Source: Octopus vulgaris (taxonomy: Eukaryota). From it: DNA of 64,000 nucleotides. The notes beneath the pieces were generated by a model, which was not told the origin of the DNA, did no database searches, and was given only the letters and a program-made list of their open reading frames with translations. Where the stretch lies: contig OX597816.1 in the NCBI GenBank assembly GCA_951406725.2, forward strand, positions 166,470,001-166,534,000, read 5' to 3'. This document shows positions 1-64,000 of this stretch, one piece after another (the first letter of the stretch is position 1; every line of letters starts with the position of its first letter). Both the position numbers and the translations under genes were made by a program.

Positions 1-960
1 AGAAACAGTGATATTATAACATTTAATTGGTTTAATTATACGTTATGAGCGGTTGAAAAACGAAAATTAACATTCAGTTCTTTTCAGTTGAATATTTTGA
101 AATGGCGAAATTACATAAATAAATTTTATACTTTCGTTTTGCTTATTAAAAGCTTCACAAAAACGTCACGTTCGCCGACGCTATTGTATACTCTTAACAC
201 AACATTAAGAATCTAGTAACATTACGTAGATGTGGAATTAACCAAACAAACAAAATTTATATAAGCAATTTCCTTATATAATAAATGTAGAAACGTGCTT
301 CATATATTTGTAAGATATACAAGAAATATCAACACCTAGACAGATATAAAAGTATAAAAACTTTCTTCAGCCTTTAAAATTACAATTTAGAATATAATTA
401 TATATCCTTCTTTCTTCTTTTTTTTTTACGACCGTATCCCTAAATGAACCATTTAGATGTCATTAATACGGACGACAATACTTTAGTGTTGTTATTATTT
501 TTAGCACTCACATCTACCCTGTGTATCTGCCAGTCATGACAAGCCTGTCTTTTGAAGAATATCTAAGACTACACTACCGAATGTGTACTTTCTGCATTTA
601 AACTCGGTGTGGTGTGATCTAAGTGAAATTTGTCTGCTATTTCTTGCAGGCCGGTTAACCGTAGAGGATCGCTTGGTGGCTCCAACAACGTGGAATGTAG
701 CTAAATATTTGAAATTATTCACACTCCACCGTCGTTATCTTTGTTTATTTAAGAATGTCAAAGCATTATCCTGCTCCGAATTTAACTGAATAGTTCTGAG
801 AATCGTGATGATATTTATAATATATTTTTGTATCAGTTTATGATGAGTGAAAGAAGTATGTGACGGTGAGGTAGTTAGTTGTGCTCTCATTCGCACAATT
901 CTGTCATTGTATGGCTAGGCGAAATGTGAATGGGTGAACTGGTAGTGTATTCATCAAAAG
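1..960. promoter_or_regulatory. CpG-retaining, repeat-free candidate promoter / first-exon region
   Basis: CpG dinucleotides are visibly more frequent than in the introns and no SINE occurs before ~1050. Donor-like ACG|GTGAG on + at 866 and AT|GTGAGTG on - at 511. Confidence 0.4.
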
Positions 961-1657
961 GTGCCCTGGTATTTTGTTATTTGTCCTTGTGTTTCATCTT
1001 CGTTGTCCCCATCCCCTCTCTTTCTCTCCCTTTGTGTGTGTGTGTATAAGTGTGGCTGTGCGGTAAGAAGTTTGCTTCCCAACCACATGATTCTGGGTTC
1101 AATTCCCATTGCAACGTACCTTGAGCAAGTGTCTTTTACAATGGCCTCAGGCCAACCAAAGCCTTGTGAGAGGATTTGGTAAATGGAAACTTAAAAAAAA
1201 AAAAAACCTGTCGTATATACAGGGCCATGTGCTGGGAGTGGTGGTACCAAGGAGGACGTGACAAAGACAAGGAAATTTCCACAACCGTCAGCTTGTACAT
1301 GCCGAAGTTCAGCTTGCCTGGGACGCCAACAACCATAGGGTCAGCCCTGCATATATATGTATGTATGACAACCGGTGTTGGTGTGTTTAATCCCCATGAC
1401 TTAATGGTTCAACAAAAGAGACCGATAGAATAAGTACTAGGCTTGAAGGAAACTACTGGTGCCATTTCATTAGACTGAAATTCTTCAAAGGTGGTGCTCC
1501 GGCATGGCCGCAGTCTAATGACTGAAACAAATGAAAGACAAAAGGCGTGTGAAAAAAAAGCCTCTTAAAAGCTACCAAAGCACTGACATATACATACAAG
1601 ATGGCACACCTGATTACAAAGTCCTACATGCATGAATAAATGCTAAACAATAACACA

Positions 1658-1808
1658 CGATGGGAAGGATGGCTTCCCTTTGCAAATACTGTTAGGGCAC
1701 AGAAAGTGTGTCAATAGCCAGCTGGAGAAGATGTTCTCCTGGGGCTCCAAGCTACAGTGGCTTCCACCCTTAGTGGTTAGCCACATTTAGGTGGCAAATG
1801 TACTTCAC
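1658..1808. repeat. Single arm of the 21582-21983 foldback family
   Basis: Near reverse complement of ~21582-21735. Confidence 0.8.
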
Positions 1809-1902
1809 AATATACTTAAGTGGCAAATATACTTCACAACCATAAAATTTAATCGCTTAGAGTTTTCCATAAAAACTCTCCATTACAAACTAACATACAC
1901 TC

Positions 1903-2383
1903 TTAACCTTTTTGATAGCAACGCAGCTGAAGCCGGCTCTGGCTCAGAGTACAAAAGTCTTGTTTTCATAAGTTTTGAATTAAAATCTTCCACCAAACCT
2001 TAGTCACAATTTATGTTCCTAACACTAGCTTAATGATAACTAAATTATTTTACTAAATTCTTTGTTATATTTAAAATTAATTGAAAGAAGCACAGAGAAT
2101 CTCAACAGAAATATGGTAACAAAAGGGTTAAAATATATAATAGCAAAACAATTCTTAACCCTTTGGCACCAACCTGGCAAAAATCACATCTGGCTCTGTA
2201 GTACAAATGTCTTGTTTGCATAAGTTTTGAATTAAAATCTTCCACCAAACCTTAGTCACAATTTATGTTCCTAACACTAGCTTAATGATACCTAAGTTAA
2301 TTTACTAAATTCTTTGTTATATTTAAAATTAATTGAAAGAAACACAGAACATCTCAAAATAAATACAGTAACAAAAGGGTTAA
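1903..2383. mobile_element. Two adjacent piggyBac-type MITEs (1903-2131, 2155-2383)
   Basis: TTAA-CC(C)TTT...AAAGGG-TTAA ends, ~225 bp each. Confidence 0.85.
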
Positions 2384-2450
2384 TTATCATTCAACAAGTC
2401 TCAGCTTACCCTAGAAAATATTAACTAAACAGAGATTATATAAAGCTAAG

Positions 2451-2920
2451 ACTAACTATTTTGACCCGTGCTTCACTTGGGTTTTGGTAGTGATGTTGTT
2501 TTGTGCATTTTGTCTCCTTTTCCCTTTCTTCTTTTGTTCGTCTTCTTTGCCTGGTTCTTTTTATTGCCCTCTTCTTTAACCCACTTACCAAAATCCCCCA
2601 AATTTTTACACCCACAATTAAAGACAACCACTTCTAGCCCCTGCAGCAACACGAAAAGCTACCATTATTCAAAGAGCGCAGGCTGTCTATCCCATAAAAC
2701 TCAATTTTTCCCATATTCCTCACCATGGCAACCAAACAGTAGCCCCAAGCAACTTGCCACCCTCCTCACACCAATGCCCACCCCATTTACCCCCCCCCCC
2801 TCGTGTAAATTTTGGTGCCAATCCGACCCCATCTACTGCCCCTTAAACCATTCCCATCCCAAAATGAAACAAATAACCAAGAAATCAAACAACTTTTTCG
2901 CATTTCAGCTTTATAGATAT
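2451..2920 (-). mobile_element. Non-autonomous Helitron-like element (copy 1)
   Basis: Minus strand starts ATCTATAAAGC.. and ends with a GC-rich subterminal hairpin-like stretch and ..TTAGT. Close copy at 56892-57356. Confidence 0.65.
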
Positions 2921-3065
2921 GATGAACTCAAATGTACCACAGTCCAATGATGCCATAGCTGGCTGAAACTTCAAAGTCACTGTCAATAATAGTCTTGTTA
3001 AAGAAGAAGAAATTTATGCTCTACTCTCAAGTAATCCTTCAGTTTAACGTAAAACTGTTTTTATT

Positions 3066-3465
3066 CAGGAGTGGCCGTGTGGTAAGTAGCTTGCTTACGA
3101 ACCACATGGTTCCAGGTTCAGTCCCACTGCGTGGCACCTTGGGCAAGTGTCTTCTACTATAGCCTCGGGCCAACTAAAGCCTTGTGAGTGGATTTGGGAG
3201 GCGGAAACTGAAATAAGCCCATCGTATATATGTATATATATATATATATATGTGTATATATATGTGTCTGTGTTTGTCCCCCCTGCCATCGCTTGATAAC
3301 TGTTGTTGGTGTATTTACGTCCCCGTAACTTAGCACTTTGGCAAGAAGAGGCTGATAGAATAAGTACTAGGCTTACAAAGAATAAGTCCTGGGGTCAATT
3401 TGCTCAACTAAAGGCGGTGCTCCAGTATGGCCACTGTCAGATGACTGAAACAAGTAATAGAATAA
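3066..3465 (+). mobile_element. tRNA-derived CORE-type SINE (family A), representative copy
   Basis: A box TGGCCGTGTGGT, B box GGTTCAGTCCC, CORE-like CCTTGGGCAAG, internal TA/TG tract. Other copies near 1050-1535, 12180-12345, 13510-13670, 25715-26115, 27450-28062, 28404-28677, 36592-36991, 38855-39643, 44670-45120. Confidence 0.85.
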
Positions 3466-4710
3466 ATGGATAACTGATTTATTGCAGTTAAATTTTAACA
3501 AAATTTTATATGGATCCCCAAGGGCCATATAAACCCCTGCTCTAACCTTTTGTCACTTAGTATAAAGCTTCTTTTCTCTACTCAGTCAAAGGGGATTTTA
3601 GTTTTGCAAGCTAAAGGGAGACCTAACTAGTGCTGATACTTTGAAAATAGAAGCACTTGGTACACTTTACAAAGTAGTGGGCCTTAGGAAGGGCATGAAA
3701 ACCATGCCAAAGTGGACAATGGAGCATCACATATTCGTCTGTTCTGTGGAGTCTTGTTGAACTGTCCAATCCATGCCAGCATGGAGGACAGATGTTAAAA
3801 GAAGCTGATGGCATTTTTTTTCTCTCCTGCTCTTTCTGTAGAATTTGTAACCATAAAATTTCTTCCTTTACATCATGATGTTGGGCATATTTAATGCCCA
3901 TCTTAATTTTATTGAACATGGCAATTTATCAGGTCCATTGTCAACCCCCAGAGCCACAATTGCCTCTGTTTATCTTAATTCCCATTATCAAGGGTTAGTG
4001 GTGCACAAGGAAGAGTGGTGATATTTTTGTGGAGATTCTAGCATTGATAAAGGGTTAGCTCAACAACATAGTCTAGAAGGCATTCACCCAGCATACAATC
4101 AGCACTGGATTAACCATTAAGCAAAATAAGCACATGCTAAGGGCATCAAGGGAAGGAGTGGGGACACCACAGAAATGGTAAATAGTTTATGGCACAAAAG
4201 AAATCACTTTAAACTTGCTATAATATTATTCAGAATGTTTTATCTCTACCAATTATAGAAGCAGATGTGTTACATTCGATTAACTTTGTAGATTTGATCA
4301 AAGACCTTGCAATTTAAAACAAAAAGTAGGAGAAAACTATTCATATATAAAGTAGAAGTATACAAAGATGAACATTATGTTCCATTTTACTGTTAGTTTT
4401 GTATTATTTTGAAAAATAAAAATTTATTTTATGGTTTATTATAGTTTATAGTTTGAAGTTCATATTTATGGGAGCACTAAAAAATCCTTGAAGTGTTTAG
4501 GGTCTCTGTGGGTCTTCATCTAGCCCTGCATACTACAAACAACTTCAAAAAACCTCTTTCTTTTAGGGTTAGGCATAATTATACTGCCAGCTGGTCCTGT
4601 CCAAGATGCATGCACACACTCGTCTGAAAAATGCTGACATCAACAGAAATGTCAAACAGCTGTTGTTACACGTAGGATACATCTAGCCATTAGTCAAGTC
4701 CAGCTTGCCA

Positions 4711-5395
4711 TCATTATCATCATCATTGTTTAACATTTGTTTTCCATGCTGGCATACATTGAACTGTTTGACTGAGGTCTGGAGAACCAGATGGCTGCAC
4801 CAGGCTCCAATCTGATCTGGCAATGTTTCAACAGCTGGATGCCCTTCCTAATGCCAACCACTCCAAGAGTGTAGTGGGTGCTTGTTACGTACCACAGGCA
4901 CAGAAGGCAGTCAGGCAGGTCTGGCATCGATCATGTTCAGATGGTGCATTTTACATGCCACCAGCACAAGAGCCAGTCAGGTGGTACTAGCATCGGCCAC
5001 AATCAGTTGGTGCTTTTTACACGCCACTGGCATGGGAGCCTGTCAGGCGAACCTGACATTGACCACATTCAGATAGTGCTTTTTATGTGGCATGGGAGCC
5101 AGTCTAGGGGTACTGGCATCAGCCATGTTCGGTTGGTGCTTTTTATGTGTCACTAGCAGGGTAGCGAGTCGGTGGGTACTGGCATCGGCCATGATCAGTT
5201 AGTGCATTTATGTGTCACCTGCATGGGACCCAGTCAGGTGGTACTGGCATCGGCCACAATCGGTTGGTGCTTTTTACATGCTATCATCACAGGAGCCAGT
5301 CAGGCAGATCTGGCATCAGCCATGATTGGATGATGCTTTTTACGTGCCACCAGCATGAGAGCCAGTCAGAGGGTACGATCAGTTGGTGCTTTTGC
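4711..5395 (-). mobile_element. (GAT)n-tailed SINE (family B) with ~8 internal ~58-bp tandem units
   Basis: CATCAT..TTTAAC..CCATGC end and repeated GGTGCTTTTTAC(A/G)TGCCAC..GGAGCCAGTCAG units. Other copies near 7000-7491, 7806-8136, 11800-12160, 20784-20945, 22328-22556, 23120-23605, 23770-24245, 30126-30690, 34380-34930, 54916-55217. Confidence 0.8.
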
Positions 5396-5810
5396 CACTG
5401 TAATAATAATCTTTTATGCTGTAAGCACAAGGCCTGGAATTTTCAGAGAAGAAGCTAATCAATGTAACAGACCCCAGTACACACTGATACTTATTTTATC
5501 GACCCTGAAGGCATGAAAGGCAAAGTCGACTTTGGCAGAATTTAAACCCAGAATGTAAAGACAGACAAAATGCTGCGAAGCATTTTGCCCAGCATGCTAA
5601 TGATTCTGCCAGCTTGTCACCTTTTTATTGTCAATATTTATGAATTTATCCTTTGACCTTTTCTCCGTTTGAATCTTTTGAAGGTATTGCTATGACAGCC
5701 AATCTTGACAGCTCAGTAAAAATATTTTAAAGTAATTATGTCTATTTTTTATATTCTCAGTTAATTAATTGTTTTCTTTTTCTTTCTTTTTTATGGTAAT
5801 TTCAGCAATA

Positions 5811-5843
5811 ATGAGTTGGTGTGAAGATATCTCTCTATTGTAA
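5811..5843 (+). promoter_or_regulatory. 10-codon upstream ORF (MSWCEDISLL*) in the 5' UTR
   Basis: ATG 5 nt after the 5805 acceptor with A at -3; stop 36 nt before the main ATG. Confidence 0.5.
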
Positions 5844-5879
5844 TATCAATATCGAAATAAGCAGAGAAAAAAGTAAAAA

Positions 5880-6188
5880 ATGAAAGGTGCTAAGGGCCAA
5901 CGCAAGTTAGTGAAAGCTAACATTGCAGATGGTTCTACCATCATCGTTAAACATCCACAACCAAAACACAGTAACCAAATAAATTCCAAATCTAAAAAGG
6001 AGCCAAATAATCTGAGAACCTCCACTGCTTTTAACAACTCTCAACCAGAACAGGGTATGGATTTGTCTGTGGTGCCAAATAATTCCCATCCGTCCTCATC
6101 TTCCAGTAGTTCTATTGTCTATACAAAAGCTAAGAGATACTCAACAGAGCCTCTGTCAGACTCACTAAATTCCAGTGGACAGTTACAG
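5880..6188 (+). CDS. BLZF1: Golgin-45 coding exon 1 (MKGAKG...SSGQLQ, 103 codons)
   Basis: Pyrimidine tract and TTCAG acceptor ending 5805; ATG at 5880 preceded by in-frame stops; donor CAG|GTAAGT at 6189. Phase 0 matches the next exon. Poorly conserved N-terminal part, assigned by splice logic. Confidence 0.75.
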
Positions 6189-6422
6189 GTAAGTCTTCAT
6201 TTATTAAGCTTGGTAATGAAGGGCTTTTAATTTATCACCTTTATCGTCTTTTTAATACACACTTTCCTATGTTTGCCTGGTTCAGATTGAACTTGTTGAA
6301 GAGTTTCCACAGCTAGATGCCCTTATCACTAACCCTCACCTGTTCCAAGTAAGGACACTGCTTGCATGATGGTGACATTCATTCACAACTATCACACAAT
6401 GTCAGAGCAAAGAGAAATGCAA

Positions 6423-6455
<33 letters not shown>

Positions 6456-8134
6456 TATATATGTGTGTTATAACACTATTCCACATATACAAAAACAGCA
6501 ATACTGACAATCCATCATACCTCCATCATCAGCTGCCTCACGGATATCATTATGGTTTTGACACACACATATATATATACATACACATGATGCAATCCAT
6601 GGATTCCTCTGACTTTGTGAAACCCTCCAGACCATACCAATGTCGAACATGAGTATTAAATGATGACAATGATGATGGTATATATGTAAATATGCATTTG
6701 TTTGTTCCCTCACCCCACCCATCTTCACCACCACCATCACTTAACAACTAGTGTTGGCCTCTTTACACAGCCCCTAACTAAGTGGTTTGGTAAAAGAGTA
6801 AGTACCAGATTTAAAAATTGAAGAATTGGGGGTCAATTTCTTTGACTAAACCCTCTAAGCCTCTGCCCCTGCATTGCTGTAACCCTGTGTTTGACTGAAA
6901 TCGATAAAAGTAAAAAATAAAGCATTGTGTGTGTATGTGTATGTATGCAGTTGTGATTTTGTATTTATTTGTGTCTGTATGACTCAATAACATGATGAAT
7001 GCCAAGCCTGCCTGACTGGCTGCCATGCACATAAAAAGCACCATCCAAATGTGATTAATGCCAGGGCCGCCTGACTGGCTCCCATGCCAGTGACAGATAA
7101 AAAGCTCTATCCAAACATGATTGATGCCAGGCCCACCTCACTAGCTCCCGTGCAAGTGGCATGTAAAAAGCACCATCCAAATGTGCCTCATGCCGGTGGC
7201 ACATAAAACACACTATCCGAATGTGATCAATACCAGGCCCACCTGACTGGCTCCCGTGCCGGTGGCACCGAATGTGATCAATGCCAGGCCCGCCTGACTG
7301 GCTCCTGTGCCAGTGGCACGTAAAACACACGCACTACACCCTCGGAGTGGTTGGCGTTAGGAAGGGCATCAAGCTGTAGAAACCTTGCCAGATCAGATTG
7401 GAGCCTGGTGCAGTCGCTGGCACTCCAAACCTCAGTCAAACCGTCCAACCCATGCCAGCATGGAAAACCGACATTAAACGATGATGATGATGTGTGTATT
7501 TTCTGAGTTTGTTGTAAACAAATGCTTCACTAATGGTATCATTTCCTTGCTGTCTCCCACAAATACATTTCTTCATTTCTTGACATGTTGCAAACAAAAA
7601 GCCTCATTTTTGTGACATTTGTTTCCTGTTCTCCACATGAGCTTATCTAAGCTGTTTTGTTGTTTGATTGACCGGGAGATTATTACCTCACTTGCACAAA
7701 AGTAGGGGTTAGCAATAAGAAGGCCATCTATTTATAGAAAACTCAACTCCAGCATATTCACATTAGGTCCATGCAGGCTTGGAAAAAGTACACATTATAT
7801 ATATATCATCATCATCATCATCGTTTAAAGTCCGCTTTCCATGCTAGCATGGGTTGGACGGTTCAACTGGGGTCTGGGAAGTCCGAAGGCTGCACCAGGC
7901 CAGTGAGATCTGGCAGTGTTTCTACAGCTGGATGCCCTTCCTAACGCCAACCACTCCATGAGTGTAGTGGGTGCTTTTTATGTGCCACCGACACAGGTGC
8001 CAGACGAGGCTGGCGAACGGCCACGCTCGGATGGTGTGTTTTACGTGCCACCGGCACGGAGGCCAGGCGAGGCTGGCACGGCCACGATCGGATGGTGTTT
8101 GTTACGTGCCACCAGCACGGAGGCCAGTCGATGC

Positions 8135-8179
<45 letters not shown>

Positions 8180-8184
<5 letters not shown>

Positions 8185-8460
8185 TGCAGCGTGGAAGGTG
8201 TTTGTAAGCCATTTAAGAAACACACAAAAGCCGTTCGATTCACTTCAACATTTAAGTTTAATTTGTCAAAATCTTTTCGTCGCTAAAATCCGCGACCTGT
8301 TCACTGACAAAAATCCGTGCTGCAGCTTAAATGTTGAAGTGAATCGAACGGCTTTTGTGTGTTTCTTAAATGGCTTACAAACACCTTCCACGCTGCAATT
8401 GTTTTCGTCTCAGCACACGATCTCAAATCAAATTACTTGCTATGCGAGTACATCTCTGTA
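8180..8460. mobile_element. Foldback element (77-bp perfect inverted arms plus tail), Penelope-like derivative
   Basis: Arms 8180-8256 and 8326-8402, hammerhead in the loop, ~58-bp unpaired tail, (TA)n on both sides. Confidence 0.75.
8262..8311 (-). ncRNA. Minimal type I hammerhead, G3-C8 swapped variant
   Basis: Minus strand: UUUGUCA-GUGAACA-G-GUCGC(GGAUUUUA)GCGAC-GAA-AAGAUU-U-UGACAAA. 7-bp stem I, 5-bp stem II. Confidence 0.68.
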
Positions 8461-8476
8461 ATATATATATATATAT

Positions 8477-8660
8477 AGTTAATCCAAACAAGAAAGCACA
8501 AAAAAACACAACAACGCGAGGACGTTGAACAAATATAGTATTATTGGACGCTCAGGAAAGAAGGAGGGTTTAACGTTTCGAGCAGAGCTCTTCGTCGGAA
8601 ACATAGGAGAAGGGAAGACAGAGGGAAAAAAATCGCCAACGGTACACACGCGGACACATA
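8477..8660 (-). mobile_element. Short Penelope-like fragment with hammerhead motif
   Basis: CpG-rich segment between TA repeats, containing the 8568-8602 motif. Confidence 0.5.
8568..8602 (-). ncRNA. Minimal type I hammerhead-like motif, U4C variant
   Basis: Minus strand: GUUU-CCGACGA-A-GAGC(UCU)GCUC-GAA-ACGU-U-AAAC. Confidence 0.6.
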
Positions 8661-8985
8661 TATATTGTAGTTGCTAAAGGGATAAATGAATTACAATCAC
8701 ATATAACCCTATGACCCCACTATGCTCCATGTGATTCTTAGAAGTGTAGTCTATTCTTAGCTACAATTGTGGCAACATGAATTTCTTCCATATTCTTGTT
8801 CTCTTTAAATATTTGAGACAAATTATATTAATGTGTCCTACTTGTTCAAATTTCATTTATTTATTTGTGCAGCTGCATTTAAGTTGATGTAATGATTGCA
8901 TTGTTCAATTAAATGGAGCCACTTGAAATGGTTGTATTGCATTACTACTTGACATCCTGTTGCTTATTTTGATTATATATATATA

Positions 8986-9030
<45 letters not shown>

Positions 9031-9080
9031 TTTAAATCTCAGAATGAGATTGAAACAGTCCATGATAATGTAAAGTATAG

Positions 9081-9268
9081 AAGCCATCTTTCATGGCTAA
9101 CCACATAGGGGAGGGTGATACTGGGCTTTATAGCCCCAGAAGGCTGCACCAGCTGGCTTTAGACACCATACTTCAGGGGCACTGATATGGTGTCTAAAGC
9201 CAGCTGGATGCCTCTTCCTATAAAGCTACAGTACCACTCCCTGATGTGGTTAGCCATGATAGATGGCT

Positions 9269-9269
<1 letters not shown>
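9081..9269. repeat. Imperfect palindromic element related to the 21582-21983 arms
   Basis: AAGCCATC..GGCTAACCAC..CCAGCTGGCTTTAGACACCATA paired with TATGGTGTCTAAAGCCAGCTGG..GTGGTTAGCC..GATGGCTT. Confidence 0.75.
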
Positions 9270-9316
<47 letters not shown>

Positions 9317-9461
9317 ATTGGAGGATATGTTAACCTTGTAAAGGGATGGTTACATCCAGGGAAATACTGGTCCAATACCTAGTATTTGTGGGGAATGAAA
9401 TTCCCTTAAAACAATAAGTATATATAAAACATAGAGTTTATGTCTAGTGAAATGAAGAAAA

Positions 9462-9731
9462 AAAAATGGAGAGTAGAAAGTTAATAATTGTTTATTATTA
9501 ACAACAAATTGGTCATCTTTGCTTCTTACAGCTGTTTCAATTAATACTCAATAGTCTAATTACAAATTTGTACATTAAATTTGCATTTATGCGACATGAG
9601 CGTAATTTCATCAGTGAAAAAAGAAGATGAACCTTGGGATATTATGTGTGAACCTATCAATTCATTTCAGCAAACTCAATTTGACCAGTTTGTTAATAAT
9701 AAATAATTGTTAACTTCCTTATCTCCATTTT
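9462..9731. mobile_element. Foldback element with ~50-bp imperfect arms and hammerhead-like loop
   Basis: AAAATGGAG..TTATTATTAACAA..TGGTCA paired with TGACCAG..TTGTTAATAATAA..CTCCATTTT. Confidence 0.65.
9523..9618 (-). ncRNA. Hammerhead-like motif with long stem II and damaged stem I
   Basis: Minus strand: UUCA-CUGAUGA-AAUUA..UAAUU-GAA-ACAGCUGU-A-AGAA. Palindromic stem III and GUA triplet, but an A-A mismatch at the base of stem I. Confidence 0.55.
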
Positions 9732-9837
9732 CTTTGCATCTTTTAACTGGAAAGACAGACAGACACACTCACACACACACACACTCTCATTCATTTATTC
9801 ATTACATACATACATACATACATATGGTGGTTGTCTA

Positions 9838-10225
9838 CTTCTTATGCAGAGTTTGACCACATCCTGTACCTACACCTTAGATCCATCACAATGTCTGATA
9901 TGGCTTTTTAAACCAGGCATTGTATTGATAAGACACCCACATAGATTGCATATTTGATTTGGACCACCAAGAGCTGCAGATAAGTTCTGATCTTTGTGGA
10001 TCTTAAAATGTCTTTTGAGGCCTCTGTTAGAATCGCAGACCTTAGGGCAATACACAGCATTGAGAGGTGTGCTCATATATATAGGCAGAATAGTTGGTGG
10101 AAGTTCATTTACCATGGGTCTGCAAATGGGATTTGAGCTCAGCAAAAGAAAGGCATGGTCTATCACAAACTGTGCCCACAAAAAGGTCACTGAGATTCAC
10201 CTTCTCGATCACAGCATACTTCTTT
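9838..10225 (-). mobile_element. RTE-like LINE 3' end with two C2H2-like fingers
   Basis: ORF 9870-10190 contains CPKVCDSNRGLKRHFKIH and CNLCGCLINTMPGLKSHIRH. Confidence 0.65.
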
Positions 10226-10289
10226 AAATCTCTCGTGAGTCTTGCATGTGTTATCCTGGCCTTTTCAGTGCTTTATATATTACAGCACA

Positions 10290-10592
10290 GCTCGTGAAAT
10301 TAACATGCCTGTGGCTGAGCACTCCACAGACATGTGTACCCTTAACGTAGTTCTTGGGGAGATTCAGCGTGACACAGAGTGTGACAAGGCTGGCCCTTTG
10401 AAATACAGGTACAACTGAAACAGGAAGAAAGAGTGTGAAAAAGTTCTGGTGAAAGAGTATGACAGGGTTTGCCACCACCCTCTGCCAGAGCCTCGTGGAG
10501 TTTTAGGTGTTTTCGCTCAATAAACACTCACAACACCCGGTCTGGGAATTGAAATCACGATCCTATAACTGTGAGTCCACTGCCCTAACTGC
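10290..10592 (-). mobile_element. tRNA-derived SINE (family D)
   Basis: Shared GTACC..TAA..TAGTTCT..GGGAGATTCAGCGTGACAC block with 60905-61115; tRNA-like head on the minus strand. Confidence 0.6.
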
Positions 10593-10874
10593 TTTATATA
10601 CATACAAAGCACTTTAACATTCTTTCCTCATTTATGGTTTGAAAATATTTTTTTATTGTTTTATTTTATTTGATTTTGGTATTTAATTTTTCTTGAAATT
10701 AAATGCCATAAAAATCGTCTTAAAATTCTGTATTTTTCGTATTTTTGTTTCATGATTAAATTTGACTAAATTTCGAATTGTAATTAAATTACATTCGAAA
10801 TTTAATTTGAAACCAATGATTCTACTCAAAAACTGGGTTGCATTCTTGTGATGTGTGTGGTTTGGAAGTGTCGG

Positions 10875-10943
10875 CTTAGACTGTTTGAGCACGTTGCTTG
10901 ATTTTCCAGGTTAGACCCTGCTTAGCATGTTCTCTTCACTAAG
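10875..10943 (-). ncRNA. Degenerate hammerhead relic
   Basis: Minus strand: CUUA-GUGAAGA-GAACAUG..CGUGCUC-AAACAGU-C-UAAG. Stems I and II are kept, but C3 is changed and G12 is missing. Confidence 0.4.
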
Positions 10944-11474
10944 GGATCCAGGTGGGTTGATGGCTCATGTGGTCAACCACATGCCACTGGCACCAGTGAA
11001 GTCACTAACTCAAAATTCCTGTTGGATGAGATTCCTCAACTGAGTTGGGATGTAATATCGAGGGTGGAGGCTTTGTGCCAGGGGCTGAGAGGCTAAAGTA
11101 TAAAGGGAAGGGATGTGTCTTGTAGAGGAGATACATGGTAACCCCAGCAGAGAAGGGAGAAAAGCTGGTGGGGATGAAGTACTAGGACATACTATCATAC
11201 AAGAAGAAGATGGATTAAGAGAGAACAGGGACAAGGGATCAAGGGTAGGCAGATGGGTAAGTTCACAAGACTGGGAAAGGAGAGTGACAGACGGTAGAGA
11301 TGAGGAAAGAAGTGAATAGAGTGAGTGGTGAATGTGGGTGGAGGTGTGGTGATTCCCAGGGTGGGGTGGAGGGATATGTGGCAATACATAAAAGGTGGGG
11401 TGGGGTACAGAGAACAGTATAAGAAAACCAAAGTCTTCATAGAAAAGTTTATTCATTTCTCTTCTATTTTCCAG

Positions 11475-11738
11475 AGGGTTTTAAAACCTGTGAATGTGGT
11501 CGATCCGTTGATGGCAACCAGTGTTGATATGACAGTTAGTACTAATAATTCGGATGGTGGCAACCATTCTAATACCAGTGCTGGAGAAACTTTGAGTGGT
11601 TCTGTGATACCATCTTCCATTTCCCACCTTGATTTAATCAATGGACCAAAATGTTGGAGAGATTCTTGTAATGAAGAAAAGAAATATTTCCAACGAGAAA
11701 TTGATTCATTAAGATCCCAGCTAGATGTTCAAGTACAG
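11475..11738 (+). CDS. BLZF1: Golgin-45 coding exon 2 (RVLKP...LRSQLDVQVQ, 88 codons)
   Basis: Acceptor TTTTCCAG ending 11474; donor CAG|GTAAGA at 11739. Ends in the coiled coil leading into the conserved QxxVNxELKKLL motif. Confidence 0.88.
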
Positions 11739-13240
11739 GTAAGAAAGAATTTCATTTGCTAATCATCACTTTAATTCTCTGTAATTAAATTAATCAACAT
11801 CAAAATAAAAATTCAAATGGAAATTGTAGTTAACAGACCCGTGCCGGTGACACGTAAAAAGCATCGTCCGAACGTGGCAGATACTAGCGCCACCTGACTG
11901 GCGTCCGTGTCGGTGAAACGTAAAAGCACCAACCGATCATGGCCGTTTGCCAGCCTGCTCCGGCCCCTGTGCTGGTGGCTCGTAAAAAGCAGCCACTACA
12001 CTCACAGAGTGGTTGGTGTTAGGAAGAGCATCCAGCTGTAGAAACACTGCCAGATCAGACTGGAGCCTGGTGCAGCCTTCTGGCTTCCCAGATCCCGGTC
12101 GAACCGTCCAACCCATGCTAGCATGGAAAACGGACGTTAAACGATGATGATGATGATGATATTTGATGTATGTAGGCATAGGTGTGATTGTGTGGTTAAG
12201 AAGTTTATTTCCCATGCACATGGTTCTTGGTTCATTCTCACTGCATGGCATCTTTGACAAGTGTCTTCTGTAAATCTTGGCTGACCAAAGCCTTGTGAGT
12301 GAATTTGATAGACAGAAACTGAGTGAGAGAAACCAGTCATATGTGTGTGTTATCATTATCATCATCATTTAATGTCTGTTTTCCCTGTTGGCATGAGTTG
12401 GATGGTTTGCCAGGAGCTGACCAGACTCCAGTTGTCTGTTTTGCTATGGTTTCTACAGCTGGATGCCCTTCTTAATGCAGACCACTTAACAATGTGTACT
12501 GTGTGTGTGTGTGTTATCATCATCTTCATCGTCATCGTTTAATGTCTATTTTCCATGCTGGTATGGGTTGGATGGTTTGAAAGAAGCTGGCCAGCTGGGA
12601 GCTGTCCAGACTCCAGTTGTCTGTTGTGGTTTCTACAACTGGATGCCTTTCCTACAGAGTGTGCTGGTTGCTTGTATACCTATGTATATATGTGTGTTTG
12701 TGTGTCTCTTTGTCTTGATACTGTGTGGTTGTTATAAATGAGTCACATAGTGTCATTAATTTCTAATATTCTGTGGAAACTTGTCTGATCATGGGGAAAT
12801 ATTCCATTCATCGTTTGTTCTCAAGCACATTGGTCAGCAAGTTGATGCCACTGGTTTCTGCATCCAGCCATGCAAGATTGGCTTCTCTCATGTCAGTTAT
12901 GGATGCTCTGCATCACATAGCTTTCAGTTTTCTTCTGGACATTAATGGTGTCTGTTTGAAATTCATGACTGTTGGCAACAGTAGAATATATGCCTCAATA
13001 AACAGCCTAACCCCAATGGAAAAGTGGATGTTAAAACAATGACGATGAGGCGGAGGACAGCAGTGATGATGATCCTAGTTTACTTCTTAATTGCTATCTG
13101 TATATTAACACAAACTTAACTACTGCTGGTGATGATGCTATATAAAAAGCACCAATTTCATTCTGTAAAGTGGTTGATGTCAGGAAGGGCATCCAACTGT
13201 AGAAACCATGTGAAAACAGACTATGGAACCTGGTATAGTC

Positions 13241-13370
13241 CCTGGCTTTGCCAGCCCATGGCCTTGCTAGCTCCTGGCCTTGCCAGCTCTGGGCTTTGCC
13301 AGCTCCAGGCTTTGCCAGTTCCTGGCCTTGCCAGCCCTTGGCCTTGCCAACTCCTGGCCTTGCCAGCTCC
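13241..13370. repeat. Minisatellite, 8 x 16 bp (CCTGGCCTTGCCAGCT)
   Basis: Units read directly; local expansion inside a family B SINE. Confidence 0.9.
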
Positions 13371-14392
13371 TGTCTAACCATCCAACCCACACTAGCATGG
13401 AAGTAGACATTAAATTTTGAAACCATGGCTGCCAAAGTCAATATAGCACCATCTTGCTGCTGGCTGACTTCTTGCAGTTGTACTTAATCCATCTAACAGA
13501 TAATCAATGGTGTGTGTTAACTATCCATAATTAAATCACTTCCCAATCACATGGTTTTAGGTTCAATCCTCACTTCTACATCTTGGGCAAGTGTCTTTTA
13601 CTGTAGCCGCTAGCTGACTAAAGACTTGTGTGTGAATTTAGTTGACGGAAACTAAACGAAGCCCATCGGTATATGTCATCATCATCGTTTTAGCATCCAC
13701 TTTTCCATGCTTGCATGGGTCAGACGATTGTTGAGACAGATTTTCTGTAGCCGGATGCTTTCCCTGTCACCAACCCTCACCTGTCCCGAGCAAAGTAATA
13801 CTTTTCCATGCCCAGACACGTTTACACAAAAGATTGGAAATGAACGACTTATTTATAACAGTCATATCAAGACAAGGACACACATACACATGCATGTGTG
13901 TCCGTTTATGTTCAAATTATACAGTCGCAAGCTATAAGTGGTGGGAGTTCATTATCATCATTTAACGTCCGTTACCCACGCTGGCATGGTTTGGACGGTT
14001 TTAAGTGAACCTGGCAAGTCAGAGGACTTTGCCAAGCTCTAGTGTTTGTTTTGGTATGGTTTCTAAAACTGGATACCCTTCGTGTGTGTCAACAAGGGCA
14101 TGCCTAGAAAGTCAGAAAACAGCACAGCTCCCTTGACTTTCGGAAACAGTTTTTCACACTGGAACAAACTGCCTGCATCAGTTGTTAGTTGCCGAGACAT
14201 TGCATCCTTTAAAACCTCCATGCTTCCTGAAATTCGCCAACACTGCACCTGATATCCCTCCCTCTTCCATACACATGCACACATGTATATCATGACTCTT
14301 ACACTGTTCACTTTCCTGACTTTTGTACATAATTCTATATACTGTACATGCACCTTTTTTGAGTTGTAGTGCACCTCAACACTGTACACAGT

Positions 14393-14633
14393 AATTTCAT
14401 TATCATTATTTACATTCGACGGATATTTGTCCTCATCTTGTTTGTTGTTAACACAACGTTTCGGCTGATATACCCTCCAGCCTTCTTCAGGTGTCTTGGG
14501 GAAATTTCGAACCTGGGTATATCAGCCGAAACGTTGTGTTAACAAACAAGATTAGGACAAATATCCGTCGAATGTAAATAATGTACATAATTCCTCATCT
14601 CTTAAATATAGAACTGAATTTCATTATCATTAT
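14393..14633. mobile_element. Penelope-like non-autonomous insertion with inverted arms and 17-bp TSD
   Basis: AATTTCATTATCATTAT at 14393-14409 and 14617-14633; inverted repeat spanning 14404-14583; inserted in the tail of a CR1 fragment. Confidence 0.8.
14450..14495 (-). ncRNA. Minimal type I hammerhead ribozyme (Penelope type)
   Basis: Minus strand: GACAC-CUGAAGA-A-GGCUG(GAGGGUAUAU)CAGCC-GAA-ACGU-U-GUGUU. Confidence 0.78.
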
Positions 14634-15869
14634 AAATCCTTTATTCGCTTCGTTCCTGTGACAAGTGAGAGATTCTTTTCTTGAAAAACAGTTAAGGGAT
14701 GGTACCAGAAAGGGCATCTGGTTGCAAATAATGTAACTTGTCTAATTTTCCATTTTAGTATGGAATAACGAACGAACAACAACAAAACGAAGAGCCATCT
14801 AGTTGGTGAATTGCTAGATTTGTTAGAACTTAGGATAGAATAGCATGGAATATTTGTTTCAATTCTCTGCACTTTGAGCTCAGATCCTACCGCGGTTAAT
14901 TTTTGCCTTTTATCCTTTTGATATCAATAAATAGATATTCATCCCGGGTAGGGCTGGGGGATGGAGGAAACATTAACTAAACCAGACACGATTGAAATGA
15001 AAATGAATTAAAACACGGAGTTATTTCCCTTTAAATGACAAAAATACGCGAAGATTGATTGTTGCCTTTCTTCCTTTTGGAGCCTTTATCGTAGACACAT
15101 CAAACAAAATGCTTAGCGGCATTTCTTCTGGCTCTTTGCGTTTTGATTTCAAATCCTGCCAAAGTCAACTTTGCCTTTCATCCTTTCAGGGTCGATAAAA
15201 TAAAGTGCAAGTGAAGTACTGAGGCAGATATAATCGATTGTTCCAGCCACACGAAATTGCTGGCCTTGTGCCAAAATGTGACCCAATAGCAGTTTGTGTG
15301 TGTGTGTAGCGTGGAGATTGCTATGTGAATATAAAGGTTCTGAGGTCACCACCACCTTAACGTTGTCTGTTGGTTATTAGTTCGACAAAAGTTGTTTTCA
15401 CGTCGGGTTGACTCCATGGTTGTTGGCTGATGTCGGCGATGGTAGTTGTTGATAGCAGTTAATGGCAGACAGATGTCGCCGTCTGTGTTCGTGTGTTCGA
15501 CGTCTGTTAGATAGCAGTGATAGACAACAACTCAACTTTAAGATTATAAAGTTTTATTGTAGCGATAGGTTTCATCCATGACTTTAGGGAACAGTTTTTC
15601 ACTCTAAGAGTTGCTGAAGCATGGAACAAACTGCCGGCATCAGTTGTTAGTTGTCAGAGCACTGCATCCTTCAAAACTTCCATGCTTCCTGAGATTCGCC
15701 AACACTACACCTGATTTTCTCCCCTCCATACATACGCAAACATGTATCTGACTCATACACTGTTCGCTTTCCAGACATTTATACATTACTGCATATGCTT
15801 TATACGCACTTTCGACAAGTTGTGGTGCACCAGAGCATTGTATACAATAATTTCATTATTATTATTATT

Positions 15870-15969
15870 ATCTGAATCCATCAAGTGGTTGTTGAGATAT
15901 CTTGTCCACGGACAAAAAAACAAACATGACTGAAAACAATACCTCCGCCTTCGCCAAGGTGGAGGTAAT
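15870..15969 (-). mobile_element. DINE-1/Helentron-like element end
   Basis: Minus strand ATTACCTCCACCTTGGCGAAGGCGGAGGTATTG subterminal inverted repeat, followed by a GTTT/GTCC tract. Confidence 0.5.
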
Positions 15970-16645
15970 AACCCTTTCTACTAAAGGCACGAGGCCTGAA
16001 ATTTGGTGGATGGGGACTAGTCGATTACATCGACCCCCAGTCTTTCACTGATACTTAATTTATTGAAAGGTGGCAAGCTGGCAGAAACGTTAGCAAGCCA
16101 GGGAAAATGCTTAGTGGTATTTTGTCTGTCTATTCGTTCTGAGTTCAAATTCTGCCCAGGTTGACTTTGCCTTTCATCCTTTTGAGGTCGATAAGTTAAG
16201 TACTAGTTACATACTGGAGTCGATCTAATCGACTGGCCTATTGCCCCCCCCCCAAAAAAAAATGGGGCCTTGTGCCTAGAGTAGGAAAGGGATGAAAGGC
16301 AAAGTCGACCTCGGCGGAATTTAACAATAATAATAATCTTTTCTATTATAGGCACAAAGCCTGAAATCTGGGAGAAGGGGATAGTCGATTTCATCGACCC
16401 TAGTACACAACTGGTGCTTAATTTATCGACCCGGAAAGGATGAAAGGCAAATTTGACCTCGGTAGAATTTAATAATAATAATAAGAATAAGAATAATGAG
16501 CTTATCTTATACAATACTTAAAAGAGGGGAGAGAAAGCAGTCATATAAGTCTTGTAGAGAAAAACAGCAATGAAAGCTAGAAGTACATCTGCTACACAAA
16601 ATAAAACACAGGAAATGAAGATTAAAAGTGTTATATATAGCAGAA

Positions 16646-16880
16646 AGGCGATGAACTGGCAGAAACGTTAGCACGCCGGGCGAAATGCGTAGCCGTATTT
16701 CGTCTGCTGTTACGTTCTGAGTTCAAATTCTACCAAGGTCGACTTTGCCTTTCGTCCTTTCGAGGTCGATAAATAAAGTACCAGTTACGCACTGGGGTCG
16801 ATGTAATCGATTTAATCCCTTTGTCTGTCCTTAATTGTCCCCTCTATGTTTAGCTCTTTATGGGCAATAAAGAAATAAGA
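16646..16880 (+). mobile_element. tRNA-derived Meta-domain SINE (family C), representative copy
   Basis: GGCGATGAACTGGCAGAA..GAGTTCAAATTC..GTCGACTTTGCCTTTC(A/G)TCCTTTCG(A/G)GGTCGATAAA. Other copies near 5425-5622, 15095-15280, 15975-16480, 18605-18802, 29290-29515, 31240-31595, 37483-37705, 45297-45665, 63008-63145. Confidence 0.8.
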
Positions 16881-17077
16881 AAGAGTGTATAGTCACATTA
16901 GTTGTAGCATTGAGGGATTTCAAGGAAGCATGCAATTTTTTGAAGAATGCATTGTCATGACAGCTAACAACTGATGTGGTTAGTTTATTCTATCTTGCAT
17001 GACCACTTCTCCAGATATTTTTAATTAAACTTACAACATTGCACAGTTGTATTTCATTTCTATAATTTTATTGTCAG

Positions 17078-17154
17078 GTGAATAGTGAATTAAAGAAATT
17101 GCTGGTTGCCTCCCTTGGTGAAGATTTACAATATCGAGTGGAGAAGCTGCTGAG
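17078..17154 (+). CDS. BLZF1: Golgin-45 coding exon 3 (VNSELKKLLVASLGEDLQYRVEKLL)
   Basis: TTGTCAG acceptor, GAG|GTAAGT donor. Matches the recalled human golgin-45 segment VNRELKKLLVASVGDDLQY. Confidence 0.95.
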
Positions 17155-17189
17155 GTAAGTTTGTTTTTTTTCATTTTATTTACTCTTAA

Positions 17190-17580
17190 TCATCATCATC
17201 ATCATCATCATTTAGCGTCCGTTTTCCATGCTAGCATGGGTTGGACGGTTCTACTGGGGTCTGTGAAGCCAGAAGGCTTCATCAGGCCCAGTCAAATCTG
17301 GCAGTGTTTCTACGGCTGGATGCCCTTCCTAACGCCAACCACTCCGAGAGTGTAGTGGGTGCTTTTTACGTGCCACCCACACAGGTGCCAGACAGAGCTG
17401 GCAAACGGCCACGAACGGATGGTGCTTTTTATGTGCCACCGGCACGAGGGCCAGGCGAGGCTGGCAACGGACACGAAACGGGGCGGTGCTGACAACAGTC
17501 GCGAAACGGAAGGTTCTCTTACATGCCACCGGCACTGGTAACACATCTGCAATTTCCATTGATCGATTTCGATTCTGATG
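17190..17580 (-). mobile_element. Family B SINE, CpG-rich (young) copy
   Basis: Near-identical reverse complement of part of 39066-39497. Confidence 0.85.
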
Positions 17581-17671
17581 TTGATCGATATTTTGAGTCG
17601 TCTGTCTATATAGTAGAACTCTATTTAAATTTGTCATCCTAATAAATATACAGCTTCCTGTTTAAAGCCCA

Positions 17672-18280
17672 TTAGGCCTATCTTGCACAGGATATTGACC
17701 TCCTGGAATCTGTTCAGAGACGTGCAACCAAGCGATTACCCTCCTTCAGGTATCTACCCTACTCTGAACGCCCTGCTTCCCTGGGCATAGATACATTGAA
17801 GCTCCGACGTCTAGCAACTGACTTGGTAAAGACCCACAAAATTATTAACCATCGTGCCAACAACCACCATGAGCACCTTTTTGAGCTCCATGTGTCTAAC
17901 ACACATGTAGGCATGCCTACAAAGTCAGAAAACAGCACAGCTCCTATCATCATCATCATTTAACGTCCGCTTTCCGACTTTCAGAAACATTTTATCACAC
18001 TCAGAGTTGCTGAAGCATGGAACAAACTACCTGCATCAGTTGTTAGTTGCCGAGACATTGCATCCTTTAAAACCTCCATGCTTCCTGAAATTCGCCAACA
18101 CTACACCTGATATCACTCTCCGCCCCCAATACACATGAACATATGTATAACATGACTCATACACTGTTCACTTTCCTGACTTTTGTACATAATTCTATGT
18201 ACTGTAAGTGCACCTTTAATGAACTGTAGTGCACCTGAGCACTGTACACAATAATCTCATTATTATTATTATTATTATTA
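17672..18280 (+). mobile_element. CR1-clade LINE 3' fragment with (TTA)n tail
   Basis: YLAQDIDLLESVQRRATKR..YSER..LKLRRLATDLVKTHKII. Shorter 3' copies at ~14080-14400 and ~15590-15870. Confidence 0.85.
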
Positions 18281-18839
18281 TGAGTAGAATGAGATATGGA
18301 TTCAGAGAACTGGGGGCATCTCTTGTGACCTTGGCTATCAAGTTCACATACTAATCAAGTACAAAGTAATGTAACGTTAGCCTATGGAAGTCAGGTGGAG
18401 AAGACTCATTAAGCCAGGTGAAGCCATAGTCACTTTCCTGATTGGCACCTTAGTTACCTTCAGCAGATTCCACAGAATGGCCTGGCTTGAATGTTTGCAA
18501 CAGCGATATCTTCTGGCTTGAGAATACCTTCCTCCCTCCCTTTCACCTGTCTCAGAAGCCCCATACATAGCATGGACACAACCCTTTCTCCTAATTTATT
18601 TCATTATTGCCCAAACAAGGACAGACAAAGGGATTAAATCGATTACATCGACCCCAGTGCGTAACTGGTACTTATTTAATCGACCCTGAAAGGATGAAAG
18701 GCAAAGTCGACCTTGGTGGAATTTGAACTCAGAATGTAACGGAAGACGAAATACCGCTGAGCATTTCGCCTGGCATGCTAACGATTCTGCCAGCTCACCA
18801 CCCCTTCTCCTAATTACAAGATGAAATTATTAGTAATAA

Positions 18840-19400
18840 TAACCCTGATACAATGCGAGATAATGGCTCTCGTGGCTTCTGATCTTAACTGATTGGAAGT
18901 GTTATCATGTACATGTTTTGTTTTTGTATAAAAGCTGGGCAACAGCAAATATTTTGCCCAATACCACAGACTTGCTTGTCAGTTGTTTGACCCTAATTGC
19001 TTGAGCATGTTCCTTAGTGGTTGACGATATGTGCATCTCTGATCACAAGCAGAAGTAGTAGGGGAGCATCATAGCGGTGTGTTGAGAGGGATTCTTTGAG
19101 GTCTGAATACTTCACCTCTGGAAACATGGGTGTTTCATTCATCATCCTTAACCTTATTCTGGAACTTTTTGAGTGGGATGGGCTACTCAACCTGAAGAAA
19201 ATTCTAACTGGGGCCCAACTGAAAAGTCATGCGTTGTTTATTTTGATATAAAGTCACTATGTCGCATACATATGATTGTGATGCATGGCCTCGTATACTC
19301 TTATCAGACAGGTACTCATGATGGGTATATTAGGCATTGTATATTTGTACCCCAGCATCACTTTGGTGTGTATTGCTGTCTCACTCAATAATAATGATAA
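18840..19400 (+). repeat. ~550-bp interspersed repeat bounded by TAA repeats
   Basis: A second copy begins at ~63592 directly after (TAA)n and runs off the window. Confidence 0.8.
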
Positions 19401-20100
19401 TAACCCTTTCTACTAAAGGGACAAGGCCTGAAGTTTGTGGGAGGGGACTAGTCGATTACATTGACCCCAGAGTTTCACTGGTACTTAATTTATCAATTCC
19501 ACAAGGATGAAAGGCAAAGTTGATCTTGGTGGCATTTGAACTCAGAACATAATGGCAAACGAGATACCGCTAAGCATTTTGTCCCATGTGCTAACAATTT
19601 TGCCAGCTTGCCACCTTAATAATAATAGTTATAATAATAATGATGGTTTCAAATTTTGGCTCAAGGCCAGTAATTTCAGGGAAGGGAGTAAGTCAATTAC
19701 ATCAACCCCAGTACTCGACTGGTAGTTATTTTATCGACCCTGAGAAAATGAAAGGTAAAGTCAACCTCAACAGAATATGAACTTAGAACAGAAACGCAAA
19801 GGTAAATGAAATGCTGTTAAGCATTTTGCCCAACATACTAACAATTCTGCCAGCTCACTGCCTTTATAATTATAATAATCCTTGCTATTCGAGGCACAAA
19901 GCCTGAAATTTGGCAAGAGGGGACTAGTCAATTACATCGACCCCAGTTTTCGACTGCTACTTAATTTATCAACCCTGAAAGGATGAAAGGCAAAGTTGAC
20001 CTCAGCAGAATTTGAACTCGGAATGAAGCAACAGGCGAAAATACTGCTAAGCATTTTATCCACTGCCCTAACAATTTTGTCAGCTCGCTGCTGCCTTAAT
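19400..20100 (-). mobile_element. Three tandem family C SINEs separated by TAA repeats
   Basis: Three head-to-tail ~215-bp copies just upstream of coding exon 4. Confidence 0.8.
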
Positions 20101-20161
20101 AATGATAATAATAAAAGATAAATTTATCCAATTATATTTGTTTGTCTTCATATTTTTACAG

Positions 20162-20284
20162 GGATAAAGCTCAGTTATCTTTGGAAGTCGGTGGTTATAC
20201 AAAGAAAGTTTCAGAAGATTATGAAAACCTTGACCGATTGTCCATTCAAGCTGACATTTGGAGAAGCAAATTTATGGCCAGCAG
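20162..20284 (+). CDS. BLZF1: Golgin-45 coding exon 4 (DKAQLSLE...RLSIQADIWRSKFMAS)
   Basis: TTTTTACAG acceptor, CAG|GTAAAT donor, phase 2-2. Matches the recalled human RMSIQCDVWRSKFLASR. Confidence 0.95.
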
Positions 20285-21239
20285 GTAAATTACTTCCACA
20301 ATAAATTTGATTTAACTGTTTGTCAAACATTTAAACCAGATTTTCTCAAAACAACTTGTCCAACCGTCCCATAGGCCTCCCCTTTTAGAAACACTGATTT
20401 AACCTAAATTTGAGACACCAACATAAGAAGAAATAAAGATAGACTTTTTTTCTATTCCAAGAAAAACGATTTTACAAATCCATGTTCCCACGGCTTTATT
20501 GATCGCATTTTCACCTAGAATCGATTTTTGTAATTTTTTCAAGATTTATATACGCCCTGATATCGTCTGTATCTACGTATAAAATTTGAGTGCAACTGGA
20601 TGGAGGATGCCCAAGATCCTAGAAGACGCACACACAGACAGACAGAATGGATTTTATATAATAGATATATATATGTGTGGATGTTTTTTCTCACTTCACA
20701 TTAAATCTATTGAGCTAACAAAGCTAGTTTATTGACATGCTCTGCTAACAAAACTGTTATCTAGCTCTGTGCTTTTGAAGGTATCATCATCATCATTTAA
20801 CGTCCGTTCTCCATGCTAGCATGGGTTGGACGGTTCGACCGGGGATCTGGGAAGCCAGAAGGCTGCACCAGGCTCCAGTCTGATCTGGCAGTGTTTCTAC
20901 AGCTGGATGCCCTTCCTAACGCCAATGGATACCCTTCCTAACGCTAAGGTGGATTTAAAAGAAAATATAATCTCTTACTTGAAAAACAGGTAAATGTGAG
21001 CAACAAGAAGTTTATGTTTCCAGTTAAATAAACAATAAAAAATTATACTCAGTTTAGTGTGATTTCTGTGAACAGAACATGTATCACATAAAAATTGTTT
21101 TTTGTTGATTATTCAGTAACTACATCACAATCACTATAAAACCACATTACTCTAGGGTTCCCCTTCTAAACACCATGTTTATTGTACTGTTTTGAAATAT
21201 AGATACCATATAAAATACCTTTGTATTTTCTCCCATTAG

Positions 21240-21368
21240 AGTTCTAATTGATGAACTGGCCAAAGGGAGAGGATTGTTATCTTCCCAATATCAAGAATCT
21301 CAAGATGCCATTCAAAGGTTGTTAAACGAGCGACATGAATTACAGTCTCACCTCATGGAATCTTACAA
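21240..21368 (+). CDS. BLZF1: Golgin-45 coding exon 5 (VLIDELAKGR...DAIQRLLNERHELQSHLMESY)
   Basis: CCCATTAG acceptor, CAA|GTAAGT donor, phase 2-2. Resembles the recalled human VMADEL...AIQDLLSERE. Confidence 0.93.
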
Positions 21369-21581
21369 GTAAGTCAAAGAAACATTTATTAATTTCGATG
21401 TTTTAAACTGTAAAAGTCAAGTGGCTACATGGAATAAGTTGTTAGACTGCTATTATATCAGTCAAGGGTTCAAATTACTGGCAAATATTTCATTGTGCTT
21501 TTAAACAAACTTTTAATTAAAGTATTAAATTTGTGATAATAAATCTCTGAACAAGGTATAAACAGTAACTGCATGACAGTG

Positions 21582-21983
21582 TGAAGTATATTTGCCATCT
21601 AAATGTGCCTAACCACTAAGGGTGGATGTTACTGTAGCTTGTAGCCCCAGGAGAACATCTTCTCCAGCTGGCTATTGACACACTTTCTGTGCCCTATCGG
21701 TATTTGCAAAGGGAAGTCATCCTTCCTATCATCGACCTGACATGATACGCACGGACCCAGGTTTCTGGATATTTACCCATCATCAGCGCACGACAATCAC
21801 CGGTCTTCAATGCGAAGGGGTCCCAATGCAAATACATATATCCTTTTTCTAGTGACTTTTCGTCATACTGATAGGGCACAGAAAGCGTGTCAATAGCCAG
21901 CTGGAGATGTTCTCCTGGGGCTACAAGCTACAGTAACATCCACCCTTAATGGGTAGCCACATTTAGATGGCAAATATACTTCA
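21582..21983. mobile_element. Foldback element with ~120-bp inverted arms and central hammerhead
   Basis: TGAAGTATATTTGCCATCTAAATGTG... paired with ...CACATTTAGATGGCAAATATACTTCA. A single-arm relative lies at ~1658-1808. Confidence 0.85.
21748..21792 (-). ncRNA. Type I hammerhead ribozyme in the loop of a 402-bp foldback element
   Basis: Minus strand: CGUGCG-CUGAUGA-UGGG(UAAAUA)UCCA-GAA-ACCUGGGU-C-CGUGCG. Stem I has 6 bp with two G-U pairs; U10.1-A11.1; GUC triplet. Confidence 0.75.
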
Positions 21984-22145
21984 TATTAAATTTGTAATTT
22001 AAGCAGAACTAGAGAAAGCTAAATCATGGATAATCCTTTTGTGACCAACTTGCCAGAGACTACTTTTGATTTTTGGGTACAAGCTTCTTATTTTAACCCT
22101 TTAGCGTTCTGATTATTCTACCAAATCTAATACTTATTTATTCAC

Positions 22146-22310
22146 TGATACAGAAGCAATTTATTCTCAAACGCATGATAATGCTAATACAATTGCATGA
22201 ACAGGATAAACTATCCGTATATTGCAGAAAAATTTGTTAGCGGCCATGAGAATAAATTATTTCTGTATCTTTCAATACATCTCAATGTTTCTAAAGCAAA
22301 CTTTGTTTGT
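22146..22310 (+). mobile_element. Small inverted-repeat element with tail (copy 1)
   Basis: GATACAGAAGCAATTTATTCTCA paired with TGAGAATAAATTATTTCTGTATC, then TTTCAATACATCTCAATG.. tail. Second copy at 53748-53930. Confidence 0.7.
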
Positions 22311-22633
22311 TTAATTTCATCGTAAGTTCATCATCATCATCATCATCGTTTAACGTCCGCTTTCCATGCTAACATGGGTTGGACGGTTCAACTGGGGTCT
22401 GAGAAGCCAGGAGGCTGCACCAGGCCCAGTCTGATCTGGCAGTGTTTCTACAGCTGAATGCCCTTCCTAATGCCAACCACTCCGTGAGTTAGTGGGTGCT
22501 TTTTACATGTCACCAGCACAGGTGCCAGACGTGGTTGGCAACAGCCACGATCGGTTGATTTATTTATTCATGTTATTTCAAATTAATCATGCATTATCTC
22601 ATAGCTTTGAGTTTTTGATGATGTAATTGTTTA

Positions 22634-23011
22634 TACTCTTTACTCTTTACTCTTTTACTTGTTTCAGTCATTTGACTGCGGCCATGCTGGGGCACCGCCT
22701 TTAGTCGAGCAAATCGACCCCGGGACTTATTCTTTGTAAGCCCAGTACTTATTCTATCGGACTCTTTTGCCAAACCGCTAAGTGACGGGGACGTAAACAC
22801 ACCACCATATGCAGACAAACACAGACACACACATATATATACATATATACGACAGGCTTCTTTCAGTTTCCGTCTACCAAATCCACTCACAAGGCATTGG
22901 TCGGCCCGGGGCTGTAGCAGAAGACACTTGCCCAAGATGCCACGCAGTGGGACTGAACCCGGAACCATGTGGTTGGTTAGCAAGCTACTTACCACACAGC
23001 CACTCCTGCGC
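22634..23011 (-). mobile_element. Family A SINE, near full length
   Basis: Minus strand begins GGCGCAGGAGTGGCTGTGTGGTAAG and ends with an (AGAGTAA)n tail. Confidence 0.88.
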
Positions 23012-24388
23012 CTGATTTTATAAGGTTGGTTTGAGAGTCTGTATCTGGACGGTTTGAGCATAAAAACAGTAGAATATTTGGGCCAGATATGGCTAGTTTA
23101 AATGCTAAAGGGTTAAAGTCATCATCATCGTTTAATGTCCACTTTCCATGCTAGCATGGGTTGGATGATTTGATTGAGGTGAACCTGATGGCTGCACCTG
23201 ACTCCAATCTGATATGGCAGAATTTCTACAGCTGGATGCCCTTCCCAGTGCCAACCACTCCAAGAGTGTAGTGGGTGCTTTTACGTGCCACCAGCACGAG
23301 GGCCAGTCAGCTGGTACTGGCAGCGGCCACGCTGAAATGGTGCTTTTTATGTGCCACTTGCACAGGAGCCAGTCCAGCGGCACTGGCAATGACCTCGCTC
23401 CAATGTTTTTTCACGTGCCAGTAAGGCGACACAGGTAACGATCATGCTTGAATGGTGCTTTTTACATGCCATTGGCATGGAGGCCAGCTTGTTGCTCTGG
23501 CAACGATCACGCTCGTATGGTACTCTTAGTACTCGACTAGCACAGATGCCAGTCATCGAATTTGAATTCGATTTCGATTTCACTTGCCTCAACAGGTCTT
23601 CGCATAAATTCAAATGGCACTTTGAAATATCATGTTAATGTTTATTGCAAAATTCAGCTCAATAATGAGAAATTATTTCACTAGATCTTTCTATATTTTC
23701 AAAATTAAATGAAATACAGAGTATTTCAACAGAAATATATATATTAACAAAAGGATTCAAGATCACTGCCATAGCCTATACCAGTGTTGCATAACCAGCC
23801 CATTTAAAAAGTACCTTTGAATCGTTAGGCGACGCCTTGCTTGAAGAAACCTATTGAGTCAAGCAAAATCAAAAATAAAATCACAATCAAATGGAAATTG
23901 AAGTTGTGGCCAATGCCAGTGCTACCTGACTGGCTCCCGTGCTGGTGGCACACAATAAGCACCATGCATGCATGGGTTGTTGCCAGTGCTGCCTGACAGG
24001 CTCCCTGGGCCAGTGGCATATAAAAAGCACCATCCAAATGTAGCCAATGCCAGTGCTGCCTGACTGGTTCCCATGCCGGTGGCACATAAAAAGCACCCAC
24101 TACACTTTTGGAGTGGTTGGCGTTAAGAAGGGCAGCCAGCCAGATCAAGATTGGAGCTGGGTGCAGCCTACTGGCTTGCCAATCCTCAGACAAACCATCC
24201 AACCCATGCCAGCATGGAAAACGGATGTTAAACGATGATGATGATGTTGAAGATTCATAGGGTTAGAATATTCAACCCAAGCAAGAATGAAAAAAGTGGT
24301 TTTCAAAATGATGATGATAATAATAATGATGATGAGGAGGAGGAGGAGGACGTACAATTCTTTTATCTTTAATTCTTAAATATTTCAG

Positions 24389-24626
24389 ATTTTTGAAGCA
24401 AGTCAATGAGGCATTTGATCCACTGAATACTCAGAATCTCTTCTCACTACCAAACACTTCCAACATTTTAGAATTAGTTAAACTCATACAACAGCTCTCT
24501 GAAGCCATCCGTTTTCGTCTTCTGCCTGGGAGGGTCTCTTTACCAAGTTCTACATCACCCCTTCAGCCCGGAAGCAATTTTGCTGCTCAGAATGCATTAA
24601 CACCAGCTGAAGCTCAAGCACAAGAG
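24389..24626 (+). CDS. BLZF1: Golgin-45 coding exon 6 (FLKQVNEA...LTPAEAQAQE)
   Basis: TATTTCAG acceptor, GAG|GTGAGC donor, phase 2-0. Contains the TPAE motif (human STPAEKMAE). Confidence 0.92.
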
Positions 24627-24839
24627 GTGAGCAGTCTTTCTATTTATTACCTTTCATTTCTGCAGATAATATTTCCCTTTTACTGTTATTGTTATTATTT
24701 AACATCTCTGTTCAGCTTGGCTCAGTTAGACCCAAGTTGGATGTCAGTTGAACACTTCACAAAGACTCAAAGGTCTCCATGTTGTTATTGATGTTGTTTA
24801 GTCTTAGATTAATCCTGATTTATATATATATATATATGT

Positions 24840-25700
24840 AGTTTGTCAGTTGATGCGACAAAGACCATCTAGTCATCCTGGGGTGGGGGTAGGCTTGTTT
24901 TGTGAGTCCGCAAATGGCTAGTGAGACCAATCAGTGCCCGAAAGAGTCTTTGACAGTGTGGACAGGGAATGGTAGCGCCTGCTACAAGGTTGTTAACTTT
25001 GTTCTTCCTGGCTTGTCTGTGGTCTTCTGCACCAGCGATCCTATTGGTCTCGCATGTGTTGGCATCCTTGTGGACAGCTGATCGCCACCCTTCTCTGTCT
25101 TGAGCAGACTGCTCCCAAGTGTCATGGTCGGTGTTGAAGGCTTTCAGTGTGTCCTTAAAACACTTCTTCTGGCCGCCTTGTGAGCGCTTTCCTTTTGCAG
25201 CTCGCCAAAGAGCAATCTTTTTGGTAACCGATCGTCTGACATGCGAGCTACGTGCCCTGCCCAGTGAAGCTGAGACTGCATCAAGATAGTATGGATGCTG
25301 GGAAGGTTAGCACGTATTAGTACCTCGGTGTCTGGGATCCTGTCCTGCCACTTTATGCTGAGAAGTTTTCTGAGGCATATTATATGAAAGTGGTTCAGCT
25401 TCCTGGCATGACGTTGGTAGATCATCCAGGAACCACAGCATTGTGAGAACAACAGCCTGATACACCTTGATCTTTGTCATGGTGGTGAACCCCTCCTGTC
25501 CCAGACAGTTTTGCATAGCCTGCTGAAGGCAGCGCTTGCCTTGGCAAGTCTGGCATTGATTTTGTCATTGATGACAACATTTCTAGAGAGTGTCCTGCCA
25601 AGGTAGGTGAACTTGTCCACCGCGTTCAGTCGCTGTCTGTTGATGGTGATGTTGGGTTCAACGTAGGGCTTGGTTGGAGCTGGCTGATACATTACAGTCT
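24840..25700 (-). mobile_element. RTE-clade LINE, 5'-truncated and frameshifted ORF2 C-terminus
   Basis: Peptides VDKFTYLG, INARLAKASAAF, CLRKLLSIKWQDRIPDTEVL, WAGHVARM..RLPKRLLFGEL, IGLTSHLRTH. Confidence 0.9.
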
Positions 25701-28677
25701 TTTTTTGTTTTTTTATATATGTTTGTGTGTCTGTGTTTGTCCCCCCCCCCACCATCGATTGACAACCGATGTTGGTGTGTTTATATCCCCTGTAACTTTG
25801 CAGTTCAGCAAAAGAGTCCGATAGAGTAAGTACTAGGCTTACAAAGAATAAGTACTGGGGTCGATTTGCTCGACTAAAGGCGGTGCTCCAGCATGGCCGC
25901 AGTCAAATGACTGAAACAAGTAAGAGATAAAATGTATAGACACACACACACACACAATTGGGTTCTTTCAGTTTCTGCTTACTAAATCCATGCACATGGC
26001 TTTGATTGGCTTGGGACTATAATAAAAGGCACTTACCAAAGATTCCACACAGTAGAACTGAACCAAGGACCATGTGGTTAGGAAAGCAAACTTCTCAACC
26101 ACACAGCCACTCCTGTCACCCTACAACTTATATAATTGTAGGTTTGGTCCCATTGCATGATACATTGGTTAATTCACTGTTTAAATGTTACCTTAGTTAC
26201 AGTAACATGAGTTGCAGTCTCAAACCAAAAAAGGAACCACTATGCAATCGCTCAAACAGCTAGAAATAGCAGTCAAATAACTCTGAAATTACGCCTTGAA
26301 AGGACAAATTATATAATGTATAGTCTGAGATACTCCTGAAGAAAAAGTTGAAATGGTCATTGCTGGAACGTCTTTTGTTATAGGGCTGCTCAATCAGTTC
26401 TAACCTGGGGCTAAACAACAACCTGTATTGTCTTTTGATTTGATTTTTTAATTAAGAATGTTATTCAGAACCTAATTCATTCTCTAATATCTGAAAATTT
26501 GTCATGCTGTCTTTAAATGTTTGTTAATATTTCGTTGTCATCATCATCATCATCATCATTAGTAATCGTCATCAATGGTTTATGATTTTTTCGTACATTT
26601 AATGGGTTTGGTGAATGTGGTGGGGGTGGGGATTTTGCATTGGTTACACAATCAAGACTAATCATAAAGACATGGGAGACAACTCCGAAATTTCATTTAT
26701 TCCAGAGTTACTTCCCTTGCCTCAGAATTACTCATTAAACTAATGGTGTTTTTTTTCTATCCTTCTCAAGATGCAAATTTAAATTTCATTACTGACTACA
26801 TTAACTAGATTAGAACTCACTTTACTACTTATTTTCCATGCAGAAGGTATCCATGGGTATTCCGCCCCCACCCCGCAGTCATTTCTCCGTTTGTTTATGT
26901 TTTTTTTTAACATCTACTTTTCCCTGATAGCATGGGTTAGATATATTGTTGTGGCATTGTTTGCAGCTGGACGCCCTTCCTATCGCTAACCCTTACCTGT
27001 TTCTCAAGTTAGGAGTTTCTTATTCCACACATCTTCAAAAGTGCAAAGCCTAGAAGTGGTTTGTTGACAGGGGAAATGTCAACAACGTCACCACTTGTAG
27101 CTCAGCAATTTCAAAGGAATGTAAACGTAAACCAGTGATGCTCAATTATTAGGGGCCAGTTATTTTGCCCATGCACCCCTCCGATTCCTATTCTACTCAG
27201 GGGTATCCCCATAGCCATCCAATGTTTAGAAAATCCTATTATATTTTTAGAATTAAATATTAGAATTGAATATAGAAAATTAAAATGTTATAACCAATTT
27301 ATTGTGCATAGATTTTAACAACATAATCTTATAATTGACTCTCAAGGGTCTTGTGGACCCCACTTGAGAATCCCTGATGTAAACAGTCAAACAATAGGCA
27401 CATACACACATACATATATACATGCATGTATGATGTACATACACACACATGATGGGCTTCTTTCAGTTTCCATCTGCCAGATCCACTCATAAGACTTTGT
27501 TAGGCCCATTGCTATAGTAGAAGACACCAGCCCGAAGTTCCACAGAGTGGGACTGAACCCAGTACCTTGTGGCTGGGATGCAAACTTCTTACAATGCAGC
27601 TATGTCGGCACCTAGTGTAGTAATAAATTAAATTATATGTCCTTAGCTCCAAGAAACTTTTAAGGGCCAATTGTTGTTGTTTTGTCACAAGGCGCAGAAG
27701 TGTGACCAACCACATGGTTCTGGGTTCAGTCCCACTTTGTGGCACCTTGGGCAAGTGTCTTCTACTATAGCCTCGGGCCAACCAAAGCCTTGTGAGTGGA
27801 TTTGGTAGACGGAAACTGAAAGAAGCCCGTCGTATATATGTATGTGTGTGTATATTTTTGTGTGTCTGTGTTTGTCCCCCCAACATTGCGTGACAACCAA
27901 TGCTGGTGTGTTTACGTCCCCGTAACTTAGTGGTTCGGCAAAACAGACCAATAGAATAAGTACTAGGCTTACAAAGAATAAGTCCTGGGGTCGATTTGCT
28001 CGACTAAAGGTGGTGCTCCAGCATGGCCGCAGTCAAATGACTGAAACAAGTAAAAGAGTTAAAAAGAGAGAGTCAGCCCTGATCCTCACAAACAGTGGTA
28101 ATTTTGAGCCTTCACACATGTTGCTAGTCTCTAACTCATGATCACCATGACCTCTGACCCTTGCATAGCATGGTTAAGATTCCAAATTTGTTGATGTATT
28201 TGACTGATTTATTGATTTTTTTACTTTTAACCTTCAAAGGTCACTGTGTCAATTGTTTTGGCCATTATCTCTATTTCTAATTGACATCTAATCCATTAGA
28301 ATTGTTTTTCTCTTTCCGTCTCATTTCATCCCTCTCAGTTGTTCATTCACTGTCTGAGTATCATTTAATATAAAACTTCCTAAAACTTCTGTGGCAAGGC
28401 ATAAGTGTGGCTGTGTGGTAAGGAGCTTGTTCCCAATCACATGTTCTGGGTTTGGACCCTCTGCTTGTCACCATAGAGAGTGTCTTCTACTCTAACCTCA
28501 AGCCTACCGAAGGCTCATGGGTGGATTTAGTAGACAGAAACTGAAGGAAGCTTGTCGTGTATGTGTGTGTGTGTGCACACACGCATGCTATCACTGCTTG
28601 ACAACTGGTATTGGTGTGTTTATGTCACTGTAACTTAGCAGTTCATCAAAAGAGACTGCTAGAATAAGAACCAGGCT

Positions 28678-29158
28678 TTAACCCTTTTGTTACCATATTT
28701 CTGTTGAAATGCTCTGTGTTTCTTTCAATTACTTTAAATATAACAAAGAATTTAGTAAAATAACTTAGTTATCATTCAGCTAGTGTTAGGAACATAAAAT
28801 GTGACAAAGGTTTGGTGGAGGATTTTAATTCAGAACTTATGAAAACAAGACATTTGTACTACAGAGCCAGAGCTGGTTTCAGCCAGGTTGGTAACGAAAG
28901 GGTTAAGAATTGTTTCTCTCTTATATATTTTAACCCTTTTGTTACCCTATTTCTGTTGAGATGCTTTGTGTTTCTTTCAATTAATTTTAAATATAACAAA
29001 AAATTTAATAAAATAACTTAGTTATCATTAAGCTAGTGTTAGGATCATAAATTGTGACTAAGGTTAGGTGGAAGATTTTAATTCGAAACTTATGAAAACG
29101 AGACATTTGTACTCAGAGCCAGAGGTGGTTTTAGCCAGGTTGGTAACAAAAGGGTTAA
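28678..29158. mobile_element. Two adjacent piggyBac-type MITEs (28678-28906, 28930-29158)
   Basis: TTAACCCTTTTGTTACC...GGTAAC(G/A)AAAGGGTTAA. Same family as the 1903-2383 pair, opposite orientation. Confidence 0.88.
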
Positions 29159-32100
29159 ATAAAAAAAGTACTGGCGTCAATTCAATTGTCTTAAAATGTG
29201 GTGCTCCAGTATGGCTGCAGTTTAATGACTGAAACAAGTAAAAGATATAAGGAAAAAGATAATTACTCATTAACACCAGTCTCTTCTTTTAGAGTGGTGA
29301 AAAGGCGGAGTTGTTAGCACTTCAAACAAAATGCTTAGTGAAGTTTCTTCTGACTTTTCATATTCTGAGTTCAAATTCCACTGAGGTTGCCTCTGCCTTA
29401 CATCCTTGGGGTTGACAAATCGAAGTATATATCAAGTATTGGCAGGGTCATTGAAGTAACTGACTGCTCCCCTGCCACTTCAGAACTGCTGGCTTTGTAC
29501 CGAAATTAGAAAGAATTAACCCTGCTGTCATCTTCTACAACCCTCAGTATCTGATGAACCATGCATTAGTTTTGACAATGAGTCTTTCTTCAATCAACTA
29601 GATTAATTACTTGTTAAATTTAATTCATCATCATCATTTAAAATTTTTAAATCTGTTTTTCATGCTGGTATGGATCAGACATTTTGACAGGAGCTGACAA
29701 ACCAGAGAACTGCATCAAGCTCAACTTTCTGTCTTGGCATGGTTTTTAAAGCAGGATGCCCTTCCTAATGCCAATGCTCTTCTTAACGTGCTGGCTGAGT
29801 ATTCCATAGACATGCCTTAATGTAATCCTCAGGCCAAATAAGCATGACACGACATTTGACATGGCTACACCTTTGAACTACAGGCATCATCCATTCGTTG
29901 GGATTCCTAACAATTTCTATCTACCCATTTTTTCTCCCAAATCAACCTGAGACTTGTAAGATGTCATGCAATGATATCGAACCAAGGATTTCATGATCAA
30001 AGAGAGTAGCAAAACTATATCAATCTCTCAAGCATATATCTTACCTCTTCATTAAGGAACTACTTGAAAGATCTTTCGGTATTGCTTTTTCTCAAGCTAA
30101 TTAGTAAAACAAATTCGCACACATGCATCATCATCATCATCATCATCGTCGTTGTTTAGCGTCCGCTTTCATGCTGGCATGGGTTGGACGGTTTGAGGGC
30201 TGGCAAGCCAGAAGGTTGTACCAGGCTCCAATCCAATCTGGCAAGGTTTTTACAGCTGGATGCTCTTCCTAATGCTAGCCACTTTGAGTGGGTGCTTTTT
30301 ACATGCCACTGGTAAGGGAGCCAGTCAGGCAGTACTGGCATTGACCATGCTTGAATGGTGCTTTTTACGTACCACTGGCACGGGACAAGTCAGGCAACAC
30401 TGGCAATGACCATGCTTGAATGGTGCCTTTTACATGTCACAGGCACGGGAGCCAGTCAGGTGGTACTGGCAATTACCATGCTTGAATGGTGCTTTTTACA
30501 TGCCACTAGACTAGCAAAGGAGCCAGTCAGGCAGCAATGGCAACGATCAAGCTCAAATGGTGCTTTTTATGTGCCACCAGCATGGGACCAGTCAGGCGAC
30601 ACTGGCATCGACCACGCTCAAATGGTGCTTTTTACATGCCACCGGCACGGGGTCAAGCAGCACTGGCTTCAACCATGCTTGAATGCATTGTAGGTATTTA
30701 GAAACTTTGAGAAATATGAGGTGTGTTATTTATAATGGTGAAATTTAAAGTAGATAATGCCTTGCAGATAACTTAGAGCTTTTCAACCACTTCTTTACCT
30801 ATAGATTCCTATTTTACTCGGATAGATCTTTCTAGCCATTCGTGGTTTTAAAAATCCTATTATATTTTTGTACTTGAACATTATTAGGAATTCTATAAAA
30901 TATTATTAAAATATTTTGTTGTAGAAATATAACCAACTCATTGCACATAAATTTTAACAGCAAAATCTTGTCTGGACCCTGGTGGAGAATCACAGCTGTA
31001 AAAAAATAGTGTGTAGAATATTAGGTTTAAAAAAAATTCTCCTTGGATGGAAAAATAATCAAAGGCTGTCTGTGGCACTTGAACCTACATTTTTCCGTAA
31101 CATGACAAATGTGCTAACCAATATACCAAAGCAACACTTTAAACTTTTTCCATCCACTTTAGAAGCTTTGTTTTTACCCGTGAGAATTGTATATTGTTTA
31201 CATTACAAGAATTTAGAAACTTCAAGAGATATGAAAGAGTGAGTCATTTTGGCACAAGGACAGCATTTTTTAAGGGAAGGGAGGGGGTGATTATCTTCAA
31301 CCCTGAAAGGATGAAATTTGGGGAAATTTGAACTCAGAACATTAAGACAGACAAAATAATGTTCAGCATTTTACCTGGTGAACATTAGGCTCAATATAAC
31401 TGACTTACCCTTTCCCCTAAAATTGCTGGCTTTGTGCCAAAATCTGACCATTATTATTATTCCACAGAGGTCGACTTTGCCTTCATCCTTTTGGAGTTGA
31501 TAAAATAAGTTACCAGTTGAGCACGGGTCAATGTAATCAATCCTCCATCTCACCTCACCCCAAAGTGCTAGCCTTGTGCCAAAATTTGAAACCAATATTC
31601 TGCATACTATTATCCATAGCTTCAGCTTATTCAAGGTCCACCATTAAAAATAGCATACTTCACACAGCTTTTATGAAATGATTGCCTGTAATTTTCGATT
31701 TAAAATTCACGAAAGTGTTTTCACTCTTTTCTCTTTTCTGCATGTTTTACTGTAGGGTTTTTTTCCCATTCTTTTCTTTTGGCTGTGATTCTTAAAAAAA
31801 TCTATATTTCTAGTTTGTTGAACACTTTGCTTTTTTTTTTACTTCCAAAAATGGTTGTTTGTTTTATTTACTTACTTGTTTAATTTTCTGAGGAAATTAC
31901 CTGGGATGGGGAAGACAATCATCATCACTATTTAATCATCATCTTCCATGCCGGCATGGGTGGGATGGCTTCACAGGATCTAATGAATCTGAAAAGTGCT
32001 ATGTGCTCCAATGCCTGATTTGACATGGTGTCTCTATGGCTGGATGCCCTTCTTAATGCCAATCTCTTCACAACATGTACTGGACGCTTCTTTCATGGCA

Positions 32101-32556
32101 CCAGCATTAGTGAGGTTGTCATGCAGCTTGCAAGATTAATATGAGAGGTGGTTTATGTTAGGGGATGAGAGATTAAAAATATGAGAGAAGGTGCCAGAGC
32201 AGAAATGCTTTCTTGCTGTAGAGGAGCTACAAGGCTATTCATATTTTAGAAGAGAGGGTCTGAGTACTCACGGTGGCACTATAAAAAGCTTAAAAGTAAT
32301 GCCGATGAAGTGTTAGAGCGGGCCTTCAAGATAGAAGATGCTTAAGAGTGAGAGGGAACAGGAGAACAGGAAATGTGGGTGGGTAGAGGTGGAAACAGTG
32401 TATGGGAGAGCAAGAGACTGTTAGAGATCAGGAATGGGTGAAGCAGTAAATAATAGCAAAATGATTTGATATTATGGATCTCTTAATTTTTGAATTTCAT
32501 TCTTCATGTTTTTCACAAGTAAAAGAATGTACCAAAATTCTATAAAGCTATCTACA

Positions 32557-32658
32557 AAGCCAATATAAAAATTTAACTATCTTGTGCCATGTTCCTGGTA
32601 TAGTGCTTTCCCCATACCAGGAACACAGCACGAGATGGTTAAATTTTTATATTAGCTT
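32557..32658. repeat. Hairpin with 45-bp arms and 12-nt loop
   Basis: Arms 32557-32601 and 32614-32658 with about five mismatches. Confidence 0.85.
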
Positions 32659-33799
32659 AAACATAATCTCTATCGGATTCCCATTAAAGCAGTAATGAAC
32701 AACACACATAGGGAAATGAAGGTAAAATACTGAAAATAGACAACCAGTCACAGTTTGCAGCTTTGGAGTCAATTGTCTTTATGATTCATTGTTAATGGTG
32801 TCCTCCATACCTGTTGATAACTTTTGTTTTTAATCACAAAAAAGTAATGATTTTGTGATGAAACTAGTATGTTACGAACCCAGCACTTCATCTTGTAAAT
32901 AAGCAAGGGCTAGACTCTTTTATAGTTGAGGAAATTATTGATGACATCTATTCTTCAGATGAAGAGTTTACATTTATACAGACGAGAGTTAAGCAAACAA
33001 TCAAACTAGTGAAAGAGATGAGGAATCAGCTGAGAGAGATAGGCTTACTATTGATATTCTGTGGAATTTTTTTTGTGATTCTCTCCATTAATTTGCCTGC
33101 AATCATTACTCTTGAGTTGCATATGCAACTATTTTTTGTTTTGCTCAGAAACCCAGATGGCAGGAAAAGTTAGACGCAGGGGTCCAGGTCTGAGAGGATT
33201 AAGCTTTTAACAACAGTTTGGTGAAGTCATTGCAACTTCAAACAAAATACCTTCAGTATTTAATTTTGGTCATTTATGTCCCGAGTTCAAACCTTGCCAA
33301 CTTTCGTCTTTTTGGGGTTGATAAAATTCTGTTTGTCTATGTTTTTACATAGTCTGAGGTGAAGGGAGGTGGAAATCTGTTACAAAAGTGTGCATATTAG
33401 AGATGGGGGTAGTGCATATGATCTTAGTTTCATGATAAATGTGTAAGTTATGTGAGCCAAGAGGACAGGCTGATCCCATGCATATAGCAAATAAATAGAG
33501 GGGTTTCCTTCTTGCCTTCTTTGGGTCCTCGATTCCTGATGGAGTCATGGAGGTGCTATCATGAGATACAATGTCTTGGGAATTTTCACCTGACAGAGCA
33601 CATTCTTTTCTGGATATAAGAACAATTTCTTCCACACACTCACAAATTGTGAGAGAGAGAGAGAGAGAGAGAGAGACCAGTCAGCTCCAGTACTAGACTG
33701 GTACATTATTTATCAACCTGGGAAAGATAAATGATGAAGTAGATTTTGGTGAATTTGAACTCGCAGTGCAGAGAGCCTGAATGAATGCCACAAGTCTTC

Positions 33800-33910
33800 A
33801 GATGGTGCAAAGTCCCTTCCAGACCTAGAGTTACGTGGTGGTGGAATAGTACAGTAGACACAGCCATTAAAGCAAAGAAAAGGCCTGGAAAGCCTGGAAG
33901 GGTGGGAGAC
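33800..33910 (+). mobile_element. LINE ORF2 internal fragment
   Basis: PRVTWWWNSTVDTAIKAKK followed by WKAWKGG after a frameshift. Confidence 0.55.
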
Positions 33911-35357
33911 AAACCACTCGTCCCTTGAGGGAGAAAGCCCTGCTTGATATACTGGAATGGTGCTGGTAGAAACCCCATACACTGTACCCAGTGCAAACTA
34001 TGGACAGAGGAGATGCAGTGGTATCACAGAAAGATTTGAGCCCAAGGACACGGGGCCAGTTGCCCAGGTCCCATGGTGTGTAAGTGATCAAGGTCATCAC
34101 CCCCCACCCCAAATGAATGCTGATCTGTTGCAGGGTTTATTCATTTACAATCAAGTTGACTTTAGCAACATGAAATTGTTTTGCTAAAAAATACAACGCA
34201 TCGCCCAGTCCAGAAGTTGAAACTACAATCTTGCAATCATGAGTGCAACATTTTAACCACTCAGCTATGCACCACCACACTCATCTGCATATATGTAAAT
34301 TACACATACATTTATGTAAATAAATTAGTGACTCAATAAGATATAGCACCAACAAAGAATGGAATACCAGTCTGTCATATCACTTAACGTCTGCTTTCCA
34401 TGCTAGCATGGTTGGACGATTTGACTAAGGACTGGCGAACCAGATGGCTGCACCAGGCTCCAATCTGATCTGGCAGAGTTTCTACAGCTGGATTCCCTTC
34501 CTAATATCAACCACTCCAAGAGTGTAGTGGGTGCTTTTACGTGCCACCGACACAAGGGCCCATCATGTGGTACTGGCAACGACCACACTCAAATGGTGTT
34601 TTTTACATGCCACCTGCACAGGAGCCAGTCCAGTGGCACTGGCAACAACCTTGCTCAATTGTTTTTCTTCACGTACCAGTAAGGCGATGCTGTCATAGGG
34701 TTATTTATTTACAGCTGAGTGGACTGAGGCAATACGAAATGAAGTGTTTTGCTCAAGAACATAACATGGTTTAGGTACAAAGGCCAGTCAGGTGGTACTG
34801 GCAACGGCTACGCTCAAATGGTGTTTTTTACATGCCACCTGAACAGGAGCCAGTCCAGCGGCATTGGCAACGACCTTGCTCGAATGTTTTTTTCACGTGC
34901 CACCGGCACAAGTGCCAGTAAGGTGATGCTGTCATAGGGTTATTTATTTACAACTGAGTGGACTGAGGCAACATGAAATGAAGTGCTTTGCTCAAGAACA
35001 TAACATGGGTTAAGGGAATTACAGTCTTGATTTTGCAATCCTGAATACAGCACACTAACCACTGAACCACATGCTTTTATACAGAACCACAAGGCATCCT
35101 AAAATCTGTGGCAGCTGGGATTTATGAGAAAAATCAATGTAAGAGAGAGAAGTGTGGAGGCATTTGGTATTGGAAAATCTATCAAATCCATACGTAACGT
35201 AAGAAAAAAGTAACCATATACTTATGAAGAGATGTATTTCATTTACTGACTATTGGTCACACTATTTTTTTTAATAATTGGGCATTTTTGGATGATAGAG
35301 TACTTATAGAAATCAATATTGAAATTTTATTTTATATATTCATTTTCGTTTCTAACA

Positions 35358-36004
35358 AAAACACTTCGGCCCAGTGCGTCCATGCTGCCAACAAAGCACA
35401 CGGAGTTCTGTTCTTGATTCGACGGTCATTCGGAATGCTCACTGCAGCCATATTCCTACCGTTCTATGTCACGGTGGTGAGACCCATATTGGAGTACGGG
35501 ATTCAAGCCTCTTCTCCTTATCTCCTCAAAGACATACAGCATCTCAAAAGAGTCCAGAAGCTGGCTACCTGCATGGTCCTTGGTCTCAAGCATTTGTCTT
35601 ATGAAGAAAGGCTGAAGACGCTCGACCTTTATTCTCTAGAAAAACGCCGATGCCATGGTGATCTCATTCTTGCTCACAACATCATAAGCGGAAAGTGTAA
35701 CCTCTCAAAGGAGCTGTTCTTCACTCCTGCTCCAGAGCGTCGGCTGCGGGGTCATTCTGAAAAGCTCTATCTGCGACAATTTCATCTCAATCGAAGGAGA
35801 GGGGCTTTCTCAGTCTGGGTTGCGGATCCGTGGAATAAGCTGCCGGACGAGATGGTGAAGATGCCGACGACCGCTCGGTTCAAAGTCTCCCTTGACCACA
35901 AGTGGCCTGAACTCTATACATGAACACCACCCTGTACATAACTCCATGTCCCCCTACATGGCCTTGCTTTTTTGCTTTTTGAGCCAAAAAATTAACTAAC
36001 TAAC
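35358..36004 (+). mobile_element. CR1-clade LINE 3' fragment
   Basis: RPILEYG, RVQKLAT, LSYEERLKTLDLYSLEKRR..GDLI, WNKLP; (TAAC)n tail. Confidence 0.9.
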
Positions 36005-36503
36005 TTCCTCTTCTCTTTTTCTGTATTTGTGCGTGTATATATATGGACAGGTCTGATGATGCAAACACTCAAAACATATATATTTATAAAATGCAAGGGT
36101 CAAGGTGTAGGAAGAAAGTTAGCTTCAAGCCATTCGTATTAAATAAAAAAAAAAAAATCTTTCAGGGACAATAATGGTTTATTGAGACAGAAGTCTTGTG
36201 GATTTTCTTCTTGTGAAAGTACGATAAATTGAAAAAAATTCTCTTTATATTTCATGGTAGGCAATCAGGGTTGTAAGGAATGGAGTAGATAAGATCTGGG
36301 CTACATATGTTTAATAGCGAGCGGAACCTCAGAAATGGTAAATATCCAAGCAAGGTGTATACCGCAGGCTACTCTTTGGGCCAAGGATATCTTGATTAAA
36401 TGAAAGTTTATATTATAATAATAATAATAATGAAATTATTGTTTACAGTGCTCAGGTGCACCGTCACAAGGAGCTACATGTTATCACATGGAAGATTCAA
36501 TCA

Positions 36504-36557
<54 letters not shown>

Positions 36558-36755
36558 ACACACACACACACACATGCATACATACATATATAGGTGCAAG
36601 CATGGCTGTGTGGTAAATAGGTTGCTTACCAACCACATGGCTCCGGGTTTAGTCCCACTATATGGCACCTTGGTTAAGTGTCTTCTACTATAGCCTTGGG
36701 CTAATCAAAGCCTTGTGAGTAGATTTGGTAGATGGAAACTGAAAGAAGCCCGTCG

Positions 36756-36790
<35 letters not shown>

Positions 36791-36986
36791 ATGTTAATGT
36801 GTCTATATTTGTCCCCCCCCCCCAACATCGTTTGACAACTGATGTTGGTGTGTTTACATCCCTGTAACTTAGTGGTTTGGTGATAGAGACCAGCAGAATA
36901 AGTACTAGGCTTCCAAAGAATAAGTCCTGGGGTCGATTTGTTTGACTAAAGGTGGTGCTCCAGCATGGCTGCAGTCAAATGACTGA

Positions 36987-37046
<60 letters not shown>

Positions 37047-37049
37047 TAT

Positions 37050-37483
37050 TAATATTTAGCAGAAGCAACAGAGTGACCTAAGAACTGAGAGCTTTACACA
37101 TTAACACTTATCAAACTAGATACAGATTGAGAGCTTATGAAATTATGTACCAGTGATAATAGCATTTCGCTGGATAGTTCTGGAACAAATTATAAAAGCA
37201 ATTAGAATATCAGGTGGATAATTCATATTTCAAATAGTATGCCAATTACGCTGTTCAGTAACTAAATACATAAATAAATATTTACTTATTGAGCAGCATT
37301 TGAAATATGAATTATCCACCTGACATTCTAATTGTTTTTATGATTTGTTCCAGAACTATCCTAGGAAATACTATTACCACTGGTATATAACTTCACAAAC
37401 CCTCAATCTGTGTCTAATTTGATAAATGCTGATGCATAAACCTCTCAGTTCTTGAGTCATTCTGTTGCTTCTGCTAAATATTA
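37050..37483. repeat. Long imperfect palindrome (~185-bp arms)
   Basis: TAATATTTAGCAGAAGCAACAGA... paired with ...TCTGTTGCTTCTGCTAAATATTA; begins ~10 bp after a (TA)n tract. Confidence 0.9.
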
Positions 37484-38503
37484 TTTCTTTATTGCCCATA
37501 AGGGGCTAAACATAGAGGGACAAACAAGGACAGACATAGGTATTAAGTCGATTACATCAACCCCAGTGCATAACTGGTACTTATTTAATCGACCCCGAAA
37601 GGATAAAAGGCAAAGTCGACCTCGGAGGAATTTGAACTCAGAACGTAGCGGCAGACAAAATACCACTAAGCATTCTGCCCGGCATGCTAACAATTCAGCC
37701 AGCTCGAAACATTAATAAAAACATAAATGTATACTCATGTTCTGAGTTCTATTTTATCTGTTTGCATATACTAAAACCTGTTCTTTGCTCCTATTTTTGA
37801 TGAGCTCCGTCAACAAACTTGAATGCCAACATGGGAAATTATCTTGTACTGTATTCAGTGGAGAGAGAGAGTGTGTGTGTGTACACAACTGTGGGCTATG
37901 TTGAGGAACAGGCGTGACTTTGTGGTTAATAAGTTTACCCCGCTGACCACTTTGTTTCAATTTCAGTCACACTGCATGACACCTTGAGCAAATGGTCTTC
38001 TACCATAGTCCTGGATTCGACCAAAACTTTTTAAGTGAATTTAATAGATGGAAAATATGTGGAAGCCCATCATATAGGTGGAAGGATGTTTGTTAGTTTA
38101 TTGTTGACATTGCTTGATAGTTGTAAATGACAGTCATACAAACAGTATCATTTATTTAGAATATCCTATGTTAACATGTGTGGCCAAGGGGAAATATTAC
38201 CTTGCTGAGAAACAGGTGAGGGTTAGCAACAGGAAAGGCATTTGGTCACATAAAATCTATCTCAATAAACTCTGGCTTTAAAATGATGATGATATGCTGA
38301 TGATGACGATGTGTGTAAAAAGCACAGGTGCTGGTGCCACATAAAAAGCACCCAGTACACCCTGTAAAGGGATTGGCATTACAAAGGGCATCAAGCTGTA
38401 GAAACCATGCTAAAACTGATGACTGTAGCCTGGTGCAGCTCCTGACCTTACCAGCTCTCATCAAACCATCCAACTCATGCCAGCATGGAAAACAGACGTT
38501 AAA

Positions 38504-38546
<43 letters not shown>

Positions 38547-39065
38547 AATAGTTAGGGAATGTAATAATTCCAAGCCAACAGGGAAAAAAATTTCAATTTA
38601 GCACACTAAATCAAAAATCACAATATATTATACACATATGTATATATATATATATATAATTTAGGGACAAACTGCTATTTCGTTACTCCATCAATAGTGA
38701 AAAGATATTATCTATAGTAACCCCCTAGAAATTAATTAAATATCTTATAATTATTCTTACATGCCGGTGGCATGTAAGAAGCACCATCTGAACCTGGTAA
38801 ATAAAGATAAAGGAAAGGGGAAATAGCAAGAACTTATCTTCAGAGGGATCACATTCTTTTACTTGTTTCAGTCATTTGACGGCAGCCATGCTGGAACACT
38901 GCCTTTAGTCAAACAAATTGACCCCAGGACTTATTCTTTGTAAGCCTAGTACTTATTCTGTTGGTCTCTTTTGCTGAACCACTAAGTTACGGGAATGTAA
39001 ACACACCAACATTGGTTGTCAAGCAATGGTGGGGGAACAAACACAGATACATACAAACACATTAT

Positions 39066-39497
39066 GTGCCGTTGGCACGTAAAAGCACCATCCGTTTGTG
39101 TCCGTTGCCAGCCTCACCTGGCCCCCGTGCTGGTACCACGTAAAGGCACCATCCGCTCGTGTCTGTTGCCAGCCTCGCCTGGCCCCCGTGCTGGTAGCAC
39201 GTAAAAGCACCATCCATTCGTGTCCGTTGCCAGCCTCGCCTGGCCTCCGTGCTGGTGGCACGAAAAAACACCATCCGTTCGTGGCCGTTTGCCAGCTCTG
39301 TCTGGCACCTGTGCAGGTGGCACGTAAAAAGCACCCACTACACTCAAGGAGTGGTTGGCGTTAGGAAGGGCATCCAGCCGTAGAAACACTGCCAAATCTG
39401 ACTGGGCCTGATGAAGCCTTCCGGCTTCACAGACCCCAGTTAAACCGTCCAACCCATGCTAGCATGGAAAACGGACGCTAAATGATGATGATGATGA
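39066..39497 (+). mobile_element. Family B SINE inserted into a family A SINE
   Basis: ~56-bp internal tandem units and (GAT)n tail; family A halves lie on both sides. Confidence 0.85.
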
Positions 39498-40117
39498 TAT
39501 ATACACCATGGGCTTCTTTCAGTTTCTGTCTACCAAATCCACTCACAAGGCCTTGGTCAGCCCAAGGCTGTAGTAGAAGACACTTGCCCAAGGTGCCATG
39601 TGGTTGGGAAGCAAGCTTCTTACCACACAGCCGCTCCTATGCCTATAGATGTTTCTGAATTTCTGTCTGATGAGGAAGAGTATTTTGATGGCAAAAGTGA
39701 TGAAGATCTTCAAGACTCCATTCAAAATATTTACAGCAACGTGGACAGATAATACAATAGCCATATAAATTTCTGATATTGAAAATACATAATAGCCATA
39801 TAAATTTCTGATATTGAAAGTATACTTACTGACCAAATCTTTAAATTTCAAGTCTGCACTTGAATTAAGAAAGCTGCAAACAAATATTGCCCTCATGGGC
39901 TTGGTTTAATTCATAATAATGTGAATAAATAAGTATAACTTTTGACAGAGTAATTTCAATGCCAGAATCTAAGTGATATATTTTTGCTTTTCCTAATTCA
40001 TATTTGTGTGTCTTATGATGATGATGATAAAAATAATGAAGATAATAATAGTAATAATAATGATAATAATAATACTGTGGTGTTTAGTGAGTCCCTAATT
40101 TGTCCTATCCTTGACAG

Positions 40118-40166
40118 GCAGCTAAACATGATGTAATTGTTGGGACATACCAACATTGAACCAATG
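40118..40166 (+). other. Candidate 49-nt cassette exon with in-frame stop, in the last intron
   Basis: Branch-like CTAAT at 40095-40099, TTGTCCTATCCTTGACAG acceptor, ATG|GTGAGT donor. In phase 0 it reads AAKHDVIVGTYQH*. Confidence 0.45.
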
Positions 40167-40379
40167 GTGAGTGAGACACGGAATATATTGTATTCTGCTT
40201 AATTTGTCTTCAGAAAACAAACAAATCTAAATCATACAGACTCAAAGACTGCTTGCAATATTATACACGTCTCGTTTCTTTCTTTAGCTTAATTCTTTGT
40301 TTTATACAGCTGTGTTATTTTCAGTGTTTTCTTCGAAAAAAGATTTCATTTTCTTTTCACTGATTCTACATGTTTATGT

Positions 40380-40446
40380 TATATATATGGTATGTGTGTA
40401 TGTAGGTGTGTATATATGTATGTATATATATATATGTGTGTGTGTG

Positions 40447-40497
<51 letters not shown>

Positions 40498-40680
40498 GTG
40501 GATCTGTATGTATCTGTATATGTATATATATATGTATGTATATATGTGTATGTATATATGTATGTGTATATATATGTATACATATGTGTATATATATTAT
40601 ATATATGTATATATATATATGTATATATATGTGTGTGTGTGTGTGTATATATATATTTATATATATATATATATATATGT
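40380..40680. repeat. ~300-bp compound (TA)/(TG) microsatellite
   Basis: Read directly. Shorter (TA)n tracts at ~8137, 8975, 9270, 36506, 36992, 38508, 44066, 45124, 47457, 50805, 50976, 53951. Confidence 0.95.
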
Positions 40681-40769
40681 AGTTATTTCTTCTATTGTGT
40701 GTGTCTAGATATGTAATATGCATCCATATTTGGGTATATATAACCTTGAAGATTTGTTGCTCGTGCCTT

Positions 40770-40975
40770 TAGAACTGGTCTTTCAATCTTTTTCATATCA
40801 AGGCCAGATTCAGAATGTGGATTTCCGATGGCGATGGTGAGGGGTGCAGTTTAGGGGCACCAAAAAAAAAAAAAAACTAAAACACAAGTCAATAAAAAAT
40901 TTCATATTTACAGAGGGGCTCTGTCGAGGATCACAGGCAACCCTGGGAGCTGCTGTTGAGAACTGTTGCTCTAGA
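40770..40975. mobile_element. hAT-Charlie-like MITE remnant
   Basis: Ends GTTGAGAACTGTTGCTCTAGA, resembling a CAGTGGTTCTCAAC-type TIR at a TCTAGA site. Similar remnant at ~27198-27378. Confidence 0.4.
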
Positions 40976-43900
40976 AGGATTGGTTTTTTTTTTAAACGCT
41001 TTCTAAATGCAGTTAAAAAGTTCACTTTTTTCCCCCTCATGTCTTCTCTCTCAGATGTGACAGTCAGTTCCCTCTTCATTTACAGTGTACAAAGCACACC
41101 TGTTTCTCTCCTATGATTGGTGAAGGAGCAGAGGAAAAGTATATTGAGATGTCCCCTACTCCTCTCTCACCAAAAGTTTGAAAACCTCCCTTGAGCTGAT
41201 GCTATGGAAAATAAGACCCAGTACACATTGTGAAGTGAATGACAAACAAGTTAAGAATGCGTAGGGTTGTGAAGACACTTTCGTTCTGTCTTGCTGAGGA
41301 CTTGACAAGTTCATGATCCCCTTCAGGTCTTCTGTGACCGGTGAGATGAAGGGAGTTATTCTCAGATTACAGACCTGTCTCGAATGCTTGCAATAAAGTG
41401 GACCCTGCTAAAGACCACCTAAAGACCAGATAGTGGTGTTAAACTAAGAGACATATTAAGTCTACTTCTCAATGATCAGAAGTTATATCTATGGGCCTTA
41501 CTATATTCATCTTCAGGGTCTTGGGAGAGCCTATACAGATCAGAGGAGGGTCTGTAAATGTCTTGGGCTCTATCCCTGTACCTTTGACTATTTTAGAAAC
41601 TGTGTTAGATCTTCAGTACCTCATTTCCCATTAAATTCAATCCTCATGAACCAAAAGTTCTCAGATGATGAACCAAAGACTAAACCTCTATGTAGTCACT
41701 AAACTTACTAGAAATAGCTGCCAAGTCTCTCTCAACTCACATCCTGTTGTTTTTTAATAAGGCAAAGTCATCTTAATCTAATCCTATATACTTTTTAAAA
41801 ATATATGATGGTTGTAACAGATATTTTTGATCATGGGGTCATGCCCTAAATGATAGATTTCCTCCTTTGCCTCACAAGGCATCAGTTTATTTCACTTTTG
41901 AACTGAGTGCACTCAGTAATTTCCAACACAGACCACCACTACTGACATTACTTTGTCAGAAGGGTTAGATCAGCATCCATGACCATTTTTAGGGTCTCTG
42001 GAAGTGATGGAAGAACAAAGGGTAGTTATCCTTGGACTAGAGACATGACACGAATGTTTACAGCTGGGGACCCTGCTAAAGGTAGCCTTCAAAACCATGT
42101 GGAGGTATTAAACCAGGTGATGGATTAAGTCTTCCACCCAAATGAATAGAAATGATTCCTGCCACAGATGGATCCTTTTGCTTAGAAATACACATTAGTA
42201 TGACCCAGTCACTCTGAACCTTTCAATTATTTACTCATCATCATCATCATCATTTAATGTCCATTTTCCATACTAGTATGTGTTGGATAGTTTGACAGAG
42301 GCTGGTCAACCAGAGGGCTGCACCACACTCCAATTGTCTGCTTTGGCATGGTTTCTATGGTTGGATGTCCTTCCTAACCCCAACCACTCATCATTCTCAA
42401 TTCCAACTTAAAAAGATTTGATAAAAGTGTCCTGAATCACCCCTTCACTTCTATCATATTTTCTTTTCTCACTAATTGTCACCTTAGTTTTAGGGAACTT
42501 AGATTTACTAGAAATCTCCTCTCCTACGTTACACCAACAAAGGTTTTTGATCATGAAGAGAACTTCCGAGCTGAGTGCTTGGATCAGAACCTTCCCTCCA
42601 TCCTTTGAGGCCCTGAGAATATTTAAGTCTTAATGACTTGTTGACTGTTTACTAGGTACATTTTGGTACTTACATATCTAAAGTGATGTTGCTATGTTAT
42701 GCATTAATATATTAGACCACGTATCCCCACCAAAATGGCATCCATCTAAATATTGAAAAGATTTTCACAAAGACAACTTCTGGTTCATGGGAATACTGGA
42801 TCTTCTCTTTGGTTCATCTATTATAATAGTTTGAACTTGTAACTTCCATATCAATTTCTTTGTAACAATTTCAAGCACACTTGAGGCACAGCTCTCTCTC
42901 CTTTCTTCATAATCTCTATTGCATGAAATGCTTTACCCAATACTTCTTCATTAGAATTGCATCCCTCTGAAACATATTACTTGCCTACATTTTCCCTTAA
43001 AGATCTTGATCTGAAAAAATCATTCAACATTCATGTTCCATACTGGCATAAGTTGCATGGTTTGACTGGATCCAATGTTTTCAAGGACTGCATTGTCCCC
43101 CAGTGTCTACTTTGGCAAGTTTCTGCAGTTGGATGCCCTTCCTAACACCAATCACTTCACAGCATGTATAGAGAGTTTTTTCTTTCATGGTACCAGCACA
43201 AGTGAGGTCACCATGCAGCCTGCAAAACTAAGGTCCCTTTTTGACTGAGTGGGGCTGCAGTATAGCGGGAGCCAGCTTCTCTGATGATGTTACCAATCGA
43301 GACAGGTCTGTAAGGTCATAAGCAGACTCTTCTCTATTCATTGACTTAGCAATTAAATAAAACCTGGTGCAAAGTTAAATGGTAGTTCCATTTAATCCCT
43401 TCATACCCACAACTGGGGTGTTAAACTACACACTCATTGTAATCCTCATCATTCTATGTCCACCATCTCGCATGGGTTGGACTGTTCAACAGGACCCAAT
43501 ACAATGGATGACAGTCTCATGCTCCGGTGTTTCACTTTTGGCATGATTTGTATGGCTGGAATCTTTTCCTAATACAATCCATCTGCCAAAGCATACTAAT
43601 TATTTTTTTCATGGCACCAGCACTAGTGAGGTATGTTTGTACCTGGCAAAACCAAAGAACTGCTATACTGAAGGAAGAAATGAAAGAGGATGTTTTTATG
43701 TAAGGTGATGAAAATATCTCTTATCATTATGAAATCCTTTTTATTTCATTCTCATCTGTATTTATCCATTGTCTTCATATCTAATTCCATCTCTATGATA
43801 TATTATTTAATTTATTCTTCCTGCATGCTTGCATGTATATATTACATACATATAATTTTTGTGCATGTCTACATCTAAAGACTATACATATAACATAACA

Positions 43901-44046
43901 TTATGCATATGCTTGCATGTATATGTGGCTAACCTCTTCTGTATGATTGCATGTGTATTATATAATTTGTCTATACGTATATACATGTATAGCATGGAAG
44001 GCAGACGTTAAACGATGATGCTGATATATATATATGTGTGTATGTA

Positions 44047-44109
<63 letters not shown>

Positions 44110-44856
44110 CTTCTTGCACATGCCTGTATGTATATATATATATGTATGCATATGTGTGTGTATGTATATATGCACACACAAATGTAACGTCTTCCTTTCT
44201 TTTTCTCTTTCTCTTTCCATTCTTGGCTTGTTACTAACATTGAAAATTAGTAATGCAGATATACAAAAAGTAAGTCTCGTCATTTCTCTATGTCTACCAA
44301 ATGAAATTGAATCAATAGAGGTTATTCTTCTGGGTGATCACTACAAGGTGGCTTTCTTAAAAGGTTCTTTTCAAATTTCTTTTCTTTCGAAACAAAGAAA
44401 ACAGTGGGCAAATGGTAATTTTAATATTTGGTAAACTATTGCTTATTCGCATTTTATTTTCAACAAATCTAAACTTTTCAGGATTTACACAAAGAAATAC
44501 CATCAACACAGCATCAGCCATTTTGGTAGTATTTTTTCTGGCTCATAACATTCTAAGTTCAAAATTCCACCACGGTTGTCTTTTTGGGGTCATTAAAATA
44601 GAGGACCAATCAGCTATCCCCCTACTTCTAAAATTATTGGCCTTGTACCAAAACTTGGGACCCTTATTATTATACTCTTTTATCTGTTTCAGTCATTTGA
44701 CTATGGCCATGCTGGAGCACTGCCTTTAGTTGAAAAAATCAACCTTAAACCTAGTACATATTCTATTGGTCTCTTTTGTAAGCCTAGTGCTTATTCTATT
44801 GGTCTCTTTTGCCAAACTGCTGAGTTACGGGTACGTAAACACACCAGCTTTGGTTG

Positions 44857-45085
44857 TTAACCCTTTAGTGTTTAAACCGGCCATATCAGGCCCAGATATT
44901 CCACATGTTTTATATTCAAACTGGCAATATCTAGTCTCTCACACCTATCCTACAATGTCATTCTATAAATAAACAATCACATCATTAAAACCTCAAAGCT
45001 GTAAGATAATGCATGATTAATTCAAAACAATTTTGAGTGAAAAAGTATTACATTTAACAGAGTAATCTGAACACTAAAGGGTTAA
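44857..45085. mobile_element. piggyBac-type MITE, second family, inserted in a SINE
   Basis: TTAACCCTTTAG...CTAAAGGGTTAA interrupts SINE sequence GGTTG-TTAA-GCAATGG. Confidence 0.85.
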
Positions 45086-45120
45086 GCAATGGTGTGTGGG
45101 GAACAAACACAGACACTCAA

Positions 45121-45161
<41 letters not shown>

Positions 45162-45164
<3 letters not shown>

Positions 45165-45300
45165 AAGAGAGAGACTCAGGAAGACATGGGATGAGGTGGT
45201 GAAACATGACCTTCGAACAATGGGCCTCACTGAGACAATGACAAGAGACCAAAACCTCTGGAGATATGCTGTGATTGAGAAGACCCGACAAGTAAAGTGA
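45162..45300 (+). mobile_element. RTE-type LINE extreme 3' end
   Basis: RKTWDEVVKHDLRTMGLTETMTRDQNLWR. Confidence 0.65.
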
Positions 45301-47459
45301 GGTCGACTTTGTCTTTCATCCTTTCAGGGTCGATGAAATAAGTACCAGTTACGCACTAGGGTTGATGTAATTGACTTGATCCCCTCACCCAAGCTACCTT
45401 TATGGCAGAAATTTGAAATCATTATTTTTTTTTTTTAACTATTATTATATAAGACGGCAAGCTGGCAGAATTGTTAGCACAGGACAAAATGCTTAGTGGC
45501 ATTTTGCCCATTGCTACATCATTAGTTCAAATTCCACTGAGGTCAACTTTGTCTTTCATCCTTTCAGGGTCAATAAATTAAGTACCAGTTGCATACTGGG
45601 GTCGATGTAATCAACTAGTCCCCTTCCCTACAAATTTCAGGCCTTATGCCTTTAGTAGAAAATTATTATTATTATTATTATTATCATTAAAAAAATGTGA
45701 TGAGATCATTTAAAATGAAATTTCTTATGGTAAAAATGTTTACAGTGAAATTTCTTGTAACCATTTGCTGTTCCCGAAAATGTTGTCTTTTCATCATCAT
45801 CATCCAGTGTTTTAAATCCAGGATTTGTCCCCATTAATGGGCATGGCCGGATCTACTTCAATGCCATAGCAACAGAGGTAGGCAGTTGCAGCCCACCCTA
45901 ACCTTTGGGCCGGCTGGCTGGTTTGTGCCCATTCTCCTTTACTATCATGAGGCTTTTTTGGAGCTGGATTTTCTATGGGGAGCATACCCTTGCTTATCCC
46001 CAACCTCAGTTTCTAGACATGAGTGGTCCCAAGACCAAAACCTCTACAACGATTTTTAAGAAATGTGGTGGAAAACTAGCTCAGGAAGGCAGGGACGCTA
46101 CTCCCTGGGCCCGCTTTTGGAGCCCCCTACCTCTTTTGCAGTGTTATAATGTTGGGACAGATTCCAGTTGTGTCATGGTTTTTCTGAAGGTTTTTTCATT
46201 ACAATTGGTACCATTCTTGCTTTCATATTCCACATTCTCTCAGCATCTATTCTCATATCTGCATATTTTACAGTTTTCTCATTTTTTTTTTTTATCATTC
46301 AGCTAAAACTTTCTTTAAGGTGGTACCCCAGCATGGCCACAATCAGATTGAAACAAGTTAAAGATAAAAAGATATAGAAATGTGTGTGTGTGTGTGTGTG
46401 TGTGCATGTTTTGCCAATAGAAAGGACATCTAGTTGATAAAACCAAGTCAAAATAACCTGTACAAGGGCCAGTCTATGAAAGCTGTAACTCCCAGTAAGA
46501 AAGGATCTAGATCATGGCAGTCATCCAACATGGGGACCAGACATAAAATGATGATGATGTAGGTTTTTGTACAGTTTCCATCAACCAAATTCACTAGTAA
46601 GGCATTTGTTGTCCTGGGGCTATAATAATGACACAGTGAAATGAACTCTTGACCACACTGCCACACCCACAGTAACTTTTTTCTCTCCCAAATCCTTAAA
46701 AACAAGCAAAACAAAATCTCAAATACAATGACAATCTTTTTCTGCCAACCACAATAGTATCATATAAGAGAAATAAATTTGTTATATTCTTGATTGTGAG
46801 GGGGCGGTGGGGGTGGAAATTACTCAGAGGTACCTTCTGCATAAAAATAAAAAATACATAATTTAGTGACTGCTGGTAGTTAACCAAAGAAAAAGGTCCT
46901 AGTCAATTAAAAATACTTCCATAATGAGGTAAGAAAAAACAATTAGTTTAATTATTTAATTTTAATTAAATTTAAATTTCAGAGTTGTCTATTTCTTTCT
47001 TGGCCAGAACTAGTCATTAAGCTCATTAGGGTTTCTCTCTCTCTCTCTCCCTCTCTCTCCATTACTGACTGGTGTATTTTTTATTAATTAAAATTGATTG
47101 GGTCACTTTTTGCTAATGAAAATATATTTCAGTTGGTCAACCTTAATTTCTCTTTCTCTCCTCTCTCTCTCATTTTATTAATTTGTTTCAGATGGTTTGT
47201 TTATATTCATTGACATATATATATAAGAAGATAGACAAAGAACATTTTGTACCTACAACATCGTAGTTTGTAACTAAAATTTTCAAGGAGACACTGCCTG
47301 TCACTGATTTTTTTTGTTTTTTTATGGGGTCAGTTTTAATTTATAGACTAGTTTATCAAATTCCTTGTATATTTAAGGCTGAGAGAAACAGAGAGCAGTA
47401 TTTGTTTGGGGTAGGGTTGAGGGAGTAGACAGACAGACAGATACACACATACACGCATA

Positions 47460-47507
<48 letters not shown>

Positions 47508-47648
47508 TTGTATATATATATACCCTCTGTTTTCAATGGAACTACGAGTTCTAGTGATGCATTAAGCATAGCATAGTGTTTAGTTTAGCAATGTACAAAT
47601 TCTTCTTCCTTACTTTCTCTAAGAGATTATGTTTTTGTTTTTTGCCAT

Positions 47649-48027
47649 TTAACCCTTTTGATATGAACCTGTCTGAGACCACTCTTGGTTCTGTGGTATA
47701 AGCTTCTGGCCAAAATTCAAACTCCCATGAAAATTTCATGTTAATTTGTGTTCTAAAAATCAGCTTAATAACAATTCAGTTATTTTACTAAATTTTTCGT
47801 TATTTTAAAAATTAATTAAAACAAAGGTAATGGATTTCAACAGAAACATAGCAGCAAAAATGTTCAAGTGATTGAAATTAAAACCTCCCCTTAAAATTTC
47901 ATGTAAATTTATATTCCAAACATCAACTTAATTATGACAGTTATTTTACAAAATTTTTCATTATTATTAAAATTAATTGAAAGAAGAATAGTGTATTTCA
48001 ACAGAAATACTGTACCAAAAGAGTTAA
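47649..48027. mobile_element. piggyBac-type MITE with internal duplication
   Basis: TTAACCCTTTTG...CAAAAGAGTTAA; the internal TTATTTTAC..AAAATTAATT..TTTCAACAGAAA block occurs twice. Confidence 0.7.
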
Positions 48028-48209
48028 AAGCAGTGTTGAATGACAATAAAATAACTGAAATTTGGTTTGATAGTTGCTAGTAACTGAAGAAGAATTCTAG
48101 ACCTAAAAGTTTGCCACCAAAAGAAATCATCTGAAAAATGTTTATTTATCAAAGCTTTTTTTTAACTGCTTTCATTTGATTGTTTAAAAATCTACCTTTT
48201 CTGTGTAAG

Positions 48210-48851
48210 TCACATCTTGTTTAAAATCCATTTTATCTGATCTAAAATCCATTTTATCTTGTCTAAAATAAATTTCATCTTGTCTGAAATAAATTTCATC
48301 TTTTCTAAAATTTATTTATTTTTTTTTGTCTAAAAAAATATTTTATCTGATTTAAAATCTACCTTAGCTTGTTCTAAATGCCATCGTATCTTGTTTAAAA
48401 TCCATCATATCTTGTTTGAAATCAATCTCACATTCTCTTAAATCGACTTCATCTCATTTAAATTTCATGTTTGTTGAAAATCCATCTCATAGTCTCTTAA
48501 ATCCCTCTTAACCCTTTCGTTACCAACCTGACTGAAACCGGCTCTGGCTCTGAGTATAACTGTTTTGTTTTCATAAGTTTTGAATTAAAATCTTCCACCA
48601 AACCTTAGTCACAATTTATACTCCTAACACTAGCTTAATGGTAACTAAGTTATTTTACTAAATTCTTTGTTGTATTTAAAGTAATTGAAAGAAACACAGA
48701 GCATCTCAAAAGAAATACAGTAACGAAAGGGTTAAGATCCATCATATCTTGTTTGAAATCAATCTCACATTCTCTTAAATCAACTTCATTGCATTTAAAT
48801 TTCCTCTCTGTTGAAAATCCATCTGACAATCTGTTAAATCCGTCTTAAATC
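48210..48851. repeat. Degenerate ~20-bp minisatellite (TTGTTTAAAATCCATTTTATC-like) before the last exon
   Basis: Repeated units, interrupted by the MITE at 48508-48735. Confidence 0.75.
48508..48735. mobile_element. piggyBac-type MITE
   Basis: TTAACCCTTTCGTTAC...GTAACGAAAGGGTTAA. Confidence 0.9.
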
Positions 48852-48869
48852 TTGGTTTTATTTCGGCAG

Positions 48870-49043
48870 GTTTTGTATAAAGAAGTCAGTCAACTGAATG
48901 AATCTACAATGAAACGAATCCAGTCAGTGAGACTTCTACCCCCAGATTCTTTATGGATGGACCGTTATCATCATACTATTCAGTACGATAATCTCACTGT
49001 AAACTGCTGTCCACATTGTAAAGGAGACATTTTTGTGGTATAA
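48870..49043 (+). CDS. BLZF1: Golgin-45 last coding exon (VLYKE...YDNLTVNCCPHCKGDIFVV*)
   Basis: TTTCGGCAG acceptor, phase 0, TAA at 49041-49043. Matches the recalled human C-terminus YENITFNCCNHCRGELIAL. Follows a ~24.2-kb intron. Confidence 0.95.
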   Translation, partial: VLYKEVSQLNESTMKRIQSVRLLPPDSLWMDRYHHTIQYDNLTVNCCPHCKGDIFVV

Positions 49044-50800
49044 ATATTTACAGAGTTCCCCATAATTCCACTGTCATTATTTATCTGTTCCATTCTAACT
49101 GTTTTGCTCAACCTTTATCCATTAATCTTTGTATTATATTGTTCCAGATAAACCGTTTATAACATTGAATTCTCAAATTTAAATTATTCTAATCTAGATA
49201 AGGTGGTATAGGATTATATTTATGGAATTTACATGTAAATTCAAAGTCTTTGTTTCTCTGTAAGTTCTTCTCTTCACACAAGATTTAAAGATAACTGAAA
49301 TTTCCTTTTGGAACCTACAAGAATTCCCTCCTGTAAGCCCATTGTAGATTTTTTTTTTTTTTTTGTGGCATCAGTTCAGAATTGTTTTTGTTCTGATATT
49401 AATTAGCTGTAATTATCTATTTTCATTCCAATTTATGGAATCAATATTTTTTTTTCTTCCAAAATTCATTGAAAATTTATATTTTTGATCATGCTTTATC
49501 TCTTTGGAACCAAAAATGTTTAGAATTATTTCTTGGTTGAATGGTTTGGAAAGAGAGTTACATTTGTTTTTCTCTTTGTGTCAGTGTTTGTGTGTTTGGT
49601 CAATCATCATAATTGTTTCAACATCCACTTTTACATGCTTGCATGGCTTGGACAGAGTTTATTGCAGCAAGTTTTCTATGGCGGGATACCTTTCCTGTTG
49701 CTAACCCTCACCTGTTCCCAAGCAATATATTTCCCCATGGCCAGACATGTTTTTTTTCTTTTTCCAAAATATTGGAAACGAATGAGAGTGAGACGCATTT
49801 ACAACTTTCATGCAATTTGTGTGTGTGTGTTAGTGTTTCCTTGTTTCACTATTGTGGAACAGTTGTAAACAAACGTCACCACTATATAAATGGTGTCCCT
49901 CTTTTCCAATATTCTGTGAAAACATGCCCAGCCTTGGACAAATATTATCTCACTTCGAAACAGATAAGAGTTGGTGACAGGAAAAGCATTCAGCCATAGA
50001 AAATCTACCTCAGCAAATTCTGTCTAACCCAGGTGTGTGTGTAGTATACTCGCATTTTAGTAATGTCCCACTAATGCCAACATGGGAAGCTGACATTAAA
50101 TGATGATATGTATATATACCTCCGTATATGTACATACATCTATACATATATATATATAAGCATATGTGGGCACAGGATGTCAAGAAACGTGTACAACAAA
50201 AAAATACGAAGCACAAGTACATGGAACATGAACTATTCTTTCGAACAATGAAAGACAAATGGAAAACAAAACAAACAACATAAAGAATGACCCTTCATCA
50301 GTTGTTTGCTGTTTTTCTAGTCTCATGTTTCAAGCATTTAACAACAATATACACTTTCAATAAAACAGTTGCTCCCGCAAAGCAAATTAAATAAAATTTG
50401 GGATTTTGCAGAGGGTCAAAATAGGTAACACAAACAGGACAGTGAAAACAAACAGGAAGGGCTGCTAAGCCTAAACTAGGTTGTGGTGGTGAACACGTAA
50501 ATCAAGCTTGGACAGGAGACAAGCAAGAACACGTCTTCCTTGTTCCAGCAACAACGGAGAGAAAGAAAGAAACACAAGTTAGGAGAAGAAAGATGGCCGA
50601 TGGTCACGTGGGAGCCACATGAGCAATGGAGGAGGAGTGAGGGAGAGAGAGTGACAGAGTAATAGGAAAGAGTAGTGGGAGAAGAGGAGGTAAAAGAATA
50701 AGAGAAAGAAAGAGAGAAAAATGAAAGAGTAAAAAGATTGTATAGAGTGAGCATCAGAATTAAGATAAAACTTACATGCCACGCATCCTCTTCTGAGTAA

Positions 50801-50840
<40 letters not shown>

Positions 50841-50973
50841 TAAGGATAAAATCACTTTAATGATTTTATCAAGTGGCCAGTTTGAAATAAAAACTTTATA
50901 GATAAAATTTTATACTAATTTTTAATTATATAGATATTTATTGTTAATCCTTTAATATAATTATAAATTAGTG

Positions 50974-51022
<49 letters not shown>

Positions 51023-51973
51023 AAGAATTAGAAATAAAAAGACCTTAGTACAGTATTTTATATTTGAAAAAATGAATAGGAATGGCTTTTCTGATTATTT
51101 TTTCCACTTCGATAATTAGATGTTTATAAATTATCAGGTGTTTACAAATCATGACTCTGTTAGGAGTTTCATACTTAAAAGGGGTTTTCAAGCTGATACC
51201 CTCGAGTCCCCTTAATACAGTCTTAATTTCTAGCTGTGTACATAGGGCTGTTGAACAACGAACACATACACACACACACACACACTCACACGCACACATG
51301 TGCATCTAATGATTTCTCAACATCTAATTATCAAAGTGGAAAAATTATAAGAAAAATCTATTTCTATTCATTTTTTCATACACACACACACACATACAAA
51401 ATTCCTGTTATCTGCCATAAATCTTTAGTTTAAAATTTGAAATTTATATTTCTAGCATTTTATTTATTTTATTAATGACCAAACTAAAGGTGGTGTTTGA
51501 AAATATTCTAATTTTTGTTTGTATTTCTTGTCTGTCATACATTTATAAGATGTTGTTGTCATTGTGTTTAAAGCGTTTTCATCACGCAGAAGATGTTATC
51601 ATCATTATGTTTGTGTTTTCACCACACAAAGATAGCTAAGTCATTTCACTCATAATAAATTGTAACGTCTTCGATATTAATGTTAATCTCCTACCAAACA
51701 AAGATTTGTCTTGCAGCATTTTGCTTCCATACACCACATGAATTCTTTAAAAGCAATGAATCTTAAAGGACTGTTGTTAAAGTTGTTAGTGGGGTTTTTT
51801 TGTTTGTTTTGTTTTTTTGACACCTAGGTATAAAAATATGGAGTTTTAAATTAACACCTACTGTGAATTGAAAGAACAAATAATAACAGGCCATTATGCT
51901 TAATTATATTTAACCATGAAATAGGAGAGTGACAATGATCTTCGGAATTAGAAAAATTGTTCTAATTCCACTA

Positions 51974-52454
51974 GTAACCCTTTCGTTACCAACCCGGCTG
52001 AAACTGGCTCTGGCTCTGAGTACAAATGTCTTGTTTTCACAAGTTTTGAATTAAAATCTTCCACCAAACCTTAGTCATAATCTATGTTCTTAAAACTAGC
52101 TGAATGATAGCTAAGTTATTTTACTAAATTTTTTGTTATATTTAAAGTAATTGAAAGAAATACAGAGCATCTCAAAATAAATACAGTAACGAAAGGGTTA
52201 AACAGTGATTAACTCTTTTGTTACCATATTTCTATTGAAACACATTACCGCTGTTTTAAGTAATTTAGAAAATAATGAAAAATTTAGTAAAATATCCATC
52301 ATATTAATTTGCAGTCTGAAACAAAAATTATAAAATTTTGAGGGTAAGATTTAAATGTAAATCACATTAAGACAAAAAGTTTATATCATAAAACTTAGAG
52401 CAGTTTCAAAAAGTTTAAAATGAACTTTTGAAAGTAACTTCCAGAAAGAGTTAA
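51974..52454. mobile_element. Two adjacent piggyBac-type MITEs (51974-52201, 52209-52454)
   Basis: Same terminal repeats; the second copy is more diverged and in opposite orientation. Confidence 0.8.
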
Positions 52455-53747
52455 GTATACGTTTGTCTTAAATATTAGTGAGTTATGTATACAAAAAGAT
52501 TGTCTTCCTTGAAAAGAATCCATGTCCTGTTTTGTAGAGGGCATGGCTTGCTGGTGCTAATAACCAAGTAACATAACTCTTCTGTTCCTGTTAGGTTTCC
52601 TGTCCCATGAAAAAAAAAGAAAAAATTCTTTTAAACTTTTACATAACATGCAAAGATAAAAATGGTTGTGAGAGTAAAAGTGCTACACTACGAACCACAT
52701 GAACCCAAGTGCAACCCCTACTTCAATCTTTTCACTGTTTCCTTATATAAAATATCAATTCTACCTGCTCTAGACTACACTAAAAATAAATACGGATCCC
52801 ATTTATTCCTTTAGGCATGTAGCTGTAAATACAACTGATGTAATAATATTATAAATGTTTCAACTAGGCGAAAATCTTTTAAGCACAAACTTGAGACAGA
52901 AAAGAACAAAAGGTCCACTGACAAAATATTCATCCTCATCATCATCATTTAATGTCCGTTTTCTGTGTTGATATGGGTTGGACAGTTTGACAAGAGCTGG
53001 AGAGTTGTGGCAGGCTCCAGTTGTCTGTTTTGGCATGGTTTCTATGGCTGGATGCTCCTCCTGGTGCCGGACACTTTACAGAGTGTACTGTGTGCTTTTT
53101 ATATGAAACCAGCGCCAGTGGGGTTGTTAAGTAATTTATTGCGAGAAGGAGGGGAATTGAGGGAAGTGGTTGTGTTCCAGGCAAGGGGTTAGAGTATGAT
53201 AGAGGGACAGGAATAGTTGTCTTACTATAAATGTGATACTTGGCCATCCCGGTAGAACAAAGAATAAGGAAGGTGCAAGAGAGAGAGGAACCATATATTG
53301 GGTGGGCGAGTTAACCTTATTATCAATCAACTGATAGTGTGTCTGCTGTTATTAGCTCTTAAATTAAGTTCTGTGAATCAAATTTTAGTGTTATTTTCTG
53401 TCTCAGATTACTGCTTAAAATGTCTAATTTTGCACCAGCATTTTGACAGTCATAATTAGGCAAACCATTCCACAAATGTTAACTAAGAAATCCATCATCA
53501 TAATTGTTTTAAGATCATTGTTACCACATTTGTAGGGGTCAAACAAGATTTCCTGTCTTGGTGCTCACCCTGTGGCCAATCATCATCTGTTTCCAAGCAA
53601 GGTAGTATTTTTTCTAGACTAGATATATTTTTTACAGAAGTCTACTAACAAACAGCATCATATTTGTATAAATGGTGGCTTTGTGTGCATTCAGTATGCA
53701 GCGTCATGACAGAAATACACACACACACACACACCCACACATATATA

Positions 53748-53930
53748 CTGATAAGGAAATAATTTATTCTCAAGTGCAGAATAATGCTAACAGGATAAAC
53801 TATCGATATTTTGCAGAAAAATTTGCCGATCCTGTTCCTGCTATTAGCATTATTCTGTATTTGAGAATATATTATTTCCTTATCTGTATCTTTCAATACA
53901 TCTCAATGATTCTAAAGCAAACTTTGTTTA
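53748..53930 (+). mobile_element. Small inverted-repeat element with tail (copy 2), between CA/TA repeats
   Basis: Same arms, AACAGGATAAACTATC core and tail as 22146-22310. Confidence 0.7.
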
Positions 53931-53947
53931 CTTTCTTCTTAATTCGA

Positions 53948-53996
<49 letters not shown>

Positions 53997-56891
53997 CACG
54001 CTACTGGTCTTATCATTTTCCATCGGCCAAATTCACTTACAAGACACGGTTTAAGTCGAAGACATTTGCCGAAGGAGCAGCACAGTGGTACTGCACCTAA
54101 AACCAGATGGTTGCAATCTGACATTCTTAACTATACAATTTATTGTGGTTAAAGAACTATATGAAATAGTTTTCAAAAGTAGATTTTTATCATGTATTGT
54201 CTCATCTCTGTATAGAATTCCAGTGAGAAAGGTTCTAATTTCACTGGAATTTTATACTCAGAAATTTTCTCCCTACCTCTACTTTTCCTACAAACCACAT
54301 GCAGGACATCAAACATATCAGTCTCCTGTTTCTGGGAGAATTAATTTTGATAGTTGTGGGCATTGTCTCTCCATCTCTGGCTAATCTATAAAAACAAGAC
54401 TATTGACTTTAGTAACTCAATCCCAAGTTACCAGTTAAATTACACATGGATATAACAATATTTAGAAATATTAATGATTTTTTTAAATTTAAAAACAATG
54501 AAAAGTGGTGGACGCAAACTGTCTCCTGGTTTAATTCCACCACCTGGTCCTTGGAGACCATTGTGTTACTGGTATTCAGGTCAAGGCTCTTATCTGAAGA
54601 TAATATCTTCCTTTCTTCTCATCCATTTTGCAGACCCAGAATAGCATCATAGGTTTTGTGCTTCCTCCTCTCACTAAGTGTTATTATCATCCTCTTTTTA
54701 ATGGTTGGATGGAGTTTGTTGAGGCAGATTCTCAACGGCTGAATGCTCTTCCTGTTGCCAACCCTTACCTGTTTCCAAGCAAGGTAATAATTTCTCTTTG
54801 GCCAGACATGTTTTCACGGAAGACTAGAAACAAAGGTGTCAAGAGAAAGAAACATAGAGGACGCTTGTTCAGACTTCCTCAAGAAATTTTCACAAGTGTT
54901 GTGTGTGTGCTTATATCATCATCATCATCATCATCATCGTTTAACGTCCGCTTTCCATGCTAGCATGGGTTGGAGGATTTGACTGAGGACTGGCGAACCA
55001 GATGGCTGCACCATCTCCAATTTGATATGGCAGAGTTTCTACAACCACTCTGAGAGTGTAGTGGGTGCTTTTACATGCCACCTGCACAGGAGCCAGTCCA
55101 GCGGCACTGGCAATGACCTCGCTCGAATGTTTTTCACATGTCACCGGCACAAGTGCCAGTAAGGCGATGCTGGTAACGATCACGTTTGAATGGTGCTTTT
55201 TATGTGCCACCGGCACGATATAAAATATAGTGAAATGGTATTAGAACAATGATGATAACTATTAGGAGCTGAAGATGAGATGAATATGTTTGGTGTGTTT
55301 TTTTTTGTGTTGTTGAATGTGAATCTTTTGTATTTTGTGTTCTCACAGTTCAAAGTTGTCGTTCATTGAAATTCTAGTTCCTGTAGAAATATAATTATTG
55401 TTTCTGTTCAGAAGATTAGAGGAGACATCACCTTGCTTGGAAACAGATGAGGGTTAGTGACAGAGAAAGCATCCATCTGTAGGAAATCTGCGTCAACGAA
55501 TTTCGTCTGGCCTGTATAGAAAAGTGGGCATAAAAATAACGTTGCTGTTATCGTCAATGATACAGGCTTTTATTTATTTAGATTTACTTAATATGGTTTT
55601 ACATATTTTATATTTTCTGTTTCAAAGAAATAATTCAAAAACATTTACATTTTTCTATGGTTCACAGATTTGAAATCTTGAATTAAATATTCACCAGTGT
55701 TGTGTAAAATTATAAACCATTTCAAGTGGTACATTTATTTTCTAGAATATTCTCTCTTCCAATCACTTTGTTCCAATTCCATTCCCTGATGTGCTTTTGC
55801 CATTTTTCATATGACTCCATAATACTTCTCATAAAAGACCCCTTTTTTTTAATTTTTTTTTTTTTTTTTTTTACTTGGGGAGCTTTACTTTAGAAAATCT
55901 GCATGGAATCAGTCTGTTTTGTTTCAAAATGTTAATTTTAAAAGATTTGTTGTTAAGTTCCAGATCATCTCTGATTTGGCAGACCTTTAACCAAAGACAT
56001 TCCAGTGAGGACCATCCTTCCCCACCTTTTTTTTTTTTTTTTTTGTTACAGATATAGTGCATTTGTGACTCCATTTTCCAGTATATACTTTTTTTTAAAA
56101 AAAAAAAAGGAAAAATGATAGCATTTGATTTGAAGGAAATTTACCTGCTTTTTCTAGCAGGCTGAGTTTTTTGAGAGTTGGTGATTAAAGACAGCGATAT
56201 GTATTGTATTCCAATACGACTTTAGTTTGTGTTGGAACATCTGACTTTGTAATAAATTCAGTGAACCTTGGTGATATTTGTATGCTCTATTCTATATCAT
56301 GCAATGAAAAACTAAAGGAAGAAAAAAAACAGAGAAGTTTTTAAAAATGAAGTTCTTTAATGAAATTACATAACATTAAACCTCATTTATGTTAATGATC
56401 GTTTCGTATGGATATGTTATGTTATGAAAGAAATATAGGATATCCTGTAATGATGGGGGACATGTTCTATTTGTAGTCTACAAGATCATGGGTGCTCAAC
56501 CATGTGGAACGAGACAATTGGGCACAGCTATTTGGCCATTGATGCTTTGGCACGGCTGACTGAACATTCAACCTGTTTTGGGGATGGTATGTTTTGGCAC
56601 TGGAGGCAAACGCATACACATACATACACACATTTAGAAATACAGATAAAAAGAGTAAGAGATAAATATTATCATCATCATTTGACATCCATTTTTCATT
56701 TTGGCATGGGTTGGACAGTTTGACCAGAACTGGCAAGTCGGAAGATTGTGCCAAGCTCCTATGTTTATTTTGGCATGGCTTTTATGGTTGGATGCCCTTC
56801 CTAAAGCCAACCACTTTATAGAGTGGACTGGATTTTTATATGGCACTATCACTGGTAAGATCCAGCACCAACAATAAAAATCTACATACAG

Positions 56892-57356
56892 ACTAGCCAT
56901 TTTGACCCATGCTTTGCTCAGGTTTTGGTGGTGGTGTTGTTTTGTGCATGTTGTCTCCTTTTCCCTTTTTTCTTTTGTTCGTCTTCTTTGCCTGGTTCTT
57001 TTTATTGCCCTCTTCTTTACCCTCCTTTCCAAAATCTCCCAAATTTTTACACCCACAATTAAAGATAACCGCCTCTAGCCCCTGTAGCAACACGAAAAGC
57101 CACCATTATTCAAACATCGCAAGCTGTATATCCCGTAAAACTCAATTTTTTTCCATATTCCTCACCATGGCAACCAAACGGTAGCCCCGAGTAACTTGCA
57201 ACCCCCCTCACACCATTGCCCACCCCATTTTACCCCCGGTGTAAATTTTGGTGCCAATCCGACCCCATCTACCGCCCCTTAAACCGTTCCCATCCCAAAA
57301 TGAGACAAACAACCAAGAAATCAAACAACTTTTTCGCATTTCAGCTTTATAGATAT
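56892..57356 (-). mobile_element. Non-autonomous Helitron-like element (copy 2)
   Basis: Same ~465-bp sequence; minus-strand 3' end ..GGCTAGT. Confidence 0.7.
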
Positions 57357-58109
57357 TGATAAAAAGAGAGAAAGAGATTACATTAATTAATTCTGTTAAT
57401 TAATCCTATTAATTAATCAATTAATAAATTGTAAACCCTCTCCCTCTCTTCATATACATAAAGAGAAACATACTCACATGGATAAACAGAGAAAGTGGTG
57501 GGGAGAAGGAAAAAAACATTAAATGTTTGATATAAAAAAAGTCAGCATCGAACCAACAATGCTAAAATGGCCGTGCCAATATGTTTTGTATTCTCAGTCA
57601 CATTTGTTCTTGTTCTCGTGACTTACATATATACTGTATCCCATCTTTAGGGGACACCCTGGATTTAATTTACACCTTATTTTCCTTATAATGGTTCAAT
57701 TATTTTTTTTTTTTCAAATTTATGTATAAAGAAATTTGTTGTGTATATTCACTCCATGCTTGTGTATATAAATAAATGTGTACCTGTATGTGCAATATAT
57801 AATATATATATATTGTGTGTATAGATATGTGAATGAGTTTCATTGTATATTTATCTTCTCAAAAGTTATGTAATCTATTATATTTATTCAATATTTCTGT
57901 TTAAATGTTTTCCTTGTACTAATTGTTTTTATTATTTGTAATGTTATAGTCAACTTGTATTAGTAATAATAATAACAATTATTATTATTATCATTATTGA
58001 TTTGATTTTTCTAAAAAATTTTTATTTAATACATTAAACAATAAAGTCCAATCTCCAATACTATTCACCACTGTGTTTGCTCCTATTTTCATAGACCTGA
58101 TCCATTTTG

Positions 58110-58470
58110 TTGATGTCCAGCATTGACTGGCATGAAGTCACTCTCAGACATAAACCCAGCCCCTTATCTACTGGTGTACTGTCTCATTTTTTGATTTTCT
58201 ACCACTACTGTGATGGCCTCTGCTCTTCAAATCTGGCTGAACTCATATCACCTCCACTCAGGGATCCCTGTCTCACTTGTCTCTCCTCCTTTCATCACCT
58301 TTGTAGTGTCCAAGCCTAACTCTGTGCCTTGCACTGATCCCAGCACCCAAACTTTTCCTTCCCAGAACATTGTTCCTCTGGAGTTCCAACCCTACTCGTG
58401 TCTTTCCCATACGTGTTGACTTACAAAAGTTCAAGAAGAATACAAAGGGCATCAACTCCACAGGTCTAAG
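58110..58470 (+). mobile_element. Old LINE (L2/Jockey-group-like) 3' fragment
   Basis: FYHYCDGLCSSNLAELISPPL and downstream FLPRT..LW-like decayed motifs. Confidence 0.45.
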
Positions 58471-59112
58471 TGAACCTGCAAAGACCATGAGCAGAGATCT
58501 TTTCTCCATCCAGACGCAACAAGTGTGAAACAAAAAAAACACCAAATGTTCAAACTGCATATCAACATATACAAATGATGTTTATCAAAATTATTTGTTA
58601 ATTTTTGTAACCAATCCATATTTTAAACCTTTTTGTTTCCATGTTCTTATATATGCATGTTTATATGTATATGTCTGTCCTTCTTTGACATGACATTATG
58701 CAGTAGTTGTCAGTGAATGTTACCATCATACAAGCAGTGTCATTCGTTTCTAATCTCCCCTGAAAACATGTCCAGTCATGAGTAAAAATACCTTGCTTAA
58801 AAATATGTAAGGGTTTGCATCAGGAAGGGCATCAAGCCATGGGATATCCATTTCAACGAAATCCATCTGACCCATGCTGGCATAGAAAAAGTGAACGATT
58901 ATATATATATATATAAATGGATGAATGAATTATCCTATGCTTTCAGTTAACATGTAAAATTCAATAAACCGTTACCAGGGTAGCAAAATTCACTTCAGAA
59001 ACACGGTTGAAGTGACCTATCCACAGGTAGAAACTCCGGGTTAATGTGCAGTAATTTGTGTGTTATAAATAAATAAATGGAGTTGAACGAAGATGTTAAT
59101 AAAAGTCTTTTA

Positions 59113-59194
59113 CTTTCGACATATGTTTCGAAGACAACATGGTTTTATTCCAAAGGAATAAACGGTGTAAAATGCAATCTTCTCATCAGGAAAG
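59113..59194 (-). ncRNA. Type I hammerhead ribozyme, canonical core
   Basis: Minus strand: CUUUC-CUGAUGA-GAAGA..UCUUC-GAA-ACAUAUGU-C-GAAAG. 5-bp stem I, 5-bp stem II, palindromic stem III, GUC triplet. Confidence 0.85.
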
Positions 59195-59394
59195 AAAGAG
59201 AGCCTCTCTCAACAACAAGACATTATAACAATTACGATGACTGCCTAAATGATAAACATAGCGTTATTAAGTATTTAAAAAAAACCGTTTGTAGATTTGA
59301 CGTCAAAGGCAGATAGTAGGAAGAGAAGGGTTAAAGTGGTCTAAGAATCCATGTCATAAAAAATAAGCAATCATATTTATCAATAGAAGGGGGT

Positions 59395-59618
59395 ATATTA
59401 AAGTATACAGTATCATGGATCTATTTCAGCTGAATGTCTCGATCGGTTTTGTACAGGTTATTTTATAACATATAACAGCAGCTAACTAAAATCATGTGCT
59501 CCTGCCATCTCTGAAGAACACATGATTTTAGTTATCCACCCTGTTATCTAATATCCGGTGTGAAACTAATTGGTAAGATCGGCTGAAATGGATCTATAAT
59601 AATGTATACTTTGATTAA
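59395..59618. repeat. Degenerate palindrome centred near 59508
   Basis: Inner pair TAACTAAAATCATGTG / CACATGATTTTAGTTA; outer pair AAAGTATACA..GGATCTATTTCAGCTGA / TCGGCTGAAATGGATCTA..TGTATACTTT. Confidence 0.65.
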
Positions 59619-60279
59619 ATATGTATATATTGTGTATGGCGGTTACTGTTGAGTTTAGAGCTCCATGTAGATTATCATCATCCAGTCTTCTTTAAATATA
59701 GTGGTTTGGTTACTTCTATACTTGGTAACTATATTTACTAGTTATACAGAGCAAATTTAGGAGAAATTATGATAAACACAATTTATCATAATTGTCCTCT
59801 TTGTATGTGTCACCGTTGTAGCTGTTTAGAACCTCTGCACAGGATGTTCCACGCACAACTGAATGATAATCACAAGAAATCTTCAGAGAAACACTTTCTA
59901 AAGTTGGCAAGATTTCTTACAAGTGTTTTTGAGAGGGAAATAAATGCATAGAAAGCAAATGGAACAGAGAAACAGAAAGAGGGGGGGGGGGGGGAGACAA
60001 GACAGGATTGTAATTAAAGGAAGGAAAAACTAAAAAAAAAAGGCAGCAGTAAAACCATAAAAAGGTAAAACGTGTGTAGATAAAAAAATAGGTAAAAATA
60101 AATATACGAAAAAAGTAAATACGTCCTAGAGATAAAGAGAAGCAGAGTAGGGAAGAGATAACGAAAATAAAATATAGCAAAAGAGAGGGAGAGGAAGATA
60201 GAGATTGAGAAAAAAGGGGAGTGTTTTGTATTGGTCGGCTTTTTAAAAACTAAATACTGAAAACATGATTAGGCACCAG

Positions 60280-60652
60280 TTATTTGACTTCGGCCATGCT
60301 AGAGCACTGCTTTAGTCGACCAAATCGACCCCAAAACTTATTCTTTGTAAACCTAGTACTTATTCTATCGATCTTTATTGCCGAGCCGCTATGTTACAGG
60401 GATGTAAACACACCAACATCAGTTGTCAAGCGATGGTGGGGGAAAAACACAGACACACAAATACACACACACACACATATATGTATATATACACGATGGG
60501 TTTCTTTCAGTCTCCGTCTACCAAATCCACTCACAAGGCTTTGGTCGGACCGAGGCTATAGTAGAAGGCACTTAACCAAGGTGCCACGCAGTGGGACTGA
60601 ACCCGAAACCGTGTGGTTGGGAAGCACGCTTCTTACCACAGAGCTACTCCTG
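60280..60652 (-). mobile_element. Family A SINE
   Basis: Same body as 22634-23011. Confidence 0.85.
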
Positions 60653-60669
60653 AGCCTTGTTCACACGTA

Positions 60670-61750
60670 CCTATTCCTTTACTACCCACAAGGGGCTAAA
60701 CACAGAGGGGACGAACAAGGACAGACAAACGGATTAAGTCGATTATATCGACCCCAGTGCGAAACTGGTACTTATTTAATCGACCCTGAAAGGATGAAAG
60801 ACAAAGTCGACCTCGGCGGAATTTGAACTCAGAACGTAACGGCAGACGAAATACCGCTGAGCATTTCGCCCGGCGTGCTAACGATTCTGCCAGCTCACCG
60901 ACTTGTTCACACGTACCTTTAATATAGTTCTCAGGGAGATTCAGCGTGACACGCCGAATGTTACTAGGCTGGCTCGTTGGCCTTACAATTTTTTGTCGCC
61001 GGAGTTGAATGGGGCAACAAGAAATAAAGTGTTTTGCTTAAGGACAACGCACCGCAGAGAATCGAACTTACGCCCTTATGATCGTGAGCTGAATGCACTA
61101 ACCAGTATGCCACACACTTTCACTATAAACAGATGAACACACCGACAGATAGATATTCTTTTCTACTCTAGGCACAAAGTTCGAAATTTTGGATGGGGAG
61201 GGGCCAGATGATTAGATCGACCCCAGTACGCAACTGGTACTTAATTTATTGACCTCGAAAGGATGAAAAGCAAAGTCGACCTCGGTGGAATTTCAACTCA
61301 GAACGTAAAGACGGACGAAATACCGCTAAGCATTTCGCCCGGCGTGCTAACTTTCCTTGTTTCTTTATTGCCCACAAGGGGCTAAAAATAGAGGGGACAA
61401 ACAAGGACAGACACAGGGAATAAGTCGATTACATCGACCCCAGTGCGTAACTGGTACTTATTTAATCGACCCCGAAAGGATGAAAGGCAAAGTCGACCTC
61501 GGAGGAATTTGAACTCAGAACGTAGCGGCAGACGAAATACCTATTTCTTTACTACCTACAAGGGGCTAAACACAGAGAGGACAGACAAACGGATTAAGTC
61601 GATTATATTGACCCTAGTGCGTAACTGGTACTTATTTAATCGACCCCGGAAGAATGAAAGGCAGACTCGACCTCGGCGGAATTTGAACTCAGAACGAAAT
61701 ACGCTAAGCATTTTGCCTGGCGTGCTAACGATTCTGCTAGCTCGCCACCT
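60670..61750 (-). mobile_element. Cluster of CpG-rich family C SINEs plus one other tRNA-SINE
   Basis: Four copies of GAAAGGATGAAAG..GTCGACCTCGG..GAATTTGAACTCAGAACG-like sequence. Confidence 0.8.
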
Positions 61751-63144
61751 AAATTAGATAGATATTGGAAAATAAAGATAAACACAAATATAATGGTATG
61801 AGTGGATCAGGGCGTTGAACCGGGTGGGACCTGGCCCACAGACTCATAGACAGCTGTTCATATCCCACGCAACTTTATATTTTTGTACATTAGAGTTTAT
61901 ATTTATTTTTCAATTTATTTTCCTACAATAGAAAATGGGTTTTTATCTATTTTCAATAGTTATATCTTGTTTGAATTAAAATAAACTCCATATAAAATGA
62001 GATGACGTGTTGTTTAACTGTATTTTATAAGCTGAATGAAACGTATTTGATTTTGGTTCATTGATGGTTAAACTTGACGCTAAACAGTAACAACCTTATA
62101 ATTAGCAAGAAAAATATAATAAAAAAAAAAAAATAAAAAAAATATATGATCACCATCACCGCAAAGAATACTCCACATCACCAAAACCATAACCAATACA
62201 ACTATCAGTCCACTAACTATTGAATAAGTAGCAACAGAAATAACAATACCAGTATAGATTTAGCTAAGCTGTACACAAAAGAAATCAATGGAGAACCAGA
62301 GTTTATTATTGAAAGATTTATTTAATTGAGCACATGAGAGCGACAGCCGCCAGTCCATTCGTGCTTTATAGAAGTCTCGCCTGACCAGAAGTCAACGTCA
62401 CTGCAGACCAGCTCCCTAGCTAGCCCGCAACGAAGTTTCTGTCTACAGTTCGTCTGTTATAAATACTTGGACAGCGCCCTACACCAGCATAACATCAATG
62501 TCTGAAGCTACATATGTTGTATGTCAACACAATGGAGTGTATGAGAGAGAAGGAGAGAGAGAGAGTAGATGTTGAGTTTTATGTCTCAAGTCAAGGTGCA
62601 GGGTACAAAGTGCCCATGAATCTGGCAACCCTTCAACTAACTGTAATCTTGCAGTACTTCCTTCTCCCTCAGTAACCATCTTTTCATCTTTTCATTTCCA
62701 TTCTCACGTCTATAAGAATAAAGCAAAATTTTTGCACAAAACAGTTTTATCCTTGTGTTATTTTTTTTGCTCCATATTTTTGTAGATGGTTATTGACCAC
62801 TGATCACTGACCCACTGCTACGGTTGGATTTACCAACAGTTCAAGATATCTGGAAAGAAGCTATCAAGTGGAACTGAATATAGAACTGCGAAAAGAGATT
62901 GCACCGGAAATTAAACTTGATGTTTTAAAAATGCTTGATGAGAAAGAAAAAGATCAGGTTCATTGCCAAAACATTACAGGTTGTGGCATCTAGAGTAGGA
63001 ATTAAATCTTTTCTACTCTAGGCACAAGGCCCGAAATTTCTTGAGGGGTGGGGAGACCAGTCGATTAGATCAAACCCAGTACGCAACTGGTACTTAATTT
63101 ATCAACCCCGAAAGGGCGAAAGGCAAAGTCGACTTCGGCAGAAT

Positions 63145-63531
63145 TGTTGTGGTGAATAAAAAACAAAGAACATACATGATAATCGACACATGTCCCCGTG
63201 ACAACAGGATCAATGTGAAAGAAGAAAAAATAAACAGCCCTGACGATTTGAAGTGGGAAATACGAAGGTTGTGGTCAATGAAGAGAGTAGACGTGATACC
63301 AATAGTAATTGGTGCACTTGGAAGTATCAGCACTCAACTATCAACGTGGTTGAAAAAAGATCAGTGTAAGTGTGAAGGTAGAACACGTACAAAAATCAGC
63401 ATTGCTTGGAACTGCAAGAATCCTTCGCAGGGTTCTTGAAGCCTGACCAGTAAACAAGTGTCACCTTAGTCTGCTGGCTGTGGACAGCTGACACTTTCCA
63501 TCATGCCCAGTAAAATAAGCTGTGAGTTTTC

Positions 63532-63571
<40 letters not shown>

Positions 63572-63590
63572 AATAATTATAATAATAATA
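63145..63590 (+). mobile_element. R4/Dong-type (RLE) non-LTR retrotransposon 3' end with (TAA)n tail
   Basis: MIID..LKWEIRRLW..VIPIVIGALG, then in a shifted frame QKSALLGTARILRRVLE; ends in a long (TAA)n. Confidence 0.85.
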
Positions 63591-63591
63591 T

Positions 63592-64000
63592 GCCCTGATG
63601 CAGTATCAGGCAGTGGCTCCCATGGCTACTGATCTTAACTGATTGAAAGTGTTATCATGCACATTGTTTTGTATTGGTATAAAAGATGGGCTACAGCAAA
63701 TATTCTGCTCAATACCACAGATTTGCTTGTCAGTTGTTTGACCTTAACCAGTTGAGTATGTCCCTTAGTGGCTGACGATATGTGCTTCTCTGATCACGAG
63801 CAGAAGTAGTGGGGGAGCATCATAGCCGTGTGTTGAAAGGAATTTTTAGAGGTTTGGATAATTCACCTTTGGAAACATGGGTGTTTCGTTCAGCATCCTT
63901 AAACAATCCTTATTCAGGGACCTTTTGAGTGGGATGGGCTACTCGACCAGAGGAAAATTCTAACTGGGACCCACCTGCAAGGTCATGCGCTGTTTATCTT
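63592..64000 (+). repeat. Second copy of the 18840-19400 repeat (truncated by window edge)
   Basis: Shared CTGATCTTAACTGATTG..GCAAATATT..AATACCACAGA..GGGATGGGCTACTC. Confidence 0.8.

What the first reader, a model, noticed from the sequence alone, without database searches (positions are those of the whole stretch)
14393..14633. Complete recent insertion: 17-bp TSD, inverted duplication and hammerhead
Seen: direct repeat AATTTCATTATCATTAT on both sides; inverted arms 14404-14474 and ~14516-14583; a full ribozyme on minus and only its 3' half on plus; a ~33-bp tail. A long TSD with a truncated inverted copy fits endonuclease-primed retrotransposition of Penelope type rather than a DNA-transposon MITE. 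This is the best mechanistic evidence in the window.
Basis: partly seen in the sequence, partly recalled or inferred. Interest (0 to 1): 0.75.

Follow-up and report, generated by a model that had tools for sequence, protein, structure and literature searches.

The report
Back-to-back Penelope retrotransposon end pair
This is an ordinary leftover of a very common Penelope-type jumping gene: two copies of its end repeat joined back to back between duplicated target letters, one end carrying a 33-base tail, a published pattern that likely arises when both cut DNA strands start copying the element's RNA at two different fixed points.

Summary
The anatomy is real: identical 17-nt direct repeats, inverted arms, a complete minimal hammerhead on minus, its 3' half on plus, a 33-nt one-sided tail. 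It is a head-to-head pair of solo pLTR ends of a Penelope/Poseidon-type element with thousands of copies here; longer copies carry an RT plus GIY-YIG ORF between the same arms. Not a MITE: spans vary from 109 to 3,792 bp and the exact junction occurs twice. Two corrections. The TSD is probably 12-13 bp (family mode); 6 of the 17 nt also continue the element's own end. 'Recent' is not supported: contigs of related organisms, 5.5-7% diverged in the flank, appear to carry the right junction, and no empty allele was seen. Inverted pLTR, one-sided tail, TSD and minimal hammerhead are all published. What the family adds: 95 of 102 inverted pairs have exactly one tail, on either the longer or the shorter arm, favouring coupled priming from both nicked strands; a weak excess of 5' ends sits at the predicted ribozyme cut. 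This scan has already noted the one-tail rule in several other genomes and probably this family here. New member of a known kind; low interest.

The parts
14393..14409 (.). Left direct repeat; also the 3' simple-repeat tail of the host repeat. Last 6 nt equally belong to the tail-less arm, so the true duplication is 11-17 bp, most likely 12-13
14404..14520 (-). Tail-less pLTR arm, 3' end pointing left; longer arm of this insertion
14450..14495 (-). Complete minimal type-I hammerhead motif; predicted cut between 14455 and 14454; cleavage untested
   Evidence: sequence; anatomy as in PMC4209133
14515..14520 (.). Head-to-head junction with 5-6 nt that fit both arms (microhomology)
   Evidence: same junction at a few other loci with different flanks
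14515..14583 (+). 5'-truncated pLTR arm, 3' half of the hammerhead only; begins upstream of the predicted cut, so its template would have been uncleaved RNA
14584..14616 (+). 33-nt one-sided tail; in full-length copies it runs on into the ORF
14617..14633 (.). Right direct repeat
14097..14409 (+). Host target: 3' end of an older dispersed repeat, LINE-like (CR1/L2 label recalled from its C-terminal peptide motif, not tested); three uninterrupted paralogues in the window

Best explanation
This is a single insertion of two solo end repeats (pLTRs) of a Penelope/Poseidon-type retrotransposon, joined head to head between duplicated target letters, likely made when the element's enzyme nicked both DNA strands about 12-13 bp apart and each nick primed its own cDNA. 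Shown: family, ORF, anatomy, TSD range, one-tail rule. Inferred: the bottom-strand nick started at the outer site (tail end), the top-strand nick at the inner site about 33 nt upstream, possibly helped by pairing of the target's CATTAT with the RNA; both cDNAs stopped early and their ends were joined through 5-6 nt of microhomology; repair duplicated the stagger. The copy is non-coding and has no promoter head, so it is most likely inert.
For: L091 is a 2.5-kb insertion with the same two arms, one tail, and a 569-aa open frame that is 40% identical over 575 columns to P0069, whose residues 505-562 pass the Pfam GIY-YIG cut-off and align with the C-terminus of L091; RVT_1 hits in L056 and L040. 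3,054 exact copies of the 31-nt tail. Tail continues into the ORF in 3 of 30 loci picked by the ORF 5' part; 27 of 38 extra-letter offsets at the tail end match that continuation. Exactly one tail in 41 of 46 and 54 of 56 inverted pairs sampled by arm-internal words, p 4e-21 against independent choice at 0.5. Either arm may be longer: tail-less 62, tailed 50, equal 19 of 131 clean junctions among 143. TSD length 12-13 in 33 of 58 (of 91 examined) and 23 of 38 (of 54). Both arms usually share subfamily letters (57 of 62; 71 of 79). In vitro, the anole PLE protein cuts and extends both strands from two start sites that bound the tail (PMC11167929).
Against: No intermediate is observed; end products only. 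PMC11167929 saw no strand difference in start site and did not link the two strands of one molecule. About half of the arms have no inverted partner in the range fetched (44 of 90; 35 of 90), so two-armed insertion is only one outcome. 33 of 91 and 16 of 54 one-tail pairs gave no TSD above the cut-off. Many junctions have gaps or filler rather than microhomology (overlap table). The family's own EN segment did not hit GIY-YIG in Pfam, NCBIfam or PHROGs; the call rests on the homologue and the motif.
Confidence: 0.72

Rival explanations
1. Self-priming or fold-back: one PLE template (antisense RNA or first cDNA) folds back, makes an inverted copy, and the endonuclease resolves the intermediate so that one tail is lost.
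For: Proposed in PMC3846280 (discussion) and, for the tail, PMC8557442 (passages). Arms share subfamily letters. Palindromes sit at many junctions. The two two-tailed pairs (L266, L277) repeat flank letters in inverted form, as fold-back predicts.
Against: In this copy and in 62 of 131 the tail is on the shorter arm, which a copy of a tail-less longer strand cannot supply. Outer ends vary by 0-4 templated letters, as expected of start sites. 5 of 62 pairs differ at a non-CpG subfamily site against about 1.5 expected (p 0.02), a weak hint of two templates.
Confidence: 0.2
2. A palindromic mini-element that spreads as a unit (MITE or fixed non-autonomous PLE derivative).
For: Terminal inverted repeats and a TSD; the same junction recurs at L003, L004, L010 and, less cleanly, L015.
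Against: Exact 26-nt junction only twice in 2.8 Gb; spans 109-3,792 bp, median 483; TSD 9-16 bp; ends asymmetric; arms are the end of an RT-encoding element.
Confidence: 0.04
3. Two independent insertions, or later recombination between neighbouring inverted copies, at one spot.
For: Arms differ by one substitution and one indel; AT-rich tails attract insertions.
Against: One direct repeat frames both arms; the one-tail rule and subfamily agreement between arms are not expected; the substitution looks like ordinary mutation (11 T, 24 A, 3 C among 38 variants).
Confidence: 0.03

Closest known systems
Pen2a_Av / Pen2_Av Penelope insertions of Adineta vaga (PMC3846280; passages and discussion read)
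   Same: Inverted head-to-head pLTR, 31-bp tail on one end, pLTR and tail encode the ORF N-terminus, TSD, palindromes and microhomology at junctions.
   Different: TSD 8-10 bp there, mostly 12-13 here; this copy has no ORF; copy number here is thousands.
Poseidon_Ac (PAc) of the green anole (PMC11167929; parts 1-2 of 4 read)
   Same: C-terminal GIY-YIG, hammerhead in the pLTR overlapping the ORF start, tail bounded by two RT start sites, AT-rich targets (TSDs here 75% A+T).
   Different: No coupling of start sites between strands reported there; no RNA ends at the ribozyme cut found there, whereas a weak excess of genomic 5' ends falls there in this family.
Minimal hammerheads of metazoan PLEs (PMC4209133; parts 1-2 of 4 read)
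   Same: Short helix I, extra base before G10.1, palindromic 15.2-16.2, no stable helix III, pairs on opposite strands 100-700 bp apart.
   Different: None of substance; cleavage of this motif is untested.
L1 twin priming (recalled, not read here)
   Same: Both nicked strands prime; inversion with long TSD.
   Different: L1 arms copy different parts of one RNA; here both arms copy the same 70 nt and start at fixed sites.

Membership tests
EN+ Penelope-like element | Single ORF with RT and GIY-YIG endonuclease | tested here: met
   Met in long family copies (L091, L040), GIY-YIG through an aligned homologue; this 207-bp copy has no ORF.
EN+ Penelope-like element | pLTRs in direct or inverted arrangement with variable 5' truncation | tested here: met
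EN+ Penelope-like element | Optional 30-40 bp tail that continues into the ORF | tested here: met
   33 nt; continuity in L160, L173, L182.
EN+ Penelope-like element | Minimal hammerhead motif in the pLTR | tested here: met
   Motif anatomy; N7 is the only non-CpG site under 85% majority. No Rfam hit.
EN+ Penelope-like element | Ribozyme self-cleavage | not testable with these tools
   Only an indirect, weak excess of 5' ends near the cut.
Penelope/Poseidon clade | EN C-terminal to RT, DKG motif, no zinc finger in the RT-EN linker | tested here: met
   Read from the L091 translation; criteria from PMC8557442 passages.
Penelope/Poseidon clade | RT phylogeny groups with named members | not tested
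   No tree built; homologues carried no PLE names.
MITE (DNA transposon) | Fixed short TSD, fixed TIRs and length, symmetric ends | tested here: not met
Non-LTR retrozyme | Tandem non-coding monomers separate from a coding element | tested here: not met
   Arms are inverted, single, and part of the coding element's pLTR.

The most novel reading that the evidence does not exclude
The family records a strictly coupled two-strand reaction: one PLE complex nicks both strands 12-13 bp apart and starts one cDNA at the outer and one at the inner site, on short RNAs that begin at a tRNA-like head or, in a minority, at the hammerhead cut. That would explain inverted pLTRs and the tail together and give genomic evidence that a minimal PLE hammerhead cleaves in vivo.
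Probability: 0.4. Interest if true: 0.55.

Novelty: new member of a known kind. Interest (0 to 1): 0.25.

Why it matters
The single insertion matters little. The PLE transposition cycle is still described as unresolved (PMC8557442, PMC11167929), and a family with thousands of readable ends turns a qualitative remark ('tail often at one end') into a number that constrains models. In four searches touching this I saw no paper that counts the rule, but I read only passages or parts of the papers named, saw no supplements, and older subscription papers are outside the library. The scan has reported the same rule repeatedly, so this is a further replicate.

Tried and rejected
Empty allele: none shown in 8 runs laid; X21 gave only 2 reads, joint tables were cut, and only the right junction was informative. 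Rfam: no hit at gathering score, only hairpin-type chance hits by E-value. Fold z-scores uninformative. ARAGORN called no tRNA in 7 loci. Single-sequence structure model of the EN part failed (pLDDT 36); the Atlas look-up gave no answer; PDB search gave weak RT hits only. Arm-length results (tailed arm longer 85 vs 39) were discarded because a reference held an inverted piece; one search is the clean run. My guess that the plus arm's T variant marks a second template was rejected. My expectation that the tail-less arm is usually longer was not borne out (62 vs 50, p 0.3). The 5'-end excess at the ribozyme cut was 0 of 6 in the tail-selected remainder. Enrichment of microhomology at the inner start site was not tested against a proper null. 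Searches were script errors, rerun.

Full report
Observation. The minus-strand motif at 14495-14450 has every feature listed for minimal PLE hammerheads in PMC4209133; the plus copy keeps only the 3' half. Rfam does not model it. The 3' ends of both arms point outwards, so the pair is head to head.

Family. The window lies in a 2.8-Gb genome; earlier scan notes call it a cephalopod, which I did not test. The 31-nt tail occurs 3,054 times exactly, arm words 1,465, 890 and 2,663 times. Long copies carry coding sequence upstream of the same arm. L091 has a 569-aa frame with the DKG motif, RT and a C-terminal VYSIP-C-G-Y-GET segment, flanked by inverted arms with one tail and an 11-of-12 direct repeat. 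It aligns at 40% over 575 columns with P0069, whose matching segment passes the Pfam GIY-YIG cut-off. The family's own EN segment did not score in three libraries. In L160, L173 and L182 (3 of 30 loci) the tail runs on into the ORF, and the arm itself reads in frame (L038), as described for Adineta Pen2a (PMC3846280).

Target and TSD. The insertion sits in the simple-repeat 3' tail of an older repeat. Three paralogues in the window show one uninterrupted copy of a near-identical 17-mer, a stand-in for the empty site. Six letters of the left repeat also continue the element's tail-less end, so the duplication is 11-17 bp. Among one-tail pairs, 58 of 91 (two false pairs, one two-tailed locus and three duplicates dropped first) and 38 of 54 (at least two loci shared with the first set) had a TSD above cut-off; 33 and 23 of them were 12-13 bp. 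L283 repeats this case: an exact 17-mer whose end overlaps the element end. So 12-13 bp is the likely stagger.

Age. Within its family the copy is young-looking: 1.9% from the majority letters, tenth of 82 arms, all five CpGs intact as in 6 of 78. But contigs of two other samples of the same label align through 22-25 tail letters into the flank, and both haplotypes of X1 begin with three tail letters. Contigs from four further runs (labels A, B, D, E) align from the first base given, 19 tail letters, across the TSD into flank that differs by 27 of 490 or 24 of 340 letters; an empty allele would mismatch at 11 of those 19 positions (compared by hand). This is below the tool's 31-letter bridging rule and tests one junction, so it is strong suggestion, not proof. 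An identical 17-mer pair survives 2-3% divergence per copy with probability 0.36-0.50, so it does not show recency.

Not a MITE. The exact junction occurs twice; spans of 143 one-tail insertions run from 109 to 3,792 bp.

Mechanism. Sampling by arm-internal words, 41 of 46 and 54 of 56 inverted pairs have exactly one tail; 5 scored none (one is a decayed tail) and 2 have two; the first set probably includes one false pair, L208. Independent choice would give about half. Both two-tailed pairs also repeat flank letters in inverted form, so they look like a different, fold-back event. The tail is on the shorter arm in 62 of 131 clean cases, the longer in 50, which simple fold-back of a tailed strand cannot give. 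Arms of one insertion agree at subfamily sites but share only 10 of 345 rare variants: same source, later decay; one or two RNA molecules cannot be told apart. With the in vitro result that a PLE protein extends both strands from two sites bounding the tail (PMC11167929), coupled two-nick priming is the best reading. Endonuclease trimming of a two-tailed intermediate remains open. About half of the arms have no inverted partner in range.

5' ends. 39 of 138 arms start in the first six letters of a tRNA-like head upstream of the (AAT)n linker (the ruler began at the head, so slightly longer arms are counted there too), suggesting short templates that begin there. Of 32 starts inside the core, 12 fall at positions 58-66 around the predicted cut (4.0 expected, p 3e-4). 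Four are joins through a palindrome in the element and three starts at 57-63 are head-to-core deletions; removing these after the fact leaves 7 of 25 (p 0.03). Suggestive only. The window's plus arm starts upstream of the cut.

Comparison and verdict. Inverted 5'-truncated pLTR, one-sided 30-40 bp tail, TSD and minimal hammerhead are in print (PMC8557442 passages; PMC3846280; PMC4209133). A 2026 preprint on retrozymes and PLEs (10.64898/2026.07.22.740005, two passages) and PMC13282606 (passages) added nothing on insertion ends. No supplements were read; those of PMC11167929 may bear on strand-specific start sites. I had the one-tail count before looking at earlier scan notes, which report it in several other genomes. 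New member of a known kind; interest 0.25.

Noticed in passing
window 21523-21996: A second head-to-head insertion of another family: 12-bp direct repeat (21523-21534, 21985-21996), 96% arms, about 47-nt extension on the left only, CTGATGA...GAAAC motif on minus near 21786-21754.
   Followed up: no
window 8180-8460: Perfect 77-nt inverted arms with a one-sided extension, inside a TA microsatellite; looks younger than the given element.
   Followed up: no
L023:1640-1735, L030:1398-1480, L091:4886-4960: The full pLTR begins with a tRNA-like head and an (AAT)n/(AAC)n linker; many arms start exactly there, often beside a short fold-back of the head. ARAGORN calls no tRNA.
   Followed up: partly
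L266, L277: The only two-tailed pairs repeat 10 or more flank letters beyond the tail in inverted form.
   Followed up: partly
L084/L086 and L288/L290: Pairs of loci about 1 Mb apart with the same flanks, apparently segmental duplicates.
   Followed up: no
window 14634-15087: Run X17, labelled organism A, shows the same flank differences as organisms B and D, and one X1 haplotype shares five differences with B, D and E: mixed labels or retained ancestral variation.
   Followed up: no
window 37050-37483 and 27437-27845: Longer, more decayed inverted repeats (186 and 140 nt arms), type not examined.
   Followed up: no

What the first reader, a model, noticed from the sequence alone, without database searches (positions are those of the whole stretch)
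21582..21983. 402-bp 'MITE' that hides a GUC hammerhead between ~120-bp arms
Seen: long inverted arms enclose a CpG-rich loop holding a CUGAUGA/GAAA/GUC ribozyme with a U10.1-A11.1 variant. A transcript would be a long dsRNA rod capped by a self-cleaving domain. It sits ~210 bp downstream of coding exon 5.
Basis: partly seen in the sequence, partly recalled or inferred. Interest (0 to 1): 0.75.

Follow-up and report, generated by a model that had tools for sequence, protein, structure and literature searches.

The report
Octopus retrozyme with Penelope insertion footprint
This is not a DNA transposon (MITE) but an old, decaying copy of a 357-base repeat that carries a predicted self-cutting hammerhead RNA and was likely pasted into a gene's intron, backwards, by the enzymes of Penelope-like jumping genes, a known kind of element whose insertion ends here give likely clues to how such RNAs are copied.

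Summary
The arms and the hammerhead are real, and the predicted cut site is right. The MITE reading is wrong. The insertion is 21536-21983, between 12-bp target duplications. It is one 5'-truncated copy of a ~357-nt, ORF-less, head-to-tail monomer (minus strand), plus an inverted partial copy of its own 3' part. Family copies end at two fixed sites 44 nt apart; only 10 of 29 have such an inverted arm, and its length varies. This is the published footprint of Penelope-like elements (PLEs). Two sister families (73% and 60% identical) keep the fold and the hammerhead through compensatory changes. U10.1-A11.1 is likely CpG decay: 81 of 100 copies have C·A. The ribozyme strand is antisense to the host gene (golgin-45, intron 5), so the host pre-mRNA would form the hairpin without the ribozyme. 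Verdict: new member of the animal non-LTR retrozymes, likely mobilised by PLE enzymes. Cleavage, circular RNA and the helper PLE are not shown. The scan noted similar fold-backs in another genome (e1-8829949).

The parts
21523..21534 (+). Left target-site duplication, 12 bp (TATTAAATTTGT)
   Evidence: Identical to 21984-21995
21536..21865 (-). Main copy: 5'-truncated retrozyme monomer (about positions 30-354 of the ~357-nt unit)
   Evidence: Mapped on a natural monomer, L018:1479-1832; nhmmer E 2e-112
21536..21581 (-).
   Evidence: Family ends cluster at monomer positions 310-315 and 353-354
21582..21703 (-). Left 'arm' = monomer positions ~195-310 of the main copy
21742..21800 (-). Type I hammerhead: core CUGAUGA 21786-21780, GAAA 21765-21762, predicted cut between 21754 and 21753
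21755..21762 (-). Self-complementary stem III (ACCUGGGU; most copies have the perfect palindrome ACCCGGGU), the likely dimerisation site
   Evidence: predicted duplex -9.8 versus -14.9 kcal/mol
21865..21983 (+). Right 'arm' = inverted, 5'-truncated second copy (monomer ~195-310), ending at the short 3' site
21984..21995 (+). Right target-site duplication, 12 bp
21240..21368 (+). Host gene golgin-45, coding exon 5 (AG...GT); the insertion lies in the next intron, 167 bp downstream, ribozyme antisense
1659..1839 (+). Second, 5'-truncated copy of the same family (no hammerhead), ending at the short 3' site, with a ~28-nt repeat of its end
9033..9274 (-). Fold-back stump of sister family 2 (tail plus inverted copy, no hammerhead left), inside (TA)n

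Best explanation
The locus is one decayed insertion of a ~357-nt, ORF-less repeat with a type I hammerhead (a non-LTR retrozyme) that was likely copied into AT-rich DNA by the reverse transcriptase and GIY-YIG endonuclease of a Penelope-like element, the 'arms' likely being a by-product of that reaction. Shown from sequence: closed head-to-tail monomer; two fixed 3' ends 44 nt apart; scattered 5' truncation; optional inverted copy that nearly always ends at the other 3' site; 12-bp target duplication here; hammerhead and overall fold kept across three families; antisense position in golgin-45 intron 5. Inferred: (1) a source locus is transcribed and the hammerhead, likely as a dimer through the palindromic stem III, cuts out monomers that may circularise; (2) a PLE protein binds the 3' stem-loop region, nicks both target strands about 12 nt apart and primes cDNA at two internal sites, one per strand, which gives a long-ended main copy and a short-ended inverted copy; (3) the template is a circle or an uncut multimer, because copies read through both the cut site and the monomer junction; (4) this copy has since decayed neutrally, with CpG changes turning C10.1 to U and weakening the palindrome. 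It is likely inert as a ribozyme in vivo, although its arms would form a ~120-bp hairpin in the host pre-mRNA.
For: Monomer and junction: 40 scored loci span the 354-to-1 junction; 57 loci mapped; no shared sequence beyond the monomer in an all-against-all of 30 loci. Ends: in 29 loci chosen by a mid-3' probe, 36 of 44 segment ends lie at 310-315 or 353-354; 10 of 29 carry an inverted copy ending at a fixed site, and 9 of these 10 pair a short end with a long end (344-354). In 28 loci chosen by the hammerhead pattern, 4 have a 5' inversion and 13 sit beside (AT)n or (ATT)n (no background control). Clean 10-15-bp duplications occur at several copies (L001, L002, L007, L018, L026, L030, L032, L059). 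These features are those listed for PLE insertions in PMC8557442 (passages) and tied to two RT start sites in PMC11167929 (parts 1-2). RT + GIY-YIG elements are abundant in the genome (150 of 6136 candidates scored; 781-aa ORF) and show two 3' ends and inversions too. Ribozyme under selection in the source elements: C3-G8 changes to U3-A8, stems I and II change in step, and stem III holds three different palindromes. On 17 sequences 89.5% of cells pair against 22-56% in slid controls (two families only, so few independent events). Circular fold z -4.2 to -6.3 for 5 of 5 monomers. 5' ends are not piled at the cut site: 1 of 39 (family 1) and 1 of 42 (family 3) lie within 5 nt.
Against: No autonomous partner found: BLAST and nhmmer of the monomer against 42 GIY-YIG loci hit only separate retrozyme insertions, and tail similarity to two PLE families is not significant (p 0.19-0.94). 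No long tandem arrays were seen: among the 100 listed hammerhead matches only one close direct pair, unlike the dimers to 62-mers of coral retrozymes (PMC7229834). The hammerhead fold lies 7-11 kcal/mol above the predicted minimum in all five copies tested. The opposite strand also folds well (z -3.3 to -4.1). The missing pile-up at the cut site fits an uncleaved template as well as a circle; in the Anolis PLE, cleavage was not needed for insertion. Loci were the best-scoring 40 of thousands of candidates per search, not random samples.
Confidence: 0.85

Rival explanations
1. The copies are merely 5'-truncated stumps (pseudo-LTR ends) of an autonomous PLE whose coding part was not sampled; there is no independent retrozyme.
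For: The same tail, inversion and target bias would be seen; autonomous PLEs are abundant. An earlier scan note read similar fold-backs in another genome this way.
Against: Upstream of the hammerhead, copies run into the previous monomer after ~107 nt, not into an ORF. The unit length and fold are kept in three families at 60-73% identity. No match to the ends of the PLE families sampled.
Confidence: 0.08
2. A MITE (DNA transposon) with ~120-bp terminal inverted repeats that captured a hammerhead.
For: This copy looks like one: long arms. The best hits of the first search are similar fold-backs of 437-467 bp.
Against: Those hits were selected by the fold-back query. Arms are absent from 24 of 28 pattern-chosen and about two thirds of 29 probe-chosen loci; inversion points differ in every copy; the ends are offset by a 44-nt tail that lies inside the duplication; head-to-tail partial tandems are common.
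Confidence: 0.03
3. This copy has been co-opted: its hairpin or an antisense ribozyme transcript regulates golgin-45 (for example as an A-to-I editing or splicing signal).
For: It lies 167 bp from exon 5; the core is intact; the plus-strand RNA would fold a long rod. Contigs of three organism labels run from the unique flank 30 nt into the tail, which suggests a shared old insertion.
Against: The arms differ by 4.2%, about as much as the flanks differ between labels (up to 17 in 529), as neutral decay would give. Five transitions lie in the hammerhead region. Thousands of copies make intronic hits expected. The contigs fall just short of the tool's 31-letter bridging rule.
Confidence: 0.04

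Closest known systems
Metazoan non-LTR retrozymes (coral, mussel ~350-390 bp, axolotl 330/350 bp; Cervera & de la Pena 2020, PMC7229834; seen: passages and parts 2-3 of 6)
   Same: ORF-less 150-450-nt unit, GC under 50% (45-46%), canonical type I hammerhead with short stem III and palindromic loop, highly self-paired predicted circle, long target duplications. A mismatch at the base of helix II has a precedent (axolotl Amex2, U·U, still cleaves).
   Different: Dispersed 5'-truncated monomers and partial tandems rather than long arrays; C10.1·A11.1 in family 1; expression and circularity not shown; the passages seen contain no octopus or cephalopod example (0 occurrences).
Insertions of endonuclease-bearing Penelope-like elements, and non-autonomous Chlamys elements (Craig et al. 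2021, PMC8557442, passages; Frangieh et al. 2024, PMC11167929, parts 1-2 of 4)
   Same: 5' truncation, partial tandems, inverted 5'-truncated copy, tail at one end only, microsatellite targets, hammerhead in the terminal repeat.
   Different: No ORF; tail of 44 nt (published 30-40); canonical rather than minimal hammerhead; no sequence link to an autonomous family found.
Animal retrozymes as non-autonomous PLE derivatives (Li, Clavereau & Pollet, bioRxiv 10.64898/2026.07.22.740005; seen: parts 1-3 of 5, no supplements)
   Same: Same conclusion, that retrozymes borrow PLE enzymes.
   Different: That preprint rests on co-occurrence and pLTR homology, mostly in vertebrates, and leaves the mechanism open. 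Here the evidence is the insertion footprint itself, and pLTR homology was not found.
PLE minimal hammerheads (Cervera & de la Pena 2014, PMC4209133; seen: part 1 of 4)
   Same: Palindromic stem III for dimer cleavage; U3-A8 core covariation (families 2 and 3); opposite-strand pairs 100-700 bp apart were noted there.
   Different: Family 1 has the canonical helix sizes (I 6 bp, II 4 bp) and a C3-G8 core.

Membership tests
MITE | Fixed terminal inverted repeats at both ends of most copies | tested here: not met
   4 of 28 and 10 of 29 loci have an inverted arm, of variable length and offset by a tail
MITE | Short duplication of fixed length, typical of a transposase family (recalled) | tested here: not met
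   12 bp here; 10-15 bp where clean, often hidden in microsatellites
Type I hammerhead | Conserved core C3-A9, G12-A14, A15.1-U16.1, H17 | tested here: met
   no Rfam match at gathering score
Type I hammerhead | Three helices supported by compensatory change | tested here: met
   family 1 has a C·A at 10.1-11.1 and family 2 a C·A in stem I
Type I hammerhead | Self-cleavage at the predicted site | not testable with these tools
   Only contigs were on offer
Non-LTR retrozyme | 150-450-nt non-coding unit with a type I hammerhead, GC under 50% | tested here: met
   354-360 nt, GC 0.45-0.46
Non-LTR retrozyme | Tandem repeats with two or more hammerheads | tested here: inconclusive
   Four family-1 loci carry two hammerhead positions in tandem (L038, L054, L056, L058), and L189 of family 3 has 2.6 units; no long array seen. 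This copy is a monomer.
Non-LTR retrozyme | Highly self-paired circular fold | tested here: met
   Prediction only: z -4.2 to -6.3, same shape in three families
Non-LTR retrozyme | Expressed as linear and circular monomer RNA | not testable with these tools
PLE-type insertion | 5' truncation, partial tandems, inverted 5' copy, tail at one end | tested here: met
   against PMC8557442
PLE-type insertion | AT-rich or microsatellite target bias | tested here: inconclusive
   13 of 28 and 31 of 57 loci beside (AT)n or (ATT)n; no background rate computed
Autonomous PLE | RT + GIY-YIG ORF in the unit, or homology to an autonomous pLTR | tested here: not met
   only 42 GIY-YIG loci of about ten families sampled

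The most novel reading that the evidence does not exclude
Octopus carries a superfamily of ~360-nt retrozymes (three families, the youngest 95-97% identical) whose circular RNAs are the direct templates of PLE reverse transcriptase: priming at two fixed internal sites and reading round the circle through the ligated cut site explains tails, inverted arms and copies longer than one unit without long source arrays. That would be footprint evidence for the open question of how animal retrozymes transpose. The stem III palindromes (CCCGGG, CUAG, CAUG) would act as family-specific pairing codes, and family 3 shares its U3-A8 core and CAUG loop with the active 781-aa PLE, so it could pair with its helper's RNA.
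Probability: 0.35. Interest if true: 0.62.

Novelty: new member of a known kind. Interest (0 to 1): 0.36.

Why it matters
The single locus is likely a dead intronic copy. The family matters modestly. How animal retrozymes are retrotransposed is stated as open in a 2026 preprint. These families carry the tail and inversion footprint that was tied biochemically to PLE priming, in a genome with an apparently intact PLE protein and a young retrozyme family, so the question becomes testable in vitro. It also warns that PLE-made fold-backs are easily annotated as MITEs. I found no paper on octopus hammerhead retrozymes (searches; listings only, except the papers named); the library lacks most subscription journals and Repbase or Dfam were not searched, so the family may be catalogued.

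Tried and rejected
Rfam scan: no match. Search for the autonomous partner: a family copy 1.3 kb from a PLE in L095 proved to be a separate insertion; an apparent likeness between the tails of family 1 and the 781-aa PLE was not significant (p 0.19). Pile-up of 5' ends at the cut site: absent. Empty site: no joint skipping the element among those shown in three large runs (18 joints not shown; contigs break in repeats). Expression: no RNA holder listed; the one guessed-RNA run laid (X3) covers the repeats but not exon 5, which is uninformative; splicing across the intron was not checked with reads, so the exon map rests on tblastn and splice signals. Depth ratios suggest thousands of copies but are not copy numbers; first-look candidates were 4569. 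One search used a structure string misplaced by one column and was redone. Idea that ADAR editing of A11.1 repairs the C·A pair: G at 11.1 occurs in only 1 of 100 copies, so no support. A literature search for 10.1-11.1 mismatches returned nothing relevant. Pfam did not name the host exons. Duplicated loci were dropped before counts: L161, L164, L031, L041, L044; L227, L234, L249.

Full report
Observation. The inverted arms are real: 21582-21703 pairs with 21865-21983, with 5 substitutions and one 3-nt indel, and the stretch folds far below its shuffles (z -28). A relaxed descriptor finds it and one other motif in the window and nothing in 20 shuffles. Rfam does not detect it. The exon upstream is coding exon 5 of 7 of a golgin-45 gene on the plus strand; exon 4 is 100% identical to an Octopus bimaculoides protein. 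I infer an octopus genome from this.

The real boundaries. A search of the genome with the region gave 4569 first-look candidates, 40 scored. Most matches begin at window position 21536, not 21582, and the 12-bp duplication TATTAAATTTGT flanks 21536-21983. Many copies continue head-to-tail through a 22-nt linker into the start of the unit, which defines a closed monomer of 354-359 nt. No shared sequence beyond it was seen in 30 loci compared all against all. Mapped on this monomer, the window copy is a 5'-truncated unit ending at position 354, preceded by an inverted piece from about 195 to 310.

The footprint. Among 29 loci fetched with a probe that does not touch either end, 36 of 44 segment ends fall at 310-315 or 353-354. 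Ten loci have an inverted copy ending at one of these sites, and nine of the ten pair a short end with a long one. Among 28 loci fetched by the hammerhead pattern, 4 have a 5' inversion and 13 lie beside microsatellites. Inversion and truncation points differ from copy to copy. Craig et al. (PMC8557442, passages) list these features for Penelope-like elements: 5' truncation, partial tandems, an inverted 5'-truncated copy and a 30-40-bp tail at one end. Frangieh et al. (PMC11167929, parts 1-2) showed that the tail is the stretch between two internal RT start sites and that both target strands are cut and extended. A MITE would have fixed terminal repeats, so that reading fails. Autonomous RT + GIY-YIG elements are abundant here and show two 3' ends and inversions as well. 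None of 42 sampled loci shares sequence with the monomer, so the helper is not identified.

The ribozyme. A 33-letter pattern matches 104 places and its reversed control none. Of the 100 listed, 81 have C10.1·A11.1, 18 U-A and 1 C-G. The CpG in stem III shows T in 17 of 100, so the U10.1 of this copy is best read as CpG decay (my counts; 23 of 30 have C). Most copies have the perfect stem III palindrome ACCCGGGU, the dimer signature described in PMC4209133 (part 1). A diverged fold-back at window 9033-9274 led to family 2 (73% identical), and a profile search led to family 3 (60% identical, copies 95-97% alike). All three have 357-360-nt monomers, two 3' ends, inversions and the same predicted circular fold, with the hammerhead at the tip of a long stem. 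Their hammerheads differ in step: C3-G8 against U3-A8; stem II CGGG/CCCA, GGGA/UCCC, AGGG/CCCU; stem III loops CCCGGG, CUAG, CAUG; U at position 1.7 in all. On 17 sequences of families 1 and 2, 89.5% of cells pair, against 22-56% for slid partners; relatedness makes this a few events, not many. The ribozyme was therefore under selection in the source elements. Cleavage is untested. The active fold is 7-11 kcal/mol above the predicted minimum. Published retrozymes range from fast monomer cleavage to weak cleavage that needs dimers, including one with a mismatch at the base of helix II (PMC7229834); 8 of 9 Xenopus dimers did not cleave (preprint).

Template. 5' ends do not pile up at the cut site (1 of 39 and 1 of 42 within 5 nt), and copies run through both the cut site and the monomer junction, up to 2.6 units. 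The template was therefore not a linear RNA cut at the hammerhead. It was a circle or an uncut multimer. No long array appeared among the listed matches, which favours a circle only weakly, since a few tandem source loci exist.

This copy. It sits 167 bp into intron 5, with the ribozyme antisense to the host. The pre-mRNA would fold a ~120-bp hairpin but cannot self-cleave. Contigs from three organism labels run from the unique flank 30 nt into the tail, with flanks differing by up to 3%; this suggests an old shared insertion but falls just short of the tool's bridging rule. The 4.2% difference between the arms fits neutral decay over that time. No RNA evidence could be obtained.

Comparison and verdict. 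It works like, and meets the testable sequence criteria of, an animal non-LTR retrozyme; arrays are inconclusive and circular RNA is untested. It is not an autonomous PLE and not a MITE. That retrozymes depend on PLEs is proposed in print, and non-autonomous PLEs with head-to-tail insertions are known from Chlamydomonas. I did not find the tail-and-inversion footprint reported for a retrozyme, nor any octopus retrozyme (listings, plus the passages named); supplements of these papers were not read and may list such cases. An earlier scan note on another genome reached the same PLE-footprint reading but called the pieces PLE stumps; I wrote my reading before seeing it. New member of a known kind, interest 0.36.

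Noticed in passing
L094:1631-1990 (G000:C13 ~22648630-22648990) and loci L177-L201, L232-L261: Family 3: young 360-nt retrozyme family (95-97% identity, 2881 first-look candidates) with a fully paired hammerhead (U3-A8 core, CAUG loop); the best candidate for present activity.
   Followed up: partly
L091:1745-4087, L092 and many identical GIY-YIG hits: Apparently intact, recently spread PLE with a 781-codon RT + GIY-YIG frame, a second upstream frame of 359 codons, and a minimal hammerhead (U3-A8, CAUG palindrome) near its 3' end.
   Followed up: partly
L095:1821-4983 and L101: A second autonomous PLE family with a 766-bp perfect 5' inverted copy and a hammerhead-like motif with a GUAC loop.
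   Followed up: partly
Family 1 monomer positions ~28-45 (alignment A1, columns 28-44): The loop of the 5' hairpin reads GAAAA in some copies and its reverse complement TTTTC in others, a small inversion that splits the family into two subtypes.
   Followed up: no
window 14490, minus strand: A second hammerhead-like motif (CUGAAGA ... GAAA CG UU) passes the relaxed scan; it lies in a fold-back at 14404-14583.
   Followed up: no
window 37050-37483, 8180-8402, 53745-53889, 52117-52294, 32557-32658: Further fold-back repeats of other families; possibly more PLE-type insertions.
   Followed up: no
window 1901-2383, 28677-29158: A ~230-bp unit in head-to-tail pairs, with single copies at 48506-48735 and 51975-52202.
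   Followed up: no
window 22136-22280: Small inverted repeat (34-nt arms, 82%) just right of the insertion, repetitive in the sequencing runs.
   Followed up: no
window 5880-49040, plus strand: Golgin-45 gene, seven coding exons, with a 24-kb last intron.
   Followed up: partly
L243/L208; L244 and L245: A few copies end shortly after the monomer junction (positions 31, 54) instead of at the fixed sites; L244 and L245 have identical flanks 6 kb apart, likely a segmental duplication.
   Followed up: no
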